Shown here: one piece after another, positions 1 through 64,000 of the stretch
Layout of the letters: each line of letters begins with the position of its first letter
How positions within the stretch are numbered: the stretch's first letter is position 1
Virus record (IMG/VR): IMGVR_UViG_3300010399_000031
Coordinates: 179,404 to 243,403 of that record
Reading direction: 5' to 3' (one strand)
DNA length: 64,000 bases
Translations under genes and position numbers: made by a program
Notes under the pieces: generated by a model
Database searches by the model: none
Told to the model about the DNA's origin: nothing
The model's input: only the letters and a program-made list of their open reading frames with translations

Positions 1-1
1 G

Positions 2-352
2 AATCGCCCGTGGTTATTCAATGTATCAAACGGCCACAGTCACCCAGTATAGCGGAGTGCATCAATAGCAGACATTCACACAAGGTGGGTCAGTGTATCA
101 TGGAAAGTTAATTACCCATGGCATGAGAGTGTATTAGAGGATCAAAGACATCCAATCCCAAGCAATGTATCATAGTAGGGAATTCACCCAGTTGGAACAA
201 ATGTATCAAAATGTCGTATTCACCCATTCTTTGAAAATGCACCATCACCCCTTATTCATCCACCAAAAGGAAGTGTATCAAGAAGCACAACTCACCCATT
301 GGGTTGTAGTGTATCAACAGCAGCAATTCACCCAATGCGATACAGTGTCGCC
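2..352 (+). repeat. TIGR-like dual-repeat guide-RNA array (36-nt period; 9 complete units, likely truncated by the window edge)
   Basis: Repeat 1, consensus A(G/A)TG(T/C)ATCA, at 20, 56, 92, 128, 164, 200, 236, 272, 308 and (degenerate) 344. Repeat 2, consensus ATTCACCCA, at 2, 38, 74, 110, 146, 182, 218, 254, 290, 326. Every interval is a unique 9-nt spacer. Adjacent to a Nop-domain gene. Confidence 0.93.
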
Positions 353-409
353 CACCACGACACACTAAGAAACCATTTTTATTCGAACTAAAGAAAGGAA
401 TAGAGCACC

Positions 410-1663
410 ATGAGCCAAGAAACGATTATCCCCACATACAACCCGAACATCTCCGTGATTCGCACGATGGTGCGCTCAGCTTACGACATGCAACTGTTGC
501 GCATCCAGATGGGCAACCGCGTGACCGCCAGCTTCAAAGTCAAGCTCGGCCTTCGCCAAGACGGCATGAGTGAGAAGGACCTCGAAAAGCAAGAAAAGGG
601 TCTACTCGATCAGCTACGTGCTTCTTACGCCCGCATCACCGACGGCATCATCGAAGAGCATGGTGAAGACATCAAGGTCAAGAAGTTGCCGACTGAAAAG
701 AAGTTCGTCGGCGATGAGCTGATTACCCACTACAGCGAATTGTTGCTCGTAGATAACTACCTGGCTACGCTCAGGAATGAAGAGCGACATTTCAAGGACA
801 TGGAGAAGATCCTAAAGAAGATCCCGGTCTACACCGAGTTCCTCGAAAACGTTCGTGGTATTGGTCCAGCCATGGCGGGCGTGATCATCTCCGAGATTGA
901 CATCTACAAGGCGCAGTATCCGTCTAGCCTTTGGATGTTGGCAGGGCTCGATGTCGTTCACGTCGGTAAGTACACCGACGATAAAGGGGTCGAGCGCACA
1001 GTGCGGGGTTGGGAGATCGACCAATGGTACTCCAACGACCAGAACATCGATAAGGAGTTCCTCGCTGAAGGCAAGTACCCGGTTCACTTCGAAGCCCATG
1101 GTCGTTCGCGTAAAGAGTTTTGTCTCGTGCGACGCACCTACGTCAACAAAGCGGGTGAGCAAAGTGAGCGTGACTCAATCACGTTCAATCCGTTTCTGAA
1201 GACGAAGTTGGTCGGGGTGCTCGGCACGTCTTTCTTGCGTGCTGGTATCGCAACGGTTGATGGTAAGAAGACCGGTGGTGCGGCTCGCTTGGCACTTGCC
1301 AAGGCAGAAGGGTTCGATCCGAAGGATTACGTTGAGATGGACGAAGATCAAGCAGTGATCGTCTACCTACGTGCTAAGGGTCACGAGGTTGTGGTGGAGC
1401 CGAGCCCTTACTCGGTGATTTACAACAACTACAAGAACCGTCTGAACAACGATCCGCGTCACATCGAGAAGAGCGCGCTTCACAAGCACAACATGGCCAT
1501 TCGCTACATGGTCAAGCGTTTTCTGGTTGACCTCTATAACCACTGGCGTAAGCTGGAAGGTTTGGTTGTCGCCCCGGAGTATTCGGAAGGGGTACTCGGC
1601 AAAGTACACGGTGAAGCTAAGGAAGCTGGTTGGCAACATCCGCGCTATCGTAGGTCCGCTTAA
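410..1663 (+). CDS. tasA: Nop-domain / IS110-related RNA-binding protein lacking RuvC (TasA-like)
   Basis: Coiled coil with 'YDMQLLRIQMGNR', 'LENVRGIGPAMAGVIISEI', 'SSLWMLAGLDVV', 'FNPFLKTKL' and 'HNMAIRYMVKRFLVDLY'. No N-terminal DEDD RuvC domain and no IS110 catalytic SG loop. SD AAGGA upstream; directly downstream of the array. Confidence 0.85.
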   Translation: MSQETIIPTYNPNISVIRTMVRSAYDMQLLRIQMGNRVTASFKVKLGLRQDGMSEKDLEKQEKGLLDQLRASYARITDGIIEEHGEDIKVKKLPTEKKFVGDELITHYSELLLVDNYLATLRNEERHFKDMEKILKKIPVYTEFLENVRGIGPAMAGVIISEIDIYKAQYPSSLWMLAGLDVVHVGKYTDDKGVERTVRGWEIDQWYSNDQNIDKEFLAEGKYPVHFEAHGRSRKEFCLVRRTYVNKAGEQSERDSITFNPFLKTKLVGVLGTSFLRAGIATVDGKKTGGAARLALAKAEGFDPKDYVEMDEDQAVIVYLRAKGHEVVVEPSPYSVIYNNYKNRLNNDPRHIEKSALHKHNMAIRYMVKRFLVDLYNHWRKLEGLVVAPEYSEGVLGKVHGEAKEAGWQHPRYRRSA

Positions 1664-1690
1664 ATCCAGTCATTCAGAGAGGAATTTACC

Positions 1691-2065
1691 ATGAGCATCA
1701 AAGAACTTCTGGAACCGTTTCAAGTCGACGCTGAACAGCAACCGATTACACCCGAAGTGTTTTTTGCACGAAGCTTTCAAGTCGCATTGAGGGACCTGAA
1801 TATCACTTCGGTGAAATGGGACGAACTGATGTCGGCGTATCTGGAGAAACACTTCGCTGCACAAGGGGTGGTGGCAACTCGTGCAGATATTAAATCTGCA
1901 CGAGCAAACCTCTCGAAGCAACTGTGCGAACTGAACATGTCGTGGAAAGTCTATCTGAAGGGCATGGAAATGCTCGGCTTCGATATGGTCAATATCCGAC
2001 TTGCTGGCGTCAAGCAGGAAGAGGTCCAGACTACCTTGGGATTAGCGGTTAAGCTTCCTCAATAA
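1691..2065 (+). CDS. hypothetical protein, likely co-transcribed with the Tas-like gene
   Basis: ORF with SD GAGGA, 27 nt after the upstream stop; terminator follows. Confidence 0.75.
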   Translation: MSIKELLEPFQVDAEQQPITPEVFFARSFQVALRDLNITSVKWDELMSAYLEKHFAAQGVVATRADIKSARANLSKQLCELNMSWKVYLKGMEMLGFDMVNIRLAGVKQEEVQTTLGLAVKLPQ

Positions 2066-2087
2066 ACAAAAAGGATGGAATAGAAAC

Positions 2088-2117
2088 GAGAGCTTCGGCT
2101 CTCCCTTTTCTTTTTTT
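2088..2117 (+). terminator. intrinsic terminator
   Basis: GAGAGC-TTCG-GCTCTC followed by a T-rich tract. Confidence 0.8.
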
Positions 2118-2179
2118 CCCGAAATACCAGAAATCGAACCCCTCAACAAGCTACAGTAAGAAAATATAAGGGAAACAAA

Positions 2180-2521
2180 ATGAGTGAGAGAAAGTTGTTT
2201 GGAATCGGTCAACGTGTGACCCACTTCGACGGGGGTCCAGGTACGCATGGTAAAGGTACGATCGTCGCTTATAACGGTGTGAAGCCAGATAGCTATGCGG
2301 CTAAGAATCCCGCTAAGGCAGCTGAATTAGTGGCTGGGTGTTTTACTGACCCGAAACTGAAAGAAGCGATGGCGGGCGCTTTGGTCAACAGCTTCTACGA
2401 TGGTGATCGATATCCCTACGTCGTACAGTGGGATCCGCGTGTCGACGATAGCGACATCGCGCGGAAATACCCGAATGGGTACAAAGACGTCTACGGTGAC
2501 GAACTCAAACCCATCGAGTGA
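2180..2521 (+). CDS. hypothetical protein
   Basis: ORF with SD AAGGGA. Confidence 0.75.
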   Translation: MSERKLFGIGQRVTHFDGGPGTHGKGTIVAYNGVKPDSYAAKNPAKAAELVAGCFTDPKLKEAMAGALVNSFYDGDRYPYVVQWDPRVDDSDIARKYPNGYKDVYGDELKPIE

Positions 2522-2546
2522 AAAAATCTTCGATTGACGACATAAG

Positions 2547-2570
2547 TGGGGACTCCGTAAGGAGTCCCCA
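2547..2570 (-). terminator. hairpin between convergent genes
   Basis: TGGGGACTCC-GTAA-GGAGTCCCCA; CTTATGTC follows on the - strand. Confidence 0.7.
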
Positions 2571-2574
2571 AACG

Positions 2575-3324
2575 TTACTCTATCGACGTAACGCTCCAGA
2601 AGTCTTCAGCCAGATCTGGCGAAAGGACATAGTCGAAGGGCAGGTAGAAGTAACCATTTTCACCCCAGCCCGATCCCCAGCTATTCCTAATAATGAAGAG
2701 ACGCTTGATGCGATCGTAACCGACGATCAACACGGCGTGACCACCCAAGCATTGTTCCTTGTTCACATCGGGCATGGGTACCAAACCGCTGGCTGCCACT
2801 TCGTCCGATTCGAGCGAATCGTAGACGTAGATGCCAAAGGCGATCGGGTAACCCGATGCAAGCGCGTGCAAAAGGTCGTCTTCGGTTTGATTCACACGGC
2901 GGTACGCAATCGCTTTGTGTTTCAAAGCGTCGTTGTACGCTTCGAGCGAGGGCTTCAGTTTGAAGTTTTCCTCGACGTACGGACACAGCGTTTCGTTGCA
3001 GGTACCCAGCTGTGCGATCACTTTGATGCCGTCGCGGATCTCGGCACCCGAGTCTTCCGTGAGTGTGCCTTCGAGACCGCGCTCGCCGTAGTAGACGAAA
3101 AGGCGCGAGAGACGAATCGGTTGCTCACGCTGTTTGTTCTCGTCGTACTCCAGCGCCCCGACGATGGCGTGGGCCGTGCACGAACCCAACTCACCTTGGT
3201 CTTCGACCGGGGAGCAGCCAGGGCGCAAATCGATCTGGTCGGGAATATCGATCGGTGCAGCTGCCGAGTATTTGTGGTCACGCGGATCGTGTTTGTCTTT
3301 GACACGATTGTACAGTCGCTTCAT
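2575..3324 (-). CDS. papain-like cysteine peptidase (family C1A)
   Basis: Catalytic motifs DQGELGSCT, GGHAV and RNSWG..WG..GYF; 'IDLRP' start of the mature domain. Confidence 0.93.
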   Translation of the reverse strand: MKRLYNRVKDKHDPRDHKYSAAAPIDIPDQIDLRPGCSPVEDQGELGSCTAHAIVGALEYDENKQREQPIRLSRLFVYYGERGLEGTLTEDSGAEIRDGIKVIAQLGTCNETLCPYVEENFKLKPSLEAYNDALKHKAIAYRRVNQTEDDLLHALASGYPIAFGIYVYDSLESDEVAASGLVPMPDVNKEQCLGGHAVLIVGYDRIKRLFIIRNSWGSGWGENGYFYLPFDYVLSPDLAEDFWSVTSIE

Positions 3325-3402
3325 GTTTCACCTTAAGCGTAGCGTTGAAGTGGGATACTTCATACGATCGCATTAACTTTTTATATCGAGAAGGAACAAA
3401 TC

Positions 3403-3858
3403 ATGAGCGAGCATCAAACTCAGAATGTAGGTGAATCTTCCAGGACACGCGATGTTGTTCTGGCAATGAAGTCTGGAATGAAAGATGAATCGATTTGGGA
3501 GAAATTTAAAGATTGGGGAGAACAAGCTGAAAATCAGATGTATCGGCAGGCTGATGTCGATCTTCAAATCCCGAAAGAAAATTCACCCTACTCCTGCGAC
3601 ATCTGCATGGTTGCGATGCCGCATATTTTCCAAAGGAAGACAGACGAGTCTTGGGTGGTTGGATATCGGTTTATCATCGATCACATCTATTTTGATGGTG
3701 AAGAAAAAGAAGTCAAGCGCTATCAAGACTACTGCTTTTTAGTGTTAGCTGAAGGTAGCAGTTTTGCTGGAGTAGGACTCGGTAAAGACACCTTCATCGG
3801 TGAATTCATTCTTAAAGAAGACATCGAGAAATTCCAGTCGATGATCAAGACTCACTAA
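3403..3858 (+). CDS. hypothetical protein
   Basis: ORF with SD AAGGA, in a tightly packed + strand run. Confidence 0.7.
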   Translation: MSEHQTQNVGESSRTRDVVLAMKSGMKDESIWEKFKDWGEQAENQMYRQADVDLQIPKENSPYSCDICMVAMPHIFQRKTDESWVVGYRFIIDHIYFDGEEKEVKRYQDYCFLVLAEGSSFAGVGLGKDTFIGEFILKEDIEKFQSMIKTH

Positions 3859-3869
3859 AAATAAACGAG

Positions 3870-4235
3870 GTGTTTCAAATGCATGCAATCAAAGCAGATA
3901 CTCCGGAGATTCTGATCGACTGGATTCGAGACCACTGTGTCTCGGTCGAAGTGTTTCGGGAGATCAAAGACTGGACCATTCAAAAGCTCCAGCAAAGTTT
4001 GGATAATAACCCTCACGCCCATGATCAAATTTCTTACCTGATTTCACCGGTAAGAGCCACCCCAGCTGTGGGTGAGACGTTCGATGGATATTCGTTTGAA
4101 ATCATCATCGAGCATCCGAACGCCGATCCGGAGATGGCCATTACCTTCTTTCGCGCTGACACCATGGGGCGTATCGTCGGTACCCTGAGTCGCAAAGGAG
4201 TGCTCTCCTGGGTGACGGCTCAAGACGAGGAGTAA
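3870..4235 (+). CDS. hypothetical protein
   Basis: packed ORF; start may be the ATG at 3879. Confidence 0.7.
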   Translation: MFQMHAIKADTPEILIDWIRDHCVSVEVFREIKDWTIQKLQQSLDNNPHAHDQISYLISPVRATPAVGETFDGYSFEIIIEHPNADPEMAITFFRADTMGRIVGTLSRKGVLSWVTAQDEE

Positions 4236-4238
4236 GCT

Positions 4239-4811
4239 TTGAAGATCATTCGCAACCCCTATTGGCGCGATGAAGAGTTAATGATGCTCACCATCAAAGA
4301 CTTGGAACGCCGCCGACTACCCAGCATCGGAGTATTCGAGTGTAATCAATTGACTCGGGCAACACAAAAGGGTAGTAAGTTAAGATCGCCGATCACCTCG
4401 CTCTCTATCCTACCCGAGGATCTCCACGCATGTGTCACCATTGTGAGTGATCCAGAAGACGAGGGAAAGGAGATCGTCAGTATTCGGTTTTATCAAAAAG
4501 TGAAAGAATCACCTGATCTTGTTGTCTTAGAAGACTGGTGTATCTATATCCCTAAAGGGTTGACCCATCTTACGGAGATAGCGCACCGCGTTTCAAGTCG
4601 CTTTGCTCAATTCTTTTTCTATTACCGCGATGCATTTGATGACCCAGTATTCGTTAGAGATTGGGATCGTGTGATTTACGGTTCTTTTAGCGATACATCG
4701 GATAGTTTAGCTGTATTTTTGAAACACAAGCAAGAAGAGGAGCAGCAAAATGATCAAGAAGATAGCACCAGTGACGGGAGTGCTGGGAGGGATGGTTCTG
4801 GAGCAACTTAA
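4239..4811 (+). CDS. hypothetical protein
   Basis: packed ORF, TTG start after GAGGAG. Confidence 0.65.
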   Translation: MKIIRNPYWRDEELMMLTIKDLERRRLPSIGVFECNQLTRATQKGSKLRSPITSLSILPEDLHACVTIVSDPEDEGKEIVSIRFYQKVKESPDLVVLEDWCIYIPKGLTHLTEIAHRVSSRFAQFFFYYRDAFDDPVFVRDWDRVIYGSFSDTSDSLAVFLKHKQEEEQQNDQEDSTSDGSAGRDGSGAT

Positions 4812-4968
4812 GACGCGACTCGGTTTGATGACGAGCGATGAAGCGAAAGCCAAGGCTTCGCACTACGATGCGTGCATGCAGGCGCTTGCTCCGGATGATC
4901 CGATGCATGTGGATTACTCGATCAAATACTACGACTACGCGCTGTACGCGGATCTACTTGCCGCTTAA
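4750..4968 (+). CDS. hypothetical protein
   Basis: SD GAGGAG; overlaps the end of the previous ORF. Confidence 0.6.
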   Translation: MIKKIAPVTGVLGGMVLEQLKTRLGLMTSDEAKAKASHYDACMQALAPDDPMHVDYSIKYYDYALYADLLAA

Positions 4969-4974
4969 AAGGAG

Positions 4975-5355
4975 GTGGTCGTGAAAGCTGGCAAATTCAT
5001 CTTAGGGCTTCAGGCGTTGGAAGTGGTGGCTTCACATGCCAAAGACGTGCAGAACGCCAAGCTCTTTTTGGCATCCATTGCCATTGCCAAGACCAAGCAA
5101 CGCCAAGCTGAACTCGGGGTGCCGTGTGGTTCAACTTATCGGGCTCGGTTTGTAGAAGGGATCGAAAACATTGAGTTTGCCGGTTCAATCTCAATGGATG
5201 GTTTTCTCATCGAGTACAAGATCGGACCCAATCCACCGGTTGAGGACAGGTCGAAGTACGTTTATCTGCATTACTTCGGCCAAGTGGATGAGCAAAAAAT
5301 GCTTGTGCAGTTTTACAAGATCGACAATTTCCCAGAACTGGACGATTCAGAATGA
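4975..5355 (+). CDS. hypothetical protein
   Basis: SD AGGAGG; ATGA overlap with the next ORF. Confidence 0.7.
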   Translation: MVVKAGKFILGLQALEVVASHAKDVQNAKLFLASIAIAKTKQRQAELGVPCGSTYRARFVEGIENIEFAGSISMDGFLIEYKIGPNPPVEDRSKYVYLHYFGQVDEQKMLVQFYKIDNFPELDDSE

Positions 5356-5945
5356 AGATCAAGAACTTTGGTTTTGACGCGCCGCGTGAGACACAGACCA
5401 TGCAGCGCATTTTGAGTGACATCGAAAAGCGCGCGCCACTGCCGCAACTGAACCTCGTGTATCAGACTTCGTCATTACGTCTACCAACTGAGACGGGCGG
5501 ACAACGCATGATTCCTTGTATTTCGTGCACCGTCAACAACGAGAGCAAGGAAGCGTTTCATGCCGCAGTGGTCGATACCGATCCAACCAATGAAGAGTTG
5601 ACTGTACTGCTCACCCACACGAACGGTGGGTCGGTTGGTTTTCGCACAATCTACACGTTCAAACCCCAGGCGGCGGTTTTTATCTCGTTCGACATTTTGA
5701 AGTTCTTCTACGAACGCGTGCCGACGCTTGAAGCGCTCGATGAGGAAGGTAACACCTTGCCTAACCCACTTTTTCACAAACCGCTTGAAGTGGAAAACGC
5801 ACTGAAAGCGGCGTACAAGGATCTTCCGGAGAGCTACACCTGGAAGCTCAATGTCGAGGCACGCAAGCCCGATAACAAGCCAATTATCGTGTGGCACGCC
5901 GAGAAAGACGAAGATTCGCAATCGCCCACGGAGAGCGAGCAATGA
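5352..5945 (+). CDS. hypothetical protein
   Basis: translationally coupled ORF. Confidence 0.75.
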   Translation: MKIKNFGFDAPRETQTMQRILSDIEKRAPLPQLNLVYQTSSLRLPTETGGQRMIPCISCTVNNESKEAFHAAVVDTDPTNEELTVLLTHTNGGSVGFRTIYTFKPQAAVFISFDILKFFYERVPTLEALDEEGNTLPNPLFHKPLEVENALKAAYKDLPESYTWKLNVEARKPDNKPIIVWHAEKDEDSQSPTESEQ

Positions 5946-6358
5946 CGCATGAGTGTATCGAGTTAAATGGTCCGGAAGTAATTCACTTCATCCAAGAGAA
6001 TCAGATCAATCCTCAGCTATTGGAGGACTTGGCTCAAAGCGTGATGCGATTTGAAACTCGCTACAGCGGCGAGATGAACCAAGTGATCTCCTCCAGCACC
6101 GATCTGCGCGCCGTTACCGTTCGCACCGACGAAGGTGAGCATGACGGGTACATGGTCACGGTTCATTACTACAAACAAGCCGATCCGAAAGACCCATCGG
6201 GCTGGCACACCCGACTTTGGTTCTTGACCAAAACCGAAGAAGACAAGATCAACGGCATCTGGGAGTTGGGTGAAAACATCGAACAGGCGGATCTTAATGA
6301 ATCCGCACTCAAGATGACCAAGTACGACGTACCCTTATTCGTGCCGAAGGCTGATTAG
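5942..6358 (+). CDS. hypothetical protein
   Basis: ATGA overlap at 5942 favoured over the track start 5891. Confidence 0.7.
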   Translation: MTHECIELNGPEVIHFIQENQINPQLLEDLAQSVMRFETRYSGEMNQVISSSTDLRAVTVRTDEGEHDGYMVTVHYYKQADPKDPSGWHTRLWFLTKTEEDKINGIWELGENIEQADLNESALKMTKYDVPLFVPKAD

Positions 6359-6440
6359 AAACAATAAAAAACAATAAAAGGTATGAAGGGGTTGACCTTC
6401 CCTTCATTCTTAACCTTTACTGGAAGACCGAGAACCAAAC

Positions 6441-6878
6441 ATGAGCAGAGCGAAAAAGCTGTTCAGTGCCCTGATCGATGAATTCCAACGCATCGATATT
6501 CCGGGACTAAAGGACGCGATCAAAGAAGGGGCACTGCATCGCAACGGGGTAAGCGAGAAGACCATCGAAATCGCGTCGGCCCACATCGCGATCCACACAG
6601 AGCCATCGGGGGTGACCAATGTTACCGTATTTGATCGCCCGCAGGGCTATCCGTACAAACCCGGCGTTGGCATCACGTTCTTTCTTGAAGAAAGTGACGA
6701 GGTGCATGATCCAGCGCGCGTTGCACGCGATGTCCTGTACTGGATGAGCTTGCATGCAACTATATTCCGACAGCGATTTGATCTACATCGGATTGTGGAA
6801 GTTTTCAAAGAACTCGATTCGCCGACTTTACGTCACGAGTATTGGCGAACCCAGCGTAAAATTCCAGCCTACACGTAA
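6441..6878 (+). CDS. hypothetical protein
   Basis: ORF on the coding strand. Confidence 0.7.
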   Translation: MSRAKKLFSALIDEFQRIDIPGLKDAIKEGALHRNGVSEKTIEIASAHIAIHTEPSGVTNVTVFDRPQGYPYKPGVGITFFLEESDEVHDPARVARDVLYWMSLHATIFRQRFDLHRIVEVFKELDSPTLRHEYWRTQRKIPAYT

Positions 6879-6931
6879 AAGTGATGCTATGACACTGGGC
6901 AATATAGCCTAGGTCTAGCGGAGGAAGACCG

Positions 6932-7132
6932 ATGAATATGAGTCATTTAATCGCGGCTCTGGTGGTGTTGTGGGTGGTCGGGGTATTGGGGTGGATGTGG
7001 TTTTCAATGGTAAAAGGTGCTTCTAATCCGAATAGTTTGCAAGTTATTCGAGTTCGAATCGCAGTGGTCATCGGTGGCGTGGTTTCAATCTTGCTACTAT
7101 ATGGCAACGCCATGCTCACAAGTACGCCGTAA
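6932..7132 (+). CDS. small two-TM membrane protein
   Basis: two hydrophobic segments; SD GGAGGA. Confidence 0.7.
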   Translation: MNMSHLIAALVVLWVVGVLGWMWFSMVKGASNPNSLQVIRVRIAVVIGGVVSILLLYGNAMLTSTP

Positions 7133-7139
7133 GGATACG

Positions 7140-7169
7140 GGGGTTCCAAAAGGAACCCCTTTTATGCCC
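7140..7169 (+). terminator. hairpin + TTTTATGCCC
   Basis: GGGGTTCC-AAAA-GGAACCCC. Confidence 0.75.
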
Positions 7170-7340
7170 ACGGTTAATCAAGTCAGTTCATGGCACAAAA
7201 GTTGTTTTATACGTCGTCAGTAGATCATCTGGGTACGGGGGTTTAGTTGTTTAGTTGAGTAGTTGATAATCATTAGTCTAAAGACAGGATGAAACGCTGT
7301 TGTTTTTGTTTTCACTTTTTTAACATAAAGCGGAGATAAG

Positions 7341-7766
7341 ATGCGAATCAGAAAATCTAGACTACTGATGACCTTCGAGGCACTCTGTCATGAGTTAGAA
7401 AAAAGGTCACGCCGAGACATTGATGTGTGTGCTTTTCATACCCGATTAACGGGTAAAACAGCGTACGCACTTTCGATCTCAAAACACGGTCTCTTCGTGG
7501 TGTTATCCCACCCAGAGCAAGCCAAGTATATTCAACTTACCACCATGAAACTGACTGGTGGTGAGACGCGTTATTGTGCCCAAATCCATACCGTCGAAGA
7601 AAATAACGTTATGAAAATGGCGTACCTCACGATGGAATTCTTCTACGAGAGGTTATTTAATGGTAACCTGGGAGAGCTTCGTGACGCGTTTCCTGATTTA
7701 AACCGACACCAGGAAATTGTGACCATTCAATCCCAAGAATTGGACTTGACTGAGTTTCCGACCTGA
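7341..7766 (+). CDS. hypothetical protein
   Basis: SD GGAG. Confidence 0.7.
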   Translation: MRIRKSRLLMTFEALCHELEKRSRRDIDVCAFHTRLTGKTAYALSISKHGLFVVLSHPEQAKYIQLTTMKLTGGETRYCAQIHTVEENNVMKMAYLTMEFFYERLFNGNLGELRDAFPDLNRHQEIVTIQSQELDLTEFPT

Positions 7767-7795
7767 GTGTACGGTCAAACGGGGAGATAAGAAAA

Positions 7796-8218
7796 ATGAA
7801 GACGAACACAGCTTTAAACGTAGGAACGGATAACTTCTGGCAATATGTTTCTCGTAGCGATTACAAAATGGAAACATTTGATCGTGATCGCGCGATGGAG
7901 TATATCCGAAGAAATTGCTTTAATGCGCGCGTCTTTAAATTAGTACTGTTGGGGGCCAACATCGCGTTTAATCAGGTACGTAAAACGGATAAGGAAGTAT
8001 TGGGCTTTTTTGCTGACTTCCATCTAGAACTGGACCATCCTGAAATAGATCACCCAGTTAATCATCGAATCATGATGAAGATGGAAATTCGCCGAGAAGT
8101 CAAAGATTCTAAGGGAAAACTCCCTCCGGTATTTTACGAGATGGCACTCCTGATCAACCACGACGGAATAATCGTCGACGTCGATTATCAGCCATTGGAA
8201 CGTCAACTAGCGAAATAG
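7796..8218 (+). CDS. hypothetical protein
   Basis: SD GGAG. Confidence 0.7.
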   Translation: MKTNTALNVGTDNFWQYVSRSDYKMETFDRDRAMEYIRRNCFNARVFKLVLLGANIAFNQVRKTDKEVLGFFADFHLELDHPEIDHPVNHRIMMKMEIRREVKDSKGKLPPVFYEMALLINHDGIIVDVDYQPLERQLAK

Positions 8219-8249
8219 TCTTCTCGACTACTCCAATAGGGTACCCAAA

Positions 8250-8612
8250 ATGCTAGGTTTAATGCGACAAAGAAAACGTAAATTAAATGACACCGATCCG
8301 CCGCCTAAGCCTCGGTGTATTCCAGAAAACGTTTATATGTGGGGTGGATCATTTTGGGATCCATGGAGAAGTATCTCGACCCCATATGCGCAGCAGCAAA
8401 TGGACGAAGTGATTGCTCAATTTAAGCGTTCCACAAAAACCGCGTCACTGCGTTTCATTCGTTACGGTAGTACCTTAATTGCCGATGCAGGTCAGCGCAG
8501 CTTGCATCTGGAATTCGTTTGGGAAGGCGAACAAGTCGTTGAGATTATCAGTCGCTCACGTCGCTACCCAACGAATAACCAAGGCGATTATCGCACAGCT
8601 TGTTCCCCTTAA
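8250..8612 (+). CDS. hypothetical protein
   Basis: ORF on the coding strand. Confidence 0.6.
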   Translation: MLGLMRQRKRKLNDTDPPPKPRCIPENVYMWGGSFWDPWRSISTPYAQQQMDEVIAQFKRSTKTASLRFIRYGSTLIADAGQRSLHLEFVWEGEQVVEIISRSRRYPTNNQGDYRTACSP

Positions 8613-8638
8613 CTACCTTTAGGAAAAAAGGTTCTGAA

Positions 8639-8896
8639 ATGAAACCCTTGCAAGGACTTGTCCTCGCATTAACTGCTACCATCGTGAGCAGTTCGTATGC
8701 AGTCTCCAAAGATGAAGTAATCCAGGAGGCTGTTAAGAAAGGCGCAATTATCGTTGTGTGCGACAACGGTGTGTGCAAAGACTCTAAGACTCAGGAGATT
8801 TTGGGTCAAGGAGAAAACGGAACATTCCTCCTCTACCCGCCAGGTCATGAGCAGGAAGAAGCACAGACTGCGCGACTCTTAGCTCGCGCTGAGTAG
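8639..8896 (+). CDS. small secreted protein (signal peptide)
   Basis: MKPLQGLVLALTATIVSSSYA resembles a Sec signal peptide; start reassigned to 8639. Confidence 0.65.
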   Translation: MKPLQGLVLALTATIVSSSYAVSKDEVIQEAVKKGAIIVVCDNGVCKDSKTQEILGQGENGTFLLYPPGHEQEEAQTARLLARAE

Positions 8897-8951
8897 CGTT
8901 TATAGGGGTGGTGTTATCCACCCCTGTTATGCTCTTAAGTGAGGAATAACA

Positions 8952-9095
8952 ATGACACTTCCAGAAGAGACAAAAGCCGATAAGGCTTGGGGGCGCTTTG
9001 CGTCGTATTTCCTCTTAATCGTAGTGATGGCATCGGCTGGGGCCTTCTTCTCGTACCAACTCGTGCAATTGTTGTATCCCAGATTTCGTTTCTAA
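8952..9095 (+). CDS. 47-aa single-TM protein (not in the ORF track)
   Basis: SD GAGGA; MTLPEETKADKAWGRFASYFLLIVVMASAGAFFSYQLVQLLYPRFRF. Confidence 0.6.
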   Translation: MTLPEETKADKAWGRFASYFLLIVVMASAGAFFSYQLVQLLYPRFRF

Positions 9096-9210
9096 GCAAT
9101 ACCTTGACCGGTTAAAAGCACACTGGCCGAAAAGGTTGGTGTGCTTTTATGCCGTCAATTGTGTGTAGACTTATTTTTTTGTCTTTAACTATACACGATT
9201 CGGGGGTGGT

Positions 9211-9663
9211 ATGGGTCTGTGGAAATTCTTTAAGCGCTTCTGGCATGACCAGATCACTACTCCGAATGGCGACATCGATGGTTCACGAGTCGGTCTACTC
9301 ATTGTCCTTATTGGTGCTGCGTACTATATCTACTTTGCCTACTACGCTATCGTCATCAAAGGGCAAGCCTGGGATCCCAGTGCCTATGGTGATGGTTTGG
9401 TGAAGGTAGGGGCGGCCCTTTTGGCAGCAGCCACTGGAGTGGGTATTAAAAGTGGTGCGGAAGTGCCGTACAACCCTACTATCGCCGCAGCTAACTTCCC
9501 CAATGACCCAGGTGTACAAGCAGCGGTAAATGGCGCTGCACAAGGGGTACAAATGACCCTCGATGGTGTGAGTAACCTTGCTCAAGACGAGCTAAACCAA
9601 GCTCAAACCTTTGCTGGCAAGCTCAAGACCGTCTGGCAAGCTATCAAGGGTATTTTCAAATAG
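9211..9663 (+). CDS. membrane protein (2 TM, possibly holin-like)
   Basis: hydrophobic segments VGLLIVLIGAAYYIYFAYY and VGAALLAAATGVG. Confidence 0.6.
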   Translation: MGLWKFFKRFWHDQITTPNGDIDGSRVGLLIVLIGAAYYIYFAYYAIVIKGQAWDPSAYGDGLVKVGAALLAAATGVGIKSGAEVPYNPTIAAANFPNDPGVQAAVNGAAQGVQMTLDGVSNLAQDELNQAQTFAGKLKTVWQAIKGIFK

Positions 9664-9672
9664 GAGGATTTC

Positions 9673-9930
9673 ATGCCGTCCAAAACACCGGAGCAAGCCA
9701 AGTTCATGCGTGCGGCTTGTCACGATAAGAAAATCGCCGATGCACACCACATCAGACATGACGTGGCGTGTGAGTTTGTCAAAGCTGACCAAGCCAAAGC
9801 GCGAAGCGAGAAGGCCAAAGCAAGCACTGGCAAACCGGCGCGCGAGAGCATGACCGTTTCCCCGAGTGCCTCGGTCTCCAGCACCGGCTATGTTCAACCG
9901 AATGGCGCGCCGCCGTTCAAAACGTTTTGA
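9673..9930 (+). CDS. small basic protein, possible head cargo
   Basis: SD AGGAGG; MPSKTPEQAKFMRA start; ARE site and C-terminal PPFKTF. Confidence 0.7.
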   Translation: MPSKTPEQAKFMRAACHDKKIADAHHIRHDVACEFVKADQAKARSEKAKASTGKPARESMTVSPSASVSSTGYVQPNGAPPFKTF

Positions 9931-10017
9931 GGTTTACATGCATCCTTTGATCCAAGGTTGGTACATGTACGATTTCATGGTACGCAGCATGTTTGCTGCG
10001 TGCTGGGGAGTCTTCTA

Positions 10018-10434
10018 ATGGCTACTCCGCAAAAAGACGTGGCTGCTCTTTACATGCCGCCACGCGGTGCGCAGATCTACGGGATGACAGGCTACACAGC
10101 GTATAACTGCACCATCGTCAGTGTACTTGCCACTGGGGTGGAAAAACCCTTGGTGAATGCATTCGTGCGAGTACCAGCAGGTAGCGGTCCCTATTCGGTG
10201 TGGGTAACAGAACAAGTACCCTATGTGGATAGCGATACCGACACATCTCTTGTTCCCCCGAATGGCGGTTACGTGGCACCAGTTGGTTTTGTCATTCCAG
10301 CACCGCCTGTTGTGGAGCCAGTCACCGATTCGAACGGTAATGTGATTTTGCCCGATCAGAACATCTGGGCTCACCCGGACACAACACCGACCACGACAAC
10401 GCTCAATTCGCCAGTCGTGTTGCCGTACACCTGA
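10018..10434 (+). CDS. hypothetical Pro/Thr-rich protein, likely virion surface
   Basis: SD GGGGAG before the ATG at 10018. Confidence 0.6.
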   Translation: MATPQKDVAALYMPPRGAQIYGMTGYTAYNCTIVSVLATGVEKPLVNAFVRVPAGSGPYSVWVTEQVPYVDSDTDTSLVPPNGGYVAPVGFVIPAPPVVEPVTDSNGNVILPDQNIWAHPDTTPTTTTLNSPVVLPYT

Positions 10435-10497
10435 TTTTCCATTCCTACTTTCCGGTAGGCTCACGTAGTCCCCTCTTCTTATCTTTTTGAGGACATC

Positions 10498-11142
10498 ATG
10501 TCTGGAACCACCACCGCAGTGAACAACTCCGCCGCGCTGTTTTTCAAACAGTTCAAAGAAACTCCCATCACCGACCTCACCAAAGCACTGTCGTGTACGA
10601 TCGTCGACGTCAAGCCTGGCGGCAAGCGTGTCGATGTGATGGTGCGTGATACCACCAACGCAAAGAACGTGGCGGGTCAGTACGTCGTGCGTAACGTGCC
10701 GTTCATTGGCGACGGCTCGCCTTCGCCGAGCGAAGGTTATTTCGTGACCCCGACGGACTACACGTTCCCGGTGGCCGCCACGCCGCCGTCGAGTGTCGCT
10801 TTCGCAGCTGGTACGGCCGGTACGTTGGCAACCGCTACGTACGGATATCGCATCTCAGCGACGGACGCTTTCGGTGAAACGCTGGCTTCGACCGAAGTCA
10901 CCGTCGATGTAACTGGTCCGAACGGGAGCGCAACGGGTACGTGGACCAATTCGACGGGCACGACCGGTATCAAGGTGTATGGTCGCACGGCAGGTTCAGA
11001 GCAACTACTGGCCACGCTTGGCGCGGTCGAAACCTGGACCGATACGGGCGCTGGTACGCCCAGTGGTGCATTGCCCACGGCCGCGTCGCACACGCCGGCA
11101 CTCGGTAGCGTGAACCAAAACGGTACGAGCGTCGCCGAGTAA
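10498..11142 (+). CDS. putative virion decoration protein with beta-sandwich (Ig/FN3-like) C-terminus
   Basis: Thr/Gly/Ala-rich; 'YGYRISATDAFGETLAS', 'GIKVYGRT', 'WTDTG'; codon usage like the capsid gene. Confidence 0.6.
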   Translation: MSGTTTAVNNSAALFFKQFKETPITDLTKALSCTIVDVKPGGKRVDVMVRDTTNAKNVAGQYVVRNVPFIGDGSPSPSEGYFVTPTDYTFPVAATPPSSVAFAAGTAGTLATATYGYRISATDAFGETLASTEVTVDVTGPNGSATGTWTNSTGTTGIKVYGRTAGSEQLLATLGAVETWTDTGAGTPSGALPTAASHTPALGSVNQNGTSVAE

Positions 11143-11174
11143 GCTTTCACGTCTTTTGCGGTACGGGGGCAATC

Positions 11175-11456
11175 ATGTTGGGCAAACGTGTAGCTACAAA
11201 AGAGGATGGGTTCTTACCCAACCTCACCGAACCCGGTAGTTATGGCCGCGCCACCGCTAAGCGAGTCCAAGGTACTTTCGCCTCATGGTGGAACGTCGTG
11301 GCTCCTGATGGTAGCGTTGTAGAGTTAAACCCGGCCATCCACCAAGTCAACGAGCACGACGACGGCACCATTACGGTGTGGCCCTCGATTGTGACTCGCT
11401 CTTGGCATGGGTGGCTTATCGGCGGTGTTTGGAAAGAGCACAGACCCAGACAGTGA
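11175..11456 (+). CDS. DUF6527-like small protein
   Basis: 'DGTITVWPSI...WHGWLIGGVW' motif. Confidence 0.55.
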   Translation: MLGKRVATKEDGFLPNLTEPGSYGRATAKRVQGTFASWWNVVAPDGSVVELNPAIHQVNEHDDGTITVWPSIVTRSWHGWLIGGVWKEHRPRQ

Positions 11457-11465
11457 TCGTGCGAG

Positions 11466-11492
11466 AGGGGAGCTTCGGCTCCCCTTTTATTT
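11466..11492 (+). terminator. intrinsic terminator
   Basis: AGGGGAGC-TTCG-GCTCCCCT + TTTATTT. Confidence 0.8.
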
Positions 11493-11508
11493 CCCTAAGA
11501 GAGTTAGC

Positions 11509-11853
11509 ATGTATAAAACTGAAAAAGGACAAGTGGTAATAGCCGGGGATTGGCGACCCTTTCGTACCGCAATTGAAAAGGCGATGAAGGAAGAGGGAAT
11601 CGAGAAAGAAGTCTCGGAAGATGGCTCAAGCTCCAGTATCCCGCAACAGATTTGGAATATTGGCTGCTTAAGTATTCTGAACTACTTGGAGGCAAAGCAA
11701 CGCCACTGTGGGGATTGTAAGAAACCACTCACAGAAGGTGAAGACATCCGTTGTCTGGATTGTAAGTGGCTCATGTGTCCGGCATGTGCTGAAAGACACT
11801 TTTGGCCTAACGACCGACCCAAGGGAGAAACACATGGGATTGCGCCAAGGTAA
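11509..11853 (+). CDS. hypothetical protein with C-terminal zinc finger
   Basis: CxxC..CxxC..CxxC..H; start reassigned to after the terminator. Confidence 0.65.
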   Translation: MYKTEKGQVVIAGDWRPFRTAIEKAMKEEGIEKEVSEDGSSSSIPQQIWNIGCLSILNYLEAKQRHCGDCKKPLTEGEDIRCLDCKWLMCPACAERHFWPNDRPKGETHGIAPR

Positions 11854-12142
11854 GACCGTCTACGAGATGCGTGAGGGTATGTTCTATTTTGAATGCCCAG
11901 GATGTAAGTACGGTCACGCTTTTTATACCAAGAACGGACCCATTTCAAATGGGGTAGAACAGAACTGGACGTTTAATGGAGATCTGGATAAGCCGACCAT
12001 ACGACCCAGTCTTGATGTATGTCGAGATGACCCGACGCATCGATGTCACTCGTGGATTACTGATGGGAAAATTACCTTCCTCGGTGATTGTTTTCACAGT
12101 TTAAAAGGGCAGACTCTCGACATACCAGAGCTTGAAGATTGA
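11834..12142 (+). CDS. DUF6527-like zinc-binding protein
   Basis: FECPGC..H, WTFNGD..KPT..PS, CHSWITDG.I.FL.DC.H.L.GQT; SD GGGAG. Confidence 0.7.
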   Translation: MGLRQGKTVYEMREGMFYFECPGCKYGHAFYTKNGPISNGVEQNWTFNGDLDKPTIRPSLDVCRDDPTHRCHSWITDGKITFLGDCFHSLKGQTLDIPELED

Positions 12143-12226
12143 GAAATGAAAAACTATACACCAAGTTTATCCTCTGAAGGGACGAACTGTTCCCATTTCA
12201 GATTTTGAAGATTAGGAGAATCAAAA

Positions 12227-12337
12227 ATGCGATACGTCCAAGTGGCAATGGAAACGAACAAAGGTACTATCGTGCTCGAACTCGATCAAGAGAAAGCACC
12301 GAAGACGGTGGAGAACTTTCTAAAGTATGTCGAGTGA
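12227..12337 (+). pseudogene. 36-aa N-terminal fragment of a cyclophilin-type PPIase
   Basis: MRYVQVAMETNKGTIVLELDQEKAPKTVENFLKYVE matches the PpiA/PpiB N-terminus; SD AGGAG; stops before the active site. Confidence 0.75.
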
Positions 12338-12347
12338 CATCATCGAG

Positions 12348-12477
12348 AGATGGTTAAAAGCCGTCCGGGAGGTTTTCCCCAATGTAGGAACGGGAGAACC
12401 TCTTCGAACCATTCAAGAGGTCCGGGTCGCGCAAAAACCCCCGGTTGTCGATTCTAAACCGACTACGGCCGTCATCT
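12348..12477 (+). ncRNA. cloverleaf-like structured RNA
   Basis: closing GCCGT/ACGGC (12360/12465); internal hairpins CCTCTT/AAGAGG, CCGGG/CCCGG and GTCG-ATTCTAAAC-CGAC; no ORF. Confidence 0.5.
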
Positions 12478-12496
12478 TACCTTTCGTGAGAAAATC

Positions 12497-12808
12497 ATGA
12501 ATACAAAGCTCGATCGTGCAATTGATGCTTTCCTCAACGTGTACGGCGACTTGGAAGGGCTGGAGCGCGCGCAATTCCACGCGATTCTGGCCGACCATTT
12601 AGCCGACGCTATCTCGGATGCAGAGAATGCGGTACAAGCCGTTGCACTCACGGAGCATCGGCGTACGCTGCATACGGTACCGACAGCGCTTGATTGTCTT
12701 GCCAAAGAAGTCGTCGCACGACAAACCAACGCAGCAGTCGAATGGTTACTCAATGCGCATAACCCTGTCGGTTCTGAATTGGAATGCGCGCGGTTTATTT
12801 CTCATTGA
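12497..12808 (+). CDS. hypothetical protein
   Basis: ORF on the coding strand. Confidence 0.65.
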   Translation: MNTKLDRAIDAFLNVYGDLEGLERAQFHAILADHLADAISDAENAVQAVALTEHRRTLHTVPTALDCLAKEVVARQTNAAVEWLLNAHNPVGSELECARFISH

Positions 12809-12829
12809 ACCGGGTAGGAAGGAGACTTA

Positions 12830-13369
12830 ATGCTCACAATCGTCGAGCATCATTCTAGCAGTTATGGTCCAAGGACGTTTCATAACGCAAAAGCTGCTGA
12901 TTTGACAGTGGCCATTGCGGTGGATTACTCCACATTTGGTGAAAAGCTCACCATGAAAGCGGCAGGCTCGCACTTTATCGCTTGTCCGTTTAAGACGGAT
13001 GCTTTAACCAATGCCAGAGAGCTTTATAAGTCGCTGTACCGCTGGCGTGCCTCAGTACTCAATGTGGCCGGTAACGGGATGTCTACGTTTGTCAAACATG
13101 ACGTAACGCAAGAACAAGTGAATCAGTACATCTTTGATATCCTCTCGACTGTGCACAAACATTACCCTCTAGCTGGGATTGTATCTGGGGGTCAAACGGG
13201 TGCCGATATTGCAGGTGCAGCCGTGGGGTACAAGTTGGGCATTGCTACGACTGTGACATTGCCCCATGGGTTTAAACAGCGCGATACAACAGGTGTCGAT
13301 AGCAACCACACTCAAAAAGAGATTCGCCAGCAGATCCTTGATTTCGCAGAGAAAATTTACGCTGCGTGA
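12830..13369 (+). CDS. YpsA/SLOG-family (putative molybdenum-carrier-like) nucleotide-binding protein
   Basis: 'YGPRTFHNAKAADLT', 'VLNVAGN', 'IVSGGQTGADIAG'. Confidence 0.75.
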   Translation: MLTIVEHHSSSYGPRTFHNAKAADLTVAIAVDYSTFGEKLTMKAAGSHFIACPFKTDALTNARELYKSLYRWRASVLNVAGNGMSTFVKHDVTQEQVNQYIFDILSTVHKHYPLAGIVSGGQTGADIAGAAVGYKLGIATTVTLPHGFKQRDTTGVDSNHTQKEIRQQILDFAEKIYAA

Positions 13370-13395
13370 AATAATGTGCGAGAAACCATTGATGC

Positions 13396-13506
13396 GCAGT
13401 GTAGAGCCAGTGTACCCAGCTGAGGGAGAGGGGTTAAGCAGCTGGGGCGACTTGACACATGCTGATGCCCTCCATCATCATCGATGTTTCTGGGTAATAC
13501 CACTGC
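13396..13506 (+). ncRNA. structured RNA, unknown
   Basis: GCAGTG/CACTGC closing stem; CCCAGCTG/CAGCTGGG; TGATG/CATCA. Confidence 0.45.
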
Positions 13507-13527
13507 ACGGCTGCGGTGCAGGCGCAT

Positions 13528-13606
13528 GGGCGAGGGGTATCCACTCCCGGACGGAGAGTCTAGACAGTATAGGCTTTGTTGGGTTCGAATCCCAACCTTG
13601 GCCTCA
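13528..13606 (+). ncRNA. tRNA-like RNA with canonical T-arm
   Basis: GTTGGG-TTCGAAT-CCCAAC T-arm; acceptor-like GGGCGAGG/CCTTGGCC; non-canonical D and anticodon arms. Confidence 0.6.
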
Positions 13607-13625
13607 GCGACAGCAGAAGGATTGT

Positions 13626-13755
13626 GAGGAAGGCTAGGGAATCGATGATCCCAGCAGCGAATACCCCGTTTGCTGCCGAGTCGTAGTAACTGATCCTCGT
13701 GATGGGACGAGGTGTTGGTTGGCTCATTGCAGGTTCAATTCCTGCCCTTAACCTC
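13626..13755 (+). ncRNA. extended tRNA-like RNA with T-arm
   Basis: GCAGG-TTCAATT-CCTGC T-arm; GAGG-AAGG/CCTT-AA-CCTC closing stem; three internal hairpins. Confidence 0.55.
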
Positions 13756-13869
13756 GTTTTCTTTAGACCACTTAAGTGGCACATTGTTGGGTCTCGCCTT
13801 CACTGTTTCACTCCTGGGCGACTGCCATGACTTGACGATGCGCCAACCTAAGTAGTTTCTTGTAGTAGA

Positions 13870-13954
13870 CCCGAGGTAGCTCAGTCTGGTAGAGCGGCGT
13901 CTGTCCGGCCGGTAAAGACGCAGGTCGGTGGTTCAAATCCATCCCGAGGGGCCA
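13870..13954 (+). tRNA. aberrant tRNA (15-nt anticodon loop, encoded CCA; isotype undetermined)
   Basis: D-arm GCTC-AGTCTGGTA-GAGC; anticodon stem GCGTC/GACGC; T-arm GGTGG-TTCAAAT-CCATC; acceptor CCCGAGG/CCGAGGG; G73-CCA. Confidence 0.8.
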
Positions 13955-14013
13955 ATTTCGATAGTATCTGTAACACCCACGGCAGAGATGCCACTTACTA
14001 GGACTAGACCATC

Positions 14014-14304
14014 ATGTTGTATTTGAAAGTAATGTCGAATGAAGATTTACCGGATACCGATCCGCTTAAGGATTTCAGCATCATTCCGATCAATAACACT
14101 GATCGATTGGTGTTTGTGAAGGACCAGTCTTATCCTGAAACGGATGTGCACTGGTGTGCGCTGATTGGTCCTCACGCAGGGTCGAACCAGGATGGATTTG
14201 ACATTCCCAGTCACGACAAAGACCGAGTGGTCCCCTTAACTGGCAACGCCTATGTTTTGAACGAGCAAGGCAAAACCATCGCCAGTCACGGTGTCGTGAA
14301 ATAA
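14014..14304 (+). CDS. hypothetical protein
   Basis: 'MLYLKVMSNE...LTGNAYVLNEQGKTI'; SD AGGA. Confidence 0.75.
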   Translation: MLYLKVMSNEDLPDTDPLKDFSIIPINNTDRLVFVKDQSYPETDVHWCALIGPHAGSNQDGFDIPSHDKDRVVPLTGNAYVLNEQGKTIASHGVVK

Positions 14305-14950
14305 AGCTGTCTGATGAGCCGTGCAAGTCGGCAGATGAGAATCCAATACACGCGATACCTCGCCGCGTGTGGATTTCGTCGGGTGCAAAGCCCACGAAAT
14401 AACGAAGATCACATCGTGTGTCTTGGAAGGACCTCACGGTGGTAGGCCAGATTGCTTAGGACGTCGATGAGCCACTTTGACCGGTGGTGTCCCGAGAGCA
14501 TCTACCTTTTAGATCTTCGTGATTACAGCGGGCGCGCGATGCGTCAAGTTGTGACCTTCTAACCGAATGGAGGAAGGACGCAGCCTGTAAGAACCTATCT
14601 GGGTGAAAGCAGACACCCGTGGACTGACCTCCACGTGAGGTAACGACTGGTCAGAATCGTTATCGAAGATTTAGGTATCTTACGGGGTGCGGAAGTTATG
14701 AATCCGAACCGATGCCTCGCCGGCATTCGCCGAGGAGGGAGTCGCTTGATTCCCTCCTCACACTAGCCTTCATCTTCCCGCAGCTTCGAGTCACACCACC
14801 ATTCGTGTTCGGCAAATCCGAGCGAGTTGGGGCAATGTGCCTAGGCTGCGGGAAGATGTGGGTTGGTCGACCTTGCATCGATGCGCTTTGAGTTGATGGG
14901 TCATGGGAAGAGGGGCGGGGGAGGGCTAAAGCTCTCCCCCAATCCTTATT
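14305..14950 (+). ncRNA. large structured ncRNA (about 640 nt), class unknown
   Basis: many nested helices, a 14-bp perfect stem (14771-14784/14845-14858) and a candidate kissing loop CTGACC/GGTCAG; ends in hairpin 14917-14940. Confidence 0.7.
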
Positions 14951-14980
14951 TATGCCGGAAAAAAAGGATGAGATAAGAAA

Positions 14981-15436
14981 ATGAAATACTGGATTGATGC
15001 AGAATTCAACTCATACGGGGGTCAGTTGATTTCCCTTGGAATGGTGCGTGAAGACAATGAAAGTCTTTACCTGGTGTATAACCGACCGATGCACATTCAT
15101 CCCTGGGTGAAAGAGCATGTGATGCCGTATTTGGATTCAGTGCCAGATCATATTTCGATTCATCGGATCTTTCCCTCCAATTCAGCTAAGTACATCGAGA
15201 AGTTTATGGCGAGTGATGACAATCCTATCGTTATCACCGATTGGCCTGATGATATCTCGTTTTTCAGTGAGCTTCTTCTGACGGGGCCGGGCACGATGAT
15301 CAACATTCCACGGATATCATTTCGCATGCATCGTATAGATGCTTACCCCACGAAAGTCGAAGGTGCGGTGCAGCACAACGCCTGGTGGGATGCCGTGGCT
15401 CTGAAAGCTAAGTGCGAGGAGCTTGGCTTGGAATAA
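14981..15436 (+). CDS. DEDDh 3'-5' exoribonuclease (Rv2179c/RNase AS-like)
   Basis: IDAEFN..GG.LISLG (ExoI), WPDD (ExoII), HNAWWDA (ExoIII). Confidence 0.8.
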   Translation: MKYWIDAEFNSYGGQLISLGMVREDNESLYLVYNRPMHIHPWVKEHVMPYLDSVPDHISIHRIFPSNSAKYIEKFMASDDNPIVITDWPDDISFFSELLLTGPGTMINIPRISFRMHRIDAYPTKVEGAVQHNAWWDAVALKAKCEELGLE

Positions 15437-15463
15437 AGTAAAAAATACACCACTTTCTATTAT

Positions 15464-16020
15464 ATGCGAGAGTGCTCCGCCACAGTGGACGTCCGCCTTA
15501 ACGCTTTCTCCTTTCTGGCGTTTTAGGTCGATGACTGCAATGTTGTATCGATTGGTCGAGCACAATTTTCGCAAGCCGGAGTCGTTGTCCGGACGCGCTA
15601 ACTTTCCGTGTAGGCGCGAGAGCCTGGTTTCCGACACTTACTGGGATAGCGCCCGGCGTCGGATAAACGGAGCGGGTGGAGCTACGCTAGGCTCCATCAA
15701 GTTGTACGCATGAGTGACAGGTCGACGGCCACCCAGGAGTTCTGGTAGCCTGATAGATCGACCACCTACGGGACGCGGAGGTGCTTCCTCCAGAACACCG
15801 GTTCGCGCATCCCGACTCGTTCACTCACTGAGCGCGCAGCCTGCAATGCTGTTAGGACTGAATTCGAATAGGTCTTGATAGCATTGTGGGATGCTCGTTC
15901 GAAACGCAGATCCGCTAGTCGATTCACCAAACGACTCCACGCGCTAGGGAATTGACAATCGAACTAGGGTTTTGCTTTCGCGCATCGGTGTGGTAGGGGT
16001 GGCTTCGGCCACCCCGCTAT
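15464..16020 (+). ncRNA. large structured ncRNA (about 560 nt), class unknown
   Basis: 20-bp G-U-rich hairpin 15840-15890; long-range GGAGTCGTT/AACGACTCC; multiple stems; ends at GGGGTGGC-TTCG-GCCACCCC. Confidence 0.7.
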
Positions 16021-16049
16021 GCCGTCGTTTAAATGACTTAGGGACCATC

Positions 16050-16526
16050 ATGGACTTTCTCTACCACGGCTCAGCCTTTAAACAAGACGAATTGAAACCT
16101 GGCTTTCACCACACCGGTAAGAAAGTCAATTGGGATCAAACGGAAGCGAACATCTGGCTTTACGCCACTACGCTCCGAGAAGAAGCTATTAGCCTAGGTT
16201 TTGCTTCAGCAGTGGAAAAGCAGTACGATGTGAAGCGCTACCACACGGAAGGCAAAGACATTCACTTCGATGTAAGAAAGGGCGAGACACTCAAACCACA
16301 TGAGCTGAACGAAATCAAAGTTTATCTGTACACGATACAGTATGATAAACGTGATGGCTGGGTGAAAGTGAACAACCAGTTTAACGGGATTGACCAAGAG
16401 TACAAGACCACCCATGTCATCAAAGAGAACCTCTTTAAACGAGAGGAAATCAATGTTGAGCAATGGTTGAAAGACAAGAACTTAACCATCGCTACTGAGA
16501 GTATGCCGATCTGGGCAAAGTGGTAA
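16050..16526 (+). CDS. hypothetical protein, probable head cargo
   Basis: MDFLYHGS start; C-terminal ATE site and PIWAKW tail. Confidence 0.75.
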   Translation: MDFLYHGSAFKQDELKPGFHHTGKKVNWDQTEANIWLYATTLREEAISLGFASAVEKQYDVKRYHTEGKDIHFDVRKGETLKPHELNEIKVYLYTIQYDKRDGWVKVNNQFNGIDQEYKTTHVIKENLFKREEINVEQWLKDKNLTIATESMPIWAKW

Positions 16527-16636
16527 TGTAGATTATCTTGGTTATATATAACAGGAATGATGAAGCAAGGACTTCTTTTAGGGGCTGTCCATTTGGACAG
16601 CCTTTATGCCCTTAATTGGTAAAAGGAAGAATCACC

Positions 16637-16948
16637 ATGATCACTGAGTTTACTAGCGCTGATGAATTGGCTTGCGACCATGACAAAGCGGTCGCTTACT
16701 TGACTCCCCGCCAGACGGATCTGGAGAAATTCATGAAATCCATGAAATGGGAAGTTCGGAACACCTTCTCAATCCAGGCCGATGTCTATGGCAATCAGAT
16801 CGTGCATGAACTGAAGCCCCGCCAGTTGCACAGCTTCCCAGTGTGGGGGGAACTGTTCTGGAAGCCCGGTGCTTCTAAAATAGAAGAGCCCGTCATATTC
16901 CACTCGTTCGAAAACTTCGCGGCTTTTGTGATGGCGAAATGGTGGTAA
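16637..16948 (+). CDS. hypothetical protein
   Basis: SD AAGGA. Confidence 0.7.
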   Translation: MITEFTSADELACDHDKAVAYLTPRQTDLEKFMKSMKWEVRNTFSIQADVYGNQIVHELKPRQLHSFPVWGELFWKPGASKIEEPVIFHSFENFAAFVMAKWW

Positions 16949-16961
16949 TCAGGAGATCGAA

Positions 16962-17084
16962 ATGATCAAGTTCATGATAATCGGTGCTCTGATTCTTTAC
17001 ATCGGCATCAAAATTGGTCAGCACTCGAAAGCCAGCTGGATTGGTGGTATTTTTGAAAAGAAGGATGATCCACGACGTTGGTAA
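16962..17084 (+). CDS. 40-aa membrane peptide (not in the ORF track)
   Basis: SD AGGAG; MIKFMIIGALILYIGIKIGQ... Confidence 0.6.
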   Translation: MIKFMIIGALILYIGIKIGQHSKASWIGGIFEKKDDPRRW

Positions 17085-17219
17085 GAATTTAGCTGTTCGA
17101 TCAATCAAGTAGGTCGTAGTACAGAGCGCTGTAGCGCGTGGAGCCAGTTGACACGTATTGGGCGACGACTGGGCAGCACGGGGAGACCAGCTCCCCTCTT
17201 ACTGATCATTGAGGTATTC

Positions 17220-17534
17220 ATGGATGAGTACGTAGTGGTATCAAAAGAGATGTCTTTCGAGAAACTGCTGACATACTTCAGAAGCTCGATTCCCATGACA
17301 GAGCGGATGGGTGGTGTCGTCCGTATTTCAAAACCGATCGTCGAGAAAATCATCGAGACGCAAGACATGGTGGAAATCAACAATGTAGTTCGTGAGTTAC
17401 TCGCGATCTATCAGAGTGTGAATCCAAAGTCGTTCGATTATGTTTCAGCGAGTCTACTACGTTCTATTTTAGGTGAGACTGTGCGAGACGCAATTGTCGG
17501 TCGATGTCGTGATCTTCTTGTCTTGGCTTCCTAA
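17220..17534 (+). CDS. hypothetical protein
   Basis: SD GAGGT before the ATG at 17220. Confidence 0.65.
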   Translation: MDEYVVVSKEMSFEKLLTYFRSSIPMTERMGGVVRISKPIVEKIIETQDMVEINNVVRELLAIYQSVNPKSFDYVSASLLRSILGETVRDAIVGRCRDLLVLAS

Positions 17535-17593
17535 GTTGAAATGCGTAGCACTTAAAAACATATCCATAAACTACATTTGAAGCGAGGTTTGTA

Positions 17594-18883
17594 ATGGGTG
17601 TTAAAATCGAATACCTGTTTCACAAGGACATGTCCTTTAACGAAATGATTCCGAAGATCGCCGAGGCGTATCGGAAGATCGTGAAAGAAAATGAGGAGTT
17701 GGGGTTTCCCGCCTTTGAAGTGTGTGCACCGATTCCTTTCCTCGAACGCATGCTCCAAACTGGTTCGAGAACGGTGATTCATGAGGCAGTGATGGATTTG
17801 CTCAATGTTCTCACCGAATTCAAAACGGTGAATGCGGAGAGTTTGAAACAACTCACCGATATCGCGAACAGCAACAAGCTCGACGAGATCGACGCTATTG
17901 CCAAGAAGATGATCGTGGATTGCGAGAAATCGTTCGAACTGGCTTCCACGCCGTCTTCCAACACCACCCCGTGGAGGAAACACGTCTTTTCCGGGGACAA
18001 GCCGACATTTTCCTACCGCGCCGAGATTCTCGCATCGCAAGATGATGCATCGGGTTTGGAGCGCCGACCAATGATCCAGGCGGATTTGTCACGCATTCAT
18101 GCGTTGGATTACGTCGACGATGGTTGGAGACGTGAAATAGGACCGGATGGTTTCACCGGTTACATGGTCAAGGTACGACCGAATCATCCGATGGATCCTA
18201 TCCTCGCTGCCGAGTTGGCCAAACAAACCCCTGAATCGCCGAAAGCCGGAGAACCTCAGGGAGCGGGTGTGAGGGTGAAAAAACAGCCGGACCCTGAAGG
18301 CGAACATTTGCATATCTTTGGTCGCTTGCCGGTAGCATTAAGCGAGGAGACAAAGAAGAAGATGCAAGACTTGTTGGATAGTCGCGACGCAGCCAAGGAA
18401 CTGCTGTCTAAGAAACAAGAGCCGACCACGCCGATGGATATCGCGGCAGCGAAAGTGCTGAAAGCACACAGCGATGCCGGTACGCTTGAATCGGTCTCTG
18501 ACGAGCAGTTGGCGCAGCAGGTGAGTGATCAGTATTTCGAAGACTGGGAGAGGTCTTTACCTCCCCAAGACGGTCAGGAATGGGATCGCAATTCACCTGA
18601 ACAGCGCATTACGGTTGAGGAAATCGCGGCTGAGCACGACATTGATCCTTCGGAAGTGTTGGATCTAAGGGGTGTGAAACCGGTGCAAGATCTGGCGGAG
18701 ATCATTCAAGATCCTGGCGTTTCGATATTTTCACCTGTTGGTGTCAATCGACTCGCATTGTTAATGCGAAAACACGGCGTCACCGGTTACATCTATGCGG
18801 ATGGTCAAATCGCATTGACTGATGGAAGATCGATGACAACCGATGAGTTGATCAAGGAGTTGGAAGGAAAACAAAAGAAGTAA
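17594..18883 (+). CDS. hypothetical protein
   Basis: 429-aa ORF with SD GAGGT. Confidence 0.8.
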   Translation: MGVKIEYLFHKDMSFNEMIPKIAEAYRKIVKENEELGFPAFEVCAPIPFLERMLQTGSRTVIHEAVMDLLNVLTEFKTVNAESLKQLTDIANSNKLDEIDAIAKKMIVDCEKSFELASTPSSNTTPWRKHVFSGDKPTFSYRAEILASQDDASGLERRPMIQADLSRIHALDYVDDGWRREIGPDGFTGYMVKVRPNHPMDPILAAELAKQTPESPKAGEPQGAGVRVKKQPDPEGEHLHIFGRLPVALSEETKKKMQDLLDSRDAAKELLSKKQEPTTPMDIAAAKVLKAHSDAGTLESVSDEQLAQQVSDQYFEDWERSLPPQDGQEWDRNSPEQRITVEEIAAEHDIDPSEVLDLRGVKPVQDLAEIIQDPGVSIFSPVGVNRLALLMRKHGVTGYIYADGQIALTDGRSMTTDELIKELEGKQKK

Positions 18884-18960
18884 AGCTGTTGTAGGTAAGG
18901 CTAGGAGTTTTCCCGACTCCTAGTTCTCTTGTGTTGTTTTCATTAGAAGGAATATTCCAG

Positions 18961-19458
18961 ATGGCAGCCAAGCAAGAAAAGAAAGAAGTGCGCGATTTCA
19001 TCAAAGAGTATCTGGACCTCGCGTATGAAAAATGCATGAAGAGCAAACACCACGCACAGGTTCACCTGGATCACTACCAAAACATCACGCTCGTGACCGT
19101 CACCATCTACGACCGCAAGCAAACGGCCTGGTTCGTCGACGGCCTGCCCAACTTCGCCTACTGGCTTACGCAAGAGCAGCGTATCCCGTTCGTGGCGAAG
19201 ATGTGGAAGGAAGGTATCACGGGCACCACGATCGCCAAGATGCTTGGCTTTTCTCCCTCGACCATCTACAAGGATCTGAAGTACCTGCGCGAGGTCTCGC
19301 CCTTCCAGATCGAAGGTCGTTTCACGAAGGAACTCATCAAGCCGTCCAAGACGATTCTGCCCGAGGGCGAGATGCGCATGATCGCCCTGAACGCGATGTC
19401 GCAACGTCAGCAGTTGGATTCGGCCTTCAAGTCGGTTCGCAACATGACGTTGCAGTAA
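18961..19458 (+). CDS. helix-turn-helix DNA-binding protein
   Basis: 'GITGTTIAKMLGFSPSTIYKDL' HTH; strongly biased codons. Confidence 0.75.
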   Translation: MAAKQEKKEVRDFIKEYLDLAYEKCMKSKHHAQVHLDHYQNITLVTVTIYDRKQTAWFVDGLPNFAYWLTQEQRIPFVAKMWKEGITGTTIAKMLGFSPSTIYKDLKYLREVSPFQIEGRFTKELIKPSKTILPEGEMRMIALNAMSQRQQLDSAFKSVRNMTLQ

Positions 19459-19467
19459 GGAGGGTAT

Positions 19468-19665
19468 ATGGATGATGTAATCGAAGCGTCTTACGCCAAA
19501 GCAAAAGCATTACTGGATAAGGCGCAATCTGGTGTTTGGACCAAAGAAGACGGCGAGGAGTTTGATCGACTCGCCGAAATCTTGGCTGATGATCCTCATC
19601 CGACGCGTTTTGCAGAACTGATCGCCAGGATGGAAACCATGGACATCAAAAAGCAACAGCAGTAA
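19468..19665 (+). CDS. hypothetical protein
   Basis: SD AAGGAGG. Confidence 0.7.
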   Translation: MDDVIEASYAKAKALLDKAQSGVWTKEDGEEFDRLAEILADDPHPTRFAELIARMETMDIKKQQQ

Positions 19666-19805
19666 AGTCAACCCCAAAGAAAGGGACACGGAGGAGCATT
19701 ATGCTCCTCCGGTTATGTTGAGTTTTTCACACCACCGCTTCCTTCGTATGAAGTGTAATCAAGAATTAGAAGTAATGACTTAGGCCATTTTCAAAGGGGT
19801 TCATC

Positions 19806-20108
19806 ATGAGTGCTGTCGCAGTCAAATGGAAGAACGAGATCTTTCAAGGATTTTGGTTTTTGACCAACTTCCTGCGTGGAGAAGGGCTGCAAGAAGATGC
19901 AGTGAAAGAAGTCATCGCCGACCTGACGCAACAGTACGATAAGTACCGGGGTCCAATGGGTAAGGATTTTTGTCCGACCTTTCTGGCAACGACGGTGCGT
20001 GATAACCTCGGCGACATCGAGATGTTTCAACCGATCAGCGAAGAGAAGATCGGATCGACCACGTTCGTCCTTGAAAACGATGGTTGTATCCTGATCTGTC
20101 CGTTTTAA
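19806..20108 (+). CDS. hypothetical protein
   Basis: ORF; shares AVKWKNE with the next gene. Confidence 0.7.
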   Translation: MSAVAVKWKNEIFQGFWFLTNFLRGEGLQEDAVKEVIADLTQQYDKYRGPMGKDFCPTFLATTVRDNLGDIEMFQPISEEKIGSTTFVLENDGCILICPF

Positions 20109-20179
20109 AGAACAAACACGTTGGGGGCCGGAGGATCTACTCCGGCTTTATGCCCTTAAAGTAACTTTGGAGAAAAGAA

Positions 20180-21460
20180 ATGACTTCAGTTCCAGCGGAA
20201 TATGTAGAACTCGAAAAGTTCGTCGCGCAAGCACCGTACACGACCAGTGAGTTGGTGGATAAACTCGTTCCAGTCACCTGTGATCAAAGCGATCCGGTCA
20301 AGATCTTCAATAAGCTACGGGAGAACGCGTCGAACTTGACCGATCAAGAGTTTCAAGACCTCAAGTGGGGTGCGCGCTATTTAGGCGATGAAACCTTTGC
20401 TTTGATTTGTCAGGAAGCCACTGACGACAACAACGCTCACGCTTTTAACGTGACATATCCGATCATACTTTTCAATGGTCAGGCGCGCATAGATGCTTCG
20501 GTATGTATCGCAGTCAAGTGGAAGAACGAAAGTCAGGAATCGATATCTGTTTTTGCTCCGATCCCGACAAGAAAGGAAGCAGATTACTCAGCCATCGACG
20601 AATTAGTCGCGGGTTCTCCTTATCCGACGGTCAATACTTTTAGCTCGGTGTCAAGTACAAAACCCTCACTCAAAGCGATACTCGCTGAGTGCGCTTGGAA
20701 TGGAGATCAACTTCTGCGCGAACTCGATCTCCACATCGAACAAAAATACAAAACGAATCTGTGGAAGTATCAAAACACGGCGTGGGCTGTGGAATATGCT
20801 TCTGCGGATAAGCGCATACTCAAAGTGTCGACGCCGACGGTGGCCACAGGTTATTGGATCTTTTACTTGGTCTTGACCGAGCGAGCAGGAGCGGTTCGAA
20901 TCGAACGACCAATCGACCACTATGGAAAGCCGACGGGGTATCGTGGAGCAGATGAAGGAACTCGCACTTCCCCGCCTTTCAGCCATCCTAGTCTTGGGAT
21001 GTATGAAGCAAGGGAGAACTTTAACCCAGGCATGGCGTATGGTCCTGGCCCGCAGAGTATGGCGCCTGAGCAGCCCTGGCCGGGATATCCTTCTGGCGGC
21101 CCGCAATCCAGGCAATTTAACATACCACCGGTGCGTGGGAACAACGAGATCAGGATGATCTTCCATACGCTCGACGAGATCGAACCGCATTTGGTCACGC
21201 TTCGCGAGCGTTTTCCCGATCAGGTCAAATTGTTGACAACAGTAACCGACTTGGTGAATAACACCGCCGCAGAAGGACGAGTTTTCACGATCCATCTTTT
21301 CGGCGACTGGAGTAAGACAGAGGCCAAGTGGGCTAAAATCTACCTCGTCGCTGGGGATGAAAGAACGCGAGATGTTTCAGTCAATCTGGAACTGACCCTA
21401 ACTACCCGCATCAATCATCAGTATCAACCCAATCATCAACCAGGCAGCTATCGCTGGTAA
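20180..21460 (+). CDS. hypothetical protein
   Basis: 426-aa ORF, SD GGAG, Pro-rich linker. Confidence 0.8.
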   Translation: MTSVPAEYVELEKFVAQAPYTTSELVDKLVPVTCDQSDPVKIFNKLRENASNLTDQEFQDLKWGARYLGDETFALICQEATDDNNAHAFNVTYPIILFNGQARIDASVCIAVKWKNESQESISVFAPIPTRKEADYSAIDELVAGSPYPTVNTFSSVSSTKPSLKAILAECAWNGDQLLRELDLHIEQKYKTNLWKYQNTAWAVEYASADKRILKVSTPTVATGYWIFYLVLTERAGAVRIERPIDHYGKPTGYRGADEGTRTSPPFSHPSLGMYEARENFNPGMAYGPGPQSMAPEQPWPGYPSGGPQSRQFNIPPVRGNNEIRMIFHTLDEIEPHLVTLRERFPDQVKLLTTVTDLVNNTAAEGRVFTIHLFGDWSKTEAKWAKIYLVAGDERTRDVSVNLELTLTTRINHQYQPNHQPGSYRW

Positions 21461-21487
21461 GTCAATCAAATCTGGAGGTATCAAGTC

Positions 21488-21859
21488 ATGGAAGCTACCC
21501 AAGAAACACTGGCCAGCGTGGCCGAAGACGTTCGTTTTCAACAACGCACGAACGTTCTGAAGTGGTTCGCCAAAACCGGGAAGGTTCTGGGCATCCCGAA
21601 TTTACCCATCTTCGAAGCGGGTGGGATGATTCCCGATGGCGTGACGCTCGGTTTTTTCGTACAGGAAATGGGTCGTATAGTTCCGGAATCGTGCGTTGAG
21701 ATTCACCGGACAATCGGAGAGGGAGCCTATCATTTTGCTTCACAAGTGACCCCGCCGCGACAGTTCAAACAAATCAAAATCACTGGTTTGGTCTACCAGT
21801 ACATGGATCACCCTGACAAAGACATGCGGGTCGAGATCCAACTCTGGGATCTCGACTGA
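21488..21859 (+). CDS. hypothetical protein
   Basis: SD GGAGGT. Confidence 0.7.
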   Translation: MEATQETLASVAEDVRFQQRTNVLKWFAKTGKVLGIPNLPIFEAGGMIPDGVTLGFFVQEMGRIVPESCVEIHRTIGEGAYHFASQVTPPRQFKQIKITGLVYQYMDHPDKDMRVEIQLWDLD

Positions 21860-21883
21860 CATCTGGATGCGATTACGAAAGAG

Positions 21884-22582
21884 GTGTTGGTTAATGAATT
21901 CAAGGATCTGTATTCCCCAGGCATTGGTAAACCAGAACTTGTCTTAACGTTTACATTGAGTCAAACACCTCACCAAACAACAAGGAAGACGATCTGGACG
22001 TTCAAAGGAGTGAAAATTGGTCGTGAGGAGTGGCCTGAAATGCTGACGAAGATTCCCGAGGAGATAGTTCAACAACCCATTTCAAACGAAACACCCGCAC
22101 CGCAAGGTCTTTTCTTGCCGACCGGCCAAACCTACGTGAAGATCAAGGAACCAGAAAAAATGGAAGAAGACACGCTCTATTTATTCGGCGTAGATCCGAA
22201 AATCCTCGGGCGATCACTGTCCAAATCCAATCTTGAGGAGAAAGTCAAACTGCTTCTCGAACGTGGTACGAGAATGTCAGAAGAGGATCTCGCTTCGGTG
22301 AAGAAAATGAAGGTCAACTTCCAAAAGAAAGACGATATCAAATTCTTCCTCGATGAAGTTCTCCGCGTGGGTAACCTTTGGTTGTATAACGCCATCTGTC
22401 ATTTGTTGAAAGAACACGAACCAGCAGTGGAAGCTGATAGGGGCGATGTGTGTTTCAAGCTATCGGTCAAAGGGAACTGGCAAGAATATCGAGACAGTGT
22501 CGATGCTTTTGTCAAGGTTAAAGTGTACCTACCCAAGACGCTGACGGAAGTCGCAATGGTCTCCGGCAGCATGAGTATCTAA
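21884..22582 (+). CDS. hypothetical protein
   Basis: packed ORF. Confidence 0.7.
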   Translation: MLVNEFKDLYSPGIGKPELVLTFTLSQTPHQTTRKTIWTFKGVKIGREEWPEMLTKIPEEIVQQPISNETPAPQGLFLPTGQTYVKIKEPEKMEEDTLYLFGVDPKILGRSLSKSNLEEKVKLLLERGTRMSEEDLASVKKMKVNFQKKDDIKFFLDEVLRVGNLWLYNAICHLLKEHEPAVEADRGDVCFKLSVKGNWQEYRDSVDAFVKVKVYLPKTLTEVAMVSGSMSI

Positions 22583-22600
22583 GTAGTTAAGGGCATAAAG

Positions 22601-22644
22601 CCGGAGGGATTTCTCCCTCCGGTCTTACGCCTTCTTTTTTTTTT
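22601..22644. terminator. bidirectional terminator
   Basis: CCGGAGGG-ATTTCT-CCCTCCGG between convergent genes; T-tract on +, CTTTATGCCC on -. Confidence 0.75.
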
Positions 22645-22648
22645 GTCT

Positions 22649-24172
22649 TTAGGAAGACTTTTGTCGATATGATTCCAGCATACCGAGGATGTGATCGAGT
22701 TGACGAATGGCAAAATCGTCCTTGACTTCTTTTCGATCTACCCCATCTTCAATCAGTGCCAAGGCAAACTTAAGCCTTGCTTGACTGGCAACGAAATACA
22801 AGTAATGCGCAGCTGCATTAAGCGACTTCCAGTATTGCTGAAACTGCATGTCGATCTGCATAAGTGCACCGATCAAGTTGCGAATATCAGTCAATACCTT
22901 CTTACCGTGCTTAGCCAGGTTAGCGTCAAAACCCGTCGATTTACCTTCATCGTGTTCCTTCTGCGTTTGACTGTAGAAGGTTTGCGATTCAGCAATTTCT
23001 GCTCTGAGCTTTTCCAACTCCGGGATCAGCGCCTCTCGCGTGTGAGCGTAATACAAAATTTCACGAGCCTGCACCGCTTGAGCAAACACTCGGAGTGCTT
23101 GGTGAAACTCCTCCGGCACGGCAGGCGCACCCCGGTTCAATTCCACTGCCTTAGCACTTAGTCTTTGAAGACTCTCAACGCACAGTTGATAGACTTTCCT
23201 GGGTGAGTCCATCAAGCGTTCAAACTGCTGAGCCAGACCATCGAGATACTGCTGCTGCTTGGTGGGATCAGCTTCGCGCGCCGCTGCTTCATCGCGGTGT
23301 CCTGCCAAGAGCATCGTTTTGTACGCTTCACGGGTATCGGCGAGCACCTTTGCAGGGTGGGCATCGTCGACTTCCTTTAGTGTCTGAACCATGATCTTGC
23401 TATACTCACCACGGGTGAGATGGTCCCGTTGAAGCGAGGTGAGAGGCCGAATGTAGCCCGGTGCGTTTTGCGGTTTGACCGCCTCACCTTGATGCTCGGG
23501 GTGTGTTTTCGGCACCTCCCAACCTGTGGTGTCGGTGCTGTACTTATACGAGGTGGAGTCTTCAGTTGCCACCTGGTTGCGCTTACCGCGCGGGTTCACC
23601 TTCAACTCCTTGGTAGAAGCTTTACCGGTGGAACCCGCTTGCATTTCTTCATTCAATGCTTGCGCCACTTCACCAGAAATTTCTGCGCACTCTAGTACCC
23701 CGGCAGTGGCTGACCACTCTTTGAACGTATTGGTGGAAGTACCACTTTTTAAACCGTTTTCAACTGCTTGACCCTTGTAGTGTGCGATCAAATGCACAAT
23801 CAAACTACCTAAGGCGGCTGCAATTGCAGCGATCAGTAAGGCCAAACCACCACTGATCGCTTCCATGGCGATGTCATACTTTTTTTGTTCTTCTTCATCG
23901 CAAAAGCAAGTTTTGAGCACTACCCCGTCCTCCATCACCGCATCGCATTCCAACGCGATATGAGGGGTAAGCATCTTTGCTTCTTCCAAAGCCGTACGGT
24001 ACTGCAAGAGCTTGCCGTATTTTTCTTCCATCGAACCGATGTTATTGAAAAGCACGCGAACTTGTGCGTACTGATCCATTCGTTCGTCTTCGACAACGAG
24101 CTTACCGAACGTCGTATCCAGGTAACTTGTCACTTGTGGTACCGGATACTGGGGGAGATTCACTACTTCCAT
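22649..24172 (-). CDS. internal head (ejection) protein, paralogue A
   Basis: ALE/AME head-protease sites followed by the hydrophobic segment GLALLIAAIAAALGSLIV, as in phiKZ-like head paralogue families. Confidence 0.7.
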   Translation of the reverse strand: MEVVNLPQYPVPQVTSYLDTTFGKLVVEDERMDQYAQVRVLFNNIGSMEEKYGKLLQYRTALEEAKMLTPHIALECDAVMEDGVVLKTCFCDEEEQKKYDIAMEAISGGLALLIAAIAAALGSLIVHLIAHYKGQAVENGLKSGTSTNTFKEWSATAGVLECAEISGEVAQALNEEMQAGSTGKASTKELKVNPRGKRNQVATEDSTSYKYSTDTTGWEVPKTHPEHQGEAVKPQNAPGYIRPLTSLQRDHLTRGEYSKIMVQTLKEVDDAHPAKVLADTREAYKTMLLAGHRDEAAAREADPTKQQQYLDGLAQQFERLMDSPRKVYQLCVESLQRLSAKAVELNRGAPAVPEEFHQALRVFAQAVQAREILYYAHTREALIPELEKLRAEIAESQTFYSQTQKEHDEGKSTGFDANLAKHGKKVLTDIRNLIGALMQIDMQFQQYWKSLNAAAHYLYFVASQARLKFALALIEDGVDRKEVKDDFAIRQLDHILGMLESYRQKSS

Positions 24173-24184
24173 TGCTCACCTCTT

Positions 24185-25630
24185 TTATTTTGCTCTTTGA
24201 CGAAAATTGCTCAATGCGTGAATGACGCGATCCATCTGTTGCACCGATGTGTTAGACAGTACAGCATCGCGAGCTTGACCTTTTTGCTTCAAATCAATGA
24301 TCAACTGATGGCGCGCCGTGGTGGCTACCCAATACAAGTAATTGGCACACGTATCGAGCGACTTCCAATAGCGCTGAAAAAGCATGTCCGCTTTGATCAT
24401 CACTGCCAGCAAGGCATGCACCTGCGCCAATACTTCCCGACCGTGTTGGTCAACTCCACCTTGAACCTTGTTAGCTTCGGTGGTGCTTTGCAAAGCTTGC
24501 GCTTCTTTACGCATGCGCTCCAGTTCCAGCGCGATCTCTTTGCGCTCGTTGGCATACGAGACGATATTGCGCTCGGTGACAGCGCCGACGAAGTTGCGCA
24601 AAGCGTGATTGATGTCTTTAGGCAACTGAACTTGACCAGCATCAAGTCGGTCTTTCTTATCGTTCAGTTTGCTAATTTGCTCCATCAACAATCGATGTGT
24701 TTCACGCGGTTTAGCCAAGAGCTGATAGTAGCGCTCTTTGAGCGAATTGGTTTCACCGTTTTGCCCTTGCTTGGGGTCAGCTTTACTTGCAGCGACCATT
24801 TCCCGGTAAGCAAGGCGTGCGTCTTGCAGCACTCCGATCGGGTGGATCTCATCGATGGTTTTAAGCAACTGCCCCATGAGTGCGCTATATTCACCCGTTG
24901 CAAGGTGATCCATCTCAAGCGCATTGAGTTGCTTGGCAAAGGGGGTGTGGTCCGGTGTATCGGAGTGAAGCTCTTGAGCAACGTTGCGCCCTTCTCGTCT
25001 AGCTTTAATGTCAGCTTTAGCTTGCTCTGTTAGCTGCATCGCTTTGTTAAGCGTCTGAAGCGCTTCGGGAGATAACTGATTAGCCGATGACTGTGCCAGT
25101 AGCGCCATCTCCTGTTTATGTTTGATGATTGCCGAATTATCCACCGAAGGGATAGCTTGGTCATTCTTACCCGCAAAGTACGCAATAGCGGCCGTAATCG
25201 CCGCTAGAACGGCTCCGACGATCGCAGCAATACCAAGAGCCATCCGGCCATTGATAGACTCCATAGCGAGCGTGTATTTCTTTTGCTTACTCTCCCCGCT
25301 GAAGTAGAGATTGCCCAAATCGGACCCTCCAAGAAGAAGGTCTGCTTCCAGGGCAATTTCCATCGTCAGGACTTTGTGCTCTTCAAGTGCAGCGCTCAAT
25401 TCAAAGAGCGCATCGAGCTTTTCCATCGAGAAGTGTTCACTTGACTCTTGAGTCTCGATGTCAACCGAGTAAGGTAGCTCGGTCGTAAATTCATTCGGAT
25501 AAGTGGGGTTACTCTGTGTCATGCTCTTTTCCAGTGAGAAGAACTGCGTGTCCTCATCGCGGGGTGTGTTCGGAGAGGACGGCTTACTCTGGTAAAAATT
25601 AGCGGGTGGTAAGGGGTTCAGATAAGCCAT
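24185..25630 (-). CDS. internal head (ejection) protein, paralogue B
   Basis: SLE/SME/ALE/AME sites plus hydrophobic segment; collinear with the neighbour (DHL.TGEYS/DHLTRGEYS, DM.FQ.YWKSL). Confidence 0.7.
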   Translation of the reverse strand: MAYLNPLPPANFYQSKPSSPNTPRDEDTQFFSLEKSMTQSNPTYPNEFTTELPYSVDIETQESSEHFSMEKLDALFELSAALEEHKVLTMEIALEADLLLGGSDLGNLYFSGESKQKKYTLAMESINGRMALGIAAIVGAVLAAITAAIAYFAGKNDQAIPSVDNSAIIKHKQEMALLAQSSANQLSPEALQTLNKAMQLTEQAKADIKARREGRNVAQELHSDTPDHTPFAKQLNALEMDHLATGEYSALMGQLLKTIDEIHPIGVLQDARLAYREMVAASKADPKQGQNGETNSLKERYYQLLAKPRETHRLLMEQISKLNDKKDRLDAGQVQLPKDINHALRNFVGAVTERNIVSYANERKEIALELERMRKEAQALQSTTEANKVQGGVDQHGREVLAQVHALLAVMIKADMLFQRYWKSLDTCANYLYWVATTARHQLIIDLKQKGQARDAVLSNTSVQQMDRVIHALSNFRQRAK

Positions 25631-25654
25631 CAGTCCTCTCCTGGTTAAATTCCA

Positions 25655-26320
25655 TCACACGTGAAGCCAGCCGGCAGTGAGAAATCCGTGCCAGTCACGC
25701 AGCATCAAAGAACCCGCTCCTGCTGAACACGTATTGCCATTTTTATCGACCGTCACCTCCCCAGTGCTGGGGTCACCGTGCCGACACCAGCACTTATGGA
25801 CCGAATCATCGGGTTTGGTGCAATTACTCGCTCTACCATCAACGTGCCAATCTTGACTCCCGTGGACTTTGACGACCAAAGCGTGTCCATCTAACCCGCA
25901 CCACTCGGGGTACTTTTCGTACCAAGTGGCGAAATACATCGCACCCACTGGGGCATCGCGCAAGGTATAACGCACACTGGAATTGTCACGGCGCATGTAG
26001 ATCGATTTGCGACGATGACCGTACTCATCGGAGTCGGTGTATCGATAGCCACAGGCGCACTGGGTGGGGAATTTATCCAACCCGTAACGCTGCACCTGCT
26101 TGCTCGATAGCGTCCCTCCTGCGATCACCTCGCCGTTTTCATCGTGGTCCTTTTCGACCCCGAACATCACGGCGGTGAAATGTCCACCACCATAGCTGCT
26201 ATTGGGACAGACCATTTTGACACGATAGTCCGATGAGCGATATAGTTCCACTTCACAATCGCCCGTCGGCTCGATGAAAAAACACTTGATCCGGTTTGGA
26301 TCGGCTTGCCAATTGCGCAT
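25655..26320 (-). CDS. Cys/His-rich protein with DUF6527-like C-terminus
   Basis: 'WH.DGRASNC','HKCWCRHGDP..VTVDK..GAGS..WHGFLTAGWL'; start reassigned to follow the helicase stop. Confidence 0.65.
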   Translation of the reverse strand: MRNWQADPNRIKCFFIEPTGDCEVELYRSSDYRVKMVCPNSSYGGGHFTAVMFGVEKDHDENGEVIAGGTLSSKQVQRYGLDKFPTQCACGYRYTDSDEYGHRRKSIYMRRDNSSVRYTLRDAPVGAMYFATWYEKYPEWCGLDGHALVVKVHGSQDWHVDGRASNCTKPDDSVHKCWCRHGDPSTGEVTVDKNGNTCSAGAGSLMLRDWHGFLTAGWLHV

Positions 26321-26324
26321 GGTT

Positions 26325-28547
26325 TCACCAATTTGTCCACGACGGATGAACGGGTTCGTCGTACTCCAACTTTCCACTGAAGTCCGATTCATACCCCTCT
26401 ATTTCTGCGAAGTCTTCAATCCCTAAGAAAGCGCCTGCGAAGACTTCCCGACGATCACCATCCCCACTCGTTTCACTAAAGTCCTCCAACGCCAACATGT
26501 ATCCTTCTAGCGCGGCTTGCGGACCTAAGGAACCAGCACCCAAAATCTGTTCGACTTGATCCTTACTCCACTGCATGATGTCATGTGAGCGGGTCGAGAT
26601 ATTGGGTTGACCGTTCGTATCTAACTTAACGTTCCAGATATGAACGGCTGAGTCCTGACCATTGCGATCCGTGCGAGCTACGGCTTGCTCGTACTCATAC
26701 GAGCGAAACGGCACGTTCATCATGATCGTGCTATTGGCCATCACAAGTGGCACTGCCGTGGATAGTGACGCGAAGGTCGCGATGAGGGGGTTGATGTCGG
26801 GGTTCTTCTCAAACGAACCCACGTGAGCCGCCAACTCGTTGTTGGTTTTCCCGTAAACGAGAATCGGATGAAACCCTTGATCACGAAAGAACTTAGCTGC
26901 CGCATCTACTACAGGCACATAACTCGTAAAGAAAATCGTTTTCTTGAGTGAGTGCTCGATAATTTGTGCGGGCGACATTGGAACCATGACCTCATGACCG
27001 TCTTTCTTGACTTCCTCGAACCACTTGCCCTTGAGCATATCTTCATGGCATTTCACCCTGTCTTGGCCCAGTACTTTACCCAAAGCCTCACCTTGGACTT
27101 TGAGCATGTAGTACTTCACGATGGATCGCACTTCTTTGAAGTTATCTCGCAACTCCTTAGGTAGCACCGGCATAATCACGGTTTTTTCGTAATGATTGCA
27201 ATAAGCACTCATCTCACGCATGGTGCGAGGATCAAAACCCTTGCGAATCTGTGCGATGTAGTGTTTATACAACTCGAAGGCTTTACGCTTATCATCCGAG
27301 GTGTGACCTGTCACCACTGTGACTAATCCAGCCGCAACCGATTGCTTAGGCAGATAGACGCGTTCAAAATACGCTAAGATGTCTTGATACATCTGGACAT
27401 AATTGCGCATGTTCTTTTGGTAGTAAGCCACACGCGCTTTGACGTACTCCACCATCCTATCTCGCACTGCATCAAGTGTGTAGTACTCGCCGTTGGCCAT
27501 CTCCACTTCGATGACATGGGTGTGGACTTCGGTTTTCACCACACTGCGTTTACTCACATGGAAGTGCACTTTCCCCATGCGGTGATGCAAGATGTCATTG
27601 GCGGTCGAGGAGGACTTACCGTAGATTGTTTGGAAACGCTTTTGCGCATCTTCATCAAAGAACGGATCGATCGTGGAGAACAAGGGCGTGGCTTCCCGAC
27701 CCACGGCTTTAATCGGCGTACCCGAGGACCACACCACGTGTTGACTCTTGGTGTAGCGGCACAACTCACGAAAGAGTTCCGAGCGCAGCGATTCAAACTC
27801 GTTTAACCCGTGTGACTCATCAAGTGCCACCATCACACGAGAAGGTACACCAATCTGATGCAAGTGATGCAACAGGGTTTCAAGCGCATCGAAGTGACAG
27901 ATGAGGTACTTATCTTGTCGGGTAGGGGCGCGATCCATGAGCGAGTGCCAGTAATGCGGCACTTTGTGAAAGCGCTCCTCGTACGTTTGCATCCAGACGC
28001 GCTCGACCGCGTTTTTCGGGCACACGGTAATTAAGACTTCAACCCCCAGGCACAAGGACAAACCAATGCACATAAGGGTCTTACCCGTACCGGGGTCAGC
28101 CCCGAGTAGGTAACCTTTGAGTTGATACTTCGGGACGACCTCGTTGTAGATACCAAAAAACTGCATCTGGTGATCTTGCATCGTGACGTTAAGCTCGGAG
28201 AGGTGTCCGTAGTTCAGAATGTCAGGATGCTGCTCTTGGGTGCTTTTTAACCACGTATTTTGAAAGAGCAATTCCAGCGTTCTTTTCAACGCCCGGATGT
28301 TGTGTCCTTTGTGGTCTTCGTCGACGATACGTTGCAAGATGTACGCCACATCGACTGCAAAAAAGCGGTTAAAGACCACTTCGCTGTTGCTGATATGCGT
28401 GAATACATTATCAGCAATCTTGCGAGTATTCCAAATTTCGTAGATGGAGCGCTGGACGGTGTCGCCTGGCAGCCCCGAGATGGTGATCAGGTCTCCTGAT
28501 TCTCGCACTGAGATGAGTCCGATCAACCGTCGCAGGCTCGAAAACAT
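26325..28547 (-). CDS. superfamily 2 (SNF2/DEAD-like) helicase
   Basis: Walker A DPGTGKT, DESH, SGTP, QAVARTDRNGQ; start 28547 has SD GAGGT. Confidence 0.9.
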   Translation of the reverse strand: MFSSLRRLIGLISVRESGDLITISGLPGDTVQRSIYEIWNTRKIADNVFTHISNSEVVFNRFFAVDVAYILQRIVDEDHKGHNIRALKRTLELLFQNTWLKSTQEQHPDILNYGHLSELNVTMQDHQMQFFGIYNEVVPKYQLKGYLLGADPGTGKTLMCIGLSLCLGVEVLITVCPKNAVERVWMQTYEERFHKVPHYWHSLMDRAPTRQDKYLICHFDALETLLHHLHQIGVPSRVMVALDESHGLNEFESLRSELFRELCRYTKSQHVVWSSGTPIKAVGREATPLFSTIDPFFDEDAQKRFQTIYGKSSSTANDILHHRMGKVHFHVSKRSVVKTEVHTHVIEVEMANGEYYTLDAVRDRMVEYVKARVAYYQKNMRNYVQMYQDILAYFERVYLPKQSVAAGLVTVVTGHTSDDKRKAFELYKHYIAQIRKGFDPRTMREMSAYCNHYEKTVIMPVLPKELRDNFKEVRSIVKYYMLKVQGEALGKVLGQDRVKCHEDMLKGKWFEEVKKDGHEVMVPMSPAQIIEHSLKKTIFFTSYVPVVDAAAKFFRDQGFHPILVYGKTNNELAAHVGSFEKNPDINPLIATFASLSTAVPLVMANSTIMMNVPFRSYEYEQAVARTDRNGQDSAVHIWNVKLDTNGQPNISTRSHDIMQWSKDQVEQILGAGSLGPQAALEGYMLALEDFSETSGDGDRREVFAGAFLGIEDFAEIEGYESDFSGKLEYDEPVHPSWTNW

Positions 28548-28593
28548 AGAGACCTCGTTAGCTGGTAGAGTATTGATAGCACAAGATTTCGCA

Positions 28594-28632
28594 AATAAAA
28601 AGGCTAGAGGCGGGCTTACCCGTCCTCTAGCC
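28594..28632 (-). terminator. intrinsic terminator
   Basis: on the - strand: GGCTAGAGG...CCTCTAGCC followed by TTTTTATTT. Confidence 0.75.
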
Positions 28633-28878
28633 AAATATGTCATCATTTCTGAGAAGAATAAACATGGTGGACGATAGTTGGATTTTCACCACCGGCCCTT
28701 TAACCGAATGCGGCTATGCCCAAACCGGGTAGGCGTGCTATTCGGTCCCAATGCCGCGCACACTGGCTCGCTGATCGTCCGTTGATCACGATTTCATGAG
28801 GACTTGCCGAGCAACCTGCGATTCCAGATCTCCGGCGTCAGCAGTCCCCGACCGACCGGGAACGGTTTCGGTAACTTG

Positions 28879-29229
28879 TCAGTCATTGATGATCTCCGTC
28901 AGCGTCTGAATCCACTCGTCGTAGACTCCACTATCGAGTGGAGGTGTATCTTCCCGATTGCGCTTCTGTTCAAAACGGAACTTTAGAATCGCCGCAAGCG
29001 CTGCATCTGTGATGCCGAACGGACAAATAACATCTCCGTTGAACCAGCGCTTGAAATCCATCGACATGATGGACTGATGGTTCGGATGAACCGTTTCGAT
29101 GATGACGCGCTCACCGGGCTCCAACACCATCTCTCCGCCATTCACGTTCACCTTTAGAATGGTGGAAACACGAATGTCATCTTCTTCGTAGATAACCTTC
29201 TCGTTGGGTTTCTCGTCGATGGCACTCAT
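28879..29229 (-). CDS. hypothetical protein, possible divergent Tad1 paralogue
   Basis: 'DFKRW..GITDAALAAILKFRF' echoes 'FFQDG..GLTTEALLVIAIHR' of the neighbour; ATGA overlap. Confidence 0.6.
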   Translation of the reverse strand: MSAIDEKPNEKVIYEEDDIRVSTILKVNVNGGEMVLEPGERVIIETVHPNHQSIMSMDFKRWFNGDVICPFGITDAALAAILKFRFEQKRNREDTPPLDSGVYDEWIQTLTEIIND

Positions 29230-29672
29230 GGTTTCAGGTGTCCTTCCACCCCGCGTGCTTTGCGCTTTTCCGTACGGGTGTTGAACCAATCGAGAGCTTT
29301 TTTCATGTGGAGAATCGCCAGTTCATTCTCTTCACACGGGAACTTGCTGTTCAGCGTCGAGGTGCGGTGGATAGCAATCACCAGCAGTGCCTCGGTGGTC
29401 AAACCCGTAACGCCTTCTTCCGGAATCGGACCATCTTGGAAGAACACCCAGCGTTTTTCTTTCTCCCCGTTCTTGTTGACCCAGCGCACTTCGTAGTAAT
29501 GGCCCAGTGCAAACGTGTCATCGTTAAGCCCGGTCATCTCGTAGACTTCCAGACCCGAGTCGTTACTGTAGACGGGCGTCTCGTTGTAAGTGAAAATGGG
29601 TGGTGAACCATTTTTCCACGTCTCGGAAATTGGGGCGTACCACGGATTGATATTAAATTTGACTTCAGCCAT
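29226..29672 (-). CDS. tad1: Tad1-like (Acb2/Tad1 family) anti-defence signal sponge
   Basis: H.Y.V..FQDGP..GVTG.T.EALL.I..HR..FPC.EN.LA..H...AL.W...RT..R..RGVEG pattern of Tad1 proteins. Confidence 0.75.
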   Translation of the reverse strand: MAEVKFNINPWYAPISETWKNGSPPIFTYNETPVYSNDSGLEVYEMTGLNDDTFALGHYYEVRWVNKNGEKEKRWVFFQDGPIPEEGVTGLTTEALLVIAIHRTSTLNSKFPCEENELAILHMKKALDWFNTRTEKRKARGVEGHLKP

Positions 29673-29688
29673 TTATTCTTCTCCTTAC

Positions 29689-31257
29689 TTAGTGCGCCAT
29701 TTCCGCCATCTGGAAATCATTGGGTACGCCATCCCAGAAGGGGAATTCTTCCCCTGATCCTACCGGTCCACCACCGACTTTCTTCAGTGAACTATCCGGT
29801 CCATTGATGTCGGGTCGCAACCCGCCGATCTTGTGCAACTCCAGAACAAGGTATTTATCGACCTCATCCATCACGGGCATCCCACGGTGTTTGCCACGCA
29901 TGATAGTGAGGAACGAGCGGCCATTCATCTTCTCGATGTGGATGTACAACTCCCCATCGACTTCCTGAGATAGACGCTTACATCCATCCCAGTAATTCTT
30001 CTCGGCAATGTCGCGGACAAAGTCCACGGCCCCCTCCCGTATCTTACCCATGGCCTCTGAGGAAAGCTGATGCGGGGTGATAAGCAAAATCTTGCGAGGA
30101 GTGCAAAAGTTCTTCATCCGACGGAACAAGTCCCGGATATCATCTCCAATGGAGCCTTGCGCCAATCCCTTCTTATTGATCAGTGCCAGGTAGTCCAAGA
30201 ATAAGCAATGGATTTCAAAGCCTTCAGCTTCAAACTCCATGCACTTGTTGATGATGTTCTGGTAATTCCACTGCGTGGGGTCAACGTACATCACGCGTAG
30301 TTTGTAGCCGGACGCTTGCAGACGTGTGGTCACATACTGCGCGATGTCTTCGGCTGATCTGGACTTCATGTGCTCCTTGGTGCACTTCAGTCCCGTTTCG
30401 TTTTCATACAGGTGTTCGTAGATAAAGCGCATATTCTGCTCCGCTGTATCTTCGAACGTGATGCGCAAAATCATGGGTCGCTTAGTGGCGTCCAACATGT
30501 GCGGCACATTGTAAAGTGGGATTGTGTCAAAAATTGACAGGTTCATCCCAGTCTTGTACTTGTGCTGAAGGGCCCCGATGACCCATTCCTCTCCCCGGCG
30601 AAAGCCGCCTTGCAGCATTCGGTTTATACCCTGGTAGCCCGTTTTCATGACACCGAAACCCATGTCCATTTCTTTGACGTTTTCAAACGCCTTGGCCACG
30701 GAGTCGATATTGCCAAAGTCCACATCTGAGACGATGGCAGGATCACGGAGAATAGCGTCGACCTGAAACGGTTCCAGCTTGGTCATAGCCTCCGAGATAA
30801 ACTTACCCAGATCAGGGATCGAGTCGGGGCGGAACATGAAGGTGGAAGAAATATCCCGGATGATCTGTCCTAACTCCACCCGTCGGAAATGATCGTGAAT
30901 CTGCTTTTTTTTGGTGAGAATGAGTTTCTTTAGCTTCGATTGAGGGATCTCGCTACCGATACCTTTCTCGAATGCCTGAAATAGATCGGTGTCGTCCTTG
31001 GTATCGACCTTCAGGCGAACTAATAAGTCCTCTGCTTCGTACTCGGTAGTAAATGGTTGATCGCACATCCAAACAGCGGTGTTTTTCAGTGCTTGCAGGA
31101 TTTCTCGACTATGGTCAAGACCGATCGAGACTTCGGGCAACTTTGCTTCCAGAATAATCCGGCGCACCAAATTCGACGAATTCTCGCTTTTGGTGTCGAG
31201 CTGACTTTCCAGATACAAAAGTGTGATCCCGGTGGTCAACAGCAACTTGTGGTCCAT
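29689..31257 (-). CDS. dnaB: DnaB-like replicative helicase (phiKZ gp118-like)
   Basis: TGYQGINRMLQGGFRRGE, ALQHKYKT, LDYL, TPHQLS, RGKHR; divergent from the capsid gene as in phiKZ. Confidence 0.9.
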   Translation of the reverse strand: MDHKLLLTTGITLLYLESQLDTKSENSSNLVRRIILEAKLPEVSIGLDHSREILQALKNTAVWMCDQPFTTEYEAEDLLVRLKVDTKDDTDLFQAFEKGIGSEIPQSKLKKLILTKKKQIHDHFRRVELGQIIRDISSTFMFRPDSIPDLGKFISEAMTKLEPFQVDAILRDPAIVSDVDFGNIDSVAKAFENVKEMDMGFGVMKTGYQGINRMLQGGFRRGEEWVIGALQHKYKTGMNLSIFDTIPLYNVPHMLDATKRPMILRITFEDTAEQNMRFIYEHLYENETGLKCTKEHMKSRSAEDIAQYVTTRLQASGYKLRVMYVDPTQWNYQNIINKCMEFEAEGFEIHCLFLDYLALINKKGLAQGSIGDDIRDLFRRMKNFCTPRKILLITPHQLSSEAMGKIREGAVDFVRDIAEKNYWDGCKRLSQEVDGELYIHIEKMNGRSFLTIMRGKHRGMPVMDEVDKYLVLELHKIGGLRPDINGPDSSLKKVGGGPVGSGEEFPFWDGVPNDFQMAEMAH

Positions 31258-31371
31258 TATTAGTGCATTTCTATGAGTAACGAATTCGGTTGCGGGAATC
31301 TCTTTCATAGAGATCGACGCCGCGCGTATTTTTAGTCAACAAAACTTTTCTGACCCTTTCAGGAGTGTCTT

Positions 31372-31968
31372 GTGAACGAAGCCAAAAGAGTCATCCTGAT
31401 CCCGCATTGGGTTCATGAGACACTGACCCGCCATCAACTGCCAATCAGTGAAGCTTTGAATTTCAACACGTTGCATCGCCTCGTGTCGGCGAACGATTTG
31501 GCAGGTTTCATTTTGCTTAATCGCTACGCACACCATACTGGTATCGAAGAGCGCAAACCGGGTGCTCAGAGTGCTGACATCATGGGTGGCGTTTTTATAA
31601 ATTGCGCCAACCTCGAACGAGACCACGAGCAATACCTCTTTGATGTTGTATATCCTTTGACGAATATGCAACAATTCCAGGAAGAGTTGGTCGATCGGCT
31701 TTTCTCCCCCGATGCTCGCAGTAGTAATGGCGGTGGCGGTATCTACGAAAAACCCTTCAATATCTATGACCTATCCCCTGAATACCAGGGCGTTGTCATT
31801 TATCCCGGATTTTTTACCGGGGAAGCAGGATCCGAACACCATGAGTTTAATCTGGTGGAGGAAGTTGTAAAAGCATTGTATGTGTACGCTCCTTTACACG
31901 AGGTTGCAAGCACGGCTGTGTTTCTTCGATATCTCGGCCTGTTGTCCAAGAAACGGATTATGGTCTGA
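31372..31968 (+). CDS. conserved phiKZ-like protein preceding the capsid gene
   Basis: position between DnaB and the capsid gene; SD AGGAG. Confidence 0.65.
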   Translation: MNEAKRVILIPHWVHETLTRHQLPISEALNFNTLHRLVSANDLAGFILLNRYAHHTGIEERKPGAQSADIMGGVFINCANLERDHEQYLFDVVYPLTNMQQFQEELVDRLFSPDARSSNGGGGIYEKPFNIYDLSPEYQGVVIYPGFFTGEAGSEHHEFNLVEEVVKALYVYAPLHEVASTAVFLRYLGLLSKKRIMV

Positions 31969-32015
31969 GGTTCACACCCCAGAAGCATTTTCTAAAACGC
32001 ACCAATGAGGTAATA

Positions 32016-34274
32016 ATGTCTGCTCTGACCCTTTTCCGGCATAAGGCCCCGAAAGCAACGCCGTCCGCAACCGCATTGGACGATTTCGCCCAGCAACTGC
32101 GTCAACACATCGACGGCGCTGGTGCAACGTTCAAAGATCCCTCGCTTGGCGCGGCTGCTGTTGCGATGGAGAACTTCAACGAAGACGTCGCGGGTCGCAT
32201 GACCGACACGCTGCAAGAGTTGAATGTCGCGCTCGAATCGGTGCTGCAAAACATCGGCATGCCGCTCGCTTCGGCAAACGACAAAGAAGATCCGTATCAC
32301 AAGTTTGGCGTTACCAAGACGCAGATGGAGTCCGCTATCGCTGCCGGCATCATGGCCTCGAACGTGGAAGCCGCGCTCGGCGCAACATATGCGGCCGAAT
32401 CGATGCGTGTTCAGCCGGACACGGCGTTCCGCACGACGAAGGTGATGGATGTGTTCGCGCCGGACCAAGTCTCGCCGGACAAGCGTCTTGCGCTCGAAGC
32501 GTACGACGAGAAGGACAACAAGAACGCGATGGTGTATTCGGTCGCGTACAACATGCAAGCGGCCAAGCAAGACGCGTTTGCTGAAATGTTCTTCCCGACG
32601 GTCGTCGTCACGCCCGATCAGGTTGGCTTCACGATGTCGATCCGCCTGATCAACGTGTACAACGAAGTGCGCCGCGACATCTCGGGCAAGCCCAGTCAGA
32701 ATTTCAACAAGCGCAACATCGTCCAGGCCGTGATCGACCCGACGATTCTGCGCAACGACACGACCCGTATGTACCCGGTCGTGCGTCCGGAAAGCACCGC
32801 CATGTTCGTTTCGTCGGGCGACGTCGCTCCGCGCAACATCACGCTGGATGACGGACAGGTCATCACGACTGCGCCGTTGGCGATGCAAACGGAACTCTCG
32901 CTGATCGCGATTTCGCAGACCGATGCCCTGCTTCAGACCGGCATCATGGATTCGACCGATGCGATCGATACGGCAATCGGCCTGGACAACCTGTACTTGA
33001 AACTCTCGGGTACGGTCAGCGGTACACCCACGACCGAAGTCGTGAAGTTCTCCACGCGGCGTCTGCCCCTTGCGACGTTCAACTACGCTCCGCAAGGCAA
33101 CTACCGCACGATGCTGCTGAACTTCAGCACGACGAGCCTGCTCGTAAACGGCACGACGACGAAGGTCGACGGCTCGACTTCGCAGCTGCTCACGTTGCTC
33201 CAATCGGGCAACTACAACGTGCGACTGGGTGTGTACGTCTCGGGTCAGGTGAACTGCGAACTGGGTGACACCAACATCATGGCGTCGAAGGTTTCGGTGC
33301 AATCGGTGCGCAATGCCGCCGGAGAAGCGCTCGATCTGACGACGGGCGACGGTGCAACGATCGTTGCTCTGTTTGCCAACGCCACGATGATCGGTTACGA
33401 TCTCGAAGCGCGCCGTACGAACAGCAACCGCCGTGAACGCGGTCAGTTGCTCGACACGACGTTCTACAACCAAGTGTACGCAGTGCCGCTGCGGGCTCCG
33501 ATCACGATTCCGCGTCCGCTCACGATCGGCGATGCCAACGATTCGAGCGATCTTGCCGCTCTGATCACGGCAACGCACGTGCGTACGACGAACGCGGCGA
33601 TCGACGAGCTGCTTAATGCAGCGAACGTACTTGAAGCATACGTCTCGAATCTCGACCCGCTCGGTACGATTCCGGACGTGCTCGGTGTGACGCGTTTCCT
33701 CGTGACGCCGTTCTTCGAGCGCAAGACGATCGACGTGGCTGCGGTCATCAACAACCTGACGTCGCAAAATCGTCCGGCGGATCTGTCGGCTGTGATCGTG
33801 AACTACCTGCGCGACACGGTCTACCGCATGTACACGGCGTCGGGCTACAAGGCTGCGGCTGACGCGCTCGCTGGCGGTATCGGTCCGGTTCCGACGGTCA
33901 TCATCGGTACGGATCCGACGATCGCACGCTACATCAATGTGGAAGGCGATCTGCGCACGCTCGGCGGCTCGTTCAACGTGCGTGTTGAGTCGACGCTGAA
34001 CACGAACATGGCTGGTAAGATCGTCGTGTCGTTCGGCGAATTCGGTACGGGCAAGGAAGGTGTGCCCAACCCGATGCACTTCGGTAATATGGCGTGGAAG
34101 CCGGAACTCACGCTCGTGCTGCCGCTGCACCGCAACGGCGCAAACAGCAAGGAACTCACGGTTCAGCCGTCGTTCCTGCACGTCGTGAACCTGCCGGTGA
34201 TGGCCATGTTCGACGTCGTGAACTTGTCGGCCGCTGCGACCGACAAGATCGCTATCGACTTCCACAACGTCTGA
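32016..34274 (+). CDS. major capsid protein precursor (phiKZ gp120-like)
   Basis: 752 aa; 'ALEAYD' maturation site, 'QDAFAEMFFPTVV', 'TNSNRRERG'; extreme codon bias. Confidence 0.93.
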   Translation: MSALTLFRHKAPKATPSATALDDFAQQLRQHIDGAGATFKDPSLGAAAVAMENFNEDVAGRMTDTLQELNVALESVLQNIGMPLASANDKEDPYHKFGVTKTQMESAIAAGIMASNVEAALGATYAAESMRVQPDTAFRTTKVMDVFAPDQVSPDKRLALEAYDEKDNKNAMVYSVAYNMQAAKQDAFAEMFFPTVVVTPDQVGFTMSIRLINVYNEVRRDISGKPSQNFNKRNIVQAVIDPTILRNDTTRMYPVVRPESTAMFVSSGDVAPRNITLDDGQVITTAPLAMQTELSLIAISQTDALLQTGIMDSTDAIDTAIGLDNLYLKLSGTVSGTPTTEVVKFSTRRLPLATFNYAPQGNYRTMLLNFSTTSLLVNGTTTKVDGSTSQLLTLLQSGNYNVRLGVYVSGQVNCELGDTNIMASKVSVQSVRNAAGEALDLTTGDGATIVALFANATMIGYDLEARRTNSNRRERGQLLDTTFYNQVYAVPLRAPITIPRPLTIGDANDSSDLAALITATHVRTTNAAIDELLNAANVLEAYVSNLDPLGTIPDVLGVTRFLVTPFFERKTIDVAAVINNLTSQNRPADLSAVIVNYLRDTVYRMYTASGYKAAADALAGGIGPVPTVIIGTDPTIARYINVEGDLRTLGGSFNVRVESTLNTNMAGKIVVSFGEFGTGKEGVPNPMHFGNMAWKPELTLVLPLHRNGANSKELTVQPSFLHVVNLPVMAMFDVVNLSAAATDKIAIDFHNV

Positions 34275-34281
34275 ACGCAGG

Positions 34282-34398
34282 GCATGGTGAACGTGCATGA
34301 CCTCAATGGCTTCACGCCATACTCGGGGTGACGCTTGGAGTTGAGGTCGTCAGAAGTAAGTAGAGTTTAAGCTTCTGACGCGTTCACCCGAGCCATGC
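34282..34398 (+). ncRNA. structured three-way-junction RNA in the capsid 3' region
   Basis: GGTGAACG/CGTTCACC, TGACCTCAA/TTGAGGTCG, GTCAGAAG/CTTCTGAC, GCATGG/CCATGC. Confidence 0.55.
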
Positions 34399-34463
34399 AG
34401 TGCCGAGCCTAGCGTTTAAGACAGCGTGTTGCGCTGTACGTGAAGTGATCCTCAGCTGTACCT

Positions 34464-34504
34464 GCCCTGCCCCCGGTCACAAGCTGGGGCAGGGCTTTAT
34501 GCCC
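34464..34504 (+). terminator. hairpin + TTTATGCCC ending the capsid unit
   Basis: GCCCTGCCCC...GGGGCAGGGC. Confidence 0.8.
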
Positions 34505-34598
34505 TTAGTCGACTGAAAATATTTGAAAATATATATCATCTTTAAGACGAAAGTAACCGATCGTCTTCAGTTAAGGTCGCAATGTAAGAGAGTGGTCT

Positions 34599-35753
34599 AT
34601 GACTTCTTCCGCTCAAATTGAGGTACCATCGGTCTTTGGTGAACCCGTCATCACTGGCGATGGTGTATTTAAAACAAGTAAGCAAAAGAAGTATGTCGAG
34701 GTGAGGACAGCGGCGCTGAACTTCACCTCTCAGGATCTGTCCATAGCCTATCGGAACGGGCTAAAGTTTAACCTACCTAGGCAATGGGATCCAGATCACC
34801 AAGGGCAGCTCATCATCCGAACCGACATTTTGCTAAGTCAATTAGTAGAAATTAACGTCGACCATCTATTAAGTGTGGTGGAAGAGCATTGTACACCGGA
34901 AATGAGACTGGTGCGAACAGCCATCGGTCCTCAGGGTGAAACGAACGTTTATAGGAGACCATTCGAGGCACAGACCATCACGATTGACTACTCGATCTCG
35001 ATTCCGGAGTTACGGAATTATGGGGGGAGTGTGTATTTTCACGATGTGGATTTAATGGTAAGTCAATTACCAATTCATCGTGCGCCTGAACATCCGTTCT
35101 CGGAGCAAGGCATGTTGAAAGCGCAATGCGTGGACCTACACCGACAAACCGGAGGTCGCTTTGGTTTCTCCATTGAAATCGTCGATAACCAAGGTGCGAT
35201 TGGTGATCGATACATCAATCTTGGTGGTCATATTTCACGCATTAGTGCAATAACCAACTATCGAAAGATGGATGGGGTGTACGTTAGTTGGAATCACTCG
35301 GTCTGCGGGAAGCTTGACTTACCCGACACGCAGGTACGATGTTATCCATTCGAGGAAGCTGATTTGGAGTTTAAGTTGTTCCGGACGTACCACGAAGCCG
35401 AGCGCTTTGGTAACGGGGATGACGTCAGGAAGAAGGAAATCGCAGACATCGAGCATGATACCGCTGTGCTCAAGGCGAAGATGCAGGCTGAGAAAGTCGA
35501 GGTCGATCGAAAGAATCTAGAACTCGACTCCGCTTTGAAGTCGCTTACACATCAGTACGAGATGCTTAAGACTGAGCGCGATGAGTTGATGGGTCGCCAA
35601 TCCCACACTTTGGAGATCGAAAAGCAAAAACTAAGAGATTATTACGAGTCTAGATCATACGAGCGCAAAGATCGCAATGAGGTGGTCAAGTTTTTACCCA
35701 GTGTGATCATGGGTATAGGTGCTCTAGTACTCGCAGTTCGTGCGTTCTTTTGA
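34599..35753 (+). CDS. conserved phiKZ-like protein (gp122-like) with C-terminal coiled coil and hydrophobic tail
   Basis: synteny between capsid and RNAP genes; 'YYESRSYERKD..E..KFLP'. Confidence 0.7.
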   Translation: MTSSAQIEVPSVFGEPVITGDGVFKTSKQKKYVEVRTAALNFTSQDLSIAYRNGLKFNLPRQWDPDHQGQLIIRTDILLSQLVEINVDHLLSVVEEHCTPEMRLVRTAIGPQGETNVYRRPFEAQTITIDYSISIPELRNYGGSVYFHDVDLMVSQLPIHRAPEHPFSEQGMLKAQCVDLHRQTGGRFGFSIEIVDNQGAIGDRYINLGGHISRISAITNYRKMDGVYVSWNHSVCGKLDLPDTQVRCYPFEEADLEFKLFRTYHEAERFGNGDDVRKKEIADIEHDTAVLKAKMQAEKVEVDRKNLELDSALKSLTHQYEMLKTERDELMGRQSHTLEIEKQKLRDYYESRSYERKDRNEVVKFLPSVIMGIGALVLAVRAFF

Positions 35754-35831
35754 TAACTGGACGGAATCAACCTAAGAAGGGTTTCGTTCAAATCACCCGA
35801 TGGAGAGTTTAAAATCGACTCCTCTCTTAGC

Positions 35832-37433
35832 ATGTTAGTTGATGCTGACACGCCACCACTGAATGACTTGGTGGCCAATGGCATTGCTGTGCGCGATATG
35901 AAACACGCCGAGAAGTATATCGACGATGTTTGGCGATCAGTTGAAAAGGAATTTCCCCCGGAGTTTAAGTATCTGGGGTGTGAGCGTTGTCCTTTTCCGG
36001 AAGAGTATCGGGAAACCATCCGCAAACGTACAGTGCGTCCTTCGTACGACATTGCAGAGTCAAACTTTTACATGGTGAAGTATTATTTTAGCTTTAAGGG
36101 AGAGAAGCTAAAACCGAAGTACATTTATCTACCGTACGTCACTGAGAACTGCACCATCCACATCAGCAACGGTCGATATCTGGTCTCGCCTGTGTTAGCG
36201 GATCGCGTGATTTCTATCGGATTGAACTACGTGTTCATTCGACTGTTGCGTGATCGGATGACGTTTGAGAAGTTGAACCATCACTTTAAAGTGGATGATG
36301 TTCGGGAAACAGTGTCAGTGGTGTGGTCCAATGTGTATCACAAAACGGAACAGATGAAAAAACTCAAGAATCCCTTGAGTAAAATGAAGTGTACTCTCGC
36401 GCACTATCTCTTTTGCAAGTATGGCTATACGGAGGCAATGCAACGTTTTGCCCACACCACTCCGGTTGTGGGAGACCACACCACGATCGACGTGCATCAA
36501 TATCCACCTGATCAGTGGGTAATCTGCAAGAGCAATCAAACTAAACCCAAAGGTGTCGGGTTCGGTCCATGGTTACCCTCGAATTTGCGCATCGCCATTC
36601 GCCGGGAAGACTTTGAACGTACGCGAATGGCGAAGAATCTCACAGCGGGTCTGTTTTATGTGGTCGATCACTTTCCAGAGTTTTTTGAAAACCCGGCTAA
36701 TGCGAATGATTCGCGCTGGATGATGATTTTGATGGGGCAGATCATCTGGGCCCCGTCAGTGCCTTATGGTCGCTTGCAAAACGATACAGCTGCCCATATC
36801 GCTTCCTTGGACGATTATATCGACAGTATCATGATCGATAAGTTCAAGCAGATCGAGAAACCCATCACCGATCTGTATCAGCTCTTTGCGCTACTGGTCG
36901 ATAACTTTGATCAATGGTTACTCGATGGTGCTGATAAAGTGAATAGCATGTACGATAAGGAGCTAAACGTCATCGGTTTCTTGCTGGAGACGCTCACCTT
37001 TTTGATTGTACGGCTGAACTTTCGACTCAAAGCGGCGGCTAAAAAGGAGTTGAAGTTACGTGATGTAGAAAACGCCTTGCAACAAGTCAAGCAAGGTGCG
37101 CTCTTTAGTCTTGTGAAAACATCGGGGTGTCTGTCTACTACTAGTAGCCCAGGGGATAATAAAGCGTTCAAACTCACGACTATTTTGATTCCGCAAACCG
37201 CCAGTCAAAAGGGAGTGGGTAAGAGTGATCGAGGCTCCACCACCGATGCAACCAAACGACTACACGTGTCGGTGGCAGAAATTGGAGGTTACTCCAATGT
37301 ACCTAAGTCCGAACCAAGTGGGCGTGCACGCCTTAATCCGCACGTTCTACTGGATGAGTGCGGTATGGTGCAACGTCATGAAGATTTACGTGAGTTGTTA
37401 GACCAAGTCGAGTCGCAGATCAAACGCTTATAA
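35832..37433 (+). CDS. non-virion RNA polymerase beta-like subunit (phiKZ gp123-like)
   Basis: 'YLGCERC','IYLPYV','SPVLADRVIS','RLLRD','LHVSVAE.G..PKSEPSG..RLNP'; synteny; true start may be the ATC at 35814. Confidence 0.85.
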   Translation: MLVDADTPPLNDLVANGIAVRDMKHAEKYIDDVWRSVEKEFPPEFKYLGCERCPFPEEYRETIRKRTVRPSYDIAESNFYMVKYYFSFKGEKLKPKYIYLPYVTENCTIHISNGRYLVSPVLADRVISIGLNYVFIRLLRDRMTFEKLNHHFKVDDVRETVSVVWSNVYHKTEQMKKLKNPLSKMKCTLAHYLFCKYGYTEAMQRFAHTTPVVGDHTTIDVHQYPPDQWVICKSNQTKPKGVGFGPWLPSNLRIAIRREDFERTRMAKNLTAGLFYVVDHFPEFFENPANANDSRWMMILMGQIIWAPSVPYGRLQNDTAAHIASLDDYIDSIMIDKFKQIEKPITDLYQLFALLVDNFDQWLLDGADKVNSMYDKELNVIGFLLETLTFLIVRLNFRLKAAAKKELKLRDVENALQQVKQGALFSLVKTSGCLSTTSSPGDNKAFKLTTILIPQTASQKGVGKSDRGSTTDATKRLHVSVAEIGGYSNVPKSEPSGRARLNPHVLLDECGMVQRHEDLRELLDQVESQIKRL

Positions 37434-37477
37434 GTTTTGAGCAAGTAAGAAATAAGTTTAGATAAGGAAACCGAAAG

Positions 37478-39571
37478 ATGTACTCTCAACCTTCTCTTCC
37501 CTTCGATCCAACGCGGCCAACCCAACCGCCTATGCAGATCGATATCAACAATCCCCCCTTCGTTCCGGATTATCGATGCGAAGACGGTCTGATGCCGTTT
37601 CGACCGTATATCGCGGGATTATTGATTCTGGAGATTCAAAACGGATTGGCCCGCCAAAATCCGTTAAGAATCTTTGCCTACAACCTCTTCTCAGCTAATG
37701 GTTGGAGAAACGACGATTTTGCAGGAATCTTCGGTAAGGTATGCGACTACATTGTGTTGTCGCTTGTCAATCGAGAATTTCGTGCTCCGGATGAAGCTGC
37801 GATTCAACTTATCCCGCGCTTCGTGAAGATGGTCGTGGCTGAAAACACGAACCACTTTCAGGAGTTAATTCGATATATTGATCAGGAGCAATGGGCTGCC
37901 GTTCAGCAGCAATGTGCCCTTTGGGCGCGAGTCAAAGGTACCATCGACTTGTTTCGGTCTCGTAATCCGATTTGGGGGTATGGTCAACAACCGCAAATGC
38001 AACGACCGTACATGCACCCGCAGCAACCTCCGATGGGGGATCCGCGCGCAGCGTATCGTTCAATGGCCGCACATCAACTGGGAGTAGCTGCGGGGGGAAT
38101 GGGTACGCCATCCATACAACCTTCGTACGGTGGTTCCAACATTGATCCGCGTTTGTTGGGCGCCAGTGTCTCTGAGCCGATTGTCTCGGCTAAACGTGAT
38201 AACCCGTATGCCCGAATGCTGGCTGAGGAGCAACAAGCCGAAGCTAACCAAGTCAAGCAAGCGGCGGAAGCACTACGCCCGCCTTTTACCGCTCGCACTC
38301 AAAAGGAAGAATTTGCCATGCAACAAGAAAACGTCTCTGCTCAAGTGAATGAATTGGAGGACGGCAGCATTCTCATTCCCGAGGTCACCAGCACCTATTT
38401 CTGGAAACCGACGGAAGAACAACCGGCCAGACCCGCTTATCACCCCTCGACCCAAGAGCGCTTCCATCGCGTTATGCCAGATGGAACGGTCTTTATCGAG
38501 GTTCACGACAAACTGAGCCAATCGAACATGGACTTCGAAGAACACAACCTGCCGCACAGCATCTTCGGCAAAGCGCGCGAAGGTGTGTCTTACGACATCG
38601 CGCGTGCAAATCAGGCGTTTGGTCGTGGCGCGCAAGAGTTCGCTCACCGAATGGATTGGACGATCAAAGCCCGGCAGCTGGGTGACACCGATGAAGGTCG
38701 ACAAGCGCAGGAAAAAGCCAATGAAGAACCGGTATCAGTTGTCACAGACGAAGATGGCTGGCTCTGTGAAGTTTCGGAAGTGAGCTTGATGGTTACGGTC
38801 GGTGTCTCACGAGCCGAGTATGCAGCCAAAACACAGAAGTCGCCTGACGTTTTCCGTCGTTACGCGTTCATCTCCGAACCGGTGATCTGCGAGACCGACC
38901 AATCGGATTTCATCCGTCGACTGGCCGACTCCCGTACGTGGTTGGAATTGGCCGGCAAGATCGAAGCTGGTCTGAAGGAAAACGACATCGGGTTTGTCGA
39001 AGCGGTCACGCGCCGCGCGATCGTCACGCTGAACCGGGTGCTCGCTTTGCACATGTCGGTGCCACCGGATATGATTTGTCTGGGTACGGACTTCGATGTT
39101 GCCACGATTCAAGAACTGGAATCGGCGCTAGAGAGTATGTTCTCCAGCGTCTTTGTGAGTGCGTATAAGAAGCATCAGCGCAACCACATTCTTTCCATGT
39201 TCCAGTCGATTGGCGACGCGGAGGTCGAAAAGACGCTGCGCGATTCGTTCATCGATCCGAGTAAATTCCCGGAAGGTAAAACACCTTGGTTAGGTTTGCT
39301 CACGAGCTGTGTATCGTTTACCACGTTGGACATGTACGCACGCGACCTGGATCTCGAACTCGATCCGGATACCGGATCGATGCTGACGAAGGAAAATAGT
39401 GGTGATCTGCATACGGTGATGGCTGATCTTTATAGCCGTTTGCCTAAGGATCGCACTTTCGCCAAGCATCTGTTCCAGACCAACGATGGTGTATTGCTCG
39501 AAGTGGTCGAAGGCGATCTCGTGCCGGACGCTTACATGCTTGCCCGTGTACCGCAGGTGTGGTTCGGTTAA
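37478..39571 (+). CDS. conserved phiKZ-like hypothetical protein
   Basis: 697-aa ORF following the RNAP subunit; Q/P-rich linker. Confidence 0.8.
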   Translation: MYSQPSLPFDPTRPTQPPMQIDINNPPFVPDYRCEDGLMPFRPYIAGLLILEIQNGLARQNPLRIFAYNLFSANGWRNDDFAGIFGKVCDYIVLSLVNREFRAPDEAAIQLIPRFVKMVVAENTNHFQELIRYIDQEQWAAVQQQCALWARVKGTIDLFRSRNPIWGYGQQPQMQRPYMHPQQPPMGDPRAAYRSMAAHQLGVAAGGMGTPSIQPSYGGSNIDPRLLGASVSEPIVSAKRDNPYARMLAEEQQAEANQVKQAAEALRPPFTARTQKEEFAMQQENVSAQVNELEDGSILIPEVTSTYFWKPTEEQPARPAYHPSTQERFHRVMPDGTVFIEVHDKLSQSNMDFEEHNLPHSIFGKAREGVSYDIARANQAFGRGAQEFAHRMDWTIKARQLGDTDEGRQAQEKANEEPVSVVTDEDGWLCEVSEVSLMVTVGVSRAEYAAKTQKSPDVFRRYAFISEPVICETDQSDFIRRLADSRTWLELAGKIEAGLKENDIGFVEAVTRRAIVTLNRVLALHMSVPPDMICLGTDFDVATIQELESALESMFSSVFVSAYKKHQRNHILSMFQSIGDAEVEKTLRDSFIDPSKFPEGKTPWLGLLTSCVSFTTLDMYARDLDLELDPDTGSMLTKENSGDLHTVMADLYSRLPKDRTFAKHLFQTNDGVLLEVVEGDLVPDAYMLARVPQVWFG

Positions 39572-39618
39572 GTTCTTGCATGCCGAGCCCTAGGAATGAT
39601 CACAGGGCTTGACTTTTT

Positions 39619-39646
39619 AGAGAGGACTTCGGTCCTCTCTTTTTTT
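39619..39646 (+). terminator. intrinsic terminator
   Basis: AGAGAGGAC-TTCG-GTCCTCTCT + T tract. Confidence 0.85.
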
Positions 39647-39718
39647 GTCATTTATTTCACCTATATTTTTTTTGTCCTGATCACGTTGATATGACCCAAC
39701 TTAAGGCACTAAAAAGTC

Positions 39719-40054
39719 ATGAATACGAGCACGACATTAGACTCCTTGACCGCAGCGATTCGAATCACTGTTGAACCCATTGTCGGGACAACTACGCTGA
39801 AGGTAACTTCTGGTAATCTTTACCGTGCCTATGCCTTAATAGGGGTGGGTGCGCCAACAGCGCGCATGCCCTATGGTCGTTATCAAGTCCATGTCATGGC
39901 GCAACGTGATAGCAGCAAAGCGGTCGTAATCTTTAACGATTACGGGGTCAGTCAAAGCGGAGCAAACAGCACGCGCAGCAACGTCGACTTGGCTAGTCTG
40001 TCTGAAGTCGCTGATCAACTCGGACAGTTTCTCTTATCCGGAAAAAGAGGCTAG
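39719..40054 (+). CDS. hypothetical protein
   Basis: ORF; 'IFNDY..LGQFLL' resembles 'IAEND..AAFFLL' of the next gene. Confidence 0.65.
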   Translation: MNTSTTLDSLTAAIRITVEPIVGTTTLKVTSGNLYRAYALIGVGAPTARMPYGRYQVHVMAQRDSSKAVVIFNDYGVSQSGANSTRSNVDLASLSEVADQLGQFLLSGKRG

Positions 40055-40057
40055 GCA

Positions 40058-40540
40058 ATGTTCATGGTGGAACAGAAGGTGGACCAACACCCCGCAGTCA
40101 AAGCCGTTTGTCAATTCAACAATGAACAAGAACGCATGGGGTTAGGGGTATTTCACATGCTTCGCGCGCTTTACAAAAAGGAGTTAAAGAAAGAAGAGTG
40201 TTTTTGGGCCGCATCACTAGAACCAGTTGTCTCACCGAACACAGGGGTTTGGCGTTACACCCAGATTTATATCACGCATGAAGATCCTCATTTAACCAAT
40301 GTGTTTGATCTTCACCCCAAACGCGCGGTAATCATCGCAGAAAATGATGCCTACGAGGAGTTAACGCTCATCTATCTGCTTAACGATGTGGCGCATGTTG
40401 CACCGCCCAATGATCGAATTCATTATTTCGATTTCGATCAAGCGGTCACCCGCGCAGCTTTCTTTTTGCTACGCGGGCGTCCGATGAATCAAGCAGATGC
40501 ATTGTACCAAGCGATGAGTGTTGATGGTCACTTGCAATGA
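40058..40540 (+). CDS. hypothetical protein
   Basis: packed ORF. Confidence 0.7.
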   Translation: MFMVEQKVDQHPAVKAVCQFNNEQERMGLGVFHMLRALYKKELKKEECFWAASLEPVVSPNTGVWRYTQIYITHEDPHLTNVFDLHPKRAVIIAENDAYEELTLIYLLNDVAHVAPPNDRIHYFDFDQAVTRAAFFLLRGRPMNQADALYQAMSVDGHLQ

Positions 40541-40548
40541 AGTAAACA

Positions 40549-40597
40549 GCATAAAGGGAGAGCCAAACGGCTCTCCCTAATATGTTCTTCTTTTTTT
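40549..40597. terminator. bidirectional terminator
   Basis: AGGGAGAGCC-AAAC-GGCTCTCCCT; its reverse complement is identical to 49632-49660 over 29 nt. Confidence 0.75.
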
Positions 40598-40614
40598 GTG
40601 GTCAATTAGGTGTT

Positions 40615-43600
40615 TTATTCCGGGGGAGTTTGTTCATCCGTTCCTTCACCTTCTGCCCCACCTTCACCACCCGCTTCTTGTCCACTCTCCCCACCACCAG
40701 CCTCAGGTCCGCCGAGGTTCGGTTCACCACCTGCGCCGCCTTCCTCGCCAGTAGCAAACTCATCGGTACCACCTGTAGCTTCACCTCCACCCAGACCACC
40801 ACCACCTTCCGGGGTTGCCCCCGTCTTGTTCAGGATTTCTTCCGAGTTGTTCTTGATCACGGAGAGCTTTACGATGTTTTCCGTAAAGCTCTTGACCAAA
40901 CCCTCCAAGTGAACCTTTTGAGCTTCAAAGAGGTTTACAGCCGGATTACCTGATTCGTCTTGTGCGGTAAGCTCAGACAGTTCTGTGAAGATCCCGTTTT
41001 CCGCCATGAACTTACGCTGGTAGAGTGCACGCACTGAAGCGCGGATCGCATCGACATCCTGACTGATCGTGCCGACTGTATCGCTCGTGAAGAACGTCGA
41101 GCTAATCCATGCGTCCAGTGCTTTGTCCAGACCCTCCACGTACTTATCGTACGCAGTCATCTGATTTTCCAGCGTGACCGTATTGGGTTTGGGTAAACTC
41201 ACTTCCAGGGTGGAAATAAATTGCATCAAGATTTGTTCCACAACAAAACGCTTCTTGTGCTCTTGTACTGTATTTTCCTTCTTCACACTGGATGTAGGTT
41301 GAGTTGGTTTGGCTTCCTCCGGACTGGTGACGGCATACGGAACACCACCCATATTGCTTGGTTGTGTAGTCGTTTGGTTTTCCTCAGGCGGTGTTTCGGT
41401 TGTGGTGCCTGGTGCGGTAGTACCTTGGTTTTTCTGTTGGATGGCTTTACGGGCAGCCGTAACAAAATCATCATGGTCATCTGTGTTGACCTGTTGCTGC
41501 ACTGCCTCTTTAGCCTTCTCTTCGTTTTGGACGCTATCGCGTTTATCCTGCACGAGTTCGTCGTAATTATCGATGAGAATCTGGCGCAAAGCTTCCAACA
41601 AATACTGCGAAGCCAAGGTGTACTTACGACAGTGATCCGACAGTAGTTCAGAAAAACGGGTTTGATACTTAAGCACTCGCTTAGAGAGCAGAAGATTATT
41701 CTGCACAATCGAAGTCGCAAACTCCGCGTGGAAGGCAGCGTCGATATTCTCTGGCGAAAGACCCGTGGCCATGATCGCTTTCTTATCAAGCGACTCGACC
41801 AATTCCGTATCAGGTTTGGTGTACTCAGAATGCTTTTCGGAGAAGTTAATCTCCAGCGAAGGTACTTCCGGGTGACCCTTAAAGGTGAACTCCAGGCCCG
41901 AGCGTTGCAACCAATCGACCAGATCTGTTGGTGAATTCATCCCCAACGGAAAATACTGTTGACGACTGCGTACGATTTCATGCGAAGCAATTTCGATGGT
42001 CTTTTTCGGATCCGGATCTTCCGGATCGAGTACCAATTCAACGTTCGTGCGACCAATCGAATTTTTCACACCCGCCATGGTCTGTGCAAACATGAGCATG
42101 GCGCGCATCGAGTTGAGTACCTTCATGTCGTCAAGTAACGACTCACCCACGCCATCGGGGGTATAATTGAAGGCGAAATACGTCATCAACTCAACTGGAA
42201 TGAAAAGGAGTTGCGTATATTGCTTAGCCAACGTACGTGAAAGCATGATGCGGTAGACTTCTTCACGCCGCGCCAGGGCGACGCCATTACCGTAGTAACC
42301 ATTGCGCAAGCGTGCCAAGAGATCGGCTTCCACGATTTCTTGATAATAGCGCACCGAGTAATCGGTCAGGTTAGCATTGATCGATGGGAACCCCCCCATC
42401 ATCGAGCGCGTTTTAGTAAGCATCGCGGACGGAAACGAACCATTGGCATTAAGCCGTGAGCTGAGTTCTTGATAGTAATCGGTGTTACTCGTACGTGACA
42501 CCGGATTTCCATCTTGATCAACCAAGACGAAAAAGCCAATCTGCTCTTGCGGAGTTCCAGGAATAAACACCGGAATCACTGACTCACTCGGTAGATGCAA
42601 CACAAGTGGATTGCCCACAGTGCGGCGACTGAGTTGCTCTTGTGTCTTGAGCGATGTGATTGAATTGTACCCGTACTGCTTGTTTTTGTAGACCAACTGG
42701 GTAAGTTCCCGATCAGTCAGCTTACTCATTCCTTCTTTTTCCATGGCGCGAGACATTTCACTTTCCAGCGCCATGAGGTTATCATTGACTCCCAACATTG
42801 AGCGAATCCGAGATTCACGGATTTTTTGATTGATTTGAGGGATCTTAAGGACATGGGGGTTATCTGTCACGACCAAGTAGGTATCCGGATGGGGTTTCTC
42901 CATGATCCCTTCAAAAGTCACGCGACCTTCCACCGCTTCAGGAACATGACTATTGAATGCCTCCATGGCCAGTCCCGGACCTTGGCGCTCCATCGTCCCG
43001 ATGTTTTTGACTGAAGGCCCCAAAACTCCCCGATTACGCATCATCCCGGTACGAGTATCGAAGTGATCAGCAAACGCTTCCATTGACATATGACGAGGAG
43101 AATTGATCACATCGTCGATCGAGTTTTCCGGAATCACCGCTATGGCATAACTCCCAGTTTTACCCAGCATGTCCGTCAAAATCTCGGAACACTTCGACTG
43201 AATGTTATAGTCTTGTTCAAAATGCTGCCGAATGCGGGTGAGCATTGCCCCTTGGACTTGGGGCGGCAAGAGATCTTCTGCCGAAGTGAAAATCAACTCA
43301 CTGGTTGTCAGATCTTTCGGTGACAAAATGGAACTCACCAAAATCTCAATGGCGAGTTTCATGTCCGGCAGGATCTGCATCACAGTCTCGGCGTCGCCGA
43401 TGTTCTGAGCAGTGTGCTGGGAGATGTTTTTGAACGCGTTGATTTGTGGCGCAGTCGGTGCGCGTTGACCCTTGTTATCGTACGTCGGTGGTAAGGTCGG
43501 AGCAACCAATTTACTGATGGTTGCGGCCAACTCCGGGTCGGAGCGAACCAAGGACAGCGCCGAGACCTTGCGGCCTGAATTTACGAGTGCAATCGTTTTC

Positions 43601-43617
43601 CTGATCGCGTCTTTCAT
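40615..43617 (-). CDS. portal protein (phiKZ gp129-like)
   Basis: 'LPD..LA..ILVSSILSPKD','GSYAIAVIPE','LPSESVIPV','YFAF.Y...GVG.SL'; acidic Gly-rich tail; head-to-head with a gp128-like gene. Confidence 0.8.
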   Translation of the reverse strand: MKDAIRKTIALVNSGRKVSALSLVRSDPELAATISKLVAPTLPPTYDNKGQRAPTAPQINAFKNISQHTAQNIGDAETVMQILPDMKLAIEILVSSILSPKDLTTSELIFTSAEDLLPPQVQGAMLTRIRQHFEQDYNIQSKCSEILTDMLGKTGSYAIAVIPENSIDDVINSPRHMSMEAFADHFDTRTGMMRNRGVLGPSVKNIGTMERQGPGLAMEAFNSHVPEAVEGRVTFEGIMEKPHPDTYLVVTDNPHVLKIPQINQKIRESRIRSMLGVNDNLMALESEMSRAMEKEGMSKLTDRELTQLVYKNKQYGYNSITSLKTQEQLSRRTVGNPLVLHLPSESVIPVFIPGTPQEQIGFFVLVDQDGNPVSRTSNTDYYQELSSRLNANGSFPSAMLTKTRSMMGGFPSINANLTDYSVRYYQEIVEADLLARLRNGYYGNGVALARREEVYRIMLSRTLAKQYTQLLFIPVELMTYFAFNYTPDGVGESLLDDMKVLNSMRAMLMFAQTMAGVKNSIGRTNVELVLDPEDPDPKKTIEIASHEIVRSRQQYFPLGMNSPTDLVDWLQRSGLEFTFKGHPEVPSLEINFSEKHSEYTKPDTELVESLDKKAIMATGLSPENIDAAFHAEFATSIVQNNLLLSKRVLKYQTRFSELLSDHCRKYTLASQYLLEALRQILIDNYDELVQDKRDSVQNEEKAKEAVQQQVNTDDHDDFVTAARKAIQQKNQGTTAPGTTTETPPEENQTTTQPSNMGGVPYAVTSPEEAKPTQPTSSVKKENTVQEHKKRFVVEQILMQFISTLEVSLPKPNTVTLENQMTAYDKYVEGLDKALDAWISSTFFTSDTVGTISQDVDAIRASVRALYQRKFMAENGIFTELSELTAQDESGNPAVNLFEAQKVHLEGLVKSFTENIVKLSVIKNNSEEILNKTGATPEGGGGLGGGEATGGTDEFATGEEGGAGGEPNLGGPEAGGGESGQEAGGEGGAEGEGTDEQTPPE

Positions 43618-43648
43618 TTAAACCTCGTCAGCTTAAGAGGCAGTCGTT

Positions 43649-45934
43649 ATGGCCAGCCAAAATTATTACGATCTGTATGTCCAATCGGTCATTCAGCTCG
43701 CAGAAACTATCGTCATCAAGTCAGTAGACACCGCTGACGGGCTTAACAACTACGTCGCAAAAGAATTGGGTGGTGCGGTCGACTCATTGAACCCAACCAC
43801 CTGGAAGTACTACATGAATATTTCGGGCGAATATCATCCGACCGACACGATGATGTCCGTGACCTCAATGGATACCTTGGAGCAAATTAATTTCACCAAG
43901 GAAAATCTCCAAATTCACTTGGCCACGGCAAAGGGATATCAGTACGGGACAACCTCCTATCAAGATCTGGTCTCGCGCTACCCAAATCAAGAAATGCTCA
44001 TCTTGGGTATCCTCTACCCAGCCGATATCGATCAAGCAATCGCGGCGACAGATGGAACGATTCTCGCTTATCCTCCTAACCTGGTGGAAAATAACGAGTA
44101 TTCCTTGATTTACAAGCTACAAGAGTGGATCTACGGCTACAAAGAACGTTGGGTCAATCGTCAATTTAACTTAAGCGATCCGCTTTACCCGTACGTTAAT
44201 CACGGGATCATGTATCTGTTGATTTTGCTTCAGATTCTAAACATTCGTTTAGCTGCGTGTAAGACGAATGAAGCACATTCGTATCACGTGCGAATGTACC
44301 TCGCCTCACACTTGGGTCTGGATCAATTCTTGGATTTCATGACCACCAAACAGGCGCTTTGGTTCTATCGGAATATTTGCTACATCGAGCGCAACACAGG
44401 GCAGCGCCAGATTTTCAACTTGCTCCTTGAGCATATCATGACCGAGCGCAGCTTGCCAATGGCCGAGTACCGCATGGCGCATGATATCTCGCAAATGCCA
44501 GGTCAGCTTGACCCCACGGTTACGTTTGTGCGCACCCCTCTTAATCTCGGGGGAAATGATGACAGCAATAATGTCATCGACTTGGAGCAGATGCTCGATA
44601 AAGAACAGAACGCTGCACGCGATAACATCGCCTATCAGGGGGATATGGAGCCAGCAATTTTAGAAGCAATGCAAAATTCGCTCTCCAGTTCCTTGATGAC
44701 CAAAGTTGTGTCTAGTGAGATGATCGATTATTCGAACAGCTCCCTCTACACTCTTTCGGATACTTTACTCAACCACTGGCTTTGGTTAGCCAGTAACGGT
44801 TCTTACCAAGCATTTGTAACTACCACCAACCCACAAACGGGTGAGGCGATTCCGCTCTCAGTTAAAGATGCTTGGACGCTTATGTGGTATTGTTGGATGA
44901 CGTCCAACGGGATTGATTTGTCTGAGCAAGTGATCCCTGAGATGTTTGCCAATCGAGTGCAGCGTATCCCGACACCCCCTGTGTCAGATTTAATGAGTGT
45001 TGTTGACCCCACGTTAGTGGATGTATCGGTTGCACAAACAGCACTCTCGTTGCAACCAAGAATCACCCCGCTCCTCTCGACCGAGGCGTTTTACCAAACG
45101 TGCGTGCAGATTACGCAAGCGGCGAATATGCAACTTAACTTAATCGCCTTCATGGAGCACAAAGATCGACGGGCTTACGTGCAAGCGATGGTCGAGCGCA
45201 TTTACTCAGATAACGTAGTCTATACCGCTGATGTGGGTCAGACGTACCAGACGTGGTTTGCTCAGCGTAACTTGAATGTCTCCACCTTTAGCAACGACCA
45301 GCTTAATCTGATGTATCTGGATTTGGTTAAACAAGCTACGGGTTTGAGCCTTGTAAATTCACAAAGTTTGTCGAGTTTGCAAGCGGCCATGGTAGCCATG
45401 TTTGAGCGACTATCGAGTTACTCCATTCAGTTCACAAGTAAGATCAATTCCTCCCCAATACGCAATCTGAATGGTCCGGCAATTCGAGTAGGTGATATCT
45501 TAGGCCATGGTTCAACCGAAGTGTGGTTGCCTGATTCCACGGTCAATCCACGTCACCGGCAAGCACATGCGGACGTAGAAATTACACTCGATATCAATCA
45601 TCCGGTGCCACGTGAAGATTACTATTTTCACGTGAATGTGTTGGAAAGTATCGAGATGTTGGCTCGACCACAGATGGGTCTACATAGTTGGGAATTAAGC
45701 TATACTGCACCTACCGCTACACGGGTGAAGTTAGGTAACCCCCCCGATGTCGGTGACACGGGATTGGCCACTATTCCAGGAATGGATGCATGGCTGGCTT
45801 TACCCGATGATGAGAAATATCGATTCGTGGACTTATGGGGTAATTCCAATTATTACCATACTCCACCTGTCGAAGAGCCCCTGGACGAAGCCGTTACAAA
45901 TAAGACTTTGAACGGTTTAGTTTGGCTCGGTTAG
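43649..45934 (+). CDS. virion structural protein (phiKZ gp128-like)
   Basis: 'TWKYYMNISGEYH..D..M.V.S.DTLE.I.FT.ENL..H','RYP.QE.LI.GILYP'; synteny. Confidence 0.75.
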   Translation: MASQNYYDLYVQSVIQLAETIVIKSVDTADGLNNYVAKELGGAVDSLNPTTWKYYMNISGEYHPTDTMMSVTSMDTLEQINFTKENLQIHLATAKGYQYGTTSYQDLVSRYPNQEMLILGILYPADIDQAIAATDGTILAYPPNLVENNEYSLIYKLQEWIYGYKERWVNRQFNLSDPLYPYVNHGIMYLLILLQILNIRLAACKTNEAHSYHVRMYLASHLGLDQFLDFMTTKQALWFYRNICYIERNTGQRQIFNLLLEHIMTERSLPMAEYRMAHDISQMPGQLDPTVTFVRTPLNLGGNDDSNNVIDLEQMLDKEQNAARDNIAYQGDMEPAILEAMQNSLSSSLMTKVVSSEMIDYSNSSLYTLSDTLLNHWLWLASNGSYQAFVTTTNPQTGEAIPLSVKDAWTLMWYCWMTSNGIDLSEQVIPEMFANRVQRIPTPPVSDLMSVVDPTLVDVSVAQTALSLQPRITPLLSTEAFYQTCVQITQAANMQLNLIAFMEHKDRRAYVQAMVERIYSDNVVYTADVGQTYQTWFAQRNLNVSTFSNDQLNLMYLDLVKQATGLSLVNSQSLSSLQAAMVAMFERLSSYSIQFTSKINSSPIRNLNGPAIRVGDILGHGSTEVWLPDSTVNPRHRQAHADVEITLDINHPVPREDYYFHVNVLESIEMLARPQMGLHSWELSYTAPTATRVKLGNPPDVGDTGLATIPGMDAWLALPDDEKYRFVDLWGNSNYYHTPPVEEPLDEAVTNKTLNGLVWLG

Positions 45935-46054
45935 GTGTAATTTCAGTTTGAACAGGCGAATTCATTAGCCTGCGTGCTTGATATGAAACTGCCAATTTCT
46001 TAATTGGATTGTCTGGTAATAAATAAACAGGATTTTTTTTCTAAGGACTAGGTT

Positions 46055-46909
46055 ATGGAGCAGATGACTCGAACTCTCTACTCGGCTGTATTGCAAACGG
46101 CTCTGTACTTGAACGAACCGGTACCAATCAAACCGAACTCGACCCTGAACGAGCGTTTCTCCATTCAAGCGGGGGTGCTGCCGACCATCGATAACCCGCC
46201 ACGGGCGCGTTATTACTCGCTGGGTAACGGAGGTCATACTTTCACGGTCGGTGCAGATATGATCCCCAAGCCCGAGCCGATTCAACACCGAGCAACGGAC
46301 GCGGCCGCATTCAAACCGCTACCGTTCGTGTTGCGTCTACCAGCAAACGACCTGGATCCGGCCACACGCGCCAACTACGCCTTGCGACGTATGGAAGTGT
46401 GGCAGGGGGTAACGTATGTGGCGTACTACCTCAAGCGTATCGATTTCACCGGTGTGACGGTCGACATGCAGTACAAGACGACCGATCCGACCACGGGCGT
46501 GGTGACAACCACCGAGTTCGTACCCGACTCGTCGAATTTGAACCCCACCCCGCCGGTACTCTCCAGCGATAGCGTGAACCTGACCGACGGCACGTATGTG
46601 GCCGCTGACGCGCGCATCGATCTGTCACTCACCCCGTTTGACTGCACTGAGTTGCTCAATGTTGCACAAGTGATTTGGGGTGACCCGGCTTACGCGATTG
46701 TCTCGGAGATTTTGTTCTGCTCCGGCGTCGACCAGATGGTCAGCGTATCCTCGGGCGTGGGTAACGGCACGTTCAACTTCATGGAAGCGATTGCTTCTCA
46801 AGTGATGACGTTCGTCTCGGGTTTCATCCCGGTGAATTTCATGAACAACGGTGTGGATATCTTACTGGATGTGGGCGCGACCGAACCGCTACTGAACCTG
46901 AACGGTTAA
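46055..46909 (+). CDS. virion structural protein
   Basis: 'NSTLNE.F.I','GNGGH','LPFVLR','YYLKRI','GATEPL' pattern of phiKZ-like virion proteins. Confidence 0.7.
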   Translation: MEQMTRTLYSAVLQTALYLNEPVPIKPNSTLNERFSIQAGVLPTIDNPPRARYYSLGNGGHTFTVGADMIPKPEPIQHRATDAAAFKPLPFVLRLPANDLDPATRANYALRRMEVWQGVTYVAYYLKRIDFTGVTVDMQYKTTDPTTGVVTTTEFVPDSSNLNPTPPVLSSDSVNLTDGTYVAADARIDLSLTPFDCTELLNVAQVIWGDPAYAIVSEILFCSGVDQMVSVSSGVGNGTFNFMEAIASQVMTFVSGFIPVNFMNNGVDILLDVGATEPLLNLNG

Positions 46910-46941
46910 TCGGGTACGAGAACGCAAAAGGAGTGTGTAGT

Positions 46942-47550
46942 ATGCTGACGATGCCGGACGGGGGGGACCCGTTCGCGTCAATCCTCGCCATCGATCCTGG
47001 TACGGATACCCTTGGACTTGCGTGTATTCAGTTCGATTGTCGAACTGGACTCATTGTGGGGTCTGAGGCGCAAACGTATAAAGGTTCAAGAATGGCCAAA
47101 CACAGCTGGGTCGGGGACGTGCATGGTGATCGTTTTGCAAGAATCAATGCTCACCGTATCAACCTCGCACGTCTTTTGAACACCATCCAGCCGGCGTTTC
47201 TTGCATCAGAGTCACCGTTTTTCTCCCGAGCCCAACCACAGGCTTATGGAGCATTAACGGAAGTCGTCTATGCACTGAGGTTGACGATTTTCGAATATGA
47301 TCCACTCATGGAGGTTCAGCTCATCGACCCTCCGTCAGTTAAAAATGCAGTAGGAGCCAAAGGAAATGCTGATAAAGAAAGTGTACGTGCCTATGTACTT
47401 TCTTTAGATGATTTAAAATACAAGGGTCGAGTGCCGATTGATGTGTTAGATGAGCATTCAATCGATGCACTGGCGGTGGCTTATGCGATGTTACTCATGA
47501 TCCGGGTCAATTATTTGTTCTGGAAAGACGGGCGTCTTGAGCCACTTTAA
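46942..47550 (+). CDS. ruvC: RuvC-like Holliday junction resolvase
   Basis: ILAIDPG, ESPF, P.SVKNAVG..G.ADK, EHSIDALAVA. Confidence 0.85.
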   Translation: MLTMPDGGDPFASILAIDPGTDTLGLACIQFDCRTGLIVGSEAQTYKGSRMAKHSWVGDVHGDRFARINAHRINLARLLNTIQPAFLASESPFFSRAQPQAYGALTEVVYALRLTIFEYDPLMEVQLIDPPSVKNAVGAKGNADKESVRAYVLSLDDLKYKGRVPIDVLDEHSIDALAVAYAMLLMIRVNYLFWKDGRLEPL

Positions 47551-47567
47551 ACTACACGGTGAGAGAA

Positions 47568-48041
47568 ATGTTTGAAAACATTAAACTTGACGCCAGACTG
47601 ATCGGCGCGGGGATTTTCGTTACCATCTGTTTGGTTGTCATCGGGGTTATCTGGTTTCAACATCGGGAAGTAAAGAAGCTTAATGTACAAGCGGGTGCGG
47701 CGAGTGCAACTATTGCGGCCCAAGTGGCTGCCGCTAGTGAAGCCAGCAGTGTAATCGTCAATCAACAGAAAAGTGCTGCGATTACCGATGCAGGTAATCA
47801 GGCGATTATCGCTGCCCCGGTTCAAAATCAGGCCAAGCAAGACGCTATTCAAAGTAAAACAGATACAGCAGTAAACCAAATTCAACAACAATATAACACC
47901 CAGCCAAAAACAGATACCAATACAAAGGCTGAGGACGTTGCGATTGCCACGGTTCAGATCGATGGATTGTGGCAAACTTATTGCGCCATGTCGGGAGACA
48001 CCACTGATCCGAACTGCGCGCCACAAGCGTCGCAACAATAA
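47568..48041 (+). CDS. i-spanin-like (Rz) membrane protein
   Basis: N-terminal TM, Ala/Gln-rich coiled coil, terminal cysteines. Confidence 0.65.
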   Translation: MFENIKLDARLIGAGIFVTICLVVIGVIWFQHREVKKLNVQAGAASATIAAQVAAASEASSVIVNQQKSAAITDAGNQAIIAAPVQNQAKQDAIQSKTDTAVNQIQQQYNTQPKTDTNTKAEDVAIATVQIDGLWQTYCAMSGDTTDPNCAPQASQQ

Positions 48042-48055
48042 AGAGGGCCTGTACC

Positions 48056-48433
48056 ATGAAAAAGAATCTACTCATCGTAGCCGCTATCGTCGCACTTGCT
48101 GGTTGTGCCGCTCAACCACCTGTGACGGTGACCAAGTATCAAAATGTAGTGGCGGTGGTTCCCAAAAGCTACACCGGTCACTGCGCGATGCCCAAACCCC
48201 CGACCAAGGATACCTACGTTCGAGCCAGCAAGGATGAGCGCATTAACATGCTACTCAAAGCCAATGGTTCACTCATGAAGGTTATCAAGGACTGTAATGA
48301 TCGGTGGGATCAAGTCGATATTTGGAATGAGAAGGAGTTGCAACTCTTTTCCAATGACCCGATTGCTGTTTTTCCTGGACAAGCCCCGGCTGCGCCTGCC
48401 CAAGGAGCATCGAGCGCTGTACCCAATAAGTAA
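48056..48433 (+). CDS. o-spanin-like (Rz1) lipoprotein
   Basis: lipobox LAGC; C..P.PP, CN.R. Confidence 0.75.
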   Translation: MKKNLLIVAAIVALAGCAAQPPVTVTKYQNVVAVVPKSYTGHCAMPKPPTKDTYVRASKDERINMLLKANGSLMKVIKDCNDRWDQVDIWNEKELQLFSNDPIAVFPGQAPAAPAQGASSAVPNK

Positions 48434-48446
48434 AGGAGGGTAGCGC

Positions 48447-48911
48447 ATGGGTCTCGTAAAAGAAGTCTTAAGTGGTGTGTCGGATACCCGGCTGTTAGCC
48501 GATCATTCACCAGGACACTCTCCACTTAAGACCCTTATTCAAACTTATCGTGAAAAGGCTTTACACAACGATAATGCACCAAATCTAACGGCTGGTTCAA
48601 CAGGATTGGACTTGAAAGAAGGAATCGAGAAACTGTCGATCGAGGACCAAGTCTCGATATTGTACGTGTACTTGATTGACAGCAAACGCATTGTTCCGAT
48701 GGAAACACCCGATCAATTAGAAGACCGTAAGTTTCGCCGTTGGACGCTAAAGGCAATCGTTTGGGTCATTGCTTTTATGTCCGTGACTCTGTTCGGGGCC
48801 GTGGCGGCCATCGCTTATCGGTCAGGTGCAATTCCATCGAACGAAGTGATCAGCGCTTTTTTAGAGTTCGCTGGCGAGATCGTGCATCTCATCTTTGCGG
48901 GTCCCGGCTAA
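48447..48911 (+). CDS. membrane protein (holin candidate)
   Basis: C-terminal hydrophobic helices; next to the spanins. Confidence 0.5.
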   Translation: MGLVKEVLSGVSDTRLLADHSPGHSPLKTLIQTYREKALHNDNAPNLTAGSTGLDLKEGIEKLSIEDQVSILYVYLIDSKRIVPMETPDQLEDRKFRRWTLKAIVWVIAFMSVTLFGAVAAIAYRSGAIPSNEVISAFLEFAGEIVHLIFAGPG

Positions 48912-48928
48912 TCACTAACGGAGAAATC

Positions 48929-49621
48929 ATGTCGAGTGTATGGTACAAAGCTTTGACTCGCAGCCATATTGCCTTAGAAGGTGAAGCAGATGGTAAGCTC
49001 CGAAAGGAAAATGAACATCTGTGGTTTGCAGAAATGATTTCCGATGGAATTCATTTTCCAGAGTTGAAGAAAGCCACTTCTTGGGAATTCCACGACCAGT
49101 GGGGTATCAAGATCGGCAAGACCGAGAAGAATGCGGCGGCAGGTCAAGTGCGCGTGCGTGGCACCTATCCGGGGGGTGAAGGTTTCATGAATCTTGGAGA
49201 CCCGGCGTTCACGCACGCCGTGAAGATCAACGCAGCTGATGGTGGTGCCTACGAAAACGAGATTGAAGTGACGAAGGAGTACTTCGAGACGTTCCGGTAC
49301 CTGGCTGATAACGGTATGCAGAAGGATCGTTACTTCTTTCCTGTTGACGGTGGTGTGTTTGAAGTCGACATGTTTCTGTTACCTGGTTTGGCAGAAGCAC
49401 GACTTCAAGGCATGAAGAATCGCGGACGCGACTATCACTTCTGGTGCAAGATCGACTACGAGGTGATGAACTTCGACGCCACCATTCCGGAGATGCCGTT
49501 CAAGGTCAAACGACTCATCAAGGGTGGTCGTGGGATTCAGAACACCCAAGAAGAAACGTCGCTGCTCGACAAGCTATTCAAAGAGGTCTACACGACCCCG
49601 AATCCACTGCTTAAGAAGTAA
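48929..49621 (+). CDS. CYTH-like (triphosphate tunnel) protein
   Basis: ENE, RVR, ENEIEV, KDRY, FEVD motifs; N-terminal ALE site. Confidence 0.6.
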   Translation: MSSVWYKALTRSHIALEGEADGKLRKENEHLWFAEMISDGIHFPELKKATSWEFHDQWGIKIGKTEKNAAAGQVRVRGTYPGGEGFMNLGDPAFTHAVKINAADGGAYENEIEVTKEYFETFRYLADNGMQKDRYFFPVDGGVFEVDMFLLPGLAEARLQGMKNRGRDYHFWCKIDYEVMNFDATIPEMPFKVKRLIKGGRGIQNTQEETSLLDKLFKEVYTTPNPLLKK

Positions 49622-49631
49622 CGGTATATTT

Positions 49632-49661
49632 GGGAGAGCCGTTTGGCTCTCCCTTTATGCC
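49632..49661 (+). terminator. hairpin + TTTATGCC
   Basis: GGGAGAGCC-GTTT-GGCTCTCCC. Confidence 0.75.
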
Positions 49662-49667
49662 TACAAT

Positions 49668-50228
49668 TTAAACCGGTGCCACGTCCTTAAAACCACTAAG
49701 GTTACCCATGGAGAGCATAACGTTGACCGGGTCAAACCCACCTAGCGATATCACTGGAGTAGCGGCGGCCAGATCTAACACGACATTGACATTGATCTGT
49801 CCCTCCCAGGCGAGTGAATTACTCGACGCTTGCATCGTGTACGGTCCGTTTCCAGCCACGTAATTGGCGTCGATAATATCACTTGTCTCCAGATTTGTTC
49901 CATAAAGGTTGTTGATCTGGGAAAGGATGGATGACAGGCTAAACGCTGCATCCAGTGTCATCAAAATCCCACTGACATTCATCGGGGTGAGTCGACCCAA
50001 ATCCATACGTCGATAGTAAAGCCATTTAGAGCCCGTATCACCCCCGTAGAGGGTTTGTGGCATACTCACCAGTACGGCAGTATCATTTTGGGTTAGATCG
50101 TCTGTATTCGGCGTTAAAGCCTTAGGGATACCAAACGTTGCTTGTGCGGGAAGATGAAACCCGTTCACTGCAAAAATCAGATCCCGTAAAAGTTGCTCTG
50201 AGGCAGAGACCACTGGCGGTGTACTCAT
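49668..50228 (-). CDS. virion (tail-associated) protein
   Basis: 'YYRRMDL','IN..YGTNL..DI','A...SLAW.G' domain common in jumbo phage tail proteins. Confidence 0.65.
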   Translation of the reverse strand: MSTPPVVSASEQLLRDLIFAVNGFHLPAQATFGIPKALTPNTDDLTQNDTAVLVSMPQTLYGGDTGSKWLYYRRMDLGRLTPMNVSGILMTLDAAFSLSSILSQINNLYGTNLETSDIIDANYVAGNGPYTMQASSNSLAWEGQINVNVVLDLAAATPVISLGGFDPVNVMLSMGNLSGFKDVAPV

Positions 50229-50417
50229 TTTACTTCCCTTGCATGGATGTTCAGCGCGCCCCAAAAATCAGCTAAATGGTTTAAAAGCTATCCCAGTTAT
50301 CCCCGAACCACACTGAATACCCGTGGTGATTTCTCTTGTTATATCTTGCGTATTCATGATCTAATCCTTAAAGTAGACATAGACACGGACGGGGGTGAGC
50401 CGTCCGTGTCTCTCACC

Positions 50418-52037
50418 TCAAGTTTTTAACTGATCGAGGTAGTCTTGATACTCCCTCATCCACTTCAGATTCATGTTCAGCATTTGCCGATCCACCACAA
50501 AATCATGAACTTGCTGATCCCATTTAATCTGGTGGTAATCATACCCAAATTCATTAATGAACGCGCTAACAACATAGCCGTTCACAATCACAGGTGAGCC
50601 TTCCACCACTGGAATAAACACCTGTGTATCCGGATCATAGTTTGGTACCACCACTGGGGTGCGTTTAACAAAACCATGTAATGAGGCAAACTCAGCTGGT
50701 CCCTTTAAGAAACTGTGAGGGTCCTTCAAACCTCGAATCAAACCCATTTCAATTTCTTTGTGAATTTGCACATGATCGTGTACCCACCACCAATCTTTAC
50801 CATCTTGCCTCACCCAGTGCGGATGTTCAGCCGACCACTGGTGGTGTGGATCTTCCTCAAACATCAACAACTTTCGCTCCTCACCCACCCGTGAAACGTG
50901 TAAATGTTTAACCGTGGCTGGACCGGTTGGTCCCATGACTATATCGCCTGCCTGGATCGTCTGAATTTGTTTCCACGACCGATCCGCCATAAGGACGAGT
51001 GATCCCGCCACAAAACACGAAGCACCACCACCACCGCCCGCAGCACCCGTAACAGTCCCAACAAAGATACCGTTCCATTTCACCACAGTTTTATTACCAC
51101 CTGAATCACTGGGCGCACCACCATAGAACAGGGTAAGGTTTAAAGTGAGGTCTTTAAATCGCGGACCCATAATCGGTCGACCATTGATCATGGCAAAAGC
51201 ACACTGATTCCAATCTCCACCCGTATAGATATTACCATTGCGGTCCACCATACCGTTTGCAATGGTAAATCCATTAAAGGTGTATCCCGTTTGTGAATCA
51301 AGAAAGTTAGTGTACTGGTTCCCTGAGAAAGAAAGCTGATTCAAATCAACAAAGACACACGCAATAAATGTGTGAGCGGACGAGCCGGCGAAATCTAAGT
51401 ACCAAAGACTACACTGCCAGTTATTACTGGAGTTAGGTTGAATCGCCGACCAAGGGGCGCCGATGTCGTCGCCGGACCCACTAACTGAAAAAGCACAGTT
51501 ACCCTGGGTGGCCAAAAGATATCCGTTAAGATCGTTTCCGCCGTACGCACGCGTCCAAGACATTTGGGAAATGTCAAGACCATACCCCCAATTACCAGGC
51601 GTATACGCCATGGAGTACGGGGTATTGAAATACGAGTACGAATCGATATACGTTCTTGCGTCGGTCGTTCCCCCGTTTGCCAAATCATAAAACGGGTAAG
51701 CGTTATTGATGGTTCCCTGACCATCTGGGTTTCCGGTGTTGGCTGGGTAAGAACCCGCGGGGGTGTTATCGCTCGGTGTACCTTTAGCCATCGTAGTGAG
51801 GTTAAAGGCAATGTAGGCGCCATTATCGCAATTGAGATCGAAAGCGGCAATCGTCGCCCCGTGAACTGGAGCGACGCCAAAACTCTTCCCGTACCAATAA
51901 CTCCAAGCGTAACGTTGCCCAGGACTTACACCCGCCAATCTTGACAAGAGCGTATTTCCAGCATCAATTGTTCCGCTCTCACGACATTCGGCTTGAGCCT
52001 GACCGATACTGATCGCGCCAGACGTTTGCATCGTCAT
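50418..52037 (-). CDS. tail-fibre-associated protein with C-terminal Hint domain
   Basis: N-terminal 'MQTSGAISIG' fibre-attachment-like motif; GGGGGAS|CFVAGSLVLMAD, SAEHP, VIVNGYVVS. Confidence 0.8.
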   Translation of the reverse strand: MTMQTSGAISIGQAQAECRESGTIDAGNTLLSRLAGVSPGQRYAWSYWYGKSFGVAPVHGATIAAFDLNCDNGAYIAFNLTTMAKGTPSDNTPAGSYPANTGNPDGQGTINNAYPFYDLANGGTTDARTYIDSYSYFNTPYSMAYTPGNWGYGLDISQMSWTRAYGGNDLNGYLLATQGNCAFSVSGSGDDIGAPWSAIQPNSSNNWQCSLWYLDFAGSSAHTFIACVFVDLNQLSFSGNQYTNFLDSQTGYTFNGFTIANGMVDRNGNIYTGGDWNQCAFAMINGRPIMGPRFKDLTLNLTLFYGGAPSDSGGNKTVVKWNGIFVGTVTGAAGGGGGASCFVAGSLVLMADRSWKQIQTIQAGDIVMGPTGPATVKHLHVSRVGEERKLLMFEEDPHHQWSAEHPHWVRQDGKDWWWVHDHVQIHKEIEMGLIRGLKDPHSFLKGPAEFASLHGFVKRTPVVVPNYDPDTQVFIPVVEGSPVIVNGYVVSAFINEFGYDYHQIKWDQQVHDFVVDRQMLNMNLKWMREYQDYLDQLKT

Positions 52038-52049
52038 GATATCTCTCCT

Positions 52050-53447
52050 TTAAGCAGGTATTGATACCGCCATGACATCTGTGACATCCAATTCAGCTAA
52101 CACTTTCCCCCAACCATTGCGTTTAAGGGATGTGATGAGCGTGTCCACTTTTTTGTCAAGCGATTTGACCGCTTCAACGGTGAGGGCGACCATTCTATCG
52201 TACTGTAAAGTGCGATAGTTTTCACCTGAAATGGATAAACCTGTGTGAGGGTCTCGATCCAACACAGCCAGACCTGTGAGTTCTGGAGTCACCTTATAAG
52301 CGTCGCCAGCCAATAAACCCATGTGTCGCCGGGTCGTGTCAGTCCCGGTAAGTTTGGCGGCCAGCTCGTTGTGACGATAAGTCACCCCATTAAGGTGGTG
52401 AATCTTGCTTAACGGATTGGTGATCGGTTCAATATCTTCTTTAAGCCTCTCATCTGACCAATATGCCCAGATATCGTTTGCGCAGTAAATCGTTCCATTT
52501 ACATGAACGTCGCCCAAGGTAACTGTTTGCCCGGCGGCTGCATAAACGTAACCTCCGCTTCCCGGATTGGCTGGAGCCTTCCCGTTGATCTGGTTTTGCA
52601 AAGACGTGGTGGTGCTGTCAATTTGGCTGGAGGTGTATGTACCAACCTGCGTCGCTGTCACCAGGTGGGGATTAGACGTATTGTTTTCATGCGTGGTGAG
52701 TGCTGAGTTCACCGTGTTGATGTTATTCTGAAGCGTGGTTTGCGCCGCGCTTAAATTCGCATCAGACTGCGCCGTGGTGTATGCACCCACTTGCGCTGCT
52801 GTCACTTTGTGCGGGTTGTTAAAATCCGCCAGGTGGTTATTCAATGCGTTTTGCAACGCTTGAATTTGTGAAGCAATCGACGTAGTTCCTAGATCGATAT
52901 ACTTGTAGATCGCATCGTGGGACGCTTCATCGCCTAAGAGGATTGCTTTCGAAATCCGGTCGAGCGCTGCCACCGTGTATTCAAAACCGATCAGGTCTCC
53001 CGCGTCGTGTAGGTGAGCGCTCGGTGCAAACGCAGCGGGTTTGCCGATAATGACAGGCCAAGCCGCAGGGCGATCATCCAGATTCAGATTGTAAATCTGA
53101 TCAATAATTGCTTGCGCCGAAGCTGAATACTCACCCCCAACCACCTGATATTGAAGCGAGATGTTGGCCGACACCGTCTGGTCAGTGATCATGATGATAC
53201 GCATGATCTCCAACCCAGTTTCCACACTCGCCATCGTCTCCAATTCAGCGCAGTAGAACTGATCGGGGGCGAGTGACAAGTTGGTCGCCATATCGGTGAT
53301 GACCAACCCTTGCGTGTAAAACGGACCGTACTCCGGGGCCACCGCTCGAATCTTGCGAGCGGGCATCGACTGAAGTTCCCCGACTACGAGGTTATTCGGA
53401 TTGACGCCCGTCGGATCAAACGGATAGCGGATTACTGGCGTGCTCAT
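52050..53447 (-). CDS. tail fibre protein with intramolecular chaperone (peptidase S74) domain
   Basis: YPFDPTG N-terminus, NPH.VTA.QVG repeats, W|SDERLKEDI autocleavage motif. Confidence 0.85.
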   Translation of the reverse strand: MSTPVIRYPFDPTGVNPNNLVVGELQSMPARKIRAVAPEYGPFYTQGLVITDMATNLSLAPDQFYCAELETMASVETGLEIMRIIMITDQTVSANISLQYQVVGGEYSASAQAIIDQIYNLNLDDRPAAWPVIIGKPAAFAPSAHLHDAGDLIGFEYTVAALDRISKAILLGDEASHDAIYKYIDLGTTSIASQIQALQNALNNHLADFNNPHKVTAAQVGAYTTAQSDANLSAAQTTLQNNINTVNSALTTHENNTSNPHLVTATQVGTYTSSQIDSTTTSLQNQINGKAPANPGSGGYVYAAAGQTVTLGDVHVNGTIYCANDIWAYWSDERLKEDIEPITNPLSKIHHLNGVTYRHNELAAKLTGTDTTRRHMGLLAGDAYKVTPELTGLAVLDRDPHTGLSISGENYRTLQYDRMVALTVEAVKSLDKKVDTLITSLKRNGWGKVLAELDVTDVMAVSIPA

Positions 53448-53471
53448 GTTTTAAACTCCGTTATTCATTAC

Positions 53472-55208
53472 TCACGCGGTTAAGACAGAAGCCTTGAAGT
53501 TCTCGAATGCAGTTGCCATGGTTTGCAGACCGTTGGCCACATCCGAGGCGCGCGCAAAGCTGTCTTCGACCACATAAGTGATCCCTGTGGGTTCAGTTGC
53601 CACCGGTGCAACTGCATTGCTAAGAAACGTTCCGTTAGGGGACAATTCTGTCGAAGCAATGAAATTGGCATTGCCGGATGTTTTTACCCAGATATCGAGG
53701 GTTGGATTACTTTGCGAATCGACTCCAGCTGCCCATCCGAATTCGCAATTATTCACCCCGCCGGTCAGATTTAACACTGTCATGGCGGGTGTTTGCCCGT
53801 TACGTCCCGATGACAGGGTGATTAAATACAAACCAGAGACGTTGTCACTAACACCATCTCCGCCCGAAACGATGATTTGTGCGTCCGGATACATCGTGTT
53901 GTTCTGAGCAGAATTTGCCGGTCTAGCCGAACCGACGCGAGTCCACAGATTCGCGTTTTGCGAGATCGACTGAGTCAACGCCATTTGCGAAGCAAAACTG
54001 CCTGAGCTACTTTGTGCAGCGGCGATGATCTCTTGGGCCGTCAGTGAGCCAAGCGTGTCAGAATCGCTCGCGTGATCAGCATTGGTGGCATTGTTTACCT
54101 TCAATGTCACCATCAAATCTTCAATTTGTTGCAACGTCTGACCCGCCAACTTGGCCGAATCTACAGCTTGCGCCGTCGCATCGAGTTTAGCAGCAAGGAG
54201 TTGATCGGTTTCCGCAGTCGTATAAGAACCCACTTCTTGCGCTGTCACGCGGTGCGGGTTGGTGTAATCATCCTCGTGGTTAGCGAGATCTTGACCGAAC
54301 CCAGCGCTCAGAAGCGCAGCCGTTTTAAGCGGCGTCATGAAGACATCGTCGCGCGTAGCCGCTTGCGCGTCGGCAGTAGAGGCCGCACCATAGTTCGGAA
54401 CGTTCCCCAAACCCACTTGCGTGGCCGTGACTTGGTGAGGATTGGTGTGGTCTGCTTCGTGCGTAGCCAAACCACCACTGGGTAGCACCGAGATAGCGGC
54501 AGCTGTCGCTGCCGGCGTCATGTACAGATCGTTTCGCACTCCCGTTTGTGCATCGGTTGTCGAAGCGATAGCGAAGTTTTGCACCAATCCCAAACCCACT
54601 TGAGTAGCAGTGACCAAGTGGGGGTTATCGTGATCTGCTTCGTGTACAGCTAACCCCGTAGAACCCGTCTGCGCGAGCATGTTGGTGATGTCGTTGAGCG
54701 AGGTAACCACATCGCTCATTCCAACGAGGTCCACCAAGTTCCACTCGTGATCGATCACCGGGAACGTCACCGGTTGCTCAGTGACTTGCTCCCACGTCGT
54801 AATGCGAGGGTTATGCAGACGATCGGCTAGAATTTGGGTAATCGTCGCCGTATCGATGGTCCAGATACCGCCAAGCGTTTGATACTTCAGTTGCGCTACA
54901 CCCGTGAGCAAGGTGTTGTAAAAACTGATCGAACCGGCGATCGGCGTTGCGCACGCCAGCGATGCATCATGAAAGACGTGGGTGCAAATGTAATCCACGC
55001 CTTCGGTAAGGATTTTGACATTACCGTCCGTATCTTTGTACGTCACGACGAGCGAGTCGACGAAGTACGGAGCAAAGACCGGAACAAGGAGGTGATAATC
55101 TTGATAATTCTGAGCCGTCAAAATCTGCTGCTCAGACGGGATCAAATTCGAGGCCAACTGACCCGTCGGATCAAACGGATAAGTCGTCCCAACGATGGGT
55201 GTTGACAT
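53472..55208 (-). CDS. tail fibre protein
   Basis: YPFDPTG N-terminus and three NPH.VTA.(Q/E)VG repeats; paralogue of the neighbour. Confidence 0.8.
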   Translation of the reverse strand: MSTPIVGTTYPFDPTGQLASNLIPSEQQILTAQNYQDYHLLVPVFAPYFVDSLVVTYKDTDGNVKILTEGVDYICTHVFHDASLACATPIAGSISFYNTLLTGVAQLKYQTLGGIWTIDTATITQILADRLHNPRITTWEQVTEQPVTFPVIDHEWNLVDLVGMSDVVTSLNDITNMLAQTGSTGLAVHEADHDNPHLVTATQVGLGLVQNFAIASTTDAQTGVRNDLYMTPAATAAAISVLPSGGLATHEADHTNPHQVTATQVGLGNVPNYGAASTADAQAATRDDVFMTPLKTAALLSAGFGQDLANHEDDYTNPHRVTAQEVGSYTTAETDQLLAAKLDATAQAVDSAKLAGQTLQQIEDLMVTLKVNNATNADHASDSDTLGSLTAQEIIAAAQSSSGSFASQMALTQSISQNANLWTRVGSARPANSAQNNTMYPDAQIIVSGGDGVSDNVSGLYLITLSSGRNGQTPAMTVLNLTGGVNNCEFGWAAGVDSQSNPTLDIWVKTSGNANFIASTELSPNGTFLSNAVAPVATEPTGITYVVEDSFARASDVANGLQTMATAFENFKASVLTA

Positions 55209-55292
55209 AAAAACACTCCCGCATGAAGAAGCTAATGTTGTGATTCAAAGTCAAACGACTATACTATTTGATCTTCTTTAAGGCGAACTCCC

Positions 55293-56576
55293 ATGAGTTA
55301 TTCACTCCTCTCGGCAATTGGCAAACCCGTTGGCGGCGGGGGGCGCTGGGTGTCGGTTGACATCTCCAATATGTCGTTTACCGATATTTTCCAGAACTAT
55401 ATTCGGGTGATTGCAACGCTGTCTAACCCGTACGATTCCAGCAATACCGCACTCGATTTGGCAGACATCGAATTTACGGAGGGCGATCCTTCGATGACGT
55501 TTAGCCAGTATCTGTTAAGTATCGGTAATGCTGCATTGCCGACTACCGCGAACCTGCCTGTACTAGATACAGTCTATGCAAAATATAACGATGCGTGGAA
55601 TGCAGGTTACATGGTCACCCCGATCGCGCCCGATGCAGCCATTGATTCACCTTTACCGGACGCCGATAAGACATGGCTTAAACTTACCGATTATGATGAT
55701 CCCACTAATCCTGAAGTCATGCCAGTGGATTTTACGTTATTTGGAAAAAGCTGCATGGTTTCTGTCAATGGTTACTGGCATTATCTGGCTACCGACAACA
55801 CTGGAGCGTACATTCGTGATGGTAATACTTCATGCGTGAAAAGCAAGCGCAACACCATCGGAATCTATTCTCTAGCTTCTTTGGGTTCGATTCAGTATAT
55901 CGATCTCACAGCAGATATGATCTACAAACAAGATCCTAGTAATACGCTATCCAATGGGGTATATATCGACATTGGACAAAGCTTATCGGGTAAAACGGTA
56001 TTACTCGTGATTGCCGGATATTTGCACGTGATGGATGGTTTAACATTTAACCGAGTGGGTGATCAGTTAATTAAAATTGACTGGCCGAACTTCCCGTATT
56101 TCGACCGCTATTTCGAACAAGTCGACGCGATCGATTTGTCTTCGATGAATCTAAGTCACACGGTGAATAACCCTTCTCAAGTGGCGGTGAGTGAACTACT
56201 TAGCGACACTGCGATCACTGCGTACTGCTCGCTATCTCAGTCGTTCATCGTTTTACTCGACAACGAAGAAGTCTTTGTTGATTTTAAAGATGTGGCTGAC
56301 ACGGGAGTGCCGGGAATGTATGTTTCGGCGGAAGAGCCTAATTGGCCCTTGATTACCGGTCACGGTAAAGTCAGTGAATGGTGGAGTGTCGAGGAAGATG
56401 GTCAATGGGCGATATTGACCCAAACGCCTGATGCTCTTATGGATCGTCGTGTGTACTACACCACCGACCCTAAGCAGTTAAATAGCCTCGCTTCTAACCG
56501 CGTTCCAGCAAGACCGAGCATCCTTAGCGCTGCGCGGTTTATCAAACTGGGAACCGATGTGAACTTCACTTCGTAA
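55293..56576 (+). CDS. virion structural protein
   Basis: 'MVSVNGYWH','LLVIAGYLH','LSQSFIV' pattern; divergent from the fibre genes. Confidence 0.65.
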   Translation: MSYSLLSAIGKPVGGGGRWVSVDISNMSFTDIFQNYIRVIATLSNPYDSSNTALDLADIEFTEGDPSMTFSQYLLSIGNAALPTTANLPVLDTVYAKYNDAWNAGYMVTPIAPDAAIDSPLPDADKTWLKLTDYDDPTNPEVMPVDFTLFGKSCMVSVNGYWHYLATDNTGAYIRDGNTSCVKSKRNTIGIYSLASLGSIQYIDLTADMIYKQDPSNTLSNGVYIDIGQSLSGKTVLLVIAGYLHVMDGLTFNRVGDQLIKIDWPNFPYFDRYFEQVDAIDLSSMNLSHTVNNPSQVAVSELLSDTAITAYCSLSQSFIVLLDNEEVFVDFKDVADTGVPGMYVSAEEPNWPLITGHGKVSEWWSVEEDGQWAILTQTPDALMDRRVYYTTDPKQLNSLASNRVPARPSILSAARFIKLGTDVNFTS

Positions 56577-56599
56577 GCCGTTGACGGTATAAAGACATA

Positions 56600-56643
56600 A
56601 GACCCCCATACTACCCCGACTCCAACGGGTAGTATGGGGGTCT
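56600..56643. terminator. long bidirectional hairpin
   Basis: AGACCCCCATACTACCC/GGGTAGTATGGGGGTCT 17-bp stem between convergent genes. Confidence 0.75.
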
Positions 56644-56668
56644 ATGCTCTTACCACGTAATACAAAAC

Positions 56669-57130
56669 TCATGCAGTGAGAATTTGCCGATGAACCAACA
56701 ACTGACGAACGTCTTTCTCGATGTCTTCCGGTCGACCATAGCGTAGCCACTTGGGCATAGCCATGATGATCTGCTTGGTGGCATGCTCGATCATGTCGGG
56801 ACTGGTTTGGTCCGCAAGAATCGATTCGCCGCAGATATCGGTCAGTGTCTTGCCACGCCAGATTGCTTTGGATAGATGAATCGGCAACTTCAGCGCGGAA
56901 TCGGATTTGCTTAACTGCATCAAGCGGTTAAGTTTCTCCAATACGGGGTCGTCGATCTGGGGTTCGCCCTCGACTTGTCCGTCTTTGACACGTGCGAAAA
57001 ATGAGGCCAGAAACATCAAGCGCTTGGTGCGTCGAGGAAGATAGCGATCAAGAAACTGAACGCTATACTGCCTTAATGCCTCTGAGGCTCGACTCATAAC
57101 GAAACTCCTGCTGGTTTGCGTGGTCATCAT
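56669..57130 (-). CDS. hypothetical protein
   Basis: ORF downstream of RNase H. Confidence 0.7.
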   Translation of the reverse strand: MMTTQTSRSFVMSRASEALRQYSVQFLDRYLPRRTKRLMFLASFFARVKDGQVEGEPQIDDPVLEKLNRLMQLSKSDSALKLPIHLSKAIWRGKTLTDICGESILADQTSPDMIEHATKQIIMAMPKWLRYGRPEDIEKDVRQLLVHRQILTA

Positions 57131-57174
57131 TGTCGGTTGTTAAAGACCACGCGGCTAGGGGTGGTGGAAAAGAC

Positions 57175-58803
57175 TTAAGATGCGGGTACCGACGTCTTCA
57201 TCGAAACAACTCGGATGTTGCTATACATCCCCGCCCAAATGCCAATCGCATCATTGACCTGAATGACGGTTGCATGCCGAAAAGCCAATTCGCTTTCCAT
57301 CCACGTAACAAGACTAACCTTCGGATTGAGCTTCTCCAGACGCCGTAGTCCATTACGATCCAGCATGTCAATGCCAAGAGTGAGTTTAAGCGACTCTTGA
57401 TAAAGTTCACCCGTTGCAGCGTCTGGCTTATAGTTAGCCAGTACGTCTAATGCCGCGAACCCGACGCAGTAATCATCCTTGAGCACGGTAAGTGTCGTGG
57501 ATTCCTTCTTACTGGTCTTGACAACTGTCTCATAAAGAATAGGTGTCAAATCCGTAATTGCTAACTCGGATACCCCAGACAGATACTGTTCGAGTTTCTG
57601 TCCGAGAAATGCAATGTTCTCCACGGCCCGATAAGCGAGCTTTGCGGGACGAAATTGCGTGGTGAGTGGTTCGGCATCTGCTCCCACCAAATCCAGCAAA
57701 TATGGATTGGATCGATAGGTGGCAAGATGACCGTAGTTGCTCAACTCCTTGTGAACCACACTGCTAAAGACATTGCCGATCAACATCTTCATGAGGTTAT
57801 CGGTGTTATCCGCCAAATTCGATTGATGATCGAAAATCGTCTCGATCACCGGGTCAGGCGTATGTAACCGAACCACGGCAAAGGCGCCATCGGCTGAACG
57901 CATGCCATGTTCTCCGTCTTCCTTACCATGATTTCCCAAGTAGTATTCACCTGGCGTCAGATGTGTGCGACGGGTATTGAAGTACAGATTTTGATGAGAG
58001 ATAAACGGGTGCTTGTTCGACTCGTACCCCCAGTAGCCCTCGGGTGCACTCACGATCACTTCATTTTTTACGATTCCAGACAGCGAGTGGTTAGTACCGA
58101 TGGCGGCCCAACGATCGGCTTTGACATTACCCAGAATATCCGAGTGAGCCCGCACCCAACCAAACTTCACAGTGATACCTTTAGCACGCAATTCATCGGT
58201 GAGATCCGAGAGCTTGCGCCAGTATTTCAGATTGGTGATCTCACTACCATCGGATCTTTTCCACCCATGGCGTTTCCAACTCCCAACCCAGCTTTCCATA
58301 CCTTTACGGACGTACTCGCTGTCAGTGAAGATGCTCACTTGCTTGATAGCAAACTGCTCGGCGTGACGCAAACCATGGTAGGCGGCATCTAGCTCTGCAA
58401 TGTTGTTCGACACTTTGATACCGCGCGCCATGTCGATTTCGTACGAACCGAAACCGTCGATATAATGCAGCGGTGTGACGGCATTGACGCTATCGTCTTC
58501 TCCAAGGGTTTTGAGTTGCGCAACCTCAATCTTGGTCATGTAACCGTCAGAGGTAAGAATATGGTCGGGGTTACCTGAACCTTTTTTCGGTACTTCAAAC
58601 GAGTAGAGATACCCGTGTAGTCCCCAACCACCGTAACCGGGATTGGGGATGCAAGAGCCATCGGTCCACAGACACATACCTTGCAACACAACGGGTGCAG
58701 GCTGCTCTTGTTTGGATTCAGATGCGGCTTTGCGCTCTGCTTCAACAGCGGCGATATCATCGGGATGATTCGACTGATGGTATCCTTGTTCTTTATTACA
58801 CAT
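57175..58803 (-). CDS. rnhA: ribonuclease HI with C-terminal extension (phiKZ gp155-like)
   Basis: WTDGSC.PNPG.GGWG, NNIAEL, TDSEYV, WVRAH..GN..AD. Confidence 0.9.
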   Translation of the reverse strand: MCNKEQGYHQSNHPDDIAAVEAERKAASESKQEQPAPVVLQGMCLWTDGSCIPNPGYGGWGLHGYLYSFEVPKKGSGNPDHILTSDGYMTKIEVAQLKTLGEDDSVNAVTPLHYIDGFGSYEIDMARGIKVSNNIAELDAAYHGLRHAEQFAIKQVSIFTDSEYVRKGMESWVGSWKRHGWKRSDGSEITNLKYWRKLSDLTDELRAKGITVKFGWVRAHSDILGNVKADRWAAIGTNHSLSGIVKNEVIVSAPEGYWGYESNKHPFISHQNLYFNTRRTHLTPGEYYLGNHGKEDGEHGMRSADGAFAVVRLHTPDPVIETIFDHQSNLADNTDNLMKMLIGNVFSSVVHKELSNYGHLATYRSNPYLLDLVGADAEPLTTQFRPAKLAYRAVENIAFLGQKLEQYLSGVSELAITDLTPILYETVVKTSKKESTTLTVLKDDYCVGFAALDVLANYKPDAATGELYQESLKLTLGIDMLDRNGLRRLEKLNPKVSLVTWMESELAFRHATVIQVNDAIGIWAGMYSNIRVVSMKTSVPAS

Positions 58804-58842
58804 GGTTCGGTCCTGTTTGTTCGCTTAACCTCTCTAGATGAT

Positions 58843-59343
58843 CTACCGACCCAATGAATTCTGAGTGCCAGAATTTGTCGTAATGTAGCTTTGGCAATCC
58901 TTCAGATACTGCTGATGACTTTCTCGGATCGTGTGTTTTATTTGACCGATATATTGGTAGAGCATTGTGATTTGCTTTTCAGCTACTTGATCGAAATCGC
59001 GAGGGTCGTTGGATTTCCTTAACTTGTCGAGTTGATCGTAAGGGAGATCCGGGGCAGAACCCAAATCGGGTAAACGATAAACTGGACAAGACACGGGAAG
59101 GGTGGTTTTTTTGGCATCTGGTGTTTCTAAAGGAACGGACGGATGGGACCCCGTTGCACTGTCAGAATGAATTTTCTCATCACTGAGACTGGCGCTTTCT
59201 AGTGCAGCGGCTGCACTGGCTTTATGCGGTGCATTTGCTACGTCGCTATCTCCCCAATTGTAGAGTTCGTAATGATTAAACGAATGACAAGAAGAAAGCC
59301 CTATCCATGCGAACAGAACAATACAGACGCGTGTGATTTTCAT
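58843..59343 (-). CDS. putative lipoprotein
   Basis: signal peptide ending in LSSC. Confidence 0.6.
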   Translation of the reverse strand: MKITRVCIVLFAWIGLSSCHSFNHYELYNWGDSDVANAPHKASAAAALESASLSDEKIHSDSATGSHPSVPLETPDAKKTTLPVSCPVYRLPDLGSAPDLPYDQLDKLRKSNDPRDFDQVAEKQITMLYQYIGQIKHTIRESHQQYLKDCQSYITTNSGTQNSLGR

Positions 59344-59368
59344 GATGAACCACTTTCTTTATCAATAC

Positions 59369-59950
59369 CTACTGATTACTAGAATTATCCCCGGTGTTAC
59401 CGTGTTCTTCCCGATACTCCTGGCTGCGAATAGCATCAAGTGTACGTTTCCATTCGTTGTACCGTACCGACGAAGAAGACACAGGTGGTTCACGCCGTCC
59501 ACGCGGTGGATAGTAGCGACGCTTTTCACGTTTAGAAGGCTCGGGAGGGATATCCGCCGCCGGAGGCGGGGTATCCTGGGAAGGATTTGGCGGAGGTGTT
59601 ACCGGTTGATCGGGTGACGCTGGTGTATTGACAAAACTAGTGGATTCGTCAGGTTTTACGTTGATGGTTGGTTTTTCTGGTTTAGTGGTAGGTTTGCTAA
59701 CAGGTTGAGAAGATAATTTGCTGGGGTGCTGACCCATTTCCTTGTATTTACGATCGAGAATCACGTAATCGGCAGAGATCTTCACCAATTTCGGGATAAA
59801 CACGATATTCAAAAAGAAGGAAAGAAGAATCAAACCAATGAGGAACACCCGTACCTTGTTGGTTCTGATAGCTTCCTGAACAGTCTTCTCACCGAGTATC
59901 ATTTCCTTGATAAAAGGAAACAAAAAGGCGATGAGTTTAAAGGATGACAT
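59369..59950 (-). CDS. membrane-anchored Pro-rich protein
   Basis: TM VFLIGLILLSFFLNIVFI followed by a Pro-rich region. Confidence 0.7.
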   Translation of the reverse strand: MSSFKLIAFLFPFIKEMILGEKTVQEAIRTNKVRVFLIGLILLSFFLNIVFIPKLVKISADYVILDRKYKEMGQHPSKLSSQPVSKPTTKPEKPTINVKPDESTSFVNTPASPDQPVTPPPNPSQDTPPPAADIPPEPSKREKRRYYPPRGRREPPVSSSSVRYNEWKRTLDAIRSQEYREEHGNTGDNSSNQ

Positions 59951-60050
59951 AGAAGGTCCTTAGTTCATTTTATAGCTTCAAGGTTACCATACTCGGTAAC
60001 AAAATGCAAGAATTCTTCTCTTTTTTGTTATTTCTCGCTCGGAGAGATCC

Positions 60051-61388
60051 ATGTATGTGTTAAAAGGCTTTATCGTCAACCCGACGTTTGCAAACAACGC
60101 GCCGGGTCAGACATCGGTCATGGGCGAGTTGACGACGCAATCGGCAACTTTCTCGATTGAGAAGGGGTGGTATCAGAACGACACGATCTCACCGGATATT
60201 CAGATGGTCACATTCACCAGCGCAACGGACGGTGTTGCTGCTGCGGTGACTAATGATCTACGTGATCGGGTGTTGGCGATCGCCAAATGGGTGTATGATC
60301 AAGTCAACACGAATGTTCAGCTCTACGCTGATCAACTTTTGCAGGACATTCTCACACAATTTCAATCCACAGCGGGTACCTTTGCCTGTGGCAACATCGT
60401 CACCGATGGTAATAGTCATTGGTGTCCGGAATGGGTCAGTTGGGTCGACAATACACTCACCGCAGCAGCAACACCCAATCAGATCAAACTCTGGTTTGCC
60501 GATGCGTCGTTTCAAGATGAGTTCGATGATTACTCGTTCAAGGTAGTCGCTCCCCTCACACCGTTGGATAACTTTTTCCAGACGGGGCAACAAGTAGCTA
60601 CCGCTATCGCAGCTCGTACGCTTCCGCAGCTTTTTGACCAAATCACGGTGATACGCGCCAGTGACCCCGAGACGATTCAAGTTGCACTTACGTACAACTA
60701 CATCGATCCGAACAATGCAACCAACATCGTACCGACAGAGTGGATTGTGCTCGGTTACGGTGCGGCCGGTAATACGATCGATACGATCAACGATGCACTT
60801 GTCAATTACATCCTGGCCAATTCGACCCATACGCGCGACGACTGGGTCAAGATTTTGCCTGACTTATTCAAACGTACTGAGTTTATTCTGGTACCTTTGG
60901 AAGACCAGTACGCTATCGAGGCCAATCCGTTACAAGGTACGGGTATTTACGCCACCATCACTAATTTGGCTCGGGTGAACACTCTGTATAAGAGTGTCGT
61001 ACCGTCGTATCCCTCGGCTCATATCGATAGCCATCTCTCACTCATGGCTCACCCGTACAAGAATCTGCAAATCGCGGTGGTGGGTTCGATTGATAATCGA
61101 AATAATTGGTACGAGTTGCAACAGGTGTTTCCTGATTTGTTGGCCGTTTCCACTACGTCGTCAGATTTTGGTCGCATGTCGCAAGACACGCAGGGACTTT
61201 TACAGCAATTGGCAACGATGCTACCAATTGCAGAGACGATGGGTCCGTTCACGGATATTCCGCACGGATACACTCGGGTCACACGTGACGGGAAGTTATA
61301 CCTCGTGGTCAATTACGAGAACATCAACTACTTGGTGTGTGCAAAGCAAAATCTGACACAAGTTATCCCGCCGCTCAACGGAGGTTAA
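60051..61388 (+). CDS. virion structural protein
   Basis: 'MYVLKGF..NN.PG..S..GEL','W..ILPDLFK.TEF','DF.RMS..TQ' pattern of a phiKZ-like virion protein. Confidence 0.7.
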   Translation: MYVLKGFIVNPTFANNAPGQTSVMGELTTQSATFSIEKGWYQNDTISPDIQMVTFTSATDGVAAAVTNDLRDRVLAIAKWVYDQVNTNVQLYADQLLQDILTQFQSTAGTFACGNIVTDGNSHWCPEWVSWVDNTLTAAATPNQIKLWFADASFQDEFDDYSFKVVAPLTPLDNFFQTGQQVATAIAARTLPQLFDQITVIRASDPETIQVALTYNYIDPNNATNIVPTEWIVLGYGAAGNTIDTINDALVNYILANSTHTRDDWVKILPDLFKRTEFILVPLEDQYAIEANPLQGTGIYATITNLARVNTLYKSVVPSYPSAHIDSHLSLMAHPYKNLQIAVVGSIDNRNNWYELQQVFPDLLAVSTTSSDFGRMSQDTQGLLQQLATMLPIAETMGPFTDIPHGYTRVTRDGKLYLVVNYENINYLVCAKQNLTQVIPPLNGG

Positions 61389-61392
61389 GTAA

Positions 61393-62058
61393 ATGGCCGA
61401 TATGCTTCCGATGTTGGGTGCAGCGGGCATTTACACGCTGAAAGCACCGTTTAACACCGATCTACTGGCAAATACGCAGTATACCTGTGTGGCTATCCGT
61501 AAATTGGTTGAGATTGTCGCAGGGGGAGGCGATCCCTTTACGGATTACTACGTCCCGAAGAGTTTGGATAAATCGACCTATACTACCGATTTAACCAACG
61601 ATGTTTCCATTGTTACGCTACAAGCTGCTGATAACTCGTTGGTTCCAGTGCCGTCGAGTTATTTGGCCGCTTACCCGGACGGGGGTGGAATTCCTTATCG
61701 GGTAATCATCGTTTCTGGTAATTTGGGAGCAATTCCCGATTCACTGGATCTCTCTCCGATTCAGCAAAAAATCCAAGACGATATTGCAGCCATTTTGGGT
61801 ATCCAAGATGTCACGATCCGTGTATCGGCGGTGTCCAATGTCAAGTTGCTCGATACAGCTACCGCGCAAGGGTTGGAAAGCGCGCGGCAAGCCAATATCA
61901 CCAACAACACGACGGACTACTCTATGCTTGTACAAGTGACTGCTCAACGCGATCAAGCTTTGCAACGGATCACGGAGTTGGAAAACTACATCTTGAGTAA
62001 CAACGGGTTACCTCCTGTGGAAAATCCGGATGGCAGTTCACCGAATACCACCGCGTAA
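61393..62058 (+). CDS. conserved virion-associated protein
   Basis: 'G.YTLKAPF','VPSSYL..YP', C-terminal coiled coil. Confidence 0.65.
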   Translation: MADMLPMLGAAGIYTLKAPFNTDLLANTQYTCVAIRKLVEIVAGGGDPFTDYYVPKSLDKSTYTTDLTNDVSIVTLQAADNSLVPVPSSYLAAYPDGGGIPYRVIIVSGNLGAIPDSLDLSPIQQKIQDDIAAILGIQDVTIRVSAVSNVKLLDTATAQGLESARQANITNNTTDYSMLVQVTAQRDQALQRITELENYILSNNGLPPVENPDGSSPNTTA

Positions 62059-62066
62059 CGGCATAC

Positions 62067-62090
62067 ACCCCAGGGGACGTCCCCTGGGGT
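62067..62090. terminator. perfect 24-bp palindrome between convergent genes
   Basis: ACCCCAGGGGACGTCCCCTGGGGT. Confidence 0.7.
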
Positions 62091-62099
62091 AATATGTCC

Positions 62100-63113
62100 T
62101 CAATTATACTGGAGATTAGGTGCCGTAATACTGGTGGTAGCTTCAATGGTGACAGCTTTCATATCTCCTTCGATATTCATGTCACCCTTAAGTAATGCTT
62201 GTCCAGCGATCGTGATTTTACCCGAACCGCCACCTGTATCATTACTTCCCTCAGCCGTGGTCATATCACCATTTAGCTGATAAGGTCCGTTTTCTGTCCA
62301 GGGGCCATTGTGGGTGGCATTGCCACTTGTCATCTGAAGCGACTGCTGTTGGATGGTCGCTTGACCAAAGGTCCAATCTACATTCTGAGCATTGACTTTC
62401 CACGTACCAGGAACTTGGAAATTCAAATCCTTTTTGTCTAGCTGTACCACCGCGTGATCGGCCGTTTGCATGGTCAGGATTCGATTAATGGCATCTAAGA
62501 AAAAGAAATTGCCAATATCGTCTTGAATCTGAAGGGTGCCGGTACCAGGGTTGATCTGAATATCGAAACTACACACTTCGCCGTTGACTTTGGAGGTGTG
62601 TAAATGCATCAATTTGTTGTGGGTCGATACTTCGAAGAAATAGGACGAATCGGTATTGCCTGCGCTGGAATCATCCGTATTACTTTGTGCACCTGTCTGC
62701 GCCGTACTGGCACTCCACGCATAGATCACTGTCTCTAGCTTACGCAGATGTAGGTCATCGGTGAGTGTCATCCAATAGTACTTATCCGAATCCCCCATGC
62801 GCCAAAGCATCAAACGCTCACCCGCGCGGATATTGGGTGGCGTCATTCGGTTGCTACTGCCCATGGGTAGCCATTCAGCTGGTTTAGAGGGACTTTGCAA
62901 GATACTGTCTGAATAGTTCTGCCCTTGTGCGTTCACACCTGTTGCTTGGTATTGATTGGCGTTATTGCTGAGAGTACCCGAGAGCATTGGGAATTCTTCC
63001 ACCGGTATGACTTCTAGAATCTTGGAGTTTAACGGCAAATCGTTTGCTGCCACGCCAAAACTGTGAGCGTGTAATTTGGAAAGCGTGGGTTCGTTTTTCG
63101 GTAACGTTTGCAT
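62100..63113 (-). CDS. baseplate central spike (phiKZ gp164-like)
   Basis: 'AEWLP...NRMTPPNIR.GE','YYW','LRKLET', C-terminal beta-helix-like repeats; divergent from SbcC as in phiKZ. Confidence 0.75.
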   Translation of the reverse strand: MQTLPKNEPTLSKLHAHSFGVAANDLPLNSKILEVIPVEEFPMLSGTLSNNANQYQATGVNAQGQNYSDSILQSPSKPAEWLPMGSSNRMTPPNIRAGERLMLWRMGDSDKYYWMTLTDDLHLRKLETVIYAWSASTAQTGAQSNTDDSSAGNTDSSYFFEVSTHNKLMHLHTSKVNGEVCSFDIQINPGTGTLQIQDDIGNFFFLDAINRILTMQTADHAVVQLDKKDLNFQVPGTWKVNAQNVDWTFGQATIQQQSLQMTSGNATHNGPWTENGPYQLNGDMTTAEGSNDTGGGSGKITIAGQALLKGDMNIEGDMKAVTIEATTSITAPNLQYN

Positions 63114-63183
63114 AGAAAACCTTCTGAATCAAAAAACACTGCTCGAAGTAATCGTCTGATAACCCCGTACGTAAGAAACCAAC

Positions 63184-64000
63184 ATGCGAATACTCGGCAT
63201 CGAACTCGTAGGTTACATCCCTTTGATGGGAAACACCGTAGCAATGTTCCGTATGAACCTTGCCCAAAAGATCCAATTGATCCTTGGTACCAATGGTAGC
63301 GGTAAGTCCTCCCTTATGTCGGAGTTGACTCCGTTACCGGCTGACGGCAGTGCTTTTCACAAAGGCGGCGGTAAAACCATAACCATTAGCCATCGCGGTC
63401 AACACTATACATTGATTAACCGATTTGACACTCAAAAGGGTTGGCACAGCTTTGCGCGCAATGGAGAGGAGCTTAACGCCTCGCATTTGCAGACGACGCA
63501 ATACGAACTGTGTCGACAAGAGTTTGGCTATACCGAGAATGTTCGGAAACTTCTGCAAGGTAAGATTCGTTTCTCGCGGATGAAGCCAAAAGACAGACGC
63601 GAATGGCTCACGTATCTGTCGGATGTCGATTTTGATTACGCTATCGGTGTGTATGATCGTCTACGTAAAGAGGCGAGTGCTTCCTCTGGGTTTTTGCGTC
63701 GACAACGCGAACGCTTAGTGGTTGAGCAGCAAAAGATCATCACCGGTGAAGAGCAGCAGCGTCTAAAGACTGAAGTCGATGCAATTCACCAAGAGTTATC
63801 TAAACTCTTAGCGGTGAGAAAACCGATTGAGCATGATCTTGCTGATCTGGAGAATCACCATCAGAAGGGTTTAGTGCAGCTAGAAGAAATGGCCACGACT
63901 TTGATGAGGATGCGCATTCATGCACCTTTATCAGCCTATGGTGGTCCGGAAAAGTATCGAGACGAATGGGGTCAGCTGCAAGCGCCAATCTTTAACCACC
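63184..64000 (+). CDS. sbcC: SbcC/Rad50-like SMC ATPase, 5' part (runs off the window; not in the ORF track)
   Basis: MRILGIELVGY...QLILGTNGSGKSSLMSELTPLP Walker A followed by coiled coil. Confidence 0.85.
   Translation, partial: MRILGIELVGYIPLMGNTVAMFRMNLAQKIQLILGTNGSGKSSLMSELTPLPADGSAFHKGGGKTITISHRGQHYTLINRFDTQKGWHSFARNGEELNASHLQTTQYELCRQEFGYTENVRKLLQGKIRFSRMKPKDRREWLTYLSDVDFDYAIGVYDRLRKEASASSGFLRRQRERLVVEQQKIITGEEQQRLKTEVDAIHQELSKLLAVRKPIEHDLADLENHHQKGLVQLEEMATTLMRMRIHAPLSAYGGPEKYRDEWGQLQAPIFNH

Follow-up and report, generated by a model that had tools for sequence, protein, structure and literature searches.

We found that the DNA analysed here opens on the last (3′) part of a dual-repeat TIGR array of 25 units, with a tasA gene behind it, on the genome of a jumbo phage from soil, and we regard the explanation developed below, taken as a whole, as probable. 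The window (the whole stretch of 64,000 nucleotides that was analysed) is the final 64 kb of a genome of 243,403 bp, which is complete and held on a single contig. Genes for a DnaB-like helicase, a polymerase, structural proteins and tail proteins lie in this window; the genome is that of a jumbo phage, and the phage was detected in soil runs, none of the runs that contain the locus being an RNA run. TIGR-Tas systems were first described in 2025 (PMC12045711); the present locus adds a new member to this family, in its TasA branch, and is not a new kind of system.

The full array extends over genome positions 178847-179746 and is the only one of its kind that a genome-wide scan found in the 243 kb. 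The window opens inside it, so to speak in mid-array: 16 units lie on the upstream side (genome 178847-179422), the first of them starting 556 bp 5′ of the window and fifteen and a half of them falling outside it (genome 178847-179403), and the tail of unit 16, cut at the window edge, covers positions 1-19 of the + strand with a degenerate loop repeat AATCGCCCG (2-10) and a spacer B TGGTTATTC (11-19). Nine complete 36-bp units (17-25 of 25), each consisting of an edge repeat, spacer A, one loop repeat and then spacer B, follow at 20-343 (+), and the array closes on a 3′-truncated copy of the edge repeat, AGTGT, at 344-348 (+). The periodicity of 36 bp is far above chance expectation, and the layout of 9+9+9+9 nt repeated 25 times, in which two 9-nt repeats alternate with 9-nt spacers, is that of a dual-repeat TIGR array. 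Repeat 1, the edge repeat, has the consensus AGTGTATCA and is written A[G/A]TGTATCA in the units of the window; repeat 2, the loop repeat, has the consensus ATTCACCCA and is written A[T/G/A]TCACCCA. Two units are off length (one of 37 nt and one of 35 nt), one unit has a 10-nt and another an 8-nt spacer A, the unit at genome 179279 is badly degenerate, and all nine spacer positions vary across the array. The nine A/B spacer pairs that the earlier note had listed were all correct when re-read from the sequence; its count of nine guides and targets did not stand, as the true number of guides is 25. A CRISPR array was considered and rejected, since we see two alternating 9-nt repeats and 9-nt spacers rather than one repeat of 25-36 nt, and a Pfam search of the four ORFs that lie within the window's first 3.3 kb gave neither a Cas match nor any other confident one.

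The + strand reading with repeat 1 as the edge repeat, cut near its middle into units TATCA-A-ATTCACCCA-B-AGTG, had been put forward before us, and as far as sequence comparison can tell five independent lines of evidence agree with this polarity and these unit boundaries: published tigRNAs, the truncated ends of the array, the pairing within the edge repeat, the + strand layout of promoter, terminator and gene, and the array orientation seen in 29 of 30 related loci. The synthetic mature tigRNAs of TaTasR (AGCCA-N9-UGAAACCCA-N9-UGCG) and SpTasH (AGCCA-N9-AGACAACCA-N9-AGCG; both in Faure 2025 Table S3) run from the 3′ half of the edge repeat (5 nt) through spacer A, the loop and spacer B to the 5′ half of the edge repeat (4 nt), and when this phase was mapped onto the present array it gave UAUCA-A-AUUCACCCA-B-AGUG, the same 5+9+9+9+4 arrangement as in the proposed unit. 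By analogy with TaTasR and SpTasH, nine mature tigRNAs of 36 nt are predicted at 24-347 (+). At the array ends the first edge copy retains ..ATCA and the last AGTGT(A), as also in the relatives, and truncated terminal edge copies are a stated rule of TIGR arrays (Faure 2025). Internal pairing is the published criterion for calling the edge repeat, and positions 2-7 of repeat 1 can pair in 21 of its 25 copies and positions 3-6 in 23, compared with 7/25 and 3/25, respectively, for the loop repeat. Finally, 36-bp arrays adjoin homologous genes in 29 of 30 related IMG/VR loci, and the orientation of the array motif equals that of tas in 29 of the 30. The minus-strand reading was rejected: it gives UG....ACU/AAU repeats without a box C, and it opposes tasA, the promoter/terminator layout and 29/30 relatives. 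By analogy the cut would fall at AGUG|UAUCA, but the truncated copies at the array ends would fit a cut at AGUGU|AUCA just as well.

Box C is UCA in the edge repeat and CCA in the loop repeat, and the box D and box C motifs of the two repeats match each other, as they do in TIGR arrays. The G at position 2 of box D is found in 16 of 25 edges and in 5 of 25 loops, that is, box D is partly relaxed, and since so few loops keep this G and one unit is badly degenerate, some units may be inactive. The observation that spacers are preceded by CA and followed by A holds for the whole array: an A follows the spacer in 50/50 cases and CA precedes it in 46/50, position 1 of the repeat being A in 50/50 and positions 8-9 being CA in 46/50. 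The earlier note had taken this A, in place of UG, as the possible sign of a distinct repeat subtype, an idea that we abandoned because the SpTIGR array has already been described with an 'AG box D' and because the related loci L001-L030 use AG....(C/U)CA. Repeat pairs of this form in the clade include AGCGAGCCA/AGAAACCCA, AACGAGTCA/AGAAAACCA and AGTGAACCA/AGAAACCCA. What is a little unusual in the present array is that the box D G of the loop is retained in so few copies.

On the 5′ side of the array, a 208-aa ORF comes to its end before a strong intrinsic terminator (a GGGAGGA/TCCTCCC stem and a T-run), after which an AT-rich stretch carries CTAGAAAATTTGAGACATATATAAC, about 27 nt 5′ of the first edge remnant. 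Closely similar copies of the promoter-like motif occur on the + strand at genome 53305, 96173 and 195948. Aligned as (C)TAGA(T/A)..TT..AG..ATATATAAC, the motif has four + strand copies, namely window 16500-16552 (genome 195948), genome 53305, 96173 and 178820; the last directly precedes the TIGR array, and those at 53305 and 96173 are also alike downstream (..gcgaa..ggtaacg..). These four copies possibly represent a phage promoter class or small-RNA starts. No promoter-like element was found between the array and tasA, which starts at 410 after an RBS-like AAAGGAA (394-400, +; read from the sequence, 9 nt 5′ of the start codon), and co-transcription of array and gene thus appears likely. Between the two lies a 6-bp hairpin on the + strand (345-363), GTGTCG (345-350) and CGACAC (358-363) around CCCACCA (351-357), which overlaps the AGTGT remnant just as previously described. 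It is weak (about -7.9 kcal/mol, z -1.44, with 16 of 200 shuffles folding equally well) and was missed by the terminator scan because it has no T-run. The closest relatives (L001, L002, L004, L005) lack it, whereas in L006 and L007, which are more distant, true terminators stand at this position; its role is uncertain, the candidates being an attenuator, a protector of the 3′ end, or chance.

The tasA gene (410-1663, +) encodes a 417-aa TIGR-associated Nop-domain protein, an assignment based on phmmer, NCBIfam, an AF2 model and Foldseek. In phmmer the protein matched TaTasR (9mty, E 2.9e-8), its best PDB sequence match, and SpTasH (21kl, E 4.1e-6), with alignments that span the Nop parts of TasR and TasH alone. 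The NCBIfam model NF052498 (TIGR_Tas_endo) scored E 1.9e-26 and 93.4 bits, just under its cut-off of 100 bits, which a 284-aa relative (L010) clears with 133 bits. A Pfam search of TasA returned no match, nuclease domains included, and a megablast of window 1-6000 against cultured phages returned none either. An AlphaFold (AF2) model built from an alignment of 46 homologues reached a pLDDT of 85.6 and was used in place of a single-sequence model (pLDDT 34), which was discarded. When this model was submitted to Foldseek, the top 11 PDB matches were all TasH or TasR chains with probability 1.0, followed by IS621, ISCro4, Nop5 and Prp31; a Nop-domain Tas gene therefore adjoins the array, as in TIGR-Tas loci. 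The N-terminal 135 residues are modelled as an all-helical coiled coil (residues 12-135) with neither RuvC nor HNH, and because of this helical N-terminus without a nuclease domain the product is a TasA, the nuclease-free subtype.

Two clade-specific insertions distinguish the protein in the alignment with its 284-aa relatives. The first (about residues 187-230, window 968-1099, +) lies between GLDV..G and GRSRK, and the second (about residues 279-330, window 1244-1399, +) between SFLRAG and SPY..YKNRL. A search of residues 182-335 against a protein atlas returned unnamed viral clusters only, nothing informative. In the C-terminal loop (1580-1609, +), Y391 and H400 align to the residues of SpTasH, Y289 and H296, that carry out metal-independent processing of pre-tigRNA (PMC13421893); in the pairwise alignment Y391 coincides exactly with Y289 and H400 stands two residues off H296. 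Such a C-terminal loop of the Nop domain is typical of dual-repeat systems (Xu 2026 preprint), and the Tyr/His dyad of TIGR-Tas proteins is indeed found here, with Y391 kept in at least 90% of the 46 homologues and H400 invariant. An IS110 insertion sequence was rejected as an explanation of the gene, given 17.9 bits for NF033542 against a cut-off of 140 and no N-terminal catalytic domain; the 'transposase' label of PHROG and GenBank stems from the common Nop-type domain. Among the relatives we found no conserved accessory gene (e.g. ParB) beside tasA; they do not keep the ORF at 1691-2065, and orf2518 is only loosely syntenic.

Among described systems, FpTIGR-TasA of Flavonifractor plautii (PMC12045711; Xu 2026 preprint) is alike in having a solo, nuclease-free effector with a Nop domain, dual-repeat units of 36 nt and 9+9-nt spacers, and FpTasA (Faure Table S1) has clear sequence blocks in common with the present protein, such as S(I/L)T(F/Y)NPFLKTKL.GVLG and (E/P)Y..(A/G).LG..H. 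However, FpTasA and TasA proteins in general have about 290 aa, compared with 417 aa and two insertions here; box C is CCA/UCA here and not CCN, box D is A(G), and the present locus sits on a jumbo phage with the array 5′ of the gene. SpTIGR-TasH of Salicola phage CGphi29 is also phage-borne, with an AG box D, a CCA box C, a Tyr/His self-processing loop and an edge of AGCG|AGCCA (here AGTG|TATCA), and its edge repeat AGCGAGCCA is identical in L020, L021 and L025, which are relatives of the present locus. In contrast to TasA, SpTasH carries an HNH nuclease at its N-terminus and cleaves DNA, and the SpTIGR spacers are N8+A (16 variable nt), whereas all nine positions vary here. TaTIGR-TasR of Thermoproteota (9MTY) has in common with the present system the 5+9+9+9+4 phase, the two-pair mini-stem of the edge and the A+revcomp(B) target rule, and it differs by its RuvC nuclease domain and UG box D. 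The IS110 bridge-RNA recombinases and the archaeal box C/D Nop5 RNPs have the Nop-type RNA-binding fold, and the former a weak NCBIfam match; in contrast to them we found no DEDD/RuvC transposase domain, bridge RNA, fibrillarin or L7Ae partner here.

Taken together, the mechanism that we consider likely is one in which self-processed dual guides lead a nuclease-free TasA dimer to 18-bp sites outside the phage. It builds on published experiments with relatives and on the anatomy of the locus, the homology and conserved residues of TasA, the comparative polarity and the lack of self-targets described below. We infer that transcription of the + strand would start from the promoter-like TAGA..TATATAAC, about 27 nt before the first, 5′-truncated edge, and run through the array and probably into tasA. 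A TasA dimer would then assemble on box D and box C (AG...(C/U)CA) of an edge repeat and a loop repeat, one of each, and the conserved Tyr/His loop would cleave the edge repeats at or next to AGUG|UAUCA, giving 36-nt tigRNAs made of UAUCA, spacer A, AUUCACCCA, spacer B and AGUG. Each tigRNA would lead the dimer to an 18-bp A+revcomp(B) site, spacer A pairing on one strand and spacer B on the other, where the complex may bind and bend the DNA and so block transcription or replication with no cutting. TasA and dead TasR do repress transcription in reporter assays (Xu 2026 preprint). The targets are expected outside the phage, most likely in competing mobile elements or in the host.

A quite different possibility is that the locus is a decaying relic, or that TasA has acquired another activity through its insertions, so that the model of 18-bp guides does not apply. 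The relaxed loop box D, the single degenerate unit, the units of 35 and 37 nt, about 100 inserted residues without recognisable relatives and the NCBIfam score below the cut-off (93.4 vs 100) could all be read in this way. On the other hand tasA is intact, 44 alignment columns are invariant across the 46 homologues, the processing His among them, homologues that carry these insertions too are common on contigs of jumbo-phage size and keep long arrays, and the array is identical in assemblies made six years apart. We therefore judge decay or a wholly different activity very unlikely, and the insertions could add a further activity to the protein.

Indeed, independent assemblies from soil runs of 2017 and 2023 have the identical array, and the only differences between the two across a 3-kb region are a C>T in tasA at window 1225, which is synonymous (Gly272), and one T fewer in the T-run of the upstream terminator (genome 178786). 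The locus thus adds evidence of array stability over six years in soil. The 2017 and 2023 contigs begin at different points of the genome, which suggests that the phage map is circularly permuted or circular.

For RNA-guided binding as proposed above, the geometry to examine follows from the published ssDNA target of TaTasR, an oligonucleotide which reads spacer A and then revcomp(spacer B) (Faure 2025), and the choice of A+revcomp(B) as first target order, made before our analysis, matches it. In the phage's own genome (25 guides, 243 kb) not one site had fewer than 2 mismatches. When up to 2 mismatches were allowed we counted 1 site, and for up to 3 mismatches 7, compared with 0.21 and 5.6 per 25 guides for 600 mismatched A/B pairings; when gaps of 0-2 bp were allowed, the counts were 1 and 15 against 0.9 and 17.9 expected. 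The alternative geometries revcomp(B)+A, A+B and B+A, used as controls, were equally empty. Likewise, 346 distinct guide pairs, those that could be parsed from 29 related arrays, gave no excess in the present genome over control geometries or shuffled pairings. Since a complete 243-kb genome surrounds this long array, it can be stated cleanly that the phage does not target itself. These counts bear on the idea that the array is a timing switch directed at the phage's own genes, for which one could cite the best self-match, that of unit -195 (16/18, genome 134262-134279, - strand), lying 20 nt inside the start of the ORF at 134239-135147. Such a match is compatible with chance (0.21 per 25), closer sites (0 or 1 mismatch) are absent, and the relatives' guides miss the genome as well, so that self-regulation by the array is close to refuted. 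The guides of the preferred mechanism most likely have their targets outside the phage, in competing mobile elements or in the host.

According to the literature of 2026, natural TIGR targets "cannot yet be determined", because the loci lie mostly on short metagenomic contigs and because 18-nt guides have many false matches. Exact scans of viral contigs with units 20, 56, 308, -520, 92 and 128 found 0, 0, 1, 2, 0 and 4 contigs, respectively, which is the level of chance. With unit 20 we also searched 596 Gb (185,579 species genomes) and obtained 13 scattered hits where about 17 were expected, with no concentration in any taxon; the hits fell in unrelated taxa and in conserved coding motifs, one group being apparently pyrH, as read from the flanks. 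Target enrichment was absent from the own genome, the relatives and six exact scans of public collections. The enrichment of 17-18/18 matches over shuffled pairs that the earlier note had set as its test was seen in none of these sets, and the targets remain predicted.

Among targets outside the phage, host genes could be silenced during infection. A reprogrammed TasA represses a chromosomal gene of E. coli (Xu 2026 preprint), host silencing is among the possible roles that authors list in the literature, and the guides do not match the phage itself. However, the unit-20 scan of species genomes gave no more hits than chance would, and the closest cultured phages by DnaB, those of Burkholderia and Ralstonia, are only 45-48% identical. 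Furthermore, no guide pair is common to the present array and any relative, and complete turnover of spacers at about 79% TasA identity suits moving targets better than conserved host genes; a takeover of the host by these guides seems rather unlikely to us. In L001-L005, whose TasA is about 79% identical, the arrays are longer (about 860-2980 of each locus) and carry the same guide-pair blocks in changed order, for example ATCTGCTCC/TTGTGATAG in four loci, and these shuffled identical blocks point to gain, loss and shuffling of guides unit by unit.

With unit 56, a scan of metagenome contigs recovered nine contigs in three independent groups. One high-GC group (L045, L046, L048, L052, L053) has the exact unit-56 target within an intergenic block of about 70 nt that is conserved, with two copies in L053 (657 and 3277). 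By eye, the block is flanked 5′ by GGTACCGCC direct repeats and a divergent helix-turn-helix- or excisionase-like gene, and 3′ by a sigma-70-like TTGAAT..CATAAT. As it has no second guide match and belongs to no Rfam family, we put this group down to chance.

All contigs recovered from the target scans were checked against all 25 guides, and one of them, a 9.2-kb phage contig (L049/L054, hereafter L049), has the unit-56 target at 18/18 as well as a unit -520 target at 17/18, both in the A+revcomp(B) order. Its genes code for a primase, an N6/N4 DNA methylase and proteins resembling DpdA and thioredoxin, and the contig has no homology to the present phage. In theory about 0.006-0.013 second hits with at most one mismatch are expected over all fetched DNA (roughly p 0.01, in a test that was post hoc), and in the empirical controls a second hit arose in 1 of 600 mismatched pairings and in 0 of 1160 relatives' pairings on 335 kb. 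Several guides landing on one contig is a usable statistic for target hunting, which yielded this one lead. It could mean that the array is a weapon against competitors, its guides serving to silence unrelated phages in the same host or to stop them from replicating, and the literature reports that TIGR loci mostly sit on mobile elements. Against this, L049-type sequence occurs in freshwater, lake, wastewater and aquaculture runs (run X8 contains 93% of the words of L049) and the present phage in soil, with zero samples in common; in L062 and L068, relatives at 83% identity with L049, not one site came within 3 mismatches; exact-protein look-ups found no longer contig of the L049-type phage; and the other viral scans stayed at 0-4 hits each. 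Moreover, the mismatch of the 17/18 site falls at spacer A position 4, which by our reading of the TasR mismatch rules belongs to the seed. We hold it doubtful that the array as such serves against competitors, and only tentatively suggest that the unrelated phage represented by L049 is the target of at least two guides out of the 25, those of units 56 and -520. If this were true, these would be the first identified natural targets of any TIGR system, a jumbo phage would be using nuclease-free RNA-guided DNA binding against rival phages, and one could see a candidate for an escape mutation in the seed mismatch of the 17/18 site.

Among cultured phages, a homologue of the present TasA could be recognised in phiRSL1 alone, a 231-kb jumbo phage of Ralstonia, where TIGR biology could be tested at the bench. 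Its ORF034 is a 30% identical TasA homologue, which makes the 'transposase' annotation of this ORF out of date; behind it, an unannotated stretch of 1.4 kb contains about 35 degenerate units of 36 nt. This array was located at L074 3540-4840 (NC_010811.2, about 14285-15585), with edges AGTG...C. and loops AG.CACCC.; it differs from the present one in lying 3′ of the gene and in its more degenerate repeats, and the protein is shorter.

Two minor observations concern neighbouring sequences. Near the TasA locus of L009, at 5346-5740, a coding repeat with a period of 18 nt (GCTAAGGTATATGGTAAT-like) is a false positive for simple period scans. In the window, at 31992-34298, a 768-aa ORF on the - strand and a 752-aa ORF on the + strand overlap almost completely, and at most one of the two is a real gene.

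Follow-up and report, generated by a model that had tools for sequence, protein, structure and literature searches.

Two folded insertions and an unlinked neighbour gene in what is probably a dual-repeat TIGR-TasA system of a phiKZ-like jumbo phage

What does a Tas-like protein without a nuclease do in a phage, if it carries two large insertions and is followed closely by a small ORF? This question is raised by a locus at the beginning of a stretch of 64,000 nucleotides (the window) from the virus record IMGVR_UViG_3300010399_000031 (positions 179,404 to 243,403), for which an earlier note had suggested that the insertions or the 124-aa product of the small ORF (p124) could supply an effector or a phage-nucleus import function in place of a nuclease. 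After the analysis of the array, the protein, its relatives and the neighbouring genes (Table 1) we consider it likely that a phiKZ-like jumbo phage carries a dual-repeat TIGR-TasA system here, that the inserts of its TasA protein are non-enzymatic and that p124 belongs to the phage backbone.

Table 1: Features of the locus (coordinates of the window).
Feature	Position	Strand	Evidence
3' part of the dual-repeat TIGR array	1..348	+	36-nt periodicity; in-register reading on L001
Small hairpin, 6-bp stem, immediately 3' of the last truncated edge repeat	345..363	+	Folding energy
tasA, 417-aa TIGR-associated Nop-domain protein without nuclease domain	410..1663	+	Foldseek, profile search, NCBIfam, AF2
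Coiled-coil helices, aa 12-46 and 55-83	443..658	+	Secondary structure of the model
Enlarged wedge, aa 179-258, containing insert 1	944..1183	+	Alignment to TaTasR, model
Helix alpha-4, aa 259-279, with near-invariant FNPFLKTK	1184..1246	+	Alignment conservation
Folded 52-aa insertion, aa 280-331, strand-helix-helix-strand	1247..1402	+	Alignment, model
C-terminal loop with Y391 and H400, candidate Y/H dyad for pre-tigRNA cutting	1571..1609	+	Alignment
p124, 124-aa ORF, phage-family gene	1691..2065	+	Homologues, PHROG 4910, synteny
Intrinsic-terminator-like hairpin and T-run ending the array-tasA-p124 unit	2088..2118	+	Hairpin at 2088-2103
p113, 113-aa ORF, backbone marker	2180..2521	+	Locus comparison
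Papain-family (Peptidase_C1) gene	2575..3324	-	Pfam E 2.6e-20

The family of the protein is clear from its fold and its sequence. Using its AF2 model (pLDDT 88.3) as Foldseek query, the top 11 matches were TasH (9w04, 9w03, 9vzx) and TasR (9mty) structures with a probability of 1.0, followed by IS621, Nop5 and Prp31, and a profile search retrieved 9mty with an E-value of 4e-20 and SpTasH with 7.5e-14. The NCBIfam model TIGR_Tas_endo (NF052498) matched with 93.4 bits (E 1.9e-26), just under its curated cut-off of 100 bits, a shortfall that counts against the assignment and is probably caused by the inserts, which break the match in two. Neither Pfam nor PADLOC had a match to TasA or to p124. 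The observation in the earlier note that the protein shows neither an HNH nor a DEDD motif was borne out, as the Pfam scan gave no HNH and no RuvC match and in the model the coiled coil begins at residue 12, with just 11 residues ahead of it and no N-terminal domain. The protein thus lacks the N-terminal nuclease domain whose absence defines the TasA subclass, and TasH and TasR were rejected as neither N-terminal HNH nor RuvC is found by Pfam or in the model. An IS110 recombinase was rejected as well, since NF033542 scored 17.9 bits at a cut-off of 140 and an N-terminal DEDD/RuvC-like domain is absent. This weak match covers only residues 14-181, and its end at residue 181 is consistent with the suggested placement of the IS110 catalytic Ser loop in the region of insert 1. 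IS110 recombinases (IS621; PDB 8wt6, 8wt9) share an RNA-binding Nop-like domain with the window protein at the level of weak fold and profile matches, but they combine an N-terminal DEDD/RuvC domain and a C-terminal domain bearing a catalytic Ser with one bridge RNA, whereas TasA has no such domain and a many-guide array.

This array lies directly 5' of tasA and consists of two alternating 9-nt repeats separated by 9-nt spacers, with the consensus unit AGTGTATCA, spacer, AnTCACCCA, spacer (9+9+9+9 nt), in agreement with the 8-12-nt repeats and the ~9-nt spacers expected of a dual-repeat TIGR array. Nine full 36-nt units and the final truncated edge repeat AGTGT (344-348) fall into the window. 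The complete array was read on L001, which is the same contig (L001 coordinate = window coordinate + 3591), and has about 25 units, starting 556 nt ahead of the window. Its first element TTTAATCA retains only the ATCA end of the edge repeat and its last element AGTGT is 3'-truncated, just as TIGR arrays begin with an edge repeat that is 5'-truncated and close with one that is 3'-truncated (Faure 2025). Such arrays usually end with a terminator (Faure 2025), and the small hairpin following the last element (-7.9 kcal/mol, z-score -1.4 against shuffled sequence, alone not significant) may act as a weak terminator or attenuator at the end of the array. In dual-repeat TIGR arrays both repeats open with UG (box D) and close with CCA (box C), although these motifs may diverge (Faure 2025). 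Here the edge repeat A-G-UG-UA-UCA has the UG and ends with UCA instead of CCA, and the loop repeat AnUCACCCA ends with CCA and is without the usual UG start; both deviations count against the proposed assignment. The arrays of L001-L006 were detected with a lag-36 self-similarity scan and had been overlooked by TRF because conservation covers just half of each unit. In all 9 loci with long TasA that were examined the array is located immediately 5' of tas, and the conserved module is the guide array of 36-nt units with tasA directly downstream, nothing more.

From this arrangement and from the conserved residues of the protein a mechanism can be proposed. The array would be transcribed from upstream, and TasA would bind the transcript and probably cleave it within the edge repeat, releasing 36-nt tigRNAs. 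The candidate for this step is the Y391/H400 pair in the C-terminal loop, a predicted counterpart of the Tyr/His dyad that processes pre-tigRNA (Xu 2026): Y391 pairs with Y289 of SpTasH and is at least 90% conserved in 69 sequences, and H400 is invariant in the same 69 sequences; its position two residues beyond the one aligned with SpTasH H296 counts against the assignment. One tigRNA would then be held per TasA dimer, for which the coiled coil is the expected dimerisation element by homology to TasR and PlTasA, and its two 9-nt spacers would base-pair with an 18-bp DNA target, one on each strand. At the unwinding junction the helix with the FNPFLKTK motif (P261 and K264 invariant; N260, L263, T265 and K266 at least 90% conserved) is expected to supply an aromatic-basic pair, as W203/K211 of SpTasH and F252/R260 of PlTasA do. 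The nuclease-free complex would work by binding and thereby block transcription or replication. RNA-guided repression has been demonstrated experimentally for other TasA proteins (Xu 2026 preprint), and the window protein is most likely an RNA-guided DNA binder and repressor too. For spacer targets we allowed up to 3 mismatches and compared the two possible tandem arrangements with 67.6 kb of this phage and 280 kb from related loci. No target with 2 or fewer mismatches came up, which counts against the proposed mechanism, and matches with 3 mismatches had the same frequency as in controls with a scrambled arrangement; in whole sequence collections an 18-mer would be expected to match by chance.

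The first of the two insertions lies in the wedge. Between AGLDVV (residues 178-183, nt 941-958) and FNPFLKT (from residue 259) we counted exactly 75 residues, in line with the earlier estimate of about 75, and G179 pairs with G210 of TaTasR, the first residue of its wedge. The segment is beta-rich and folded in the model (pLDDT ~95). Of the 75 residues, which the earlier note had all taken as inserted, only about 43 are gained, since 32 residues are found at this site in compact TasA relatives as well. The lineage-specific extension corresponds to approximately residues 187-229 (nt 968-1096) and is acidic with a median net charge of -3, which suits contact with a protein at least as well as contact with DNA. 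An N-terminal winged helix as in ArgR was rejected for the wedge, as the profile match was not significant (E 0.33) and the predicted secondary structure consists mostly of strands. The second insertion, estimated at about 50 residues (ATVDGKK...EVVVEP), indeed follows SFLRAG (residues 274-279) and comprises 52 residues ending in EVVVEP, again modelled at a pLDDT of ~95. In the profile alignment SFLRAG-[52 aa]-SPY faces SFIK-QRT-SVY of TaTasR, and insertion 1 has been defined as Q247-T249 of this protein (Xu 2026), so that according to the alignment the module occupies the published insertion-1 site adjoining helix alpha-4. Compact relatives have 0-3 residues at this site.

Both inserts are present in 55 of the 69 aligned relatives, and since they are so widespread and modelled with high confidence they are not chance features of one protein. 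The compact forms represent a separate clade (support 99/96), with one protein lacking the 52-aa module and one having a short wedge as exceptions. Long forms are found on contigs of 160-315 kb, many of them above 200 kb and thus of jumbo-phage size, and the two modules mark a large TasA subfamily that is apparently rich in jumbo phages. A homologue of TasA in phage phiRSL1 is annotated as 'transposase'. In order to assign a fold to the inserts the region was also searched alone, where neither the wide search with VIA (best Z 3.4) nor Foldseek against the PDB (best E 0.44) revealed a known fold; WWE-, OB-, SAP- and LEM-like matches were rejected as all of them were at noise level. The proposal that the inserts supply an effector found no support, as neither a nuclease or effector fold nor conserved residues of a catalytic type could be recognised in them and they are located at the wedge and at insertion 1, the two sites of the Nop domain that handle displaced DNA and guide in the solved Tas complexes. 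We infer that they are not an enzymatic effector but an elaboration of the surface on which the displaced DNA strands, the flanking duplex and also the loop of the guide are held.

As to p124 as a partner of TasA, the distance of 27 nt given for the ORF is correct (tas stop at 1663, next ATG at 1691) and it does precede the first terminator (hairpin 2088-2103) within the same terminator-bounded unit. To find out if the two genes are linked we compared the neighbourhoods of 112 loci on viral contigs (32 from first scans and 80 more, partly on the same contigs) and of 80 metagenomic tas loci, 13 of them with long TasA, using the conserved Peptidase_C1 gene as backbone anchor for synteny, which is 49-60% identical in L002-L006, L032, L036 and L201. 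p124 is missing from each of the six loci with a TasA of 78-80% identity, where unrelated genes are found downstream. The slot downstream of long tasA is filled with unrelated ORFs in L002-L006, L032, L007, L008 and L120-L125, and no gene is conserved beside long tasA across the loci compared. The backbone marker p113 has its homologue upstream of the array and not downstream in 5 loci with close TasA relatives. Among the surveyed loci, tblastn and profile searches detected the p124 family in just two phages, that of the window and one other. In about 16 long-TasA loci the sole other case is L046 (TasA 56% identical) with a distant member of the family directly downstream, which leaves some room for a loose association of p124 with long tasA. 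The tas-less loci L036/L037 and L201 with the same gene order keep p124 at the same backbone position, the family is also present without tas in L033, L035, L200 and L202, and the cultured jumbo phages with p124 homologues have no Tas.

Thus p124 is unlinked from tasA in relatives, an outcome that the earlier note had itself named, together with a lack of detected interaction, as refuting a partnership. It belongs to the resident backbone of this phage group and by chance comes to lie 3' of the array-tasA cassette that was inserted there, with one terminator for both. p124 has 152 remote homologues in single-domain and tandem-domain forms and matches PHROG 4910 with an E-value of 1e-10; its profile found nothing in PDB or Pfam, and NCBIfam gave nothing for p124. 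A complex prediction for TasA and p124 returned a score of 0.00, which is no verdict and evidence neither way.

Three further explanations for the inserts have to be weighed against the elaborated nucleic acid surface. The inserts could be a platform on which a separate effector docks, p124 or a factor encoded elsewhere, and long TasA would then be a guide-directed recruiter. The consistently acidic wedge extension, the rigid folding of both modules and the gene arrangement in L046 fit such a role, but we regard it as quite improbable given that no gene is conserved beside long tasA and that p124 homologues occur in tas-less phages including the cultured ones. We give about the same low probability to a co-evolution of the inserts with the guide RNA, in which they would mainly contact features of the tigRNA as in stem-loop TIGR systems. 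Insertion 1 is reported to lie inside the tigRNA spacer loop and insertions to track guide features in the stem-loop clades (Xu 2026), and the repeats do differ between the AGTGTATCA / AnTCACCCA pair of long TasA and the AACGAGTCA / AGAAAACCA pair of compact TasA. However, unit (36 nt), repeat (9 nt) and spacer (9 nt) have identical lengths in both classes, so the guide offers no additional RNA element that the inserts might hold, and the shared 36-nt unit also means that they are no adaptation to a longer guide.

Least probable of all, and in our view very doubtful, is an adaptation of TasA to a nucleus-forming jumbo phage, in which the inserts would direct import or sorting, or else keep the protein outside the nucleus. 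The concentration of long TasA on contigs of jumbo-phage size would agree with it, as would the window's virion protein, which is closest to phiKZ-like phages such as Burkholderia FLC9 and Ralstonia RP12 and RSL2; by megablast the region had no match among cultured phages, and the window represents only a quarter of the phage genome. Against it speaks that the inserts occupy positions of the Nop domain that handle nucleic acid. For nucleus-forming phages no import signal that could be recognised from sequence is known to us. A broader version, in which the long TasA of jumbo phages is a distinct functional subtype whose inserts dock a phage or host factor encoded elsewhere or set the site of action relative to the phage nucleus, seems unlikely to us, if slightly less so than the docking of an effector; if true, nuclease-free long TasA would do more than merely block transcription. 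An elaborated surface for displaced DNA and guide is the reading we prefer.

Compared with described systems, the window protein resembles the other TasA proteins, FpTasA of Flavonifractor plautii, MbTasA of Minisyncoccota and PlTasA (Faure 2025, Xu 2026, Guan 2026), which likewise combine a coiled coil with a Nop domain, are nuclease-free and are encoded beside a TIGR array, and by analogy with their RNA-guided DNA binding and repression the same activity is expected for it. Those characterised (MbTasA, BlTasA, PlTasA) are mostly stem-loop types. Compact dual-repeat TasA relatives have 284-288 residues and the window protein is about 130 residues longer due to the wedge and the 52-aa module; the array is upstream of tas in the window and downstream in the compact relatives sampled. 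SpTasH from Salicola phage CGphi29 (PDB 9w03, 9w04, 21kl) and TaTasR (9mty), the best matches in sequence and fold, have in common with it a 36-nt guide of the dual-repeat type, the motif on helix alpha-4 and the Tyr/His loop near the C-terminus, but they possess the HNH or RuvC domain that it lacks, and TaTasR has a wedge of 21 residues and 3 residues at the insertion-1 site where the window TasA has 75-80 and 52. A small gene within the tasA operon is also known from the TasA-TasParB operons (Faure 2025, fig. S14), yet p124 differs from TasParB as it is not consistently linked to tasA and as no ParB-like or other domain was found in its family by Pfam and no sequence match in the PDB. Our literature search returned no paper pairing 'TIGR-Tas' with 'jumbo phage'.

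As a consequence, p124 should not receive a Tas-accessory annotation when it is found next to tasA. TIGR-Tas systems are recent and are under development as compact programmable DNA binders. Should the two modules make target binding stronger or more lasting, or serve to dock other proteins, this would be useful for understanding the role of nuclease-free TasA during infection and also for engineering.

The window encodes a Tas protein, as an earlier note had proposed from the sequence alone. A phmmer search of TasA against the PDB matched TasR (9mty) and SpTasH, and a profile built from 69 sequences found the same two structures with E values of 4e-20 and 7.5e-14, respectively. Using the AlphaFold2 model (pLDDT 88.3, pTM 0.82) as Foldseek query, the best eleven matches were TasH and TasR, followed by the IS621 recombinase, Nop5 and Prp31. 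The NCBIfam model TIGR_Tas_endo matched in two stretches with 93.4 bits, just under its cut-off of 100 bits. In the AlphaFold2 model the coiled coil starts at residue 12 and thus leaves no space for an N-terminal nuclease, placing the protein in the nuclease-free TasA class, and a Pfam search revealed no HNH, RuvC or other domain, in line with the missing HNH motif in the earlier note. Y391 aligns to the processing residue Tyr289 of SpTasH and is a candidate processing residue, and H400, located two residues past the aligned position of SpTasH His296, is invariant in the family. In solved complexes the DNA-unwinding junction carries an aromatic-basic pair, to which the nearly invariant FNPFLKTK on helix α4 would correspond by homology.

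A repeat array with a period of 36 nt is located upstream of tasA; ahead of the array comes the terminator of the preceding gene. The source contig (UViG_3300010399_000031, IMG/VR) has 243 kb, and its locus L001 gives 3.6 kb ahead of the window start; read in register over both, the array comprises about 25 units of AGTGTATCA, a 9-nt spacer, AnTCACCCA and another 9-nt spacer. Its first element is a 5'-truncated and its last element a 3'-truncated copy of the first repeat (AGTGT, 344-348). This layout agrees with the definition that Faure et al. 2025 (PMC12045711) give for dual-repeat TIGR arrays, and the window array is such an array with only partly canonical box motifs: the edge repeat, which is the first of the unit, contains UG and ends with UCA, and the loop repeat AnTCACCCA ends with CCA and has no UG. 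Irregular units are found at L001 3108-3145 and 3397-3540 (window -483 to -51), one being 37 nt long and one spacing being 35 nt; in the unit at L001 3469 little is left of either repeat, and several repeats show point changes. The array is located directly upstream of tas in all nine loci checked that have long TasA, the form carrying both inserts (L001-L006, L007, L008, L032), and downstream of tas in the compact-TasA loci (L011-L020, L029-L031) wherever TRF detected a 36-nt array. No spacer targets were found in the sequence available.

Features of the window with their positions
Feature	Positions	Strand	Remarks
tasA ORF	410-1663		417 aa
p124 ORF	1691-2065		124 aa; starts 27 nt past the tasA stop codon
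First terminator-like hairpin with T-run	2088-2103
113-aa gene	2180-2521
272-aa ORF	2518-3336	+	Overlaps the Peptidase_C1 gene (-) almost completely; probably no gene
SNF2-related helicase	26325-28646	-	Replication-type gene
Divergent DnaB-like ATPase	29689-31308	-	E 2e-119; replication-type gene
539-aa ORF	50418-52037	-	Weak Pfam matches to Hint (residues 340-393; E 1e-4, under the cut-off); may hold an intein
RNase H-domain protein	57175-58803	-	Replication-type gene

Both insertions described in the earlier note could be confirmed by counting: exactly 75 aa separate AGLDVV (aa 178-183) from FNPFLKT (from aa 259), and a block of 52 aa (aa 280-331) that ends with EVVVEP comes directly after SFLRAG (aa 274-279). 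Compact relatives of 284-288 aa possess 32 aa and 0-3 aa at these sites. Insert 1 thus adds about 43 aa within a hairpin already present, and insert 2 is a complete addition of 52 aa. Using TasA-TaTasR alignments and the TaTasR residue ranges of Xu et al. 2026 (bioRxiv 10.64898/2026.09.09.750476), insert 1 corresponds to the wedge (G210-K230) and insert 2 lies at insertion 1 (Q247-T249). In solved Tas complexes the displaced DNA strand is kept apart and capped by wedge and hairpin, which in TasH provide the docking site of the HNH domain, and insertion 1 adjoins α4 inside the spacer loop of the guide. Both inserts are modelled with a pLDDT of about 95, the wedge being rich in β-strands and the 52-aa block showing a strand-helix-helix-strand order; folded without the rest of TasA they behave like two separate modules (pTM 0.47). 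The suggestion that they supply an effector function found no support, as no known fold was matched (best VIA Z 3.4, best Foldseek E 0.44) and the conserved insert positions, mostly hydrophobic or glycine with one arginine, include no cluster of acidic or histidine residues.

The TasA family comprises at least 1,966 proteins at an E value of 0.001 or better, and among the best 120 matches nearly all have 383-461 aa; many family members are encoded on contigs of 160-315 kb. In a tree of the core alignment with the insert columns removed, compact TasA forms a well-supported clade (99/96), and the remainder consists of the 55 proteins that carry both inserts. Exceptions are one protein that lost the 52-aa module and one with a short wedge, and one member of the compact clade shows an unrelated expansion of the wedge. 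Both forms have units of 36 nt in which repeats and spacers measure 9 nt; a longer guide is therefore not what the inserts are adapted to. Two metagenomic long-tasA genes (L128:646-3027, 793 aa; L129:15-2072, 685 aa) owe their length to inteins with Hint and LAGLIDADG homing-endonuclease domains (Pfam E 2.5e-12). Among the cultured phages of the collection, Ralstonia phage phiRSL1 alone has a Tas homologue, ORF034 (NC_010811.2; L038, 13180-14217), annotated as transposase and with 30% identity; the 1.4 kb without annotated genes following it may be its array.

The ORF for p124 indeed lies between tasA and the first terminator, and p124 is a genuine gene: 152 remote homologues came up in a full HMMER scan, among them single-domain proteins of 110-160 aa and proteins of 220-250 aa with two domains in tandem. 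About half of the family (P0122-P0270) are such tandem duplications of a domain of about 80 aa, and their conserved core has a motif of approximately R-G-N-L-x-K-E-L, then M-T-W-K-V-F-x-K-G-L-x-F-L. p124 matches both PHROG 4910 and PHROG 7801, which carry no functional assignment, and no match was found in Pfam or the PDB. The proposed role as Tas partner could not be upheld. Using tblastn, no copy was found in an initial set of 31 further tas loci, including six with a TasA of 78-80% identity, in which differing and unrelated small ORFs fill the stretch between tas and the Peptidase_C1 gene, the backbone anchor. Conversely, homologues occur in loci without tas. In L036 the order is a GntR-like gene, a 206-aa gene (sharing 70% identity with the upstream gene of the window), a 199-aa gene, the p124 homologue, further genes and Peptidase_C1 (60%), then four more shared genes, and the slot of the 199-aa gene is occupied by array and tasA in the window's phage. 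L201 shows, in this order, the p124 homologue, a 111-aa gene, Peptidase_C1 and homologues of p151 and p121; further family members in L033, L035, L200 and L202 likewise have no tas nearby, and cultured jumbo phages with p124 homologues have no Tas homologue. When tas loci from viral contigs (112) and metagenomes (80) were searched with a profile of the family, one further case appeared, L046 (TasA 56% identical), with a distant family member of 180 aa directly downstream of tas (E 6e-8). A loose association with long TasA may exist, but with the family beside tas in only 2 of roughly 16 distinct long-TasA loci we read the two co-occurrences as shared use of a variable region and not as a functional pair; p124 thus appears not to be a Tas partner. 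The 113-aa gene comes after tasA and p124 in the window and has its homologue upstream of the array in five close relatives (L002, L004, L005, L006, L032, ~1575-2350). The array-tasA cassette therefore occupies different slots within a single variable region, which has the Peptidase_C1 gene as its boundary. The conserved module is array plus tasA.

The virion protein encoded in the window, like other genes there, has its closest counterparts in phiKZ-like jumbo phages of Burkholderia, Ralstonia and Xanthomonas. Published work already covers TIGR-Tas, TasA and the variable segments at the wedge and insertion 1, part of the published text describes dual-repeat Tas proteins as compact with minimal variation, and our literature search found no paper linking TIGR-Tas with jumbo phages. 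A verbal description of the long-TasA variant therefore seems to be lacking so far; the variant is very probably among the roughly 20,000 loci of the published survey.

By homology, the array transcript would be processed by TasA into 36-nt guides, TasA would dimerise, and the complex would bind 18-bp targets with the two spacers pairing to opposite strands; repression of transcription has been shown for nuclease-free TasA proteins. The added part of the wedge is consistently acidic, the basal wedge and α4 being basic, and this acidic character leaves room for the extension acting as a protein contact instead of a nucleic-acid surface. Our inference is that the 52-aa module and the enlarged wedge add to the surface by which displaced strands, flanking duplex or guide loop are held.

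What the first reader, a model, noticed from the sequence alone, without database searches (positions are those of the whole stretch)
12340..16025. Non-coding RNA island interleaved with RNA/nucleotide-processing enzymes
Seen: about 2 kb of this 3.7-kb stretch, in an otherwise densely coding genome, is structured non-coding sequence. It includes at least four tRNA-like elements and two large RNAs, none a clean canonical tRNA, alongside a SLOG protein and a DEDDh exoribonuclease. Inference: a co-transcribed RNA-based module (decoys for anticodon nucleases or RNA sensors, or RNP scaffolds) matured by tRNA-processing enzymes and the local exonuclease. This is a candidate undescribed system.
Basis: partly seen in the sequence, partly recalled or inferred. 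Interest (0 to 1): 0.75.

Follow-up and report, generated by a model that had tools for sequence, protein, structure and literature searches.

The report
Jumbo-phage RNA island with variant hammerhead
A soil jumbo phage carries a conserved 2-kb block of non-coding RNA genes: tRNA-like modules, an unusual self-cleaving hammerhead-type ribozyme and two large structured RNAs of an undescribed family. Large phage RNAs such as GOLLD and ROOL sit in the same kind of place, next to phage tRNA genes.

Summary
Four ORF-free gaps (12338-12496, 13370-14013, 14305-14980, 15437-16049) lie between a cpYpsA-SLOG gene, a DEDDh exonuclease and small ORFs, in a 243-kb phiKZ-like jumbo phage from a soil metagenome.

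- **Conservation.** Gaps B, C and D are better conserved than the flanking proteins in two sister phages (C 81% nt; cores of B and D 92-93%; proteins 42-84% aa). Their substitutions show no codon periodicity, every indel breaks the frame, and many changes are compensatory.
- **Expression.** A 364-nt rhizosphere metatranscriptome contig lies wholly inside gap D.
- **Gap C.** It opens with a hammerhead-type ribozyme that has a full catalytic core. Helices I and III covary across 15 representative sequences from about 13 viral lineages. An extra conserved hairpin sits between stem II and GAA, and Rfam models miss it. The predicted cut is at 14524/14525.
- **Large RNAs.** The RNA released from C and the RNA in D share ordered motifs with a homologous RNA in Burkholderia phage FLC9.
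- **Gap B.** It holds three T-arm elements; one is a degenerate tRNA-Asn. Sister phages keep intact tRNA-Ser and tRNA-Asn there.
- **Gap A.** It looks like a deletion scar beside a truncated cyclophilin gene.

Function is unknown. GOLLD and ROOL are the closest analogues, and the decoy idea is untested.

The parts
12227..12337 (+). Remnant of a cyclophilin gene (first 36 codons, then a stop). Not part of the RNA module; it marks a deletion or replacement.
   Evidence: tblastn to the full-length 194-aa gene in L001 1081-1665. The rest of the gene is nowhere in the 243-kb genome.
12338..12496 (+). Gap A: a non-conserved spacer, probably a deletion scar.
   Evidence: Fold z = -1.7. No match in L001 or L002.
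12830..13369 (+). cpYpsA-type SLOG protein.
   Evidence: PF12694 at E = 6.5e-11; phrog_10774. In phage FLC9 the homologue lies one gene upstream of the hammerhead-plus-RNA unit.
13375..13384 (+). Motif UGUGCGAGAA at the start of gap B, shared with the start of gap D (UAUGCGAGAG at 15463). It may be a transcript 5' end or part of a closing helix.
   Evidence: T[AG]TGCGAGA occurs 4 times on the + strand of the genome, 2 of them here. It is conserved in L001 and L002.
13487..13637 (+). B1: a tRNA-like four-way junction. It has a long closing stem, a hairpin, a covarying variable-arm hairpin and a T-arm (13578-13596).
   Evidence: 93% nt identity to L001 and L002. Compensatory changes in the variable arm. 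Fold.
13638..13760 (+). B2: two covarying hairpins plus a second T-arm (13729-13745), followed by CCUUAACCUCG.
   Evidence: The hairpins and the T-stem change by compensatory substitutions between the window and L001.
13870..13954 (+). Degenerate tRNA, an orthologue of tRNA-Asn(GUU) in the sister phages. D-arm, T-arm and an encoded CCA are intact. The anticodon loop is 15 nt (UGUCCGGCCGGUAAA) and 2 of 7 acceptor pairs are mismatched.
   Evidence: Rfam tRNA 39.9 bits. ARAGORN calls nothing. Alignment with the L001 and L006 tRNA-Asn genes.
14014..14304 (+). Small ORF (96 aa, phrog_10337). Present in L001 and absent in L002, so it is not essential to the module.
14306..14529 (+). Variant type-I hammerhead ribozyme. 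Helix I: 14306-14310 with 14525-14529. Core CUGAUGA: 14311-14317. P-a (stem II): 14318-14332. P-b: about 14340-14376. P-c: 14381-14393. CGAA: 14395-14398. Helix III: 14399-14410 with 14512-14523, enclosing an insert of about 100 nt. H17 is U14524. Predicted cleavage is between 14524 and 14525.
   Evidence: Parse. The same architecture is seen in 15 representative sequences from about 13 lineages, with covarying helices I, III and P-a. It starts 2 nt after the stop codon of the upstream ORF.
14525..14960 (+). C-3' RNA: a highly structured RNA of about 430 nt released by the ribozyme. Motifs: UCAAGUUGUG at 14544 and GCAGCCUG at 14580. The 'GCAGCC' domain is 14572-14695. A terminator-like hairpin lies at 14917-14940.
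   Evidence: z = -9.7 for the whole gap. 81% nt identity to L001 and L002. 21 compensatory pairs of 225. The covariance model built from the FLC9-type domain hits here. Terminator scan.
14981..15436 (+). DEDDh 3'-5' exonuclease, distantly related to Rv2179c.
   Evidence: Homologues lie in or beside tRNA clusters of other phages and near the homologous RNA in FLC9, L104/L108 and L115.
15463..16024 (+). D RNA: a structured RNA of about 560 nt. Near-invariant core at 15567-15707. Motifs: UCAAGUUGUA at 15697 and GCAGCCUG at 15836. The 'GCAGCC' hairpin domain is 15827-15899. A 3' GC-rich UUCG hairpin lies at 15987-16024.
   Evidence: z = -3.9. Core 92% identical to L001 and L002. 21 compensatory pairs of 179. 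A 364-nt metatranscriptome contig covers 15484-15847 with 1 mismatch and no cover on the flanking genes. Covariance-model hit at E = 0.0013.
16050..16526 (+). Flanking ORF (158 aa, phrog_13483, DUF6886-like, N-terminal YHGS motif). Its link to the RNAs is unknown.

Best explanation
The stretch is the non-coding RNA (tRNA) region of an uncultivated, phiKZ-like soil jumbo phage. It is read on the + strand and has three parts.

1. Gap B holds tRNA-derived modules: two T-arm-bearing tRNA-like structures and one degenerate tRNA-Asn. In sister phages this gap also carries working tRNA-Ser and tRNA-Asn genes. These modules are probably recognised by host tRNA-processing enzymes (inferred).

2. Gap C starts, 2 nt after the upstream stop codon, with a type-I hammerhead-type ribozyme. 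It has the full catalytic core, but a conserved extra hairpin (P-c, here also P-b) lies between stem II and the GAA strand. It should cut itself between U14524 and A14525. That frees a compact RNA of about 430 nt with a 5'-OH from the upstream mRNA or tRNA transcript (cleavage is inferred from sequence and covariation, not shown).

3. Gap D encodes a second RNA of about 560 nt, which appears to begin near its own 5' motif (UAUGCGAGAG at 15463).

The two large RNAs share ordered motifs (UCAAGUUGUR, then a GCAGCC-closed domain) with each other and with RNAs that follow the same ribozyme in Burkholderia phage FLC9 and other viral contigs. They therefore look like members of one undescribed family of large phage RNAs.

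My best guess for their role is that they are stable, trans-acting structured RNAs of the phage's tRNA/translation region. That makes them functional analogues of GOLLD and ROOL rather than protein-coding or purely regulatory sequence. What they act on is unknown.
For: Real and selected:
- Gap C is 81% and the cores of B and D are 92-93% nt identical to L001 and L002. The neighbouring proteins are only 42-84% aa identical, and the three flanking genes compared at DNA level (SLOG, exonuclease, ORF160) 57-71% nt identical.
- There is no codon periodicity and all indels break the frame.
- 21 compensatory pairs of 225 in C and 21 of 179 in D.
- Gap C folds with z = -9.7.

Expressed:
- A 364-nt contig from a rhizosphere metatranscriptome covers 15484-15847 with 1 mismatch at depth 9.6. 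The rest of the 4.2-kb stretch has almost no cover (two 37-nt partial matches of low identity), and the exonuclease gene and ORF160 have none.

Hammerhead:
- CUGAUGA, YGAA, A15.1-U16.1 (13 of 15 sequences), H17 never G, and GUC, GUA or CUC triplets are present.
- Helix I pairs in 73 of 73 cells and helix III in 57 of 58, each with several pair types per position, in 15 representative sequences.
- P-a covaries (GCCG/CGGC, ACGG/CCGU, GUGG/CCAC) in sequences found without fixing its sequence.
- 18 of 26 distinct pattern matches with the conserved P-a loop give a full parse. The figure is 1 of 16 for other loops and 4.8% at random positions.
- The helix I change GCUGU/ACAGC to GCUCU/AGAGC between the window and FLC9 is compensatory.

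Family of large RNAs:
- The ordered motifs occur in C, D, FLC9-type RNAs, L114, L115 and L118.
- A covariance model built only from FLC9-type sequences ranks the predicted sites in D (E = 0.0013) and C (E = 0.011) first and second in the window, and the predicted site first in L118.

Context:
- tRNAs or T-arms lie next to the unit in L001, L002, L114, L115 and L136.
Against: - No experiment shows cleavage. Rfam's hammerhead models do not reach threshold on any copy; the best is 18.3 bits against a gathering score of 48.5.
- An insertion next to G12 has no precedent that I could find, and a UUCG...CGAA pairing could compete with the active fold.
- Covariation in C and D rests on only two lineages.
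- The covariance-model support for C/D/FLC9 homology is weak: 12-15 bits, and in L001 the hits sit among noise.
- The RNA-seq evidence is one assembled contig from one metatranscriptome, and DNA carry-over cannot be excluded. Gap C has only a 5% word share in one RNA run.
- Each RNA lies directly upstream of a same-strand gene, so a leader role is possible.
- The window's own lineage has lost or damaged its tRNAs and a cyclophilin gene, which shows some decay in this region.
Confidence: 0.55

Rival explanations
1. The large RNAs are long structured 5' leaders (cis-regulatory elements, for example attenuators or translation controllers) of the genes that follow them: the exonuclease after C, ORF 16050 after D, and an unrelated ORF after the FLC9-type RNA. 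On this view they are not independent RNAs.
For: - Every RNA lies directly upstream of a same-strand ORF.
- Gap C ends in a terminator-like hairpin 40 nt before the exonuclease start codon.
- The FLC9-type RNA runs up to the ribosome-binding site of the next ORF.
- A conserved hairpin sequesters GGAGGA.
- Hammerheads are known to cut phage polycistronic transcripts between genes (PMC3088659).
Against: - The downstream gene differs between lineages while the RNA is kept.
- At 430-560 nt they are much larger than known leaders.
- The RNAs are more conserved than the genes they would regulate.
- The metatranscriptome contig stops about 200 nt before ORF 16050 and gives no cover on that ORF.
Confidence: 0.2
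2. One reading: the island is an anti-defence module. Its tRNA-like elements and large RNAs would act as decoys or sponges for host anticodon nucleases, RNA sensors or other RNA-binding defence proteins, perhaps together with the SLOG, exonuclease and ART-like neighbours.
For: - The degenerate tRNA keeps its D-arm, its T-arm (through compensatory changes) and an encoded CCA, yet cannot decode.
- B1 and B2 are conserved tRNA mimics.
- The SLOG and exonuclease genes recur near the homologous RNA in FLC9-like phages.
Against: - No defence-related family was identified.
- The genome encodes no Ro/Rsr or RtcB partner.
- Sister phages carry ordinary decoding tRNAs at the same place, so the degenerate copy may simply be decaying.
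- Nothing links the large RNAs to any defence system.
Confidence: 0.15
3. The region is a decaying tRNA cluster plus spacer DNA with no function of its own, and the apparent structure comes from composition.
For: - The window's lineage lost tRNA-Ser, has a disrupted tRNA-Asn and a truncated cyclophilin gene, and gap A is not conserved.
- Gaps A and B fold no better than shuffles.
Against: - C, D and B1 are more conserved than the adjacent proteins.
- Compensatory changes are frequent.
- Gap C folds with z = -9.7.
- Homologous units occur in distant phages.
- A transcript contig exists for D.
Confidence: 0.07

Closest known systems
Hammerhead ribozyme, type I (Rfam RF00163 / clan CL00010); phage and prophage intergenic hammerheads (Perreault et al. 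2011, PMC3088659)
   Same: - It has the same catalytic core: C3 U4 G5 A6 N7 G8 A9, G12 A13 A14, A15.1-U16.1 and H17.
- Helix I is open-ended and helix III is closed.
- The cleavage triplets are GUC, GUA, CUC, GUU or AUU.
- It lies between genes in phage genomes, where hammerheads are thought to cut long transcripts.
   Different: - A conserved hairpin (P-c, consensus GGGUGAAAAGCCC) plus a linker lies between stem II (P-a, with conserved loop U[GU]N[AG]AGU) and G12. Often a further hairpin (P-b) lies there too.
- Helix III can carry inserts of 55-100 nt.
- No Rfam hammerhead model reaches threshold on any copy.
- Activity is untested.
GOLLD and ROOL large ornate RNAs (Rfam RF01998, RF03087; Kretsch et al., bioRxiv 10.1101/2024.12.08.627333)
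   Same: - They are large (about 400-800 nt), intricately structured RNAs of unknown function, encoded by phages.
- They often lie in or beside tRNA islands.
- No protein partner is known.
   Different: - Neither Rfam model matches, even at E <= 10.
- The sequence motifs differ.
- The hosts are jumbo phages of soil Proteobacteria-type hosts, and two paralogues lie in one locus.
- One paralogue is released by a ribozyme.
- Multimer or cage formation is untested.
Y RNA-like YrlA (Rfam RF02553) and other tRNA mimics
   Same: B1 has a long closing stem that encloses a T-arm-containing multi-helix domain. That is the general plan of YrlA. Weak YrlA hits occur among the tRNA-like elements of the related locus L114.
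   Different: - YrlA gives no hit in the window at E <= 10.
- The phage encodes no Rsr/Ro (TROVE) or RtcB protein.
Phage tRNA gene clusters
   Same: The position, the strand and the T-arm and D-arm sequences match. The sister phages have tRNA-Ser(GCU) and tRNA-Asn(GUU) in the same gap.
   Different: The window's genome has no tRNA that ARAGORN accepts. Its only tRNA-model hit has a 15-nt anticodon loop.
Rv2179c-type DEDDh 3'-5' exoribonuclease (PDB 4OKE, 6S0M)
   Same: The DEDDh residues are present and the profile matches at E = 4e-8 over the N-terminal half.
   Different: It gives no Pfam hit. It belongs to a phage-specific family (phrog_2259, labelled 'RNase H'). Its substrate is unknown.

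Membership tests
Hammerhead ribozyme | Conserved core strands CUGANGA and GAA | tested here: met
   CUGAUGA at 14311-14317 and (C)GAA at 14395-14398. The same is seen in all 15 representative sequences; the base before GAA is C in 14 and U in 1.
Hammerhead ribozyme | Helix III closed by A15.1-U16.1, followed by H17 (not G) at the cleavage site | tested here: met
   In the window, A14399 pairs with U14523 and H17 is U14524. A-U is present in 13 of 15 sequences (G-C in L107, U-A in L139). H17 is C, A or U in all 15.
Hammerhead ribozyme | Helices I and III supported by covariation | tested here: met
   Helix I pairs in 73 of 73 cells, with 3-4 pair types at each position. Helix III positions 2-4 pair in 42 of 43 cells, with 3-5 pair types.
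Hammerhead ribozyme | Stem II directly joins A9 to G12, giving a simple three-helix junction | tested here: not met
   P-a follows A9 directly. A linker plus hairpin P-c (with or without P-b), then N and C, lie between P-a and G12 in every copy.
Hammerhead ribozyme | Reaches the Rfam gathering score | tested here: not met
   No hit in the window, FLC9 or L107 at E <= 10. The best is Hammerhead_3 at 18.3 bits against 48.5, in L139 and L144.
Hammerhead ribozyme | Site-specific self-cleavage that leaves a 2',3'-cyclic phosphate and a 5'-OH | not testable with these tools
   This needs in vitro transcription or end-specific RNA-seq. The one read-laying run showed no reads over gap C in the RNA run.
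tRNA (element 13870-13954) | Cloverleaf that scores above the Rfam tRNA threshold | tested here: met
   39.9 bits against 29.
tRNA (element 13870-13954) | 7-nt anticodon loop and a fully paired acceptor stem, as a decoding tRNA needs | tested here: not met
   The loop is 15 nt. Acceptor pairs 4-69 and 5-68 are G.A and A.G. ARAGORN rejects it unless an 'intron' is allowed.
GOLLD / ROOL | Match to the family covariance model | tested here: not met
   No match at E <= 10 over 12000-16400, nor in L001, L002, L114, L115 or L118 at E <= 1.
GOLLD / ROOL | Large phage-encoded structured RNA next to tRNA genes | tested here: met
   context as described in bioRxiv 10.1101/2024.12.08.627333.
GOLLD / ROOL | Self-assembly into RNA-only multimers or cages | not testable with these tools
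   Needs native gels or cryo-EM.
YrlA (Y RNA-like) | Match to RF02553 and a linked Rsr (TROVE) gene | tested here: not met
   No hit in the window. No TROVE or RtcB gene in the genome, which CheckV rates 81% complete.
DEDDh exonuclease (14981-15436) | Exo I DxE, Exo II D and Exo III Hx4D motifs | tested here: met
   D6, E8, D87, H132 and D137 are invariant in 16 homologues. The profile matches Rv2179c at E = 4e-8.
DEDDh exonuclease (14981-15436) | Match to a curated Pfam family above its cut-off | tested here: not met
   None of the 16 members gives a relevant Pfam hit.
cpYpsA SLOG (12830-13369) | Match to PF12694 above the gathering score | tested here: met
   42.6 bits against 26.2.

The most novel reading that the evidence does not exclude
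The island encodes two things that appear to be undescribed.

- A distinct structural class of hammerhead ribozyme, in which a two- or three-hairpin module replaces the simple stem II. It is spread across unrelated viruses of bacteria and perhaps archaea.
- A new family of large 'ornate' phage RNAs, present as two paralogues in this phage. Like GOLLD and ROOL, they would act as free RNA machines or assemblies in the tRNA/translation sphere of nucleus-forming jumbo phages. They might work together with the recurrent DEDDh exonuclease, the SLOG protein and the ART-like neighbour.
Probability: 0.3. Interest if true: 0.85.

Novelty: new variant of a known kind. Interest (0 to 1): 0.72.

Why it matters
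- **Hammerhead design.** The hammerhead is the best-studied small ribozyme. A natural, recurrent architecture with a conserved hairpin inserted beside G12 would extend what the catalytic core can tolerate, and it would explain why model-based scans miss such copies.
- **Large phage RNAs.** Large structured phage RNAs next to tRNA islands (GOLLD, ROOL) are a current open problem. This is another family, with a culturable carrier (Burkholderia phage FLC9) and natural expression evidence. It offers a second, independent system in which to ask what such RNAs do.
- **Jumbo phages.** This lineage is related to the phiKZ-like phages, which transcribe inside a nucleus-like compartment. For such phages it shows that part of the 'tRNA region' is given over to non-decoding RNAs under strong selection.

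Tried and rejected
- **Known RNA families.** Rfam at gathering and at E <= 10 gave only one tRNA hit. There was no group I or II intron, RNase P, tmRNA, 6S, GOLLD, ROOL, HEARO, OLE, raiA, YrlA or hammerhead hit.
- **Intron-containing tRNAs.** ARAGORN with introns allowed gives only spurious calls with long 'introns'.
- **Split or intron-interrupted cyclophilin.** Rejected: the rest of the gene is absent from the genome.
- **RNase P-like reading of GGAGGAAGGAC.** Rejected: no model support.
- **Y-RNA/Ro system.** The genome has no TROVE or RtcB gene.
- **More homologues of B and D.** nhmmer over all 150 or so fetched loci, plus two exact-pattern scans, found only L001, L002 and their metagenome twins.
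- **Synteny through ORF 16050.** Its phiKZ-like homologues (Noxifer, DT01) have no RNA island beside them.
- **The phages collection.** No nucleotide match at blastn sensitivity.
- **A covariance model of the compact hammerheads.** Not built, because MAFFT misaligned the 3' halves. I parsed the elements by script instead.
- **2H-phosphoesterase reading of ORF 16050.** Rejected: the second His is not conserved.

Full report
**Setting.** The window is the last 64 kb of a single 243,403-bp contig with 50% G+C. The contig is identical to a soil-metagenome contig (L116) and is held by soil and rhizosphere runs. Its helicase is about 43% identical to those of phiKZ-like jumbo phages (Burkholderia FLC9, Ralstonia RP12, Klebsiella Eowyn). 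ORF 16050-16526 has homologues only in phiKZ-like phages. I therefore treat it as an uncultivated phiKZ-like jumbo phage.

**Conservation shows that B, C and D are functional RNA.** Two IMG/VR contigs (L001, 244.6 kb; L002, 159 kb) are syntenic sister phages. Their proteins in this region are 42-84% identical to the window's. At DNA level the three flanking genes compared (SLOG, exonuclease, ORF160) are 57-71% identical. Gap C, in contrast, aligns at 81% over 680 nt with invariant runs of up to 66 nt. The cores of B and D are 92-93% identical.

Substitutions in C and D are spread evenly over the three phases, and all 26 indel runs break the reading frame. The flanking genes show the usual third-position excess. 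RNAalifold finds 21 pairs with compensatory double changes in C (of 225) and 21 in D (of 179). Gap C folds 9.7 sd better than shuffles and gap D 3.9 sd better.

Gap A is different. It folds no better than shuffles and has no counterpart in the sister phages. It follows a cyclophilin gene truncated after 36 codons, and the rest of that gene is nowhere in the genome. I read gap A as a deletion scar.

**Expression.** In a rhizosphere metatranscriptome (run X6) a 364-nt contig, at depth 9.6, matches 15484-15847 inside gap D with one mismatch. The rest of the 4.2-kb stretch has almost no cover in that run: only two 37-nt partial matches of low identity, and nothing on the flanking genes. A DNA run (X8) holds a copy of D diverged by about 13%. 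It also holds a 36-nt node from the D core at depth 100, so the core is shared by many variants.

**Gap B.** The T-loop pattern GGTTCRANTCC occurs five times in the whole genome (both strands), and three of those lie within 350 nt here.

- B1 (13487-13637) folds as a four-way junction: a 16-bp closing stem, a hairpin, a variable-arm hairpin that changes by compensatory substitutions, and a T-arm.
- B2 has two covarying hairpins and a T-arm whose closing pair changes from G-C to A-U.
- The third element (13870-13954) is the positional orthologue of tRNA-Asn(GUU) in L001 and L002. It shares the leader, the D-arm and the CCA, and its T-stem is kept through compensatory changes. Its anticodon loop, however, is 15 nt, and two acceptor pairs are G.A and A.G.

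L001 and L002 carry intact tRNA-Ser(GCU) and tRNA-Asn(GUU) in this gap. Gap B is therefore a tRNA cluster in which some units are conserved non-decoding mimics (B1, B2) and one is a damaged tRNA.

**Gap C begins with a variant hammerhead.** Two nt after the stop codon of ORF 14014-14304 the sequence reads, in order:

- GCUGU (helix I, 3' strand);
- CUGAUGA (core);
- GCCG-UGCAAGU-CGGC (P-a);
- hairpin P-b;
- GGGU-GCAAA-GCCC (P-c);
- A, then CGAA;
- a 12-position helix III (11 pairs, one mismatch) that encloses an insert of about 100 nt;
- U14524 (H17), then the predicted cut;
- ACAGC (helix I, 5' strand).

Phage FLC9 has a compact version just downstream of its SLOG homologue. There helix I is GCUCU/AGAGC, a compensatory change relative to the window, and helix III is a simple 7-bp hairpin.

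Exact-pattern scans for the core plus P-a found further copies in IMG/VR, JGI metagenomes and one Thaumarchaeota MAG contig. Scans that fixed P-c instead of P-a found copies in which P-a covaries: ACGG/CCGU and GUGG/CCAC.

Across 15 representative sequences from about 13 lineages:

- helix I pairs in 73 of 73 cells, with 3-4 pair types per position;
- helix III pairs in 57 of 58 cells;
- 15.1-16.1 is A-U in 13;
- H17 is never G;
- the base before GAA is C in 14 and U in 1.

A strict parser accepts 18 of 26 distinct matches that have the conserved P-a loop. It accepts 1 of 16 chance matches with other loops, and 4.8% of random positions.

Rfam's hammerhead models do not reach threshold on any copy; the best score is 18.3 bits against 48.5. 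The published survey of natural hammerhead variation describes one- or two-bp stems II, core insertions and U15.1-A16.1 variants. In the passages my term searches of that paper returned, I saw no hairpin between stem II and G12 (PMC3088659). I therefore file this as something that works like a hammerhead, with one defining feature (the simple three-way junction) not met. Cleavage itself is inferred.

In compact copies the cut lies just upstream of a ribosome-binding site or ORF (L107, L109). In L002 and L136 the ribozyme follows a tRNA by 9-25 nt. Both arrangements fit a transcript-processing role.

**C-3' and D look like paralogues of a wider family.** The motifs UCAAGUUGUR and GCAGCCUG occur in this order in C (14544, 14580) and in D (15697, 15836). 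Each occurs only seven times in the whole genome, both strands counted. The same motifs, and a GCAGCC...UGYGG...UGC-closed domain, occur in the RNA that follows the ribozyme in FLC9-type contigs and in L118; recognisable variants of both occur in L114 and L115.

A covariance model built only from five FLC9-type sequences found a further FLC9-type copy with compensatory changes (L110, E = 4e-28). With filters off it ranked 15827-15899 (D, E = 0.0013) and 14572-14695 (C, E = 0.011) first and second in a 2.8-kb search; the next hit was at E = 0.64. It also ranked the expected site first in L118 (E = 0.021). In L001 the corresponding sites scored among noise. This is consistent but weak support.

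tRNAs or T-arm elements flank the unit in L114, L115 and L136. An exonuclease homologue lies about 3.5-4.4 kb downstream in FLC9, L104/L108 and L115.

**What it most likely is.** It is a conserved RNA operon of the phage's tRNA region. The parts are tRNA-like modules, a self-cleaving ribozyme that frees a 430-nt RNA, and a second RNA of about 560 nt that appears to begin near its own 5' motif. The motif UGCGAGAR marks the starts of both B and D.

The closest known analogues of the large RNAs are GOLLD and ROOL: phage-encoded, often near tRNA islands, and of unknown function (bioRxiv 10.1101/2024.12.08.627333). The Rfam models for those families do not match, so this is not a member of either. 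A catalogue of 10,006 candidate structured RNAs from IMG/VR exists (PMC10690425). I could not check whether parts of these RNAs are listed there.

**Limits.**
- No cleavage assay was possible.
- Only two lineages inform the structures of C and D.
- Only one metatranscriptome contig supports expression.
- P-a was fixed by most of the searches.
- The table was transcribed by hand from the outputs.

Noticed in passing
window 12227-12337: A cyclophilin (PPIase) gene is truncated after 36 codons. It is full length (194 aa) in the sister phage L001 (1081-1665). The remainder is absent from the whole 243-kb genome, and two further L001 ORFs are missing here as well.
   Followed up: yes
window 16050-16526: The ORF just after gap D (phrog_13483) starts MDFLYHGS, an H-G-S motif of the kind found in ART/PARP-type folds. 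Its Atlas neighbours are DUF6886 and, weakly (TM about 0.5), Arr-type ADP-ribosyltransferases. Homologues occur only in phiKZ-like phages, and in Noxifer and DT01 they have no RNA island beside them.
   Followed up: partly
L114 1-2400 (Ga0265780_10000427, 65.6-kb contig): More than ten tRNA or tRNA-like hits lie within 2 kb upstream of a hammerhead variant. Several carry inserts of 30-60 nt, one has a 4-base 'anticodon' call, and there are sub-threshold Y-RNA-like (YrlA) hits. This is a second, richer 'non-canonical tRNA island'.
   Followed up: partly
window 13903-13910: The enlarged anticodon loop of the degenerate tRNA contains the 8-nt palindrome CCGGCCGG. It looks like an insertion into, or a remodelling of, the GUU anticodon loop of the ancestral tRNA-Asn.
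   Followed up: partly
L149 1251-1360 (Thaumarchaeota MAG contig DAHVLJ010000002.1): This was the only match to the variant hammerhead pattern among the 185,579 species-representative genomes scanned. It has a GUC cleavage triplet and a P-b hairpin. It may sit in a virus or provirus binned with an archaeon.
   Followed up: partly
window 15584-15619: In DNA run X8 this 36-nt piece of the D core forms its own assembly node at depth about 100, against about 6 for the surrounding diverged copy. Many D-type variants therefore seem to coexist in that rhizosphere sample.
   Followed up: no
L003, L004 and L006 (loci with exonuclease homologues): Homologues of the DEDDh exonuclease in other phage contigs lie inside or next to dense tRNA clusters: 7-9 T-loop motifs in L003 and L004, and four tRNAs in L006.
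   Followed up: partly
window 31992-34298 (-) and 32016-34274 (+): Two ORFs of about 760 aa are open on opposite strands over the same 2.3 kb, in a stretch with 58% G+C.
   Followed up: no

Follow-up and report, generated by a model that had tools for sequence, protein, structure and literature searches.

The question raised by this locus is whether a gene that keeps every part of a tRNA body around a 15-nt anticodon loop is a misassembled or damaged tRNA, a tRNA awaiting the removal of an intron, or an RNA that uses the tRNA fold for a purpose other than decoding. The gene lies in the window, the 64,000-nt stretch of DNA analysed here, which corresponds to positions 179404-243403 of a 243-kb IMG/VR virus record with a CheckV completeness of 81%, a jumbo phage from soil metagenomes. 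It is the sole match to a tRNA model in the entire record. Judged from an upstream cpYpsA/SLOG protein and from the RNA, its closest relatives in culture are the Ralstonia jumbo phages RP12/RP31, FLC1-1B and FLC4-3B together with Burkholderia phage FLC9. Since a blastn search of 12800-14400 against cultured phages returned zero matches, relatives were sought through RNA motifs and short BLAST queries.

Anatomy of the tRNA-like gene

A preliminary description of the locus had reported a tRNA with canonical D arm, T arm, variable loop and encoded CCA, and these parts can be read directly from the sequence (Table 1). Rfam agrees: RF00005 scores the gene at 39.9 bits against a gathering score of 29 and matches model positions 1-71, placing a 15-nt insert where the 7-nt loop should be and flagging two non-standard acceptor pairs. 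A model of the family described below (R1) gives 78.5 bits, and the minimum-free-energy fold is a cloverleaf. The free-energy z-score of 0.18 is not informative, as is usual among tRNAs. The nucleotides that build the L shape are all present (U8, A14, G18G19, G15:C48, G26/A44 and T54-T55-C56), and the variable loop is the 5-nt AGGTC. ARAGORN called neither a tRNA nor a tmRNA in the window; a tmRNA is also rejected on pair 3:70, which is C-G and not G3.U70.

Table 1. Features of the tRNA-like gene and its surroundings, in window coordinates
Feature	Position	Strand	Details	Basis
Promoter-like site	13452..13481	+	TTGACA-18-CATCAT; just 5' of element A	consensus match only
Upstream element A	13490..13635	+	core 13528-13606, non-canonical tRNA-like fold	
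Upstream element B	13684..13760	+	hairpin CCTCGT-GATGGG-ACGAGG, then T-arm-like GCAGG-TTCAATT-CCTGC	
Entire tRNA-like gene	13870..13954	+	85 nt	Rfam RF00005, family model R1, minimum-free-energy fold
Acceptor 5' strand	13870..13876	+	CCCGAGG, then TA; G4 and A5 at 13873-13874	
D arm	13879..13895	+	GCTC-AGTCTGGTA-GAGC, with G18G19, then G26	sequence and RF00005 alignment
Anticodon arm	13897..13921	+	stem GCGTC/GACGC around 15 nt	sequence, fold prediction
Anticodon stem strands	13897-13901, 13917-13921	+	GCGTC, GACGC	
Anticodon loop	13902-13916	+	TGTCCGGCCGGTAAA, 15 nt	
Palindrome within loop	13905..13912	+	CCGGCCGG	sequence
T arm	13927..13943	+	GGTGG-TTCAAAT-CCATC	sequence and RF00005 alignment
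Acceptor 3' strand	13944..13954	+	CCGAGGG, discriminator G73, encoded CCA	sequence
ORF	14014	+	begins 59 nt downstream of the tRNA-like gene	

Two parts of the gene depart from this picture, and both had been seen before. The tandem acceptor mismatches are present at 4:69 and 5:68, the pairs of the stem being, in order, C-G, C-G, C-G, G.A, A.G, G-C and G-C, with G4 opposite A69 and A5 opposite G68. The 15-nt loop with its palindrome is likewise confirmed in the sequence; the arm is predicted to fold into a 6-bp stem that continues, past a small internal loop, into a 2-bp CC/GG helix capped by a GGCC tetraloop. Measured against a decoding tRNA, the loop is 15 nt long and lacks U33, where a 7-nt loop with U33 and a purine at 37 is required, and the acceptor carries G4.A69 and A5.G68 in place of seven Watson-Crick or G.U pairs. 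The element at 13870-13954 is thus a tRNA as a fold, passing the Rfam threshold, and fails two tests of a decoding tRNA, in the loop and in the acceptor stem.

Authenticity of the expanded loop

The 15-nt loop is real DNA and not an assembly error, since the same loop was found in contigs of two other sequencing runs. An independent soil study of 2023 (run X3) yielded a 244-kb contig that spans 13300-14400 with 3 substitutions and no indel, and over 13803-13953 the window sequence recurs unchanged in a 151-nt contig of another run (X4). The preliminary description had named reads or relatives with a normal 7-nt loop as the sign of an artefact; neither the orthologues nor the second strain have one, and the orthologues in cultured phages hold even larger inserts at the same site. 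Nothing except the oddity of the gene favours an assembly artefact or an inactivating insertion that struck a normal tRNA very recently, and we regard the probability of this reading as negligible.

The second strain (X3) is informative in another respect. It differs from the window at 3 positions in 1.1 kb, and two of the three strike universally conserved tRNA positions of the 85-nt gene: T54 is replaced by G in the T arm (13932), and C74 by T (13952), which turns the CCA end into TCA. By our own calculation, chance would produce about 0.02 such strikes. These substitutions suggest relaxed constraint or fast change, and constraint on the gene may thus be relaxing in the window lineage.

A family of phage tRNA-like genes with divergent anticodon arms

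Pattern scans of viral and metagenome contigs with D-arm and 3'-end motifs (GGTTC.A.TCC...CC..GGGGCCA), together with short BLAST searches of cultured phages, recovered 22 further members, or 23 including the window copy. The family is defined by a 5' acceptor strand CCCRNGG and a 3' strand CCNRGGG with non-Watson-Crick 4:69 and 5:68, canonical D and T arms, N73-CCA, a covarying 5-bp base of the anticodon stem, and a non-canonical loop or insert above it. The window gene shows every one of these features and aligns with the 22 other members. The discriminator is G or A among members, which argues against a single specific partner at the acceptor end.

The anticodon arm, by comparison, differs in nearly every lineage of the family, and the relatives share no common anticodon. 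In the non-canonical arms of the relatives, the strands of the stem are separated by 8 to about 47 nt. Among the shortest, L059 has a 7-nt loop (CUGAACA); L037, L045, L058 and L061 have an 8-nt loop, CUCGAAUG, which ARAGORN reports as "tRNA-???" with anticodon cgaa; and the 9-nt loop of Achromobacter phage Axy10 belongs to its only tRNA, annotated as tRNA-Phe-GAA. In L086, L087, L089, L091, L112, L113 and L117, 12-15 nt separate the strands of the five-pair stem and are partly folded into extra pairs, and L062 has a 12-bp arm. The largest arms comprise a 42-nt insert in L107 and those of the unannotated copies in cultured phages, namely a 37-nt insert containing GGCCGGCC in RP12/RP31, a 42-nt hairpin insert with a GNRA tetraloop cap in FLC1-1B and FLC4-3B, and a 46-nt insert in FLC9. 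GNRA-capped arms also occur in L089 and in Pseudomonas phage Astolliot; the Astolliot tRNA-like (GUAA) and that of L096 (UUCG) are tetraloop-capped examples from other phage arrays. A whole second tRNA-like domain, permuted to the order T arm, closed acceptor hairpin and D region, is nested in some arms of G001 (L005, three times) and FLC9.

The RP12/RP31 orthologue is identical to the window gene in the anticodon stem, the variable loop and the 3' acceptor strand, and a scan for closer orthologues with the anticodon stem of the window returned RP12 alone. The RP12 copy has a fully paired acceptor, a G.A mismatch in the T stem and TCA in place of CCA, so the hallmarks of the family are not universal. 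Since the inserts of the orthologues are larger at the same place, the 15 nt represent the short end of a range and not an insertion into a working loop; on sequence comparison, the "loop" of the window is a shorter form of what the cultured orthologues carry as inserts of 37-47 nt. Of the "7+8 nt" loop proposed earlier, the total length of 15 nt therefore stands, and the implied 8-nt insertion into a normal loop does not, no 8-nt deletion yielding U33.

The earlier suggestion of a non-decoding tRNA is borne out: the loop cannot present an anticodon, and the homologues bear unrelated arms on the same conserved body. The family consists of conserved and apparently undescribed phage tRNA look-alikes that keep the tRNA body and are unable to read codons. 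We found no description of expanded-loop or anticodon-less phage tRNA-like genes in the literature.

Structural selection on the tRNA body

To assess whether the shared body is maintained as a structure, covariation was scored over 21 pairs in the 23-member alignment, with 500 column shuffles and slid-partner controls. Across the acceptor, D, anticodon and T stems, 88% of the cells are paired, dropping to 27-52% in the slid controls, and compensatory changes occur in 14 of the 21 pairs; none of the 500 shuffles reached the observed values. The D stem is 93.5% paired in the family, with compensatory changes in 3 of its 4 pairs, the T stem is 99% paired, with covariation in 3 of 5, and all five pairs of the anticodon stem covary. 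The near-identical FLC1-1B and FLC4-3B provide a direct example: the sole difference between their bodies is a compensatory change of G7-C66 to A7-U66, and their tetraloops, GAAA and GUAA, are both of the GNRA type. The tRNA shape of the family is under clear structural selection.

The acceptor irregularity is part of what is maintained. Pair 4:69 is unpaired in 19 of the 23 members and 5:68 in 18 (about 80%), so the 2x2 internal loop of the acceptor is itself conserved. Among 98 distinct parseable model hits, irregular acceptors accompany 32 of 40 non-canonical anticodon arms and 8 of 58 others, a contrast that is inflated, as the loci were fetched partly via the family's own 3' motif and the rows are not independent. 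tRNA-like genes with odd arms that came up incidentally (L005, L061 and FLC9) have acceptor internal loops too, of 1x2 or 1x3 nt.

Aminoacylation and splicing

Judged by E. coli-type identity rules, aminoacylation of the window RNA is unlikely, since it offers no anticodon and the anticodon-independent identity elements are missing: position 3:70 is C3-G70 and not G3.U70, there is no long variable arm, and A-1 and G73 stand where G-1 and C73 would be needed.

The preliminary description had also proposed that the gene might carry a tiny intron and that orthologous loci be compared. Such a tRNA, whether spliced or otherwise repaired, would lose about 8 nt and become a normal decoding tRNA, and the near-normal, GAA-containing loops of L059, of the L058 type and of Axy10 speak for it. 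These loops indicate a decoding tRNA as the ancestor of the family. In the window gene, however, U33 is restored by not one of the eight 8-nt deletions that are possible, and the inserts of the orthologues differ from one another, with neither a common anticodon nor exon-like flanks. An intron of the archaeal or eukaryal type is rejected because inspection found no bulge-helix-bulge (two 3-nt bulges around a 4-bp helix), and a group I intron because there are just 8 extra nt, far below the roughly 200 nt or more that it needs; no Rfam intron matched within 13000-14600 at E values up to 10. Bacteria are not known to possess machinery for such introns. In the 243-kb record, 81% complete, genes for the tRNA splicing endonuclease (tRNA_int_endo, PF01974) and for RtcB (PF01139) are both absent. 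With no U33 recoverable by deletion, no common anticodon and no splicing endonuclease or RtcB, we reject the intron reading and consider a repairable tRNA of any kind very improbable.

Distribution and genomic neighbourhood

The family appears confined to phages. A search of 185,579 bacterial and archaeal species genomes (one per species) with the 3'-end pattern of the family turned up no member, its 4 hits being unrelated. Both the window phage and the N4-like Axy10 have a family member as their sole tRNA-type gene; a tblastx comparison of the window genome with the first 40 kb of Axy10 returned no hit, and no protein neighbour common to the window and the RP12/FLC loci was found. With no detectable common protein and no neighbour that travels with the gene, its partner is more likely a host factor. 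We conclude that the family is real, conserved and phage-specific, and that the window copy may be under relaxed constraint.

The relatives are located within tRNA arrays. In the window, L058, RP12 and FLC1-1B the family gene occupies the 3' end of the array, and in the last two its immediate neighbour is a conserved, structured non-coding stretch of about 310 nt. Related phages carry full tRNA arrays, whereas the window has two degenerate remnants upstream of the gene. In the core of element A the anticodon stem has 8 bp, its 7-nt loop reads GACAGUA and the T arm is TTGGGTTCGAATCCCAA; the element probably belongs to the same remnant tRNA array as the gene at 13870-13954. Contigs about 94% identical to element A, with unlike flanks, occur in two other runs, one of RNA and one of DNA; among the contigs searched, a single RNA run gave a match, and this lies over element A and not over the tRNA-like gene. 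Element B, which has no acceptor stem, looks like a tRNA remnant. The promoter-like site would be a candidate start for a transcript bearing both elements and the tRNA-like gene. The phage record has no gene for a CCA-adding enzyme, and no antisense target of the loop was found in the phage genome with up to 2 mismatches.

The palindrome and possible dimerisation

The 243-kb genome has 5 copies of CCGGCCGG where 3.8 are expected, so the sequence is not a special genomic motif. In RNAcofold predictions, the dimer of the window RNA lies at -18.9 kcal/mol relative to two monomers, and those of the relatives at -8 to -16; the model retains both cloverleaves and adds an 8-bp intermolecular helix. 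A homodimer joined through CCGGCCGG in the loops would be a two-headed, tRNA-shaped particle and might be the active form of the RNA. The second permuted domain within the arms of L005 (three times) and FLC9 would then be a covalent version of the two-headed form, and palindromes of 6-8 nt at the arm tips of L087, L091 and L117 point in the same direction. Palindromes of at least 6 nt, however, are found in 6 of 19 family arms against 4.2 expected from shuffled arms (P about 0.2; for the window arm alone, P about 0.05), any hairpin tip resembles a palindrome anyway, and in FLC1-1B, FLC4-3B, L089 and Astolliot the arm is closed by a GNRA tetraloop. Compared with kissing loops of the HIV-1 DIS type, the window RNA has the palindrome and the predicted dimer, and its relatives show no significant enrichment of palindromes. 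Dimerisation of the window RNA, the kissing dimer of the preliminary description, is thus thermodynamically possible according to the model, without comparative support, and a dimer as the active form is improbable.

Proposed function and competing explanations

Comparison establishes the identity of the family, and it is from this identity that we infer all that follows on function. We lean, by a modest degree of belief, towards a phage-specific family of tRNA-derived RNAs that gave up decoding and act through their top half on a host tRNA-binding factor. The family gene would be transcribed together with the remnant tRNA array, and the tRNA end-processing enzymes of the host would trim the transcript to about 85 nt of stable RNA, the elbow, the acceptor and N73 with CCA being the features that RNase P reads. 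The mature RNA would not be selectable on the ribosome, and its acceptor and elbow could then engage the host factor. The parts that comparison shows to be kept are C1-G72 to C3-G70, G6-C67, G7-C66, the discriminator and CCA, the D and T arms, the elbow nucleotides, the 5-bp base of the anticodon stem, and 4:69/5:68 as a non-Watson-Crick 2x2 internal loop, and the anticodon loop has been swapped for arms of arbitrary sequence and length, usually extended hairpins. The conserved elbow, acceptor ends and N73-CCA make up the set that RNase P, the 3'-end enzymes and, more generally, proteins that grip tRNA from the top read. As to mechanism, our tentative preference, at a confidence well short of even, is for an RNA that resists cleavage and acts as a decoy or competitor against a host enzyme that targets tRNAs, for instance an anti-phage tRNase; this role would require the RNA to be abundant. 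The nuclease-resistant decoy of the preliminary description is thus a reasonable candidate mechanism. A more elaborate form, which we hold to be somewhat doubtful, combines the capped arm with the distorted acceptor: the RNAs would be uncleavable and untranslatable mimics for counter-defence or host manipulation that titrate a host tRNA-binding factor, for example a tRNA-targeting immune nuclease, with valency raised in some phages by the nested domain and possibly, in the window phage, by dimerisation.

Nearly as likely as the decoy is that the tRNA-like fold serves as a handle for processing or stability, at which host RNase P and 3'-end enzymes cut a polycistronic transcript, the role that mascRNA plays for MALAT1. 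The cut would set the end of a neighbouring RNA (the ORF at 14014 in the window, the non-coding RNA of about 310 nt in RP12 and FLC1-1B), and what is released, the tRNA-like RNA, would be no more than a side product, disarmed to keep it out of translation. The conserved elbow, acceptor ends and N73 with CCA are the determinants of RNase P and RNase Z, and the anticodon arm that these enzymes ignore is the part that varies (PMC11693755); the short distance to the same-strand ORF, the adjoining structured stretch and the 3'-most place in several arrays fit as well. In the full arrays of L037 and L061, however, flanking canonical tRNAs already supply such cuts, and any ordinary tRNA would do, yet one sequence family persists across unrelated phages. 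The handle also leaves the conserved 2x2 acceptor loop and the five compensated anticodon-stem pairs unexplained. A functionless pseudogene in the window phage, the last decaying relic of a tRNA array, appears unlikely, and less probable than the handle. The two degenerate remnants just upstream, the full arrays of the relatives, the lack of an ARAGORN call, the T54 and CCA substitutions of the second strain, and the T-stem mismatch and TCA of the RP12 copy are all in keeping with decay. The body of the window gene, on the other hand, is free of defects save the loop and the 4:69/5:68 pairs typical of the family, its tertiary nucleotides are intact, the odd design is kept with compensatory changes in 23 members from very different phages, and it is the one tRNA-type gene that the window phage and Axy10 have retained.

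Members of the family are present in cultured phages of Ralstonia, Burkholderia and Achromobacter, where they are unannotated or listed as "tRNA-Phe", so the role of the RNA can be tested directly at the bench. Standard tRNA finders miss these genes or assign them a spurious anticodon, which bears on the annotation of phage genomes.

Comparison with known systems

The nearest decoding counterparts are the canonical elongator tRNAs of phage arrays, above all tRNA-Asn(GUU) and tRNA-Phe(GAA) with C1-G72 and G73. They share with the window gene the cloverleaf and an encoded CCA, as well as the D arm (TAGCTCAGTCTGGTAGAGC), T arm and 5-nt variable loop; the tRNA-Asn of RP12 shows 74% BLAST identity over the whole window element. 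Two loci, L094 and L097, combine the body of the window gene with a loop of normal type (CUGAAGA) and an acceptor that is paired throughout. Set against canonical elongator tRNAs, the window gene is without the 7-nt loop, U33 and an anticodon, and its pairs 4:69 and 5:68 are non-Watson-Crick. Frameshift-suppressor-type tRNAs have 8-nt loops, and CUCGAAUG in L037, L045, L058 and L061 is read by ARAGORN as a 4-base anticodon, CGAA; these 8-nt-loop members carry acceptor mismatches as well, and the 15 nt of the window and 37-47 nt of its orthologues are far past anything that decodes.

Among non-decoding RNAs, the bacterial Y RNA-like YrlA, whose tRNA-like module sits on a Ro-binding stem, is a tRNA mimic with true D and T arms, like the window gene. 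The nested domains of L005 and FLC9 have the permuted order of the YrlA type (PMC4201824), and the Rfam YrlA model scored the nested tRNA-like domains of L005 below threshold. Unlike YrlA, the window gene keeps the regular order of arms, and both ends of its acceptor are free, the 3' end with CCA; YrlA or another bacterial Y RNA is rejected for it, with RF02553 at 16 bits against a gathering score of 69, arms in unpermuted order and no TROVE/Ro gene in the window phage record. No TROVE/Ro gene was found in G001, FLC9, FLC1-1B or RP12 either, or in the 29.9-kb fragment that carries L058 (11% complete). The tRNA cluster of phage T4 also encodes RNA C and RNA D, small, stable non-tRNA RNAs of unknown role (PMC3014915); they are likened to the window gene by description, as products of a phage tRNA region, and not by sequence or structure.

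Phage tRNAs are known to serve against tRNA-targeting defences (PMC10264068, PMC11464382, PMC11555353). The tRNAs of mycobacteriophages and of T5, the latter acting against PARIS and retron effectors, are phage-encoded and clustered and, as in the family, have their changes concentrated in the anticodon arm, where host tRNases attack; they still have a 7-nt loop and stand in for the cleaved host tRNA during translation, whereas the window RNA cannot decode and so could act against such a defence only as a decoy or competitor. No case of decoy or competitor action by a phage tRNA was found in the literature. Phage tRNA genes are now seen partly as weapons against tRNA-cleaving immunity, and the described cases all still decode. 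In the present family the tRNA shape is selected, the anticodon is discarded and the gene is the sole tRNA-type gene of some phages, which points to a use of the tRNA fold outside translation.

By analogy, the nearest described functional counterparts of the window RNA would be mascRNA and menRNA, which RNase P and RNase Z cut out of MALAT1 and MEN-beta. These RNAs are eukaryotic, have a reduced D arm and receive their CCA after transcription, whereas the window gene has a complete D arm and an encoded CCA; they have no sequence relation to the window gene, whose RNA may be processed in a similar way. The anticodon-equivalent stem of mascRNA is longer, with a compact loop, its elbow is recognised by RNase P and RNase Z, and it is not aminoacylated (PMC11693755). 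In mascRNA and menRNA, as in the window gene, the acceptor, the T arm and the elbow have been kept.

TRNA-like elements upstream of the non-decoding gene

Two further tRNA-like elements precede the tRNA-like gene with the 15-nt anticodon loop (table below). The core of the first, element A, comprises an 8-bp anticodon stem, a GACAGUA loop and the T arm TTGGGTTCGAATCCCAA. One rhizosphere metatranscriptome run and one rhizosphere DNA run hold contigs that match this element at about 94% identity, in both cases with wholly different flanks. Element A is thus conserved among genomes that are otherwise dissimilar, and it may be transcribed. Element B lacks an acceptor stem, and its 6-bp hairpin also scores as terminator-like; it looks like a truncated tRNA.

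Features of the window and of related phage loci (window coordinates unless a phage locus, L, is named)
Feature	Location	Strand	Remarks
DUF6527 protein	11708-12142
Circularly permuted YpsA (SLOG) protein	12830-13369		phrog_10774
Promoter-like site	13452-13481		immediately upstream of element A
Element A	13490-13635		second non-canonical tRNA-like; core 13528-13606
Element B	13684-13760		6-bp hairpin, then T-arm-like GCAGG-TTCAATT-CCTGC
Motif (T)(T/C)GTAGTA	13681-13689, 13860-13868		also in spacers of L120, L121, L122
Second-strain substitutions	13932, 13952		T54>G, C74>T
RNase H-like protein	14981-15436		phrog_2259
Non-coding stretch, ~310 nt	L121:1613-1926 (FLC1-1B); L122:1699-2007 (RP12)		immediately 3' of tRNA-like gene
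Unannotated tRNA-likes	L125:997-1082 (Pseudomonas phage Astolliot); L096:4285-4366
Array member	L061:9528-9602	-	ARAGORN: tRNA-???, 4-base anticodon 'ttga', 8-nt loop
Double-headed tRNA-likes	L005:6438-6571, 6033-6161, 5532-5661	-
Double-headed tRNA-like, FLC9	L120:1651-1782

Sequence change and genomic surroundings

A second soil strain of the phage differs from the window by only three substitutions in 1.1 kb, two of which fall in the tRNA-like gene at positions invariant in tRNAs, which suggests that constraint on the gene is relaxed or that it is changing quickly. Among the neighboring genes, the YpsA protein shares 57% identity with gp134 of Burkholderia phage FLC9, and Vibrio phage ICP1 also encodes a protein of this type. 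Across the whole 243-kb genome, GGCC is strongly under-represented (527 observed vs 961 expected) and CCGG is not (911 observed vs 961 expected), a pattern that would fit a genome avoiding a HaeIII-type restriction site.

tRNA arrays of related phages

In the window and the FLC9, FLC1-1B and RP12 arrays, the (T)(T/C)GTAGTA motif recurs in spacers directly upstream of tRNA or tRNA-like genes, where it may act as a processing or promoter signal. Between the Ralstonia phage FLC1-1B and phage FLC4-3B, which are otherwise near-identical, tRNA-Asp and tRNA-Tyr are identical, tRNA-Gln differs at 16 positions and tRNA-Asn at 22, which suggests that single tRNA genes of the array have been swapped by allele replacement. 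The non-coding stretch contains conserved blocks and compensatory changes, e.g., GGGCGGCG/CGCCGCCC vs GGGTGGCG/CGCCACCC, and shows only three differences between FLC1-1B and FLC4-3B; it has no Rfam match and is absent from the window genome.

Capped and double-headed tRNA-likes

The tRNA-likes of Astolliot and L096, another phage array locus, have regular acceptor stems, and their anticodon arm is a hairpin with a GUAA or UUCG cap, so 'capped' tRNA-likes are not confined to the family of the window gene. The 'double-headed' tRNA-likes, three at L005 and one in FLC9, are 129-134 nt long. No Ro/TROVE gene was found in the phages carrying them, and the Rfam YrlA model scores them below threshold. 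In each, the anticodon arm of an outer tRNA-like encloses a T-arm-like hairpin (e.g., CCCGG-TTCGAAT-CCGGG), a closed hairpin of 7 bp and a stretch resembling a D loop, and this nested domain is a permuted second tRNA-like, with its parts in the order of YrlA.
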